Below, in pieces: positions 1 through 17,967 of a DNA stretch of 17,967 nucleotides. The position numbers were made by a program, and so were the translations under genes. The stretch is from Ignisphaera sp. GTDB taxonomy: Archaea; Thermoproteota; Thermoprotei_A; Sulfolobales; Ignisphaeraceae. Where the stretch lies: positions 1-17,967 of the forward strand of contig JAWBDT010000008.1 in the NCBI GenBank assembly GCA_038821645.1. The letters run 5' to 3'. Every line of letters begins with the position of its first letter. Within the stretch, counting starts at the first letter, position 1. The notes below the pieces were generated by a model that was given only the letters and a program-made list of their open reading frames with translations, ran no database searches and was not told where the DNA came from.

Positions 1-17
1 TGTAGAAAGAGTGTTAG

Positions 18-160
18 CGTTGCGGGGTTCAGCTCTGATGTAGGTTTATGTAAGTCGATGTCCTTGCCTCATCTCTTTTCCCCTGCATTGGTCTTGGGTT
101 TGCATCACCCTTGGAGACGTTCAGGGCGACCCCAAGCACTCCACATCTTAGATGTCTCGG
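18..160 (-). mobile_element. tnpB: 3' tail and right end of an IS200/IS605- or IS607-family TnpB element (remnant; region expected to overlap the omega/reRNA)
   Basis: Minus strand reads RHLRCGVLGVALNVSKGDANPRPMQGKRDEARTSTYINLHQS* (stop at 29-31), followed by ACCCCGCAACG. This resembles, from memory, the extreme C-terminal tail and right end of crenarchaeal TnpB genes. No RuvC or zinc-finger part is present. Confidence 0.55.
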
Positions 161-166
161 GGAGAG

Positions 167-465
167 CCTTACGCAATTGTTTCGGGTTTTATATAGGTTT
201 ATAATGATTGATGATGGTTGTTTTACTGTGGGTTGAACTTATCCACGATGCAGGTGCACGGTAAAGACTCAAGTGGGTGGAGCATTCAAAGCCAAGATGT
301 GATGGTTTCCTCACAGCAATGAACTAGATGAAGGTGAGCTGTAGGTAGGGGTTACCTTGAACGGGTGGAGATCAATGACATAAGCACTGATGAAAGATGC
401 CCCAAGGTTGATGAAGCCAAGGGTTGACAATAAACAACATCAAGCAACATGAAACCCAAACTCCT
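167..465. mobile_element. Non-autonomous CCT-flanked insertion element, copy 1 (IS110/IS1111-like candidate)
   Basis: CCT at 167-169 and 463-465 bracket 293 bp that match 16492-16759 (about 11 substitutions by manual alignment plus one 25-bp indel). 10/12 sub-terminal inverted repeat at 181-192 and 449-460. Removing it restores integrase codons ATG TGG AGG CTC (MWRL). Confidence 0.85.
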
Positions 466-639
466 CCACATAGTGGCTTTACTCACCTTGAGAACCTCCT
501 GCACCTTCTCCCTACAGTACTTATCCACTACGTACTGAAGTATCCTAGCTCTATCCTCTTCACTCAGAGACTTTAGATTCAGAATCTCGTACCAAGGCTT
601 TACAGCCTCAATCCCAACATTATCTCCTAGTATTATCAT
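463..639 (-). pseudogene. N-terminal (HTH) stub of a crenarchaeal tRNA-associated tyrosine integrase
   Basis: KPWYEILNLKSLSEEDRARILQYVVDKYCREKVQEVLKVSKATMWR resembles the N-terminus of integrases found directly downstream of tRNA genes in crenarchaea. It starts ~85 bp 3' of tRNA-Arg on the same strand. The remainder of ORF 352..639 is read-through into the inserted element. Confidence 0.65.
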
Positions 640-722
640 ACAGTAATGTTAGTTAATCGTTTCACGGTGTATGTGTGGGTCTGAAACAATGACTTATAAA
701 CTATCACCATGCATGAGGGTGA

Positions 723-797
723 CGGGCCCGCCGGGATTTGAACCCGGGTCCTCCGGCTCCGGAGGCCGGCGCCCTCTCCTGGCTGGGCTACGGGCCC
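723..797 (-). tRNA. trnR: tRNA-Arg(CCG), intronless, CCA not encoded
   Basis: Reverse complement folds as a cloverleaf: acceptor GGGCCCG/CGGGCCC, D stem GCCC/GGGC, anticodon stem CCGGC/GCCGG with loop CTCCGGA, T arm CCGGG-TTCAAAT-CCCGG, discriminator G. All-GC stems are typical of hyperthermophiles. Confidence 0.98.
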
Positions 798-1653
798 TAT
801 TATGTGTAGCGTTATACAGTATCTTTTGTGTTGTGGTTTTTGGGTTTCAAGTATATCGTGGATCATTCTTATCTGCTGCTTTATTTCTTCGTATGTATTA
901 ATGTCTATAGCTGTTAAAAACATATAGATACTATCTTTAAAGAGTATTCGAATTAATCTATAGTGAAGCCTATATATCGCTACTCTATCGCCATCTTCTT
1001 TAGTTATCTAGTTTTCCGTATCATCGGTGTAATGTAGGATAATGTGGATCCGTAACAGAATTATTGAAACTAATAATGTAGAGAGTATTAACCATAGCTT
1101 GATAAAAAATAGCTAACTATAGTTACCATAATCATTGAGATAATTAAACTAATCTAAAGTGTTTTCCAGAGATTCTCTAGAAGGTTCTTCAGCAATTAGA
1201 TGAATGGATAAGATAGAAAGCTTAGAGAATGTGATACTAATAGTATCTGCATTAGTATCGCTATCTAGAAAGAATAGAGCAGATCATGATGATGTAGAAA
1301 CAATAGTGTTAAAGGATCTACATAGCTTCTCTAACTAGATATGATGTTATCTCTCATCAATATGTATTAACTTGATTAACTATAATTCTATATCGAGACA
1401 CTATCCATTTGTAGAGTTTAGAAGATGTTTGTTAATCAATATAGATATCTCGATTTAGAGAGCAATACGTCTAAGAGATCTTGGTTTATGAAGCTTCTTA
1501 ACTATAAATACCTAGTTGATTACTATATTCATGAGCTCTACATTATGTGTTGTAGTGCTTAATAGTGTCGCTACATTAGATAATTATACTATATACATAA
1601 AGTCTTGTTTATTACTAGTTTCATCAATACTCAGATAATTAACTATATGGAGG

Positions 1654-2529
1654 ATGATTAAAATATATGGAGCTACAAGATATACTGTATTAAGGAAGCG
1701 GATACTAGCTCCAAAGATCAAGGAGATTGATATCTATTCTCCAAGGATAGCTAAAGCTGCTAGAGCTGGTCAATTCGTTATGGTTATGGTTGATAAAGAG
1801 AGTGAAAGAATTCCGTTGACTATAGTTGACTGGGATAGAGAGGATGGATGGATTAGAGTAGTGTTTCAAGAAGTTGGTGTAAGCACAATTAAGTTGGGCT
1901 TAGTGGATATTGGAGAAGATCTATACCATGTCTCTGGCCCTCATGGTGTTCCAACACATATCTCTAGGTTTGGAACAGTAGCTGTTGTTGGTGGAGGTGT
2001 TGCTGTAGCAGCTTTGTATCCTGTTGCTAGAGCTTTTAAAGAAGCTGGGAATAGAGTTATAGCTATTATTGGTGCTAGAAGTTCTAATTTGCTTATATAC
2101 GAAGATAAGGTTAGAAGTATATGTGATGAACTCTACATCTCTACAGACGATGGTAGTAAAGGAATTAGAGGCTATGTATCTAGTGCTCTAGAGAAGATCT
2201 TTTCTGAAGGCCTTAAACCAGATCTAGTTTGGATAGTGGGGCCTGTTGCTATGATGAAGATGTGTAGTTCTGTAGCTAGAAGATATGGTGTTAGAGCTGT
2301 AGCTAGTTTGAATCCTATAATGGTTTGCGGTATTGGTATGTGTGGTGCTTGTAGAGTCAGAGTCTACGGTAAAACTAGATTCGCTTGTCTTGAGGGACCA
2401 GAGTTCGATGCTCTTGGTGTTGACTGGAACGAGCTTGAGCTCAGATTACAGATGTATAGAGATGAAGAGAACATTTCTTTAAGAAGATTTCTAGAGAGTG
2501 GTGGCTGTATTGGTCAAGATAAGACCTAG
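1654..2529 (+). CDS. nfnA: NADH-dependent ferredoxin:NADP+ oxidoreductase small subunit (sulfide dehydrogenase beta / PyrK-like FAD/NAD-binding, 2Fe-2S)
   Basis: Motifs GQFVMV, ERIPLTIVD, GPHG, VGGGVA, STDDGS, GPVAMMK, SLNPIMVCGIGMCGACRV and FACLEGPEFD; overlaps a GltD-like gene. Confidence 0.92.
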   Translation: MIKIYGATRYTVLRKRILAPKIKEIDIYSPRIAKAARAGQFVMVMVDKESERIPLTIVDWDREDGWIRVVFQEVGVSTIKLGLVDIGEDLYHVSGPHGVPTHISRFGTVAVVGGGVAVAALYPVARAFKEAGNRVIAIIGARSSNLLIYEDKVRSICDELYISTDDGSKGIRGYVSSALEKIFSEGLKPDLVWIVGPVAMMKMCSSVARRYGVRAVASLNPIMVCGIGMCGACRVRVYGKTRFACLEGPEFDALGVDWNELELRLQMYRDEENISLRRFLESGGCIGQDKT

Positions 2530-3889
2530 AGTATCTATCCCAAAGAGAAATCCTCTAGATAGAGTAAAAGACTTTGATGAAGTTGTTCTAGGGTATAGTG
2601 AGAAAGAAGCTATAGAAGAAGCATCTAGATGTATACAGTGTTCTACTAAACCATGTGTACAAGGATGCCCTATAGGAATAGATATTCCGCGATTCATAAA
2701 GCTGATCAAGAAACAGAGATATGAAGAAGCTTACAGAGTTATCATAGAGAGATGCCCTATACCTGCTGTAACTGGTCGTGTATGTCCTCAAGAAAAACAA
2801 TGTGAAAAGTTCTGTACATTAGCTAAACTGGGTGAACCAATAGCTATAGGTGCTCTTGAGCGATTTGTAGCTGATTGGATTCACCAACACGGTGTGGATA
2901 TAGAGGATAAGTACAGAGGGTGTAGAAGAGGTAGAATTGCTATTGTAGGTTCTGGACCAGCTGGAATAGTTGTTGCTTACGATCTAGTTCGACTCGGATA
3001 CGAAGTAACAGTATTTGAGGCTCTTCATGCTGCTGGAGGAGTTCTGATGTACGGTATCCCAGAGTTTAGGTTACCGAAGAAGATAGTTGATTACGAAGTA
3101 AAACGTCTACTTGATCTAGAGATCAACATAGAACTTGGGGTCATAGTTGGTAGAACAATCTCTATCTATGATCTTTTAGACAAATTCGATGCAGTATTCA
3201 TAGGTACTGGAGCAGGTCATCCACGACTTCTAGAGATTCCTGGAGAAAATCTTAACCACATCTATACAGCTAACGAGTATCTAACTAGAGTAAACTTGAT
3301 GAAGGCCTACCTCTTCCCATGTTATGATACACCAATACGTAGAGGTAGATATGTAGCTGTTATTGGTGGAGGAAATACAGCTCTAGATGTAGCTCGATCA
3401 GCTCTTAGGCTAGGAGCAAAAGAAGTTTTTGTTGTTTATCGTAGATCTAGAAACGAGATGCCTGCAAGATCAGAAGAGATAAGCAATGCTGAAGAAGAAG
3501 GTGTTAAGTTTTTGTTCTTAGTTCAACCAATAGAGTTCATAGGCAATGGCTCTGTCTCAGAGATAAAGTTAATGAAAATGAGGCTTAGTGAACCAGATGA
3601 AACTGGAAGACCGAGACCTATACCAACAGGTGAAACAATATCGCTACAAGTTGATACAGTTGTTAATGCTATAGGTTTTCACCCCAATCCATTAATACCT
3701 ATGACTGTACCCGAGATAAAGATAGACAATAAAGGGAGGATAGTAGTTGATAGAGAAGGGAGAACAACTCTATCGAGAGTCTATGCTGGAGGAGATATAG
3801 TGGTAGGAGAAGGGACAGTAATAGAGGCTATGAGATGGGGTAAAATAGCTGCACAAACAATACACAGAGACTTATCGTTAGAGAGATAG
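2498..3889 (+). CDS. nfnB: Nfn large subunit / sulfide dehydrogenase alpha (GltD-like flavo-iron-sulfur protein)
   Basis: EASRCIQC..PCVQGCP, GRVCPQEKQCEKFC, IGALERF, GSGPAG, YGIPEFRLPK, IGGGNTALD, YRRS, AGGDIV. True start may be the TTG at 2510. Confidence 0.93.
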   Translation: MVAVLVKIRPRVSIPKRNPLDRVKDFDEVVLGYSEKEAIEEASRCIQCSTKPCVQGCPIGIDIPRFIKLIKKQRYEEAYRVIIERCPIPAVTGRVCPQEKQCEKFCTLAKLGEPIAIGALERFVADWIHQHGVDIEDKYRGCRRGRIAIVGSGPAGIVVAYDLVRLGYEVTVFEALHAAGGVLMYGIPEFRLPKKIVDYEVKRLLDLEINIELGVIVGRTISIYDLLDKFDAVFIGTGAGHPRLLEIPGENLNHIYTANEYLTRVNLMKAYLFPCYDTPIRRGRYVAVIGGGNTALDVARSALRLGAKEVFVVYRRSRNEMPARSEEISNAEEEGVKFLFLVQPIEFIGNGSVSEIKLMKMRLSEPDETGRPRPIPTGETISLQVDTVVNAIGFHPNPLIPMTVPEIKIDNKGRIVVDREGRTTLSRVYAGGDIVVGEGTVIEAMRWGKIAAQTIHRDLSLER

Positions 3890-4022
3890 TGATTGTGTGT
3901 ACATAACATTGATTCTAGACTATTCAGATAATGTTACAAAGTATAGAGATTGTTTGATTTAACTATTCTAAGAAAATCTAAATTCTATACAATAGTCTAG
4001 ATAAACAAACATCAAAAACTAG

Positions 4023-4038
4023 GGTAAAGCTTTAAAGA
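4023..4038 (+). promoter_or_regulatory. Archaeal BRE/TATA promoter of the sulfhydrylase gene
   Basis: GGTAAAGC-TTTAAAGA: purine-rich BRE followed by TTTAAA (4031-4036). Predicts transcription start near 4057-4061, upstream of GGTGA (4063-4067) and ATG 4081. Confidence 0.6.
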
Positions 4039-4080
4039 CACTCTTTGTTATCTAGTAGTGATGGTGATCAGTATCTGTAT

Positions 4081-5289
4081 ATGCAAGATGTTGAAAATCT
4101 CTACTGTGAAGAAGGTATAGATACTCAAGAATTCATTAGTTTAGCTAGAGAGATTTTGAGTAGAGGTGGTATAGATAGAGCTATTGTTGTTGATGGATAT
4201 AGAGTTATAGAGAACTGCAAGCTTTTCCAAACACTTAAGAAACTCGGGGTTAGAAGAATACCTGTATCTCGTGGCATTGAGAATACATTTGTACCTCTCG
4301 AGGTAATGGGATTTTTCGAAGATATTCAACCCAGTATCTATAGAGTTTTTAGAGATACTGAAGAACTTCTCTACAAGAATTGGCCAACACCTCTAGTGAA
4401 GCTCTCTAGAGTCTCTATAGATGATAGAGTTGTTTGGGCTAAACTAGAGGGATTCAATCCATGGAGTATGAGTATTAAGGATAGAGTGGGATGGTATATG
4501 TATAGAAAAGTTGCTGAAGCCTACGGCAGAAGAAATCTGGGGCTTCTCGTGGAATCAACATCAACAAACACAGGTCTAGCTATAGCTGCTATAGCCAATA
4601 TGTATCTCTCTAAACTTAGAGCATACATACCTTCAACAGTTTCACAAACAGGTGAGCTTATGTTAAAGGTATTTGGTGCTGATGTTGTAAGATCTACTAA
4701 ACAGTTAACAGTAGAGCTTATAGATGAAGTTAATGAGATAGCTAGAAAAGAGAAGGCTATACATCTTAACCAGTTCTACAATGATGCTAATTTCGAGGTT
4801 CATCTAAGGTATACAGCAAAAGAGTTAGAGCTACAGATCAGAGAAGCAGGTATAGCTCCTAGAGCCATAATCGGTGGCCTAGGGACCTCTGGACATATGT
4901 CTGCCATAGCCCTCTACTTCAAGAGCAGGTTCAGAGGAATCAAGATCTATGGTGTAGTACCTAGAGAAGGAACAATTATACAGGGTATAAGGCGAATCGA
5001 ATCAGGTATGAAGTGGATACATTATATCGATATAGATGGAGTTATAGAGGTTTCACTCGAAGAAGCTATACAGTCTATCATACATATAGCTAGAAGAGAA
5101 GGTATACTAATTGGATTAAGCAGTGGCGCTGTATATACAGGTTATAGAAAACTTGTAGAAAATGGTGAACTAAGTGAAGGTGACTATATACTGGTGTTCC
5201 CAGATCATGGATACAAATATACTGAACATTTACAGAGATACCTAAACAGTATCAATAGCAATATAAAACCTATGGATTCAGAAATTTGA
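4081..5289 (+). CDS. cysO: PLP-dependent cysteine synthase of the O-phosphoserine sulfhydrylase (CysO, Aeropyrum-type) group, with ~100 aa N-terminal extension
   Basis: PTPLVKL, KLEGFNPWSMSIKDR (PLP lysine), STSTNTG, NQFYNDANFE, LGTSGHMSA, GIRRIESGM, PDHGYKY. Start moved from TTG 4045 to ATG 4081 because the TATA box lies only ~9 bp before 4045. Confidence 0.88.
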   Translation: MQDVENLYCEEGIDTQEFISLAREILSRGGIDRAIVVDGYRVIENCKLFQTLKKLGVRRIPVSRGIENTFVPLEVMGFFEDIQPSIYRVFRDTEELLYKNWPTPLVKLSRVSIDDRVVWAKLEGFNPWSMSIKDRVGWYMYRKVAEAYGRRNLGLLVESTSTNTGLAIAAIANMYLSKLRAYIPSTVSQTGELMLKVFGADVVRSTKQLTVELIDEVNEIARKEKAIHLNQFYNDANFEVHLRYTAKELELQIREAGIAPRAIIGGLGTSGHMSAIALYFKSRFRGIKIYGVVPREGTIIQGIRRIESGMKWIHYIDIDGVIEVSLEEAIQSIIHIARREGILIGLSSGAVYTGYRKLVENGELSEGDYILVFPDHGYKYTEHLQRYLNSINSNIKPMDSEI

Positions 5290-5579
5290 AGTAACATAAG
5301 AATGATAATAATTGATAAACTATATAGCTTAAGATATAGATTAACAATTATCAAGCTACATGATTATCGATAAAAAGTATCTGTTTGATTATGATAGAAC
5401 TGAGTATATTACTATAATAACTTATTGAGGTTATATTGATAATGATAAAGATAATACTCTATCTAGAGAAGCGATACTGCTTATCTCAAGAGCATACACT
5501 ATATCTTAAGTATGTTTCTAAAGATACAGAGTTGATAGAGAAGCATCATCACATGTACATCATTTCTCTATGCTAGTAT

Positions 5580-5992
5580 CTATATATCTATGGTGTTTAA
5601 TAGCTTCTATGACCATCTTCTGTTTGTATTTTTATTTGATTTTAGTAATTTTGTTCTATTTTTCTTGTTTGCGTTATATAGAGTGTATCGTATATAGGCA
5701 GTAAATACTCAAGAAATATCTTGTAATGCTCTTGAAAGATATTCATCCTGATTCTCTAGAACTATAGCTCTTTCGTCTATGAGTATCTTTAGCATCTTTA
5801 CTAGCTTCAATACTGTATCTCTATATCTCTATCTATCTTCCTATATATAGCATAGTGTTTCCATATAGTGTTAGAAATCTCTTTAACGATATGTTCTATA
5901 GACTATCCTTAGAGACAATAGAGCTCTACCTTAATTCAGTCGAGTTCTCTCAAAACATACTTGACTAGAGATGAAGCATCAATTATTATCAT
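5580..5992 (-). pseudogene. vapC: PIN-domain VapC toxin pseudogene
   Basis: Manual translation across stops and frameshifts: MIIIDASSLVKYVLRELD*IKVE...SIEHIVKEISNTIWKHY...AIVLENQDEYLSRALQ...LPIYDTLYI. The PIN hallmarks DAS, E..N..WK and YD.LYI are present in order. Confidence 0.85.
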
Positions 5993-6101
5993 GACCCTTC
6001 CTCACATAACCTATAGCATTACTAGAGATGATTCCTGGAAGACTATCGATAACGTTATGAATTTTCTTCAGTATCTCTAACCTATAATTCTTTTTTACCA
6101 T
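5979..6101 (-). pseudogene. vapB: C-terminal remnant of a VapB-type antitoxin
   Basis: MVKKNYRLEILKKIHNVIDSLPGIISSNAIGYVRKGHDNN*, overlapping the vapC start by 14 nt. The ending resembles the crenarchaeal antitoxin tail (YVREDRDS-like). No intact N-terminal DNA-binding part. Confidence 0.65.
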
Positions 6102-6400
6102 ATATACATATAGAATTATGTGTCGAGTTCTTTCACAAAATCTAAACCACTATTCACATCTTCTGTTTCTCATATCTAGATGTCGATATAGCTTTGAGAA
6201 TTAATTGCATCAGCATCTCAATGGATCTCAGAGTTACATGTGTTGCATTCTTCTTAATCGTCTTACTGTTTACATGTTTTAAACCACTTGGATTTAGGTT
6301 TCTATGTCTCTATCTAGTGAGCACAGTATATTGACAACACTTCTACATAGTGATTGGGAATCATTTTGCTACTAGATATAGATACTTATTGTTGACTCTT

Positions 6401-6434
6401 ACACTAGATCTATAATAACACTAGATCTATAATA
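6401..6434. repeat. Perfect 17-bp tandem duplication
   Basis: ACACTAGATCTATAATA at 6401-6417 and 6418-6434. Confidence 0.9.
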
Positions 6435-6597
6435 CTTGGTTTGTGTATCTAGATAGAACAGTTTACATAAACTCTATATATAGGTCGAAGCTATGGATTA
6501 CTACATATATACTGTTTATAGTAAATAAAATATACATAATATTATGATATATGTTTAGGGAGTAAGGGCATCTGTTTTGCTATTTCATAGCTAATAG

Positions 6598-7494
6598 CTA
6601 TAGCCATTCACATTGAGTACACTTTGTTGTGTATTCTTCTTCATATGGTAGAGTAGCTCTCCTGATAATGAACTGCTCATCAAAATCTTTCATATACTCT
6701 AGCACCAAGTTTTTCATTTTATTTGTTAGTATATAGACAGGTATTGTTACACCTAACTGTATTAGTGTTTTCTTTGCTAATGCTTTTCTCAACATATGGT
6801 TTGCGCTTGTACAAACGTAATCAGCTTTCTCTATATATGTAATACAGCTAGCCTTAGTTAAGGTATTACAGGTAGAGAATACTGTTACACTAACACTATA
6901 CCTATCCTCTATTCTCCTAATCTCAGATATCTCCCAGCATCTCAAACCTATAACACTAACAGCAATTTTCCTACATCCTAACTCAATAGCTTTTACAATA
7001 CCTTCAACTTGATCTATAGTCGCATTATCTTTATCTAGAACAAAACCTTCTAGTTTCTCAATACTCTCAATAACCTCATTGATAGGGTAGGTCTTGAGAA
7101 GACCATTCATAACTGCTCCAACACCTTGAACCAATTGTGGAGATCTTGCAATAATAGTTCCAGCTCCATCACATACAATTACAGCACAATCAAAAAACTC
7201 TTTCTCTATTCCCCAAGACATGATCTCAGAAGTTCCGAAAGCAACTATTCTCCCTAAATCGAATCTTCTTTTAGGTGTAAATAATCCGTATTCCTTTATC
7301 TTAAGCTTCAACACATACTTTACAACATCTTCACAAACTTTTCGTATACCATAAACTCTATGCATATAGGTACAATGCTGAAGTTTTGGTTCTGAAATAA
7401 CTTCTATTGATTCATCTTCATATACTCTCGCTATAGCCCCCATAATAAGGGTTTCATGATACCTCATTCCATAAACCTCTTCTCCAGACCACAT
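6598..7494 (-). CDS. DUF2099 family protein (putative methanogenesis marker protein 8 homologue)
   Basis: EP...HC, FGTSEI, DCAVIVCDGAGTII..P.LVQGVG, PINEVI and ATIDQVEG..KAIELG..KIAVSV match the family as I recall it. Alternative start ATG 7467. Confidence 0.8.
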   Translation of the reverse strand: MWSGEEVYGMRYHETLIMGAIARVYEDESIEVISEPKLQHCTYMHRVYGIRKVCEDVVKYVLKLKIKEYGLFTPKRRFDLGRIVAFGTSEIMSWGIEKEFFDCAVIVCDGAGTIIARSPQLVQGVGAVMNGLLKTYPINEVIESIEKLEGFVLDKDNATIDQVEGIVKAIELGCRKIAVSVIGLRCWEISEIRRIEDRYSVSVTVFSTCNTLTKASCITYIEKADYVCTSANHMLRKALAKKTLIQLGVTIPVYILTNKMKNLVLEYMKDFDEQFIIRRATLPYEEEYTTKCTQCEWL

Positions 7495-8140
7495 GTTTTG
7501 TGCATAACTACTTTAAGATTATGTTTCAGATTGCTCTAAACTATTGAGCTTTACACATACCTAGTAATGCTATATTTATTAAAGAACGATATTTATTGAG
7601 TTCTGTGTATCGAGTAGCGGTGCTTAAGTTATATATCAAAGAGTTAGAGTATCATGTTTCAACATTCTTTCATCAGCTTTAAGACATATAGGTTGCTTAA
7701 TAGTATCGAATTTTATGTTACAATAAACAAGAGCTAAGGTTATAGCACTTTTTTCTAGCAAGTTAACGAAATTGTTGAAGCCTTGGCCATAAACATCATC
7801 AGTAATCAGAACATCTTTGAATAATGCCTTAAGCTATCTAAAAGAACCATATATATAGTTTCTCATTGTGTGATTTATTTTTGTATTGCTCAAATGTTTA
7901 GAGCAATACTTGCTTCATCAACCTAAAAACTCTTTAGAGAAGAGGTTATCAATAAACATAATGCATTTTCTATAGATGTGTTAAAGTTTTACTATATGGG
8001 ATAAGGACTAGATGTTCAGTACCTCCATAAGGTATTGAACACATGCTACGTTATCTAGAGTACTAGAGTATAGCGTCTAGGTTAAACAGAATTGTGTAGA
8101 GATAGTTTCATCGAGAAAGTGGTTCATTAATGATATAGCG

Positions 8141-9184
8141 CTATGTTATCTGAATTCTTAGCGATGCTTCTCGATATATAGGGTCTAGAAACTGATAATT
8201 ATGGATTATACTCATATCTTCAAGATTCTTCACGATATTGTATAGTATGCTAGAGGATATCGTAACACCCTCTTTTTCCTCAACATACCTCTTTAGACTA
8301 CTCCACGTCGTAATTCCTTTAGCGATTCCTTTTAAAACCAATGCATACCTCTTACCTCTCTCTCTAACAATATTCTGTAGCTCTCCTAAAGCAACACCTA
8401 TTGCTAGCTCTTTTATCTTAACGATATCCTTATTTCCTTTAGAATATTCATTACCAAAGAATGTTAGCCAACCCGGTATTCCACCAAATTCTTCAACAGC
8501 TATTTCCAGAACATCCATTTTTACATCTATTCTCAGCTCTCTGAATCCAGTCTTTAAGAACTCTAGTGAAGTATCTCTATCAAACCTTTCGAGTTTGAGA
8601 TTAAAACAGTATCTACCGTAGAGAGGTGAGTTATGTTTATCGATTCCCAGAAATCCGTAAAGTAAACCGATCTCTGAACCAGTAAGTATGAATGTAATGT
8701 TTCTATCGTAATCATAGGCATGTGCTAAAGCATTGAGAAACTCTTGAGAACGAGGACCTCTGAGTTTCTGAGCTTCATCAAAAGCCACTATAATTCTCTT
8801 CCTATTGAGAGCATCGAAAAGTGAAGAAAGAGTAATAGAACCTCTACCTCTCCACTTAATCTCTACCTCAACACCCCTAATACTTATACCAGATATAGAT
8901 TTAAGAACATCATACAGCTTATCGAGTCTCGATGAAAACGCTTTTGAAATCAATGAATATAGATCACGTAGACCATAGTTAGTATGTAAACTCCTTAAAT
9001 CAATCAATACACTCGGAATATCAACTTCATTAAGGAAAACACTCAATAGAGAAGTCTTACCTATTCTCCTGATACCAGAAATAATTGTGAGAGGTGAATC
9101 TATATTTTTGTGCAGTATCTCGAGTTCTTGATCTCTTCCGAAAAGCTCATTTCTATTAGTTTTAGGTCTAGGATCAAATAACAA
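8141..9184 (-). CDS. Archaeal AAA+ ATP-binding protein (ATPase_2 type) with probable C-terminal winged helix
   Basis: MLFDPRPK..R..LFGR..E start, Walker A GIRRIGKTS, Walker B IVAFDEAQ, LTGSE.G, SPLYGR, GGIPGWL, C-terminal FLDPIY. Confidence 0.9.
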   Translation of the reverse strand: MLFDPRPKTNRNELFGRDQELEILHKNIDSPLTIISGIRRIGKTSLLSVFLNEVDIPSVLIDLRSLHTNYGLRDLYSLISKAFSSRLDKLYDVLKSISGISIRGVEVEIKWRGRGSITLSSLFDALNRKRIIVAFDEAQKLRGPRSQEFLNALAHAYDYDRNITFILTGSEIGLLYGFLGIDKHNSPLYGRYCFNLKLERFDRDTSLEFLKTGFRELRIDVKMDVLEIAVEEFGGIPGWLTFFGNEYSKGNKDIVKIKELAIGVALGELQNIVRERGKRYALVLKGIAKGITTWSSLKRYVEEKEGVTISSSILYNIVKNLEDMSIIHNYQFLDPIYREASLRIQIT

Positions 9185-9187
9185 TTA

Positions 9188-9240
9188 TTCTACCCCAGAA
9201 TCTAGATTCTGGGTCAGAACTTATAAATTTTGAGGTAGAA
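9188..9240 (-). promoter_or_regulatory. Operator-like array around the ATPase TATA box
   Basis: Perfect 20-bp palindrome CCCAGAATCTAGATTCTGGG (9194-9213). Three TTYT-N5-AGAA units at 9188-9200, 9207-9219 and 9228-9240. Minus-strand TATA TTTATAA at ~9221-9227. Confidence 0.75.
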
Positions 9241-9638
9241 CATTGGATACTATACACAGTCTAGGTTCTCTCTAAAGACTTTAGATATTGATGCTCTCTT
9301 CTCTATAACAAGTATTGAGGATTCTCAATAGATCTTCAACTACATCTAGCTTCAAGATGATATAGAAATGTATTATTGTATTATTTTGATTCTAAAGACA
9401 TTATATAGGTTTTGGTTCAAATGCAAACCTTATTGATATAGCTTATACAGATTCTTGTTGATTTGATTCTAGTTGAAGTAGATTGCTATGGAAAAGGTTC
9501 AGAGGTTTATTTGAGACATAGTTGGTGTTTATATGAACTTAAGATAGTTCTGGATTATTTTGTATAGCTATAGAAACCATAGATTTGCTAGATATCTATA
9601 TTAGTCTAGCTGACCCTATGTTAGTGCTAAAATGAGTT

Positions 9639-10454
9639 GTGGTGTTGTCTAGAATGTGTAGCTCTGTTGCAGAAATACTGGGGATAGGAGTTCTCCAAGG
9701 TATCTTTGAATGGCTTCCTGTTTCTAGCAAGACTATAGTTATGCTTTTCTCATCACTTGTGTTAAGAAGACCTCTCGCTATTTCTTATTTACTTGGATTA
9801 GCTATTCAGGGTGGAACAGTTTTTGCAGCAATAGTTTATTTTAGGCGTGAGATTCTCGATATAATTTTGTTTAAGAATACAAAGTTGTTAACATATTTAA
9901 TTGTTACAACATTTTCATCGTGCTTAACAGGTATACCTATATACATAGTGTTCACCAAGTTCTTGTTACTAAGAGAAGAATTCGTAGGTTTTATAACCAT
10001 TGCAATAGGCTTCATTCTCCTACTCCAAGCATTAGTCTTAAGTAGATTAGAGACAGGATTGAAGAAAATTACAGATATAGATATATTTGACTCACTCGTT
10101 CTAGGACTTATTCAAGGACTTTCTATAGCACCTGGTGTAAGTAGGTCAGGTGTAACAGTAGCAACACTACTCTACTTAGGCTATACTGTTGATGATTCTC
10201 TTAAGCTAAGCTTTCTAGCCTCTATTCCTGTAAATCTTGGAGCCACAATCCTTACAATAACATTAGAAGAACTAACTACTATACACCTTGACATCACATT
10301 ACTAGGACTAGCATCTCTAGTATCAATAATCACAGGTTTTGCCACAATCAAGCTATTACTGTTCATAGCCAAGAAATACAGCTACAAATTAACAGCAGGA
10401 CTAGGCATAGCAGCACTTTTAATTGGATTAGCTACAGCTATAGCCATATACTAG
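9639..10454 (+). CDS. uppP: Undecaprenyl/polyprenyl-diphosphate phosphatase (BacA/UppP)
   Basis: LQGIFEWLPVSS, QGGTVFAAIVYFR, GLIQGLSIAPGVSRSG, SFLASIP; multiple hydrophobic helices. Start may be ATG 9654. Confidence 0.93.
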   Translation: MVLSRMCSSVAEILGIGVLQGIFEWLPVSSKTIVMLFSSLVLRRPLAISYLLGLAIQGGTVFAAIVYFRREILDIILFKNTKLLTYLIVTTFSSCLTGIPIYIVFTKFLLLREEFVGFITIAIGFILLLQALVLSRLETGLKKITDIDIFDSLVLGLIQGLSIAPGVSRSGVTVATLLYLGYTVDDSLKLSFLASIPVNLGATILTITLEELTTIHLDITLLGLASLVSIITGFATIKLLLFIAKKYSYKLTAGLGIAALLIGLATAIAIY

Positions 10455-11181
10455 ACACAAAACAATACCTTGAACTAATTGAAGAAATCACAGCATAAGG
10501 TTAACCATATATATCTACATCACCACTTCACTCAATGTCCCAAAAACATTAATCAGATCGTAGATAACCATAACTACAACAATACTCTTCTTCAACTAAA
10601 CCTTTAACCAGCTTCAATACATCCAGTCAATACCTAGAACACAAATTAACAACAATATTCACTAAATAACAGAACTTCAAGATACATGAACTCTAGCTAC
10701 AACTTCTCTATAACTCATCATGCTAAACCAACATAATTCCCTACGAACAATATCCTCTATCTCATAAACATAAGAACTTCTATAACCTCATAATAGATAG
10801 ATAGAGAAGTACATAAAACCATGTAGACTATTATACATGAACATATCTTCACATACAGTAAAAATACTATTGAAGTAATAAACATCTAGATAAAGCCCTA
10901 TGTATGCTAGAAACTAGGAAACTACCTAGTTTAATCATAACGATTTTGTTGGAAACTATCAAAGGATGTAGAAAGTTTGTAGAAGGTTTATTTATTGAGA
11001 CTTTGTATAGTCTAGTATAGAATTGTTGTAGAAGGTTATGTTTGTATTAATTTGAGAAAGACTTAAAGTAGTGTAGAGAGTTTGTTGATGTTTGATGATG
11101 AGTTTTTCGGGGAATGTGAGGATACCGATGATTGTGTGGTTACCCACTGAGTTTTTGCTTAATGGAAATGTTTGTTTTGTT

Positions 11182-11799
11182 TTATGTTAGTAGTTTTAAG
11201 TGATCTTCTATGTAGTTTGCATGATCTACTATTCTCTCTATATGCCTCATTATGAGTACTTTTAGTGATGTTGATCTATCTACATATTCTCTTGATATAA
11301 CCTCTTTTAGTAGTGCTCTGTAGTGTGTATCTACATTACTGTCTATCTCTAGAATTGTTCTTTCATTTACTGGTTTAAGCTCTACAAGATCTTTTAATGC
11401 ATTTTCAACTGCTTTAATTGCGTATCCGAACATTTCTGAAGCTCCATTGATACTCGCTATACTCTCTGGTGTCAGCATTATATCTATTCTTGCTATCTCT
11501 CTACAGTATCTAGATATTCTATAGACATCGTATGCTATACTTATCAATGTATGAGCAATGAGAAGCTCTTTACCTAGAGGTTGTCTTCTGGCTATGAATA
11601 CCAGAACCTCGTTTACGAATTCTCTTCTTATCCTATCGAGTATAGATGAGATCTCGTCTATCTCTCTCCATAGACTCTCTCTAACAGTAGTATTGCTTTC
11701 GTTAAAGAGTTCAGAGGTCTTGATCATTACCTTATGTGTATGTTCAGCCATATGGAGTAGTATAGATCTAAGTCTCTCGAGCTCATTTATCAAGAGCAT
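11182..11799 (-). CDS. phoU: Phosphate uptake regulator PhoU
   Basis: IARRQP, AYDVYRISRYCREI, IDSNVD..Y, RHIERIVDHA; last gene of the pst operon. Confidence 0.9.
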   Translation of the reverse strand: MLLINELERLRSILLHMAEHTHKVMIKTSELFNESNTTVRESLWREIDEISSILDRIRREFVNEVLVFIARRQPLGKELLIAHTLISIAYDVYRISRYCREIARIDIMLTPESIASINGASEMFGYAIKAVENALKDLVELKPVNERTILEIDSNVDTHYRALLKEVISREYVDRSTSLKVLIMRHIERIVDHANYIEDHLKLLT

Positions 11800-11801
11800 A
11801 C

Positions 11802-12554
11802 CTATATCTCACCTCTAAGGAACTTAGCCGTGAACTCATTCGATGGATGAAGAAATATTCTTGAAGCAGCTCCCTGTTCAACTATAGCTCCATCGTATAT
11901 AAGTGTAACACTATCAGCAACTCTAGCTGCTTGATGTGGTGAATGAGTCACCATAACTATCGTTATATCATTTTTAAGCGACACTATAGCTTCCTCAAGT
12001 TTTCTAGCATTAACAGGATCTATATTTGCTGTTGGTTCATCTAGTAGAAGTATCTTTGGCTTCATGGCTAATGCTCTAGCAAGACACAGTCTCTGTCTCT
12101 GACCTCCACTAAGCTCGTTTGGATACTTATTCAGTCTATCCTTAACCTCGTCCCAAAGCATGGCTTTTTCTAAAGACCATCTAACTACTTCATCTAGATC
12201 TCTCTTGTTTCTAGCAACACCATTGAGTTTAGCAGCTATCGCTATATTCCAGTATATAGACATATGGGGAAACGGGTTAGGTACCTGGAAAACCATACCT
12301 ATATCTCTCCTTAGAGTATATGGATCTATCTCAAATACATTTCTACCCAATACATATACCTCTCCAGAAACTCTAACATTCGGTGTCAAGTCTATGAGTC
12401 TGTTTATAACCCTCAATAAAGTTGTTTTACCTGAGCCAGATGGACCCATAATTACATGAATTGTGTTGGGCTCTATATCCATAGACACGTTCTTGAGGAT
12501 ATGTCTATCACTTATATAGAGGTTCAGATTCTTGATCTCTATAGCATACCTCAT
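11802..12554 (-). CDS. pstB: Phosphate ABC transporter ATP-binding protein
   Basis: GPSGSGKTT, GMVFQVPNPFP, LWDEVKDRL, LSGGQRQRLCLARALA, LLLDEP, VTH..QAARV. Confidence 0.96.
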   Translation of the reverse strand: MRYAIEIKNLNLYISDRHILKNVSMDIEPNTIHVIMGPSGSGKTTLLRVINRLIDLTPNVRVSGEVYVLGRNVFEIDPYTLRRDIGMVFQVPNPFPHMSIYWNIAIAAKLNGVARNKRDLDEVVRWSLEKAMLWDEVKDRLNKYPNELSGGQRQRLCLARALAMKPKILLLDEPTANIDPVNARKLEEAIVSLKNDITIVMVTHSPHQAARVADSVTLIYDGAIVEQGAASRIFLHPSNEFTAKFLRGEI

Positions 12555-13396
12555 AACTTCACCTCTTTAACGATTGTTTTAACTGTGATAAATATAGCTA
12601 TATAGATGAGTAGAAGTACTAGTGCAGCTCCCCAAGCTATCTCGTGATAAACTTTGAATGGAGTTGTTATGAAATCGAATATAAGTAGAGGTATAGTGTC
12701 TGTAGGAGCTCTAATATCTATGTTTACACCAACTCTATATCTCCCAACAGTAAAGAGTAGAGCTGCTGTCTCCCCCATAGCTCTTGCAAACGTTATCAAT
12801 ACACTTACAACAATAGCTTTTCTAGCTATCGGTATAAACACCTTGATTACTGTTTGCCACCTGTTCATACCTATAGAGTAGGAGGCTTCTCTATATGTCT
12901 GTGGAACAGATCTTAATGCAGATGAAAATGATGTATATGCATATGGGAGAGATATCAGGGATAAAGCTACTGCTCCCGCTAGAGCAGAGAACCTATTCAT
13001 CGGAACAACAACTAGTGCATAGACAAACATTGATACAACTATAGTGGGTATACTTGCAAAAGATCTAGAGAGAATATCTGTAAGTCTGGATAGAGGGTTA
13101 GAGGGAAATTCTGTAGAGAGTATTGCCGCCGATAATGCTAAGGCTATGGTTATAGGTAGAGATGTTAGTGTAGTTATGAAGGAGCCTATAAGTGATGGAG
13201 CTATACCGCCTATATCTCTCGATATGGGTGGTGGAGGTATGTCTGTAAAGAATCTGATACCTGCTCTAGCTATAGTCTGTATACCGTTTATTGCTATAGT
13301 TATAATCATGTGTAGTAATGGCAGTAGAGTTATAGCAGACATCAAGATCACTAATAATATAAAGAGCTTATCTCTCACATCTCTCCATCTAGACAA
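12551..13396 (-). CDS. pstA: Phosphate ABC transporter permease PstA
   Basis: GGIAPSLIGS, SIPTIV, LRSVPQTYREAS..G (EAA loop), ARAMGETAALLFT. Confidence 0.93.
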   Translation of the reverse strand: MSRWRDVRDKLFILLVILMSAITLLPLLHMIITIAINGIQTIARAGIRFFTDIPPPPISRDIGGIAPSLIGSFITTLTSLPITIALALSAAILSTEFPSNPLSRLTDILSRSFASIPTIVVSMFVYALVVVPMNRFSALAGAVALSLISLPYAYTSFSSALRSVPQTYREASYSIGMNRWQTVIKVFIPIARKAIVVSVLITFARAMGETAALLFTVGRYRVGVNIDIRAPTDTIPLLIFDFITTPFKVYHEIAWGAALVLLLIYIAIFITVKTIVKEVKL

Positions 13397-14306
13397 CGAT
13401 TTTCACCCTCCATCTATCTAGAATCATCAATCCAACAAAACTAAGGATAAGTGTTACAAAAAGTATCACTAGTGCAGATGCATGTAGAACTGATTCAGCA
13501 TATGTATACAGACCTGCGTTTTCGTAGTTAGAGGCTATTAATGCAGATACTGTGTACCCAGGTGCGAAAAGACATGGACTTAGATTCATCGAGTTTCCTA
13601 TAGTCACTACAGCTATAGTTGTTTCTCCAGTAGCTCTAGCAAAACCAAGTATAGCTGATGCAAGTATCGCTGGCTTGGCTAGAGATAGAAGTATCTTTGT
13701 TGTTTCGTATCTAGTAGCTCCTATGCCTAGACAAGCTTCTCTGTATATCGATGGAATCAATCTATAGGATTCTACTATAATCGATGTCATGTAGGGCACA
13801 ATAGATATACCTATAGCTATTCCAGCAGTAAATATAGAGAAACCTGTTACAGGTCTACAGGAGAAGATAGGTATAAATCCTAAATACATATGTAGAGGCT
13901 CCATGACATAGGCTCGAAGAAAGGGTGCTAAATAGTTTAGAGACCAGACAGCATATACAATCGTCGGTATACCGCCCATAAGTTCTACAACTGATGAAAA
14001 TATATCCCTAGCCCTGTCCCTCAGGAACTCTGTAATGAGTATCGATAGAGGTAATGAAAAGAATAGAGAGATAAAGACAGCGATAGAAGAAGTTGTAAAT
14101 GTGCCAATAATAGGTGCTAGAACTCCGTACACCTCTTTTTCTGGATCCCATATACTTTCCGTAAATAGTTTTACTCCAAACATCTTGATAGAGTCTAGAG
14201 AATTGGAGGAAAATATTATGAGAAAGAGCACAAGAATACTTGAGATTATGAAAGCTGTAGGTAGAAAGGAAATCAAAAAAAGTCTATCATGTTTCGATCT
14301 AGACAT
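13389..14306 (-). CDS. pstC: Phosphate ABC transporter permease PstC
   Basis: WDPEKEVYG..APIIGT, VELMGGIPTIVY, REACLGIGATRYE, LGFARATGET.AV...GN. Confidence 0.93.
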   Translation of the reverse strand: MSRSKHDRLFLISFLPTAFIISSILVLFLIIFSSNSLDSIKMFGVKLFTESIWDPEKEVYGVLAPIIGTFTTSSIAVFISLFFSLPLSILITEFLRDRARDIFSSVVELMGGIPTIVYAVWSLNYLAPFLRAYVMEPLHMYLGFIPIFSCRPVTGFSIFTAGIAIGISIVPYMTSIIVESYRLIPSIYREACLGIGATRYETTKILLSLAKPAILASAILGFARATGETTIAVVTIGNSMNLSPCLFAPGYTVSALIASNYENAGLYTYAESVLHASALVILFVTLILSFVGLMILDRWRVKIVV

Positions 14307-14387
14307 ATACCATACCTTGCATCTTAATAGTATCTCTCGAAATCTCTAGCTAATAGGATCAGTATTTAACTCTATATCAGCTATTAC

Positions 14388-15656
14388 CTAGCTCTCTAGT
14401 AGTCTAGCTGCAGATAAAAGTAGTTCTATTATTTGTTGCGGAGGAGCTACATATCCTCGAACCATATTGCTATATCCCTCTATAGCTATCCACTTCAGAA
14501 ACTCACTAAGAGCTAGAGCTTTGTTGCGATCTCCATATTCTCTCCATACAAATAGGAATGCCAGAGATGATATCGGATAAGAATCTTCATGTCGAGAATA
14601 TATTACTTCTACAAACATTTCACTAAAATCGTCTAGAGGCGAAGAGGGTATAGATATACCTTTAGCTGCATTCCTTATAGTCTCATCTGTAGGTAGAACA
14701 AATCTTCCTGCTGCATTCCTTATAGCTGCTATAGGTAGATTGTTCTCTAGTGCGTAGCTTAGTTCAACATATCCAATAGAGTAGTGTGTCTGTAGAACTG
14801 TAGCTGTAACTCCTTCATTACCTTTAGCACCAATACCTCTCCCAGTAGCATCAACAGGCCAATTAACTACTTTACCAACAAGATCCTTATCCCATATGTT
14901 TGGTGCAGCCTTGTTTAGGAATATCGTGAATATCTCTGTAGTACCACTTGAATCTGATCTGTGGACAGCTATGATCTGCTTACGTGGAAGGATATTGGCT
15001 ATATCCGGGTTCAACTCTTTTATTGCTGGATCATCCCAATACTCTATTTCTCCACGATATATCTTGGCTATGACTTCTCCAGTAAGCTTAAGATTATGTC
15101 CCTTAATCTCTGGAACATTGTATACAACAACAACAGCCCCCATAATCCATGGAATCTGCATAACCTGACCTCTATACTGTTCATATTGAGATTTAGTTAA
15201 AGGTGGATCACTAGCAGCAAAATCAGTAACACGATCAACTAGAAACATCTTCTGACCAGCACCACTTCCAACAGACTGATAAGTAACCTCAACACCAGCA
15301 ACCTCCTTGAATAGACGAGCCCATTGAGCTATCTGTGGATACTGAAAGGAAGCGCCAGCACCAGATACAGATAAGCCTCTGACTTCTGGTCTAGGTGTAT
15401 ATAGGGTAACAGTATGAGTTATCGTTGGAGATGCTTGTGTAACTGTAACAGTAACCGGTGTCGTAATTGTAGTTGTCTGTAATACAGTAACCGTTTGGTG
15501 AATAGTTTGCTGGACAGTTCTAGTTACAGTAACATATTGCTCTTTTCTATCGCTAGCTAACATTATGTGTGTTAACGAGTATATAGCTATAGCTGTAACT
15601 ATAACGGCTACAGCTATAGCTATAACCGTTCTACTTAAAGTTACCACCACGTTCAC
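14388..15656 (-). CDS. pstS: Phosphate ABC transporter substrate-binding protein with N-terminal membrane anchor and Thr/Val-rich linker
   Basis: GAGASF, YQSVGSGAG, DFAASDPPL, HRSDSSGTT, KGNEGV, IGYVELSYA, YPI. Confidence 0.96.
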   Translation of the reverse strand: MNVVVTLSRTVIAIAVAVIVTAIAIYSLTHIMLASDRKEQYVTVTRTVQQTIHQTVTVLQTTTITTPVTVTVTQASPTITHTVTLYTPRPEVRGLSVSGAGASFQYPQIAQWARLFKEVAGVEVTYQSVGSGAGQKMFLVDRVTDFAASDPPLTKSQYEQYRGQVMQIPWIMGAVVVVYNVPEIKGHNLKLTGEVIAKIYRGEIEYWDDPAIKELNPDIANILPRKQIIAVHRSDSSGTTEIFTIFLNKAAPNIWDKDLVGKVVNWPVDATGRGIGAKGNEGVTATVLQTHYSIGYVELSYALENNLPIAAIRNAAGRFVLPTDETIRNAAKGISIPSSPLDDFSEMFVEVIYSRHEDSYPISSLAFLFVWREYGDRNKALALSEFLKWIAIEGYSNMVRGYVAPPQQIIELLLSAARLLES

Positions 15657-15682
15657 CCAAGTATCTGTACATTAATTCAACA

Positions 15683-15689
15683 ATATAAA
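15683..15689 (-). promoter_or_regulatory. Probable TATA box of the pst operon
   Basis: TTTATAT on the minus strand ~27 bp upstream of the pstS GTG; the region is very AT-rich, so other boxes are possible. Confidence 0.4.
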
Positions 15690-15992
15690 CATTAATTTCT
15701 ATACTCTATAATATCTTCAGCAGAATTATAGATTGCATTAAACAGTATACACACTCTAATATACATATATACATAGCTCATTATAAACATATATAGTTAC
15801 TATAGGTATTTATATAATATGATCAGGATGTATCTTGATTTAGAGTCATGAATAGTGATTGTATGAGATTGACAGAGAACACCTTTATTCTATTGATCCA
15901 TACTATGTGAAGAATACGGTGTAAGGAATCTAAAGTAGTTAAGATAATGTCAATAGTATATACTAAGGTCTACTACAATAAATGAATAATAT

Positions 15993-16241
15993 TTACTTTG
16001 TTCTACGGTTTAATATAATCATTATTTTGGCTAGGTTTTTGGATACAATAAACCTAGTTTTTATGATTGTTTCCTTTTTAGCTAAGGGGCTACCTATATT
16101 TCTTATAATAGTGTGTATAGGCATTAGCCCTAAAACTACTATAATCGTTATGAGTACTAGAAATACTGCTCTAGACTCTCCTAAGGCATCTCTAACGATT
16201 CCCATCACCATGGCTTCTATTAAAACAGCTGTTGCATAGAA
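15993..16241 (-). pseudogene. C-terminal fragment of an ABC permease (NitT/TauC/SsuC-like)
   Basis: FYATAVLIEAMVMGIVRDALGESRAVFLVLITIIVVLGLMPIHTIIRNIGSPLAK: hydrophobic, resembles the last helices of such permeases, and directly follows the binding-protein remnant. Confidence 0.4.
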
Positions 16242-16249
16242 TGAAGTTC

Positions 16250-17224
16250 TCGTCTATGGACATGTAGTCAACATACTTAAACACAATCATATCGTTTACA
16301 GATACATTTAGATTTACCAAGATTAGTACTACTGTATAGCAGAACCCCTAATACAGCATCAGCCTCACCTTTAACAAGTATAGGCTCTTTAAGTAGTACA
16401 TCCATAGTGACTCACGAAATCTTGTCAATTTATACCAACAGTTTTGCAAATACCAGGAAAAGCCTTCTGACAACATCACCTATGGATGCCTTATGCAATT
16501 GTTTCGGGTTTTATACAGGTTTATAAGGATTGATGGTGGTTGTTTTACTGTGGGTTGAATTCATCCACGATGGGTGGAGCATTCAAAGCCAAGATGTGAT
16601 GGTTTCCTCACAGCAATGAACTAGATGAAGGTGAGCTGTAGGTAGGGGTTGCCCTGAACAGGTGGAGACCAATGACATAAGCACTGATGAAAGATGCCCC
16701 AAGGTTGATGAAGCCAAGGGTTGACAATAAACAACATCAAGCAACATGAAACCCAAACACCTCTAGCTTTCTTCTCTTCTAGGTTCCTTGGACTCTCTAT
16801 AACCCCTGTTCCTTAGCGTAACGATGGAGTGAGGAACCCTAAGGTGAGCAATAACTACACATTTAATTCTTTCATCAGGAGTCTTAGCTTTAAACTCAAC
16901 CAAAGAGTTAAAGTCACCGAAACCATATCAAACACCTCTACAGCTACATCACTAACAGCTTTAGATGAATCATAGCCTCTATCAATAGTTACTGAAAGTC
17001 TTTTTCAGCAAAGAACTCTTTGTATAGAGCAACTAAGAAAGGTGTTTGAGGATCTTGATACGTTCAGTCAAGAGTAAACTTTATATTGACAATAACAAAT
17101 TGCCGAGATTCTACTATATAGAGAAGCGATATGTATCCCGCTAAGTAGTCTATGGCTATACCAATAACAATACCTATGGCAAGAGATGTTAAGTTAAATC
17201 ATGATCTTTTAGTGCACGAAACAT
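16250..17224 (-). pseudogene. NMT1/THI5-like ABC substrate-binding protein pseudogene, split by the CCT-flanked element
   Basis: Reconstructed across frameshifts: TM anchor LAIGIVIGIAIDYLAGY, IKFTLD*TYQDPQTPFLVALYKEFFAEK, LSVTIDRGYDSSKAVSDVAVEVFDM/GFGDFNSLVEFKAKTPDERIKCV..PHSIVTLRNRG/IESPRNLEEKK/LE [insertion] ASIGDVVRRLFLVFAK..IDKIS*VTMDVLLKEPILVKGEADAVLG/FCY...MIVFKYVDY. This follows the family motif order. Confidence 0.85.
16489..16762. mobile_element. Non-autonomous CCT-flanked insertion element, copy 2
   Basis: CCT at 16489-16491 and 16760-16762, 268-bp interior, same orientation as copy 1. Sub-terminal inverted repeat at 16503-16514 and 16746-16757. Removing it restores CTA GAG GCA TCC ATA GGT GAT (LEASIGD) in the host gene. 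Confidence 0.88.
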
Positions 17225-17513
17225 GTTTTTCACTTAATTAACTTAACTAACGAAACTCCTTTAAAAATTCTATGGCTAGCTTCTACATGATTTTTATATG
17301 ATTAATATAAGATAATGCCATTTGTTAAACAATAAATAGATAAAAATAGTCATGGATTTTATATGTATTCAACTTTATCTTAGAATTCAAAATGGAGTAA
17401 CATTACCTTAAATCTTTGTGTCACCTTCTCTTGCCAAAACTAGAAATTAAGTAACAAATAGTTCTTTGTATCCCTTAATAACAACGTAACAAGGTTTAGT
17501 AAATATAGATGTT

Positions 17514-17966
17514 TCAACTATACACTTTAGCTATAGGCTTTAATTCTATTCCTAAGTCTTTTGCTAATTCATCAACACCTTTGGCGAAGAATGCCCCTAT
17601 TATTACTAGCTTTGGCTTTAGGTTATGTACTTCTTCATATAATTTGCCTATTCTGTAGAGCTCGAGAAGATCACTTTTATCAACTCTTGATTTAACCTCT
17701 AGCAATATGTGTTCCCTATCTCTTATAACAATATCGACTTCAACAATAGAAGGTCTCTGGTAAACAACACCTTTATCGTCATAGTAAATCCATCGAGATA
17801 CTCTAGCAACACCTAGAGCTTCTTCAACAACATATTTCATAGCTTCTCTAAATCCTTCATCAGTTAGAATACCAAATCTATGAGCTATAGCATTCATAAT
17901 TCTACCGAGATCCCGTAACTCTTCTTCAACTCTTAGAACTCTTTCTTCTAATTTTGCAACTCTTTC
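17514..17966 (-). CDS. Coiled-coil (heptad repeat) protein with DUF3782 / PD-(D/E)XK nuclease-like C-terminal domain; 5' end outside the window
   Basis: Frame is open to the window edge (ERVAKLEERVLRVEEELRDLGRIMNAIAHRFG...), then E.FRE, EVDIVIRD...LLEVKS and ELYRIGKLYE. Confidence 0.8.
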   Translation of the reverse strand, partial: ERVAKLEERVLRVEEELRDLGRIMNAIAHRFGILTDEGFREAMKYVVEEALGVARVSRWIYYDDKGVVYQRPSIVEVDIVIRDREHILLEVKSRVDKSDLLELYRIGKLYEEVHNLKPKLVIIGAFFAKGVDELAKDLGIELKPIAKVYS

Positions 17967-17967
17967 A

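What the first reader, a model, noticed from the sequence alone, without database searches (positions are those of the whole stretch)
16489..16762. Short non-coding element inserted twice at G-CCT-C sites: candidate RNA-only, non-autonomous IS110/IS1111-like element in a crenarchaeon
Seen: two ~96% identical copies (167-465, 16489-16762), each bounded by CCT...CCT. Both empty sites can be rebuilt because removal restores the local host frame (integrase MWRL; NMT1 protein LEASIGD), so the ends are exact and the element appears complete at under 300 bp. Rebuilt targets GGAGAG-CCT-CCACAT and TGGATG-CCT-CTAGCT share G-CCT-CYA. There are no terminal inverted repeats, but a 10/12 sub-terminal repeat lies 11 nt inside the left core and 2 nt inside the right core. 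No recognisable ORF. Established: IS110-family elements recombine through a short core (CT in IS621) seen on both flanks, form circles, often have offset sub-terminal repeats (IS1111 group) and are guided by a non-coding bridge/seek RNA. Inference: this is a transposase-free derivative keeping only the ends and guide RNA, mobilised in trans. I could not convincingly identify guide segments by eye.
Basis: partly seen in the sequence, partly recalled or inferred. Interest (0 to 1): 0.88.

Follow-up and report, generated by a model that had tools for sequence, protein, structure and literature searches.

The report
Gene-less IS607 mini-transposon with guide RNA
The two short repeats are stripped-down copies of an ordinary archaeal jumping gene of the IS607 family that have lost both protein genes and kept only the two ends and the remnant of its guide RNA, so the repeat is real but it is not the IS110-type novelty that was proposed.

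Summary
Window 167-465 and 16489-16762 are two copies, 263 of 274 aligned bases identical plus one 25-nt indel. Each is bounded by CCT. Copy B's site is exactly empty in the closest relative.

Full-length elements with the same ends occur in same-genus genomes. They encode an IS607-family serine recombinase TnpA (NF033518, 224 bits, cut-off 110) followed by TnpB. No IS110 DEDD transposase was found in 17 genus genomes.

The window copies are three joined pieces of such a parent: the left end, a scrap of the tnpB zinc-finger region, and the last ~175 nt of tnpB plus the right end, where TnpB's guide (omega) RNA is encoded.

The junctions share a CC core: 41 of 45 left ends and 32 of 34 right ends. 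A G precedes the core only on the target side. This mirrors the published GG core and TGGG/TCGG discrimination of IS607.

The guide-RNA fold shows covariation across relatives but is the most eroded in the window copies. No cognate TnpA or TnpB is in this assembly. Verdict: new member of a known kind, modest interest.

The parts
167..465 (+). Copy A of the mini-element, both CCT (CC core + T) included; 296 nt net insertion
   Evidence: 98.2% identical over 276 nt to a copy at another site in G004
167..168 (.). Left CC core of copy A; the G at 166 is target-derived (inferred TAM position)
   Evidence: CC at 41 of 45 left junctions, G before it at 41 of 45; the G is present in two empty sites
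169..214 (+). Left end (LE). Copy positions 1-46 (window 167-212) match positions 4-49 of the G002 full-length element. Contains repeated GGGTTT / GGTTTA / GATTGA motifs (inferred TnpA binding sites) and a TTTATAA box (inferred archaeal TATA box of the tnpA promoter)
   Evidence: the binding-site and promoter roles are inference
235..277 (+). Scrap of the tnpB zinc-finger coding region (YPRCRCTVKTQVG...). It forms the outer stem of a hairpin in most relatives; copy B has lost 25 nt of it
293..462 (+). Last ~170 nt of the parent: broken tnpB 3' end, omega-RNA scaffold and right end (RE), ending ...ATGAAACCCAAAC-T
463..464 (.). Right CC core of copy A
   Evidence: CC at 32 of 34 right junctions
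465..484 (+). Flank that an omega RNA read out of copy A would carry as its guide (inferred, not shown)
   Evidence: inference from the published TnpB/omega-RNA arrangement (bioRxiv 10.1101/2023.11.20.567912, passages)
16489..16762 (+). Copy B of the mini-element, both CCT included; 271 nt net insertion; the 25-nt deletion lies after 16572
   Evidence: empty site in G004
16591..16759 (+). Copy B: broken tnpB 3' end, omega-RNA scaffold and RE, ending ...AAACCCAAAC-A
16760..16761 (.). Right CC core of copy B

Best explanation
Both repeats are gene-less, non-autonomous deletion derivatives of an IS607-family insertion sequence. This family is common in hot-spring Thermoproteota; tool-given record titles for relatives name Ignisphaera, Desulfurococcaceae, Thermogladius and Acidilobus.

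The full-length element is about 2 kb and is organised as LE - tnpA (MerR-type HTH plus serine-recombinase domain) - tnpB - RE. The mini-element keeps three pieces of it:
- about 46 nt of LE;
- about 43 nt from the tnpB zinc-finger region;
- the last ~175 nt, which is the tnpB 3' end overlapping the omega (guide) RNA scaffold, plus RE.

Inferred mechanism, by analogy with characterised IS607 elements: a TnpA supplied in trans binds the sub-terminal GGGTTT-type repeats and pairs the ends. It exchanges strands across the CC dinucleotide present at both junctions, which excises a dsDNA circle and leaves a scarless G-CC-flank donor joint. It then integrates at another G-CC site. This puts one CC at each junction with no true target duplication. 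CCT in the window is CC plus a target T that happens to equal the first base of LE.

Transcription from the LE promoter through the scaffold into the right flank would give an omega RNA whose guide matches the flank. A cognate TnpB could then cut empty G-CC alleles. The occupied allele would be protected because the base before the right-hand CC is C, T or A, not G.

In this genome the two copies are probably stranded relics. No cognate TnpA or TnpB is in the assembly, and the RNA helices are the most eroded of the family.

Shown: homology to the parent, the ends, the core, the empty sites, and covariation. Inferred: the circle, the promoter, the TAM, and TnpB use.
For: (1) Parent elements.
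- G002:C5 carries the same LE and RE around a tnpA (PF00239 Resolvase plus MerR HTH) and a 445-aa tnpB (PF07282). Its tnpA is interrupted by a nested insertion.
- Intact elements of 1.97-2.0 kb occur in G008 and G005, with TnpA of 200 aa and TnpB of 437/438 aa.
- Their TnpA proteins score 223.6 and 224.8 bits on NF033518 'IS607 family transposase' (cut-off 110). Their TnpB proteins hit NF040570 at 65.6 and 52.4 bits, below its cut-off of 100, and PF07282 above its cut-off.

(2) Homology of the window copies to the parent.
- tblastn of the G002 TnpB hits copy A at 237-404 and 392-460, and copy B at 16591-16701 and 16689-16757. These correspond to residues 334-432 and carry stops and frameshifts.
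- blastn splits copy A into parent positions 4-49, 2966-3008 and 3090-3268.

(3) Junction statistics over all unique ends collected from fetched loci.
- Left junction: GCC at 38 of 45, CC at 41 of 45, G before the core at 41 of 45. Positions further out are unconserved.
- Right junction: CC at 32 of 34. The base before it is C in 31 of 34, and T and A in the two window copies. Positions beyond are unconserved.

(4) Two empty sites.
- G004 for window copy B: GAATG-CCT-CTAGC.
- G000 C8:~44490 for a G004 copy: ACCTG-CC-TCTCTAAGG.
- Each genome therefore has an insertion that the other lacks, so movement occurred after the two lineages split.

(5) Agreement with published IS607 biology.
- GG at the transposon termini and an invariant GG target, with exchange over 2 bp and no target duplication (PMC6188088, passages).
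- A circular dsDNA intermediate, TAM TGGG against RE-end TCGG with discrimination at position -3, and an engineered gene-less mini-IS that excises and supplies the guide (bioRxiv 10.1101/2023.11.20.567912, passages).

(6) RNA structure on 31 right-end sequences (alignment A2).
- 91.3% of 824 cells pair, against 32-47% when partners are slid by 1-3 columns.
- 43 cells show a change on both sides, against 4-10 in the slid controls.
- 0 of 500 shuffles reach the observed covariation score.
- One hairpin has 5 of 7 pairs with double changes.

(7) An independent single-deletion derivative (G008_C8b) and 79-, 191- and 614-nt derivatives also exist.

(8) Of 44 loci in the genome collection that encode a TnpB relative, 30 have an IS607-type TnpA hit directly upstream.
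Against: - No cognate autonomous copy is in this 97.8%-complete, 31-contig assembly. The only IS607 TnpA (C5:17234-17782) is 37% identical to the cognate one and its ends look different. The best TnpB matches are 29-35% identical. Trans-mobilisation in this genome is therefore unproven.
- The window copies fold no better than shuffled sequence: copy A has z = +1.33, and 183 of 200 shuffles fold at least as well. The G008 parent right end has z = -1.91, with 7 of 200.
- The window copies have the most broken pairs of the set, 19 of 25, against 21-29 of 22-29 for 27 of the 28 other rows (the G010 row, with a 14-column gap, has 13 of 17). A working omega RNA here is doubtful.
- 2 of the 4 tested helices are nearly invariant and so say nothing for or against structure. 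In full-length elements the region also codes for protein.
- Rfam has no match for the element, so the RNA is not a member of a curated family.
- The TnpB proteins do not reach the NCBIfam cut-offs.
- The TAM, the promoter and the circular intermediate are inferred only.
Confidence: 0.9

Rival explanations
1. One reading: an RNA-only, non-autonomous IS110/IS1111-type element. A DEDD recombinase would move it in trans, guided by a bridge/seek RNA encoded in the element.
For: A short identical core sits on both flanks. The element has offset sub-terminal repeats, no long terminal inverted repeats and a conserved structured non-coding region. All of these features are equally expected for IS607.
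Against: - Parents with the same ends encode a serine recombinase plus TnpB, not a DEDD transposase.
- PF01548 was found in 0 of 17 genomes of the genus, while the same search gave a match in 6 of 14 control genomes.
- The conserved RNA region is homologous to the tnpB 3' end.
Confidence: 0.02
2. An ordinary MITE of a DDE transposon, in which CCT is a 3-bp target-site duplication.
For: The size (~300 bp), the imperfect inverted sub-terminal repeat and a 3-nt repeat at both ends of both window copies.
Against: - The flanking dinucleotide is the same (CC) at 41 of 45 left and 32 of 34 right junctions at unrelated sites. A true duplication would vary with the target.
- In most relatives the two junctions share only CC (GCC-T on the left, C-CC-N on the right).
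- No DDE parent was found. The parents are IS607-type.
Confidence: 0.02
3. A PATE-type derivative of an IS200/IS605 element, moved as single-stranded DNA by a Y1 (HUH) TnpA.
For: It carries a tnpB remnant and an omega-RNA region, as many PATEs do (PMC10055086, passages).
Against: - The tnpA of every full-length relative examined is a serine recombinase. Of 44 TnpB-relative loci, 30 have that TnpA upstream.
- The same dinucleotide at both junctions fits double-strand exchange. It does not fit the different left and right cleavage motifs of IS605.
Confidence: 0.03
4. A live, selected 'guide-RNA cassette'. In this reading the ~300-nt form is kept because its omega RNA is used by a TnpB in trans, and the window copies are functional.
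For: - The same three-piece architecture occurs in both right-end subfamilies and in 8 genomes of 3 families.
- There are compensatory changes in non-coding copies.
- An independent deletion derivative retains the same last ~200 nt.
Against: - The window copies have eroded helices and no cognate TnpB in the assembly.
- Retention of the last ~200 nt could simply reflect the length of RE that TnpA needs.
- Movement needs only TnpA in characterised IS607 (PMC6188088, abstract and passages).
Confidence: 0.3

Closest known systems
IS607-family insertion sequences (IS607 of Helicobacter pylori; ISC1926 of Sulfolobus is named in PMC6188088; CboIStron/IS607 of Clostridium botulinum)
   Same: - A serine-recombinase TnpA with an N-terminal HTH, followed by tnpB.
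- No terminal inverted repeats and no true target duplication.
- An identical core dinucleotide at both termini and in the target.
- Sub-terminal short repeats at unequal distances from the two ends.
- A guide RNA encoded at the tnpB 3' end and RE.
- The base 3 positions before the guide differs between the target-side motif and the RE end.
   Different: - The core is CC on the tnpB-sense strand, where the characterised bacterial elements have GG. The inferred target/TAM is (A/T)GCC rather than TGGG.
- The window copies have lost both genes.
- There is no group I intron (no Rfam intron match).
Engineered 'mini-IS' of CboIStron and natural IS605-type PATEs that encode only an omega RNA
   Same: They are gene-less, consist of LE plus RE with the guide-RNA region, and depend on TnpA (and TnpB) supplied in trans. 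The published mini-IS excises and can supply the guide. PATEs 'often encode omega RNAs'.
   Different: The elements here are natural and of the serine-recombinase (IS607) type, in hyperthermophilic archaea. PATEs belong to the Y1/ssDNA IS200/IS605 type. My three literature searches listed no paper describing natural gene-less IS607 derivatives, but I read listings only for most hits, and supplements were closed.
IS110/IS1111 elements with bridge (seek) RNA
   Same: Conservative recombination through a short core seen on both flanks, a circular intermediate, offset sub-terminal repeats and an element-encoded structured RNA.
   Different: - The recombinase is different: serine recombinase rather than DEDD.
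- Here the RNA guides a nuclease (TnpB) for retention and homing, not the recombinase itself.
- No DEDD gene was found in the genus.

Membership tests
IS607 family | TnpA is a small serine recombinase with an N-terminal MerR-like HTH | tested here: met
   Met in full-length relatives that carry the same ends. NF033518 scores 223.6 and 224.8 bits (cut-off 110); PF00239 and MerR HTH also match. The window copies themselves carry no tnpA.
IS607 family | An accessory tnpB lies downstream of tnpA on the same strand | tested here: met
   Parents have tnpB of 437-445 aa with PF07282. The window copies keep a broken remnant of residues ~334-432. NCBIfam TnpB models are hit only below their cut-offs.
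IS607 family | The same 2-bp core at both termini and in the target, with no target-site duplication beyond it | tested here: met
   CC at 41 of 45 left and 32 of 34 right junctions. Two empty sites each hold a single CC.
IS607 family | No terminal inverted repeats; short sub-terminal repeats at different spacing from the two junctions | tested here: met
   A GGGTTT-type motif starts about 10 nt inside the left core and 1-2 nt inside the right core. That these motifs bind TnpA is inferred.
IS607 family | Excision as a circular dsDNA with a scarless donor joint | not testable with these tools
   Only assembled contigs of DNA runs were available, and they showed no joint. This is no evidence either way.
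TnpB omega RNA (reRNA) | Encoded at the tnpB 3' end through RE on the tnpB strand, with a conserved fold | tested here: inconclusive
   The position is met. Covariation supports 1 of 4 helices strongly and the whole structure over controls. There is no Rfam family match, no expression data, and the window copies are eroded.
IS110/IS1111 family | DEDD (RuvC-like) transposase with a Transposase_20 domain in the autonomous partner | tested here: not met
   PF01548 was found in 0 of 17 genomes of the genus, with controls positive in 6 of 14. The parents encode a serine recombinase.
IS110/IS1111 family | A bridge RNA whose loops pair with the target and donor flanks | not tested
   No loop-flank pairing was sought, because the conserved RNA proved homologous to the tnpB 3' end.
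Classical MITE (DDE-derived) | Terminal inverted repeats plus a target-site duplication that varies with the target | tested here: not met
   The junction dinucleotide is constant across unrelated sites. The inverted repeat is sub-terminal and offset.
IS200/IS605 PATE | A Y1 (HUH) TnpA partner and sub-terminal hairpins | tested here: not met
   All full-length relatives examined have a serine TnpA.

The most novel reading that the evidence does not exclude
The ~300-nt form may be more than debris. It could be a long-lived mobile 'guide-RNA-only' lineage of the IS607 type, with the LE promoter fused directly to the omega-RNA scaffold. Such a lineage would parasitise both the TnpA (for movement) and the TnpB (for homing and retention) of autonomous partners. 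It has kept the same three-piece architecture across at least 8 genomes in 3 archaeal families. Meanwhile its right end tracks the local autonomous element, either by concerted evolution or by repeated re-derivation.
Probability: 0.3. Interest if true: 0.5.

Novelty: new member of a known kind. Interest (0 to 1): 0.3.

Why it matters
The finding replaces an exciting but wrong label (an RNA-only IS110 element in an archaeon) with a well-supported ordinary one.

It also yields some useful by-products:
- A cleanly delimited archaeal IS607 family, with exact ends, a CC core, an inferred (A/T)GCC target/TAM and two verified empty sites.
- Natural minimal substrates of 79-300 nt that bound how much of each end the serine transposase could need.
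- A set of thermophilic TnpB/omega-RNA pairs with natural covariation data.

If the mini-elements really use TnpB in trans, they would be a natural example of guide-RNA-only hitch-hikers in the serine-recombinase branch of TnpB transposons.

Tried and rejected
- Rfam. Gathering thresholds over the whole window gave only the tRNA at 723-797. A permissive search of 100-520 gave four chance-level hits with E 0.5-8. There was no intron, omega-RNA or bridge-RNA family.
- RNAalifold on the 31-sequence right-end alignment gave a weak consensus of -23.5 kcal/mol. I replaced it with four hand-defined helices and tested those.
- A long-range helix between GGGGGTTTC and GAAACCC, seen in several single-sequence folds, was dropped. 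Its variable columns give mismatches rather than compensations.
- Group I intron / IStron idea. It was rejected because there is no Rfam intron match and both copies lie antisense to the reading frames they interrupt.
- Composite-transposon idea, in which the two direct copies would mobilise the 16 kb between them. It was rejected because the interval is syntenic with G004, which lacks copy B.
- The C5 IS607 of this genome as the mobilising partner. This is unlikely: its TnpA is 37% identical and its ends show no similarity by eye. It was not tested further.
- Host-gene names. Pfam gave nothing for the copy-A host ORF or for five fragments of the copy-B host region.
- Public reads. No RNA holder was listed. 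Contigs of four hot-spring DNA runs laid on 16200-17050 showed no joint, meaning neither an empty site nor a circle junction. Many short contigs end inside the element, and their summed depth there is several-fold that of the flanks. One loose end in X2 continues from LE into sequence like the G002 full-length LE. I treat this only as a lead.
- Supplements of the papers were not opened. Supplementary tables of the IS607/TnpB surveys may already list this family or natural mini-elements.
- I did not build a covariance model and did not fold or dock any protein.
Full report
OBSERVATION

The window holds two direct copies of a short element, at 167-465 (299 nt) and 16489-16762 (274 nt). A global alignment gives 263 matches, 11 mismatches and one 25-nt gap, which is 96.0% identity over aligned bases. 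Both copies start and end with CCT. The element's G+C is 43-44%, against 35.9% for the window. The window is the first 17,967 bases of contig C8 of a 1.57-Mb, 31-contig, 97.8%-complete genome. A DNA search of that genome finds only these two copies plus a 31-nt left-end-like match on C6. A later blast also turned up a third, decayed copy at C5:63037-63323, about 66% identical to a relative's copy.

EXACT ENDS

The closest relative, G004, is 89-97% identical in flanking DNA and is syntenic with the window. Window 15803-16491 and 16760-17600 align to one uninterrupted stretch of G004 with a 3-nt overlap. The G004 sequence reads GAATG-CCT-CTAGCTCC. Copy B is therefore a precise insertion of 271 nt.

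The reverse case also exists. G004 has a copy that is 98.2% identical to window copy A over 276 nt. Its site is empty in the window's own genome at C8:~44490 and reads ACCTG-CC-TCTCTAAGG. Each lineage thus gained an insertion after the two split.

For copy A, the rebuilt junction (..KATMW|RL..) matches uninterrupted homologues in G002 and G010 (..TTMWRLLNRK..).

- Pfam finds nothing in the copy-A host ORF or its homologue.
- Pfam finds nothing in five stop-free fragments around copy B.
- The copy-B region is riddled with stops in both genomes.
- About 25 nt to the left of copy A, the open frame is actually the C-terminal/right-end fragment of a different tnpB element.

WHAT IT IS

A search of 60 relatives found matches in 18, spread over several families of the order. 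Many hits covered only the last ~175 nt or only the first ~45 nt. In G002:C5 these two parts lie 3.26 kb apart on one strand.

Between them lie two genes:
- a gene with a MerR-type HTH and a Resolvase domain (PF00239), interrupted by a nested insertion;
- a 445-aa gene with the Cas12f1-like TNB domain of TnpB (PF07282).

Intact versions of 1.97-2.0 kb occur in G008 and G005, with TnpA of 200 aa and TnpB of 437/438 aa. Their TnpA proteins score 223.6 and 224.8 bits on NCBIfam NF033518 'IS607 family transposase' (cut-off 110). Their TnpB proteins hit the TnpB models below cut-off, and Pfam PF07282 above it.

A scan of the species-representative genome collection with a TnpB alignment returned 44 loci. 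Their record titles name Ignisphaera, Desulfurococcaceae, Thermogladius, Acidilobus and others. Of these 44 loci, 30 have an IS607-type TnpA hit directly upstream. Two of the titled contigs have the same lengths as the G002 and G005 contigs, which places the genus in Ignisphaera.

ANATOMY OF THE MINI-ELEMENT

tblastn with the G002 TnpB hits copy A at 237-404 and 392-460, and copy B at 16591-16701 and 16689-16757. These hits correspond to residues 334-432 and carry stops and a frameshift.

blastn splits copy A into three pieces of the parent:
- 1-46 = parent 4-49 (left end);
- 69-111 = parent 2966-3008 (the CPRCG...VG zinc-finger region);
- 127-298 = parent 3090-3268 (tnpB 3' end plus right end).

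The same three-piece layout is seen in a G002 copy and in a G005 copy against the G005 parent, which belongs to a different right-end subfamily. Copies of 270-316 nt occur in G000, G002, G004, G005, G008, G011, G040 and G049, which span three families.

One G008 copy is an independent single-deletion derivative: LE plus the first tnpA codons, joined to the last ~200 nt. Derivatives of 79, 191 and 614 nt also exist. What all but the shortest of these keep is the last ~180-205 nt.

ENDS AND CORE

I collected all unique ends in the fetched loci.

Left junctions (45):
- the three bases before T-nnn-GCAAC-TGTTTCGGGTTT are GCC in 38;
- CC is present in 41;
- G precedes the core in 41;
- positions further out are unconserved.

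Right junctions (34):
- ...ATGAAACCCRAAC is followed by one base and then CC in 32;
- that single base is C in 31, and T and A in the two window copies;
- positions after the CC are unconserved.

The G is present in both empty sites, so it belongs to the target. The two junctions therefore share CC. CCT in the window arises because the target base after CC is T, like the first base of LE. This holds in all 3 insertion sites of the G000/G004 lineage (G-CC-TC).

COMPARISON WITH PUBLISHED IS607 BIOLOGY

- Passages of PMC6188088 state that IS607 has no terminal inverted repeats and makes no target duplication. All insertions were at a GG target, and GG at the termini and target fits exchange over 2 bp as in other serine recombinases. 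Short direct repeats sit at different spacings from the two junctions.
- Passages of bioRxiv 10.1101/2023.11.20.567912 show a circular dsDNA intermediate and a strict core-dinucleotide requirement. They report a TGGG target that is also the TnpB TAM, and an RE that ends TCGG, so that position -3 separates self from the vacant site. They also describe an engineered gene-less mini-IS that excises and can supply the guide.

The archaeal family here has the same logic with other letters: G-CC on the target side against C/T/A-CC at the right end.

Passages of PMC10055086 state that gene-less PATEs of the IS605 type often encode omega RNAs that must be used in trans. The concept of a guide-RNA-only derivative is therefore already in print.

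IS THE RETAINED REGION AN RNA?

I aligned 31 right-end sequences, 21 mini-elements and 10 full-length or other copies, and tested four helices.
- 91.3% of 824 cells form standard pairs, against 32-47% with partners slid by 1-3 columns.
- 43 cells show changes on both sides, against 4-10 in the slid controls.
- 0 of 500 shuffles reach the observed covariation score.
- One hairpin has 5 of 7 pairs with double changes, and the terminal hairpin has 3 of 10.
- The other two helices hardly vary and are uninformative.

An upstream hairpin built from the zinc-finger scrap changes its whole stem sequence between subfamilies (CCCATCCAC/GTGGATGGG against GACGCCTC/GAGGCGTC). I saw this by eye and did not test it formally.

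Against function in this window:
- copy A folds no better than shuffles (z = +1.33, 183 of 200 shuffles at least as good), while the G008 parent right end gives z = -1.91 (7 of 200);
- the two window copies have the most broken pairs of the full-length rows of the set, 19 of 25 (the G010 row, which has a 14-column gap, has 13 of 17);
- copy B has lost half of the upstream hairpin.

Rfam has no family for this RNA.

WHO MOVES IT?

The assembly has no cognate partner. The only IS607 TnpA (C5:17234-17782) is 37% identical to the cognate one, and its ends look unrelated. The TnpB matches are 29-35% identical and belong to three tnpB-only elements and to that C5 element. G004 has only a TnpA remnant. 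In the genus, NF033518 is found in 10 of 17 genomes and over the cut-off in 6 of 17.

Because G000 and G004 each have a private insertion, a source of TnpA must have been available after their split. It is now lost, unassembled or extrachromosomal. This is inference.

THE IS110 READING

DEDD_Tnp_IS110 (PF01548) was found in 0 of 17 genomes of the genus, while the same search gave a match in 6 of 14 control genomes.

VERDICT

The repeat is real and precisely delimited. It is a gene-less derivative of an archaeal IS607-family element that retains the omega-RNA region.

That is a new member of a known kind. Natural mini-elements of the serine-recombinase branch were not listed in my three literature searches. 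However, the mechanism, the engineered equivalent and the IS605-type analogue are all published.

The most interesting residue is the recurrent three-piece architecture across genera. A quick tree of the right-end region interleaves mini-elements with the local full-length elements. This suggests either concerted evolution or repeated origin, and I could not decide between them.

Noticed in passing
window 24-~140 (- strand): A ~115-nt fragment of the C-terminal coding end and right end of a second, tnpB-only IS family (...RCGVLGV...STYINLHQS*, ending ...GAGCTGAAC-C-CC). It lies about 25 nt left of copy A in the same small gene. Three full copies of that family are in this genome: C6:33351-34574, C5:22968-24086 (-) and C10:48631-49869. 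On C6 the tnpB is preceded, about 270 nt upstream, by a left end (G-CC-T-CGCGCAAC-TGTTTCGGGTTTC...) nearly identical to the IS607 left end. The same serine TnpA may therefore move both families.
   Followed up: partly
window 466-797 (- strand): A tRNA gene at 723-797 is followed by small ORFs with no Pfam family. Synteny with G004 starts only at 720. The segment 466-720 has 72-76% relatives next to other loci in G002, G004 and G010. This looks like the edge of an integrated element or an insertion hot-spot at a tRNA. The label 'integrase' is not supported.
   Followed up: partly
G000 C5:63037-63323: A third, older copy of the mini-element in the window's genome. It is about 66% identical to the G011 copy and has degenerate junctions (CG and TC instead of CC). 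The first DNA search missed it.
   Followed up: partly
L032 3157-4287 (+), i.e. G002:C5: The tnpA of the G002 full-length element is split by a nested insertion. That insertion carries a 376-aa ORF on the opposite strand with no Pfam family.
   Followed up: no
alignment A2 / tree: The right-end regions of mini-elements cluster with the full-length elements of the same genome, not with each other. Yet most mini-elements share the same two internal deletions. Either there is sequence exchange between mini and full-length copies, or the same layout is repeatedly re-derived. This is unexplained.
   Followed up: partly
L035 ~2437-2520 (- strand), G011:C33: A ~79-nt derivative made only of about 45 nt of left end and about 35 nt of right end, flanked G-CC ... 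C-CC. If it moved in this form, it bounds the minimal ends needed by the transposase.
   Followed up: no
window 16490-16780 in runs X1, X2, X8, X9: In four hot-spring DNA runs, many short contigs end inside the element. Their summed depth there is several-fold that of the flanks. Loose ends show other flanks. The family is multi-copy in those communities.
   Followed up: partly
loci L085, L086, L089, L095, L103: TnpB relatives of 39-66% identity sit in MAGs titled Methanomethylicota, Aenigmatarchaeota and Archaeoglobaceae. Three of these five loci (L086, L095, L103) have a substantial hit to the same TnpA upstream; L089 has only a 48-residue hit at 40% identity and L085 none. This is either transfer across phyla or binning error.
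   Followed up: no
window 17514-17966 (- strand): The gene next to copy B encodes DUF3782 plus a PD-(D/E)XK nuclease domain (PF12644, PF07788). It runs off the window's end.
   Followed up: no
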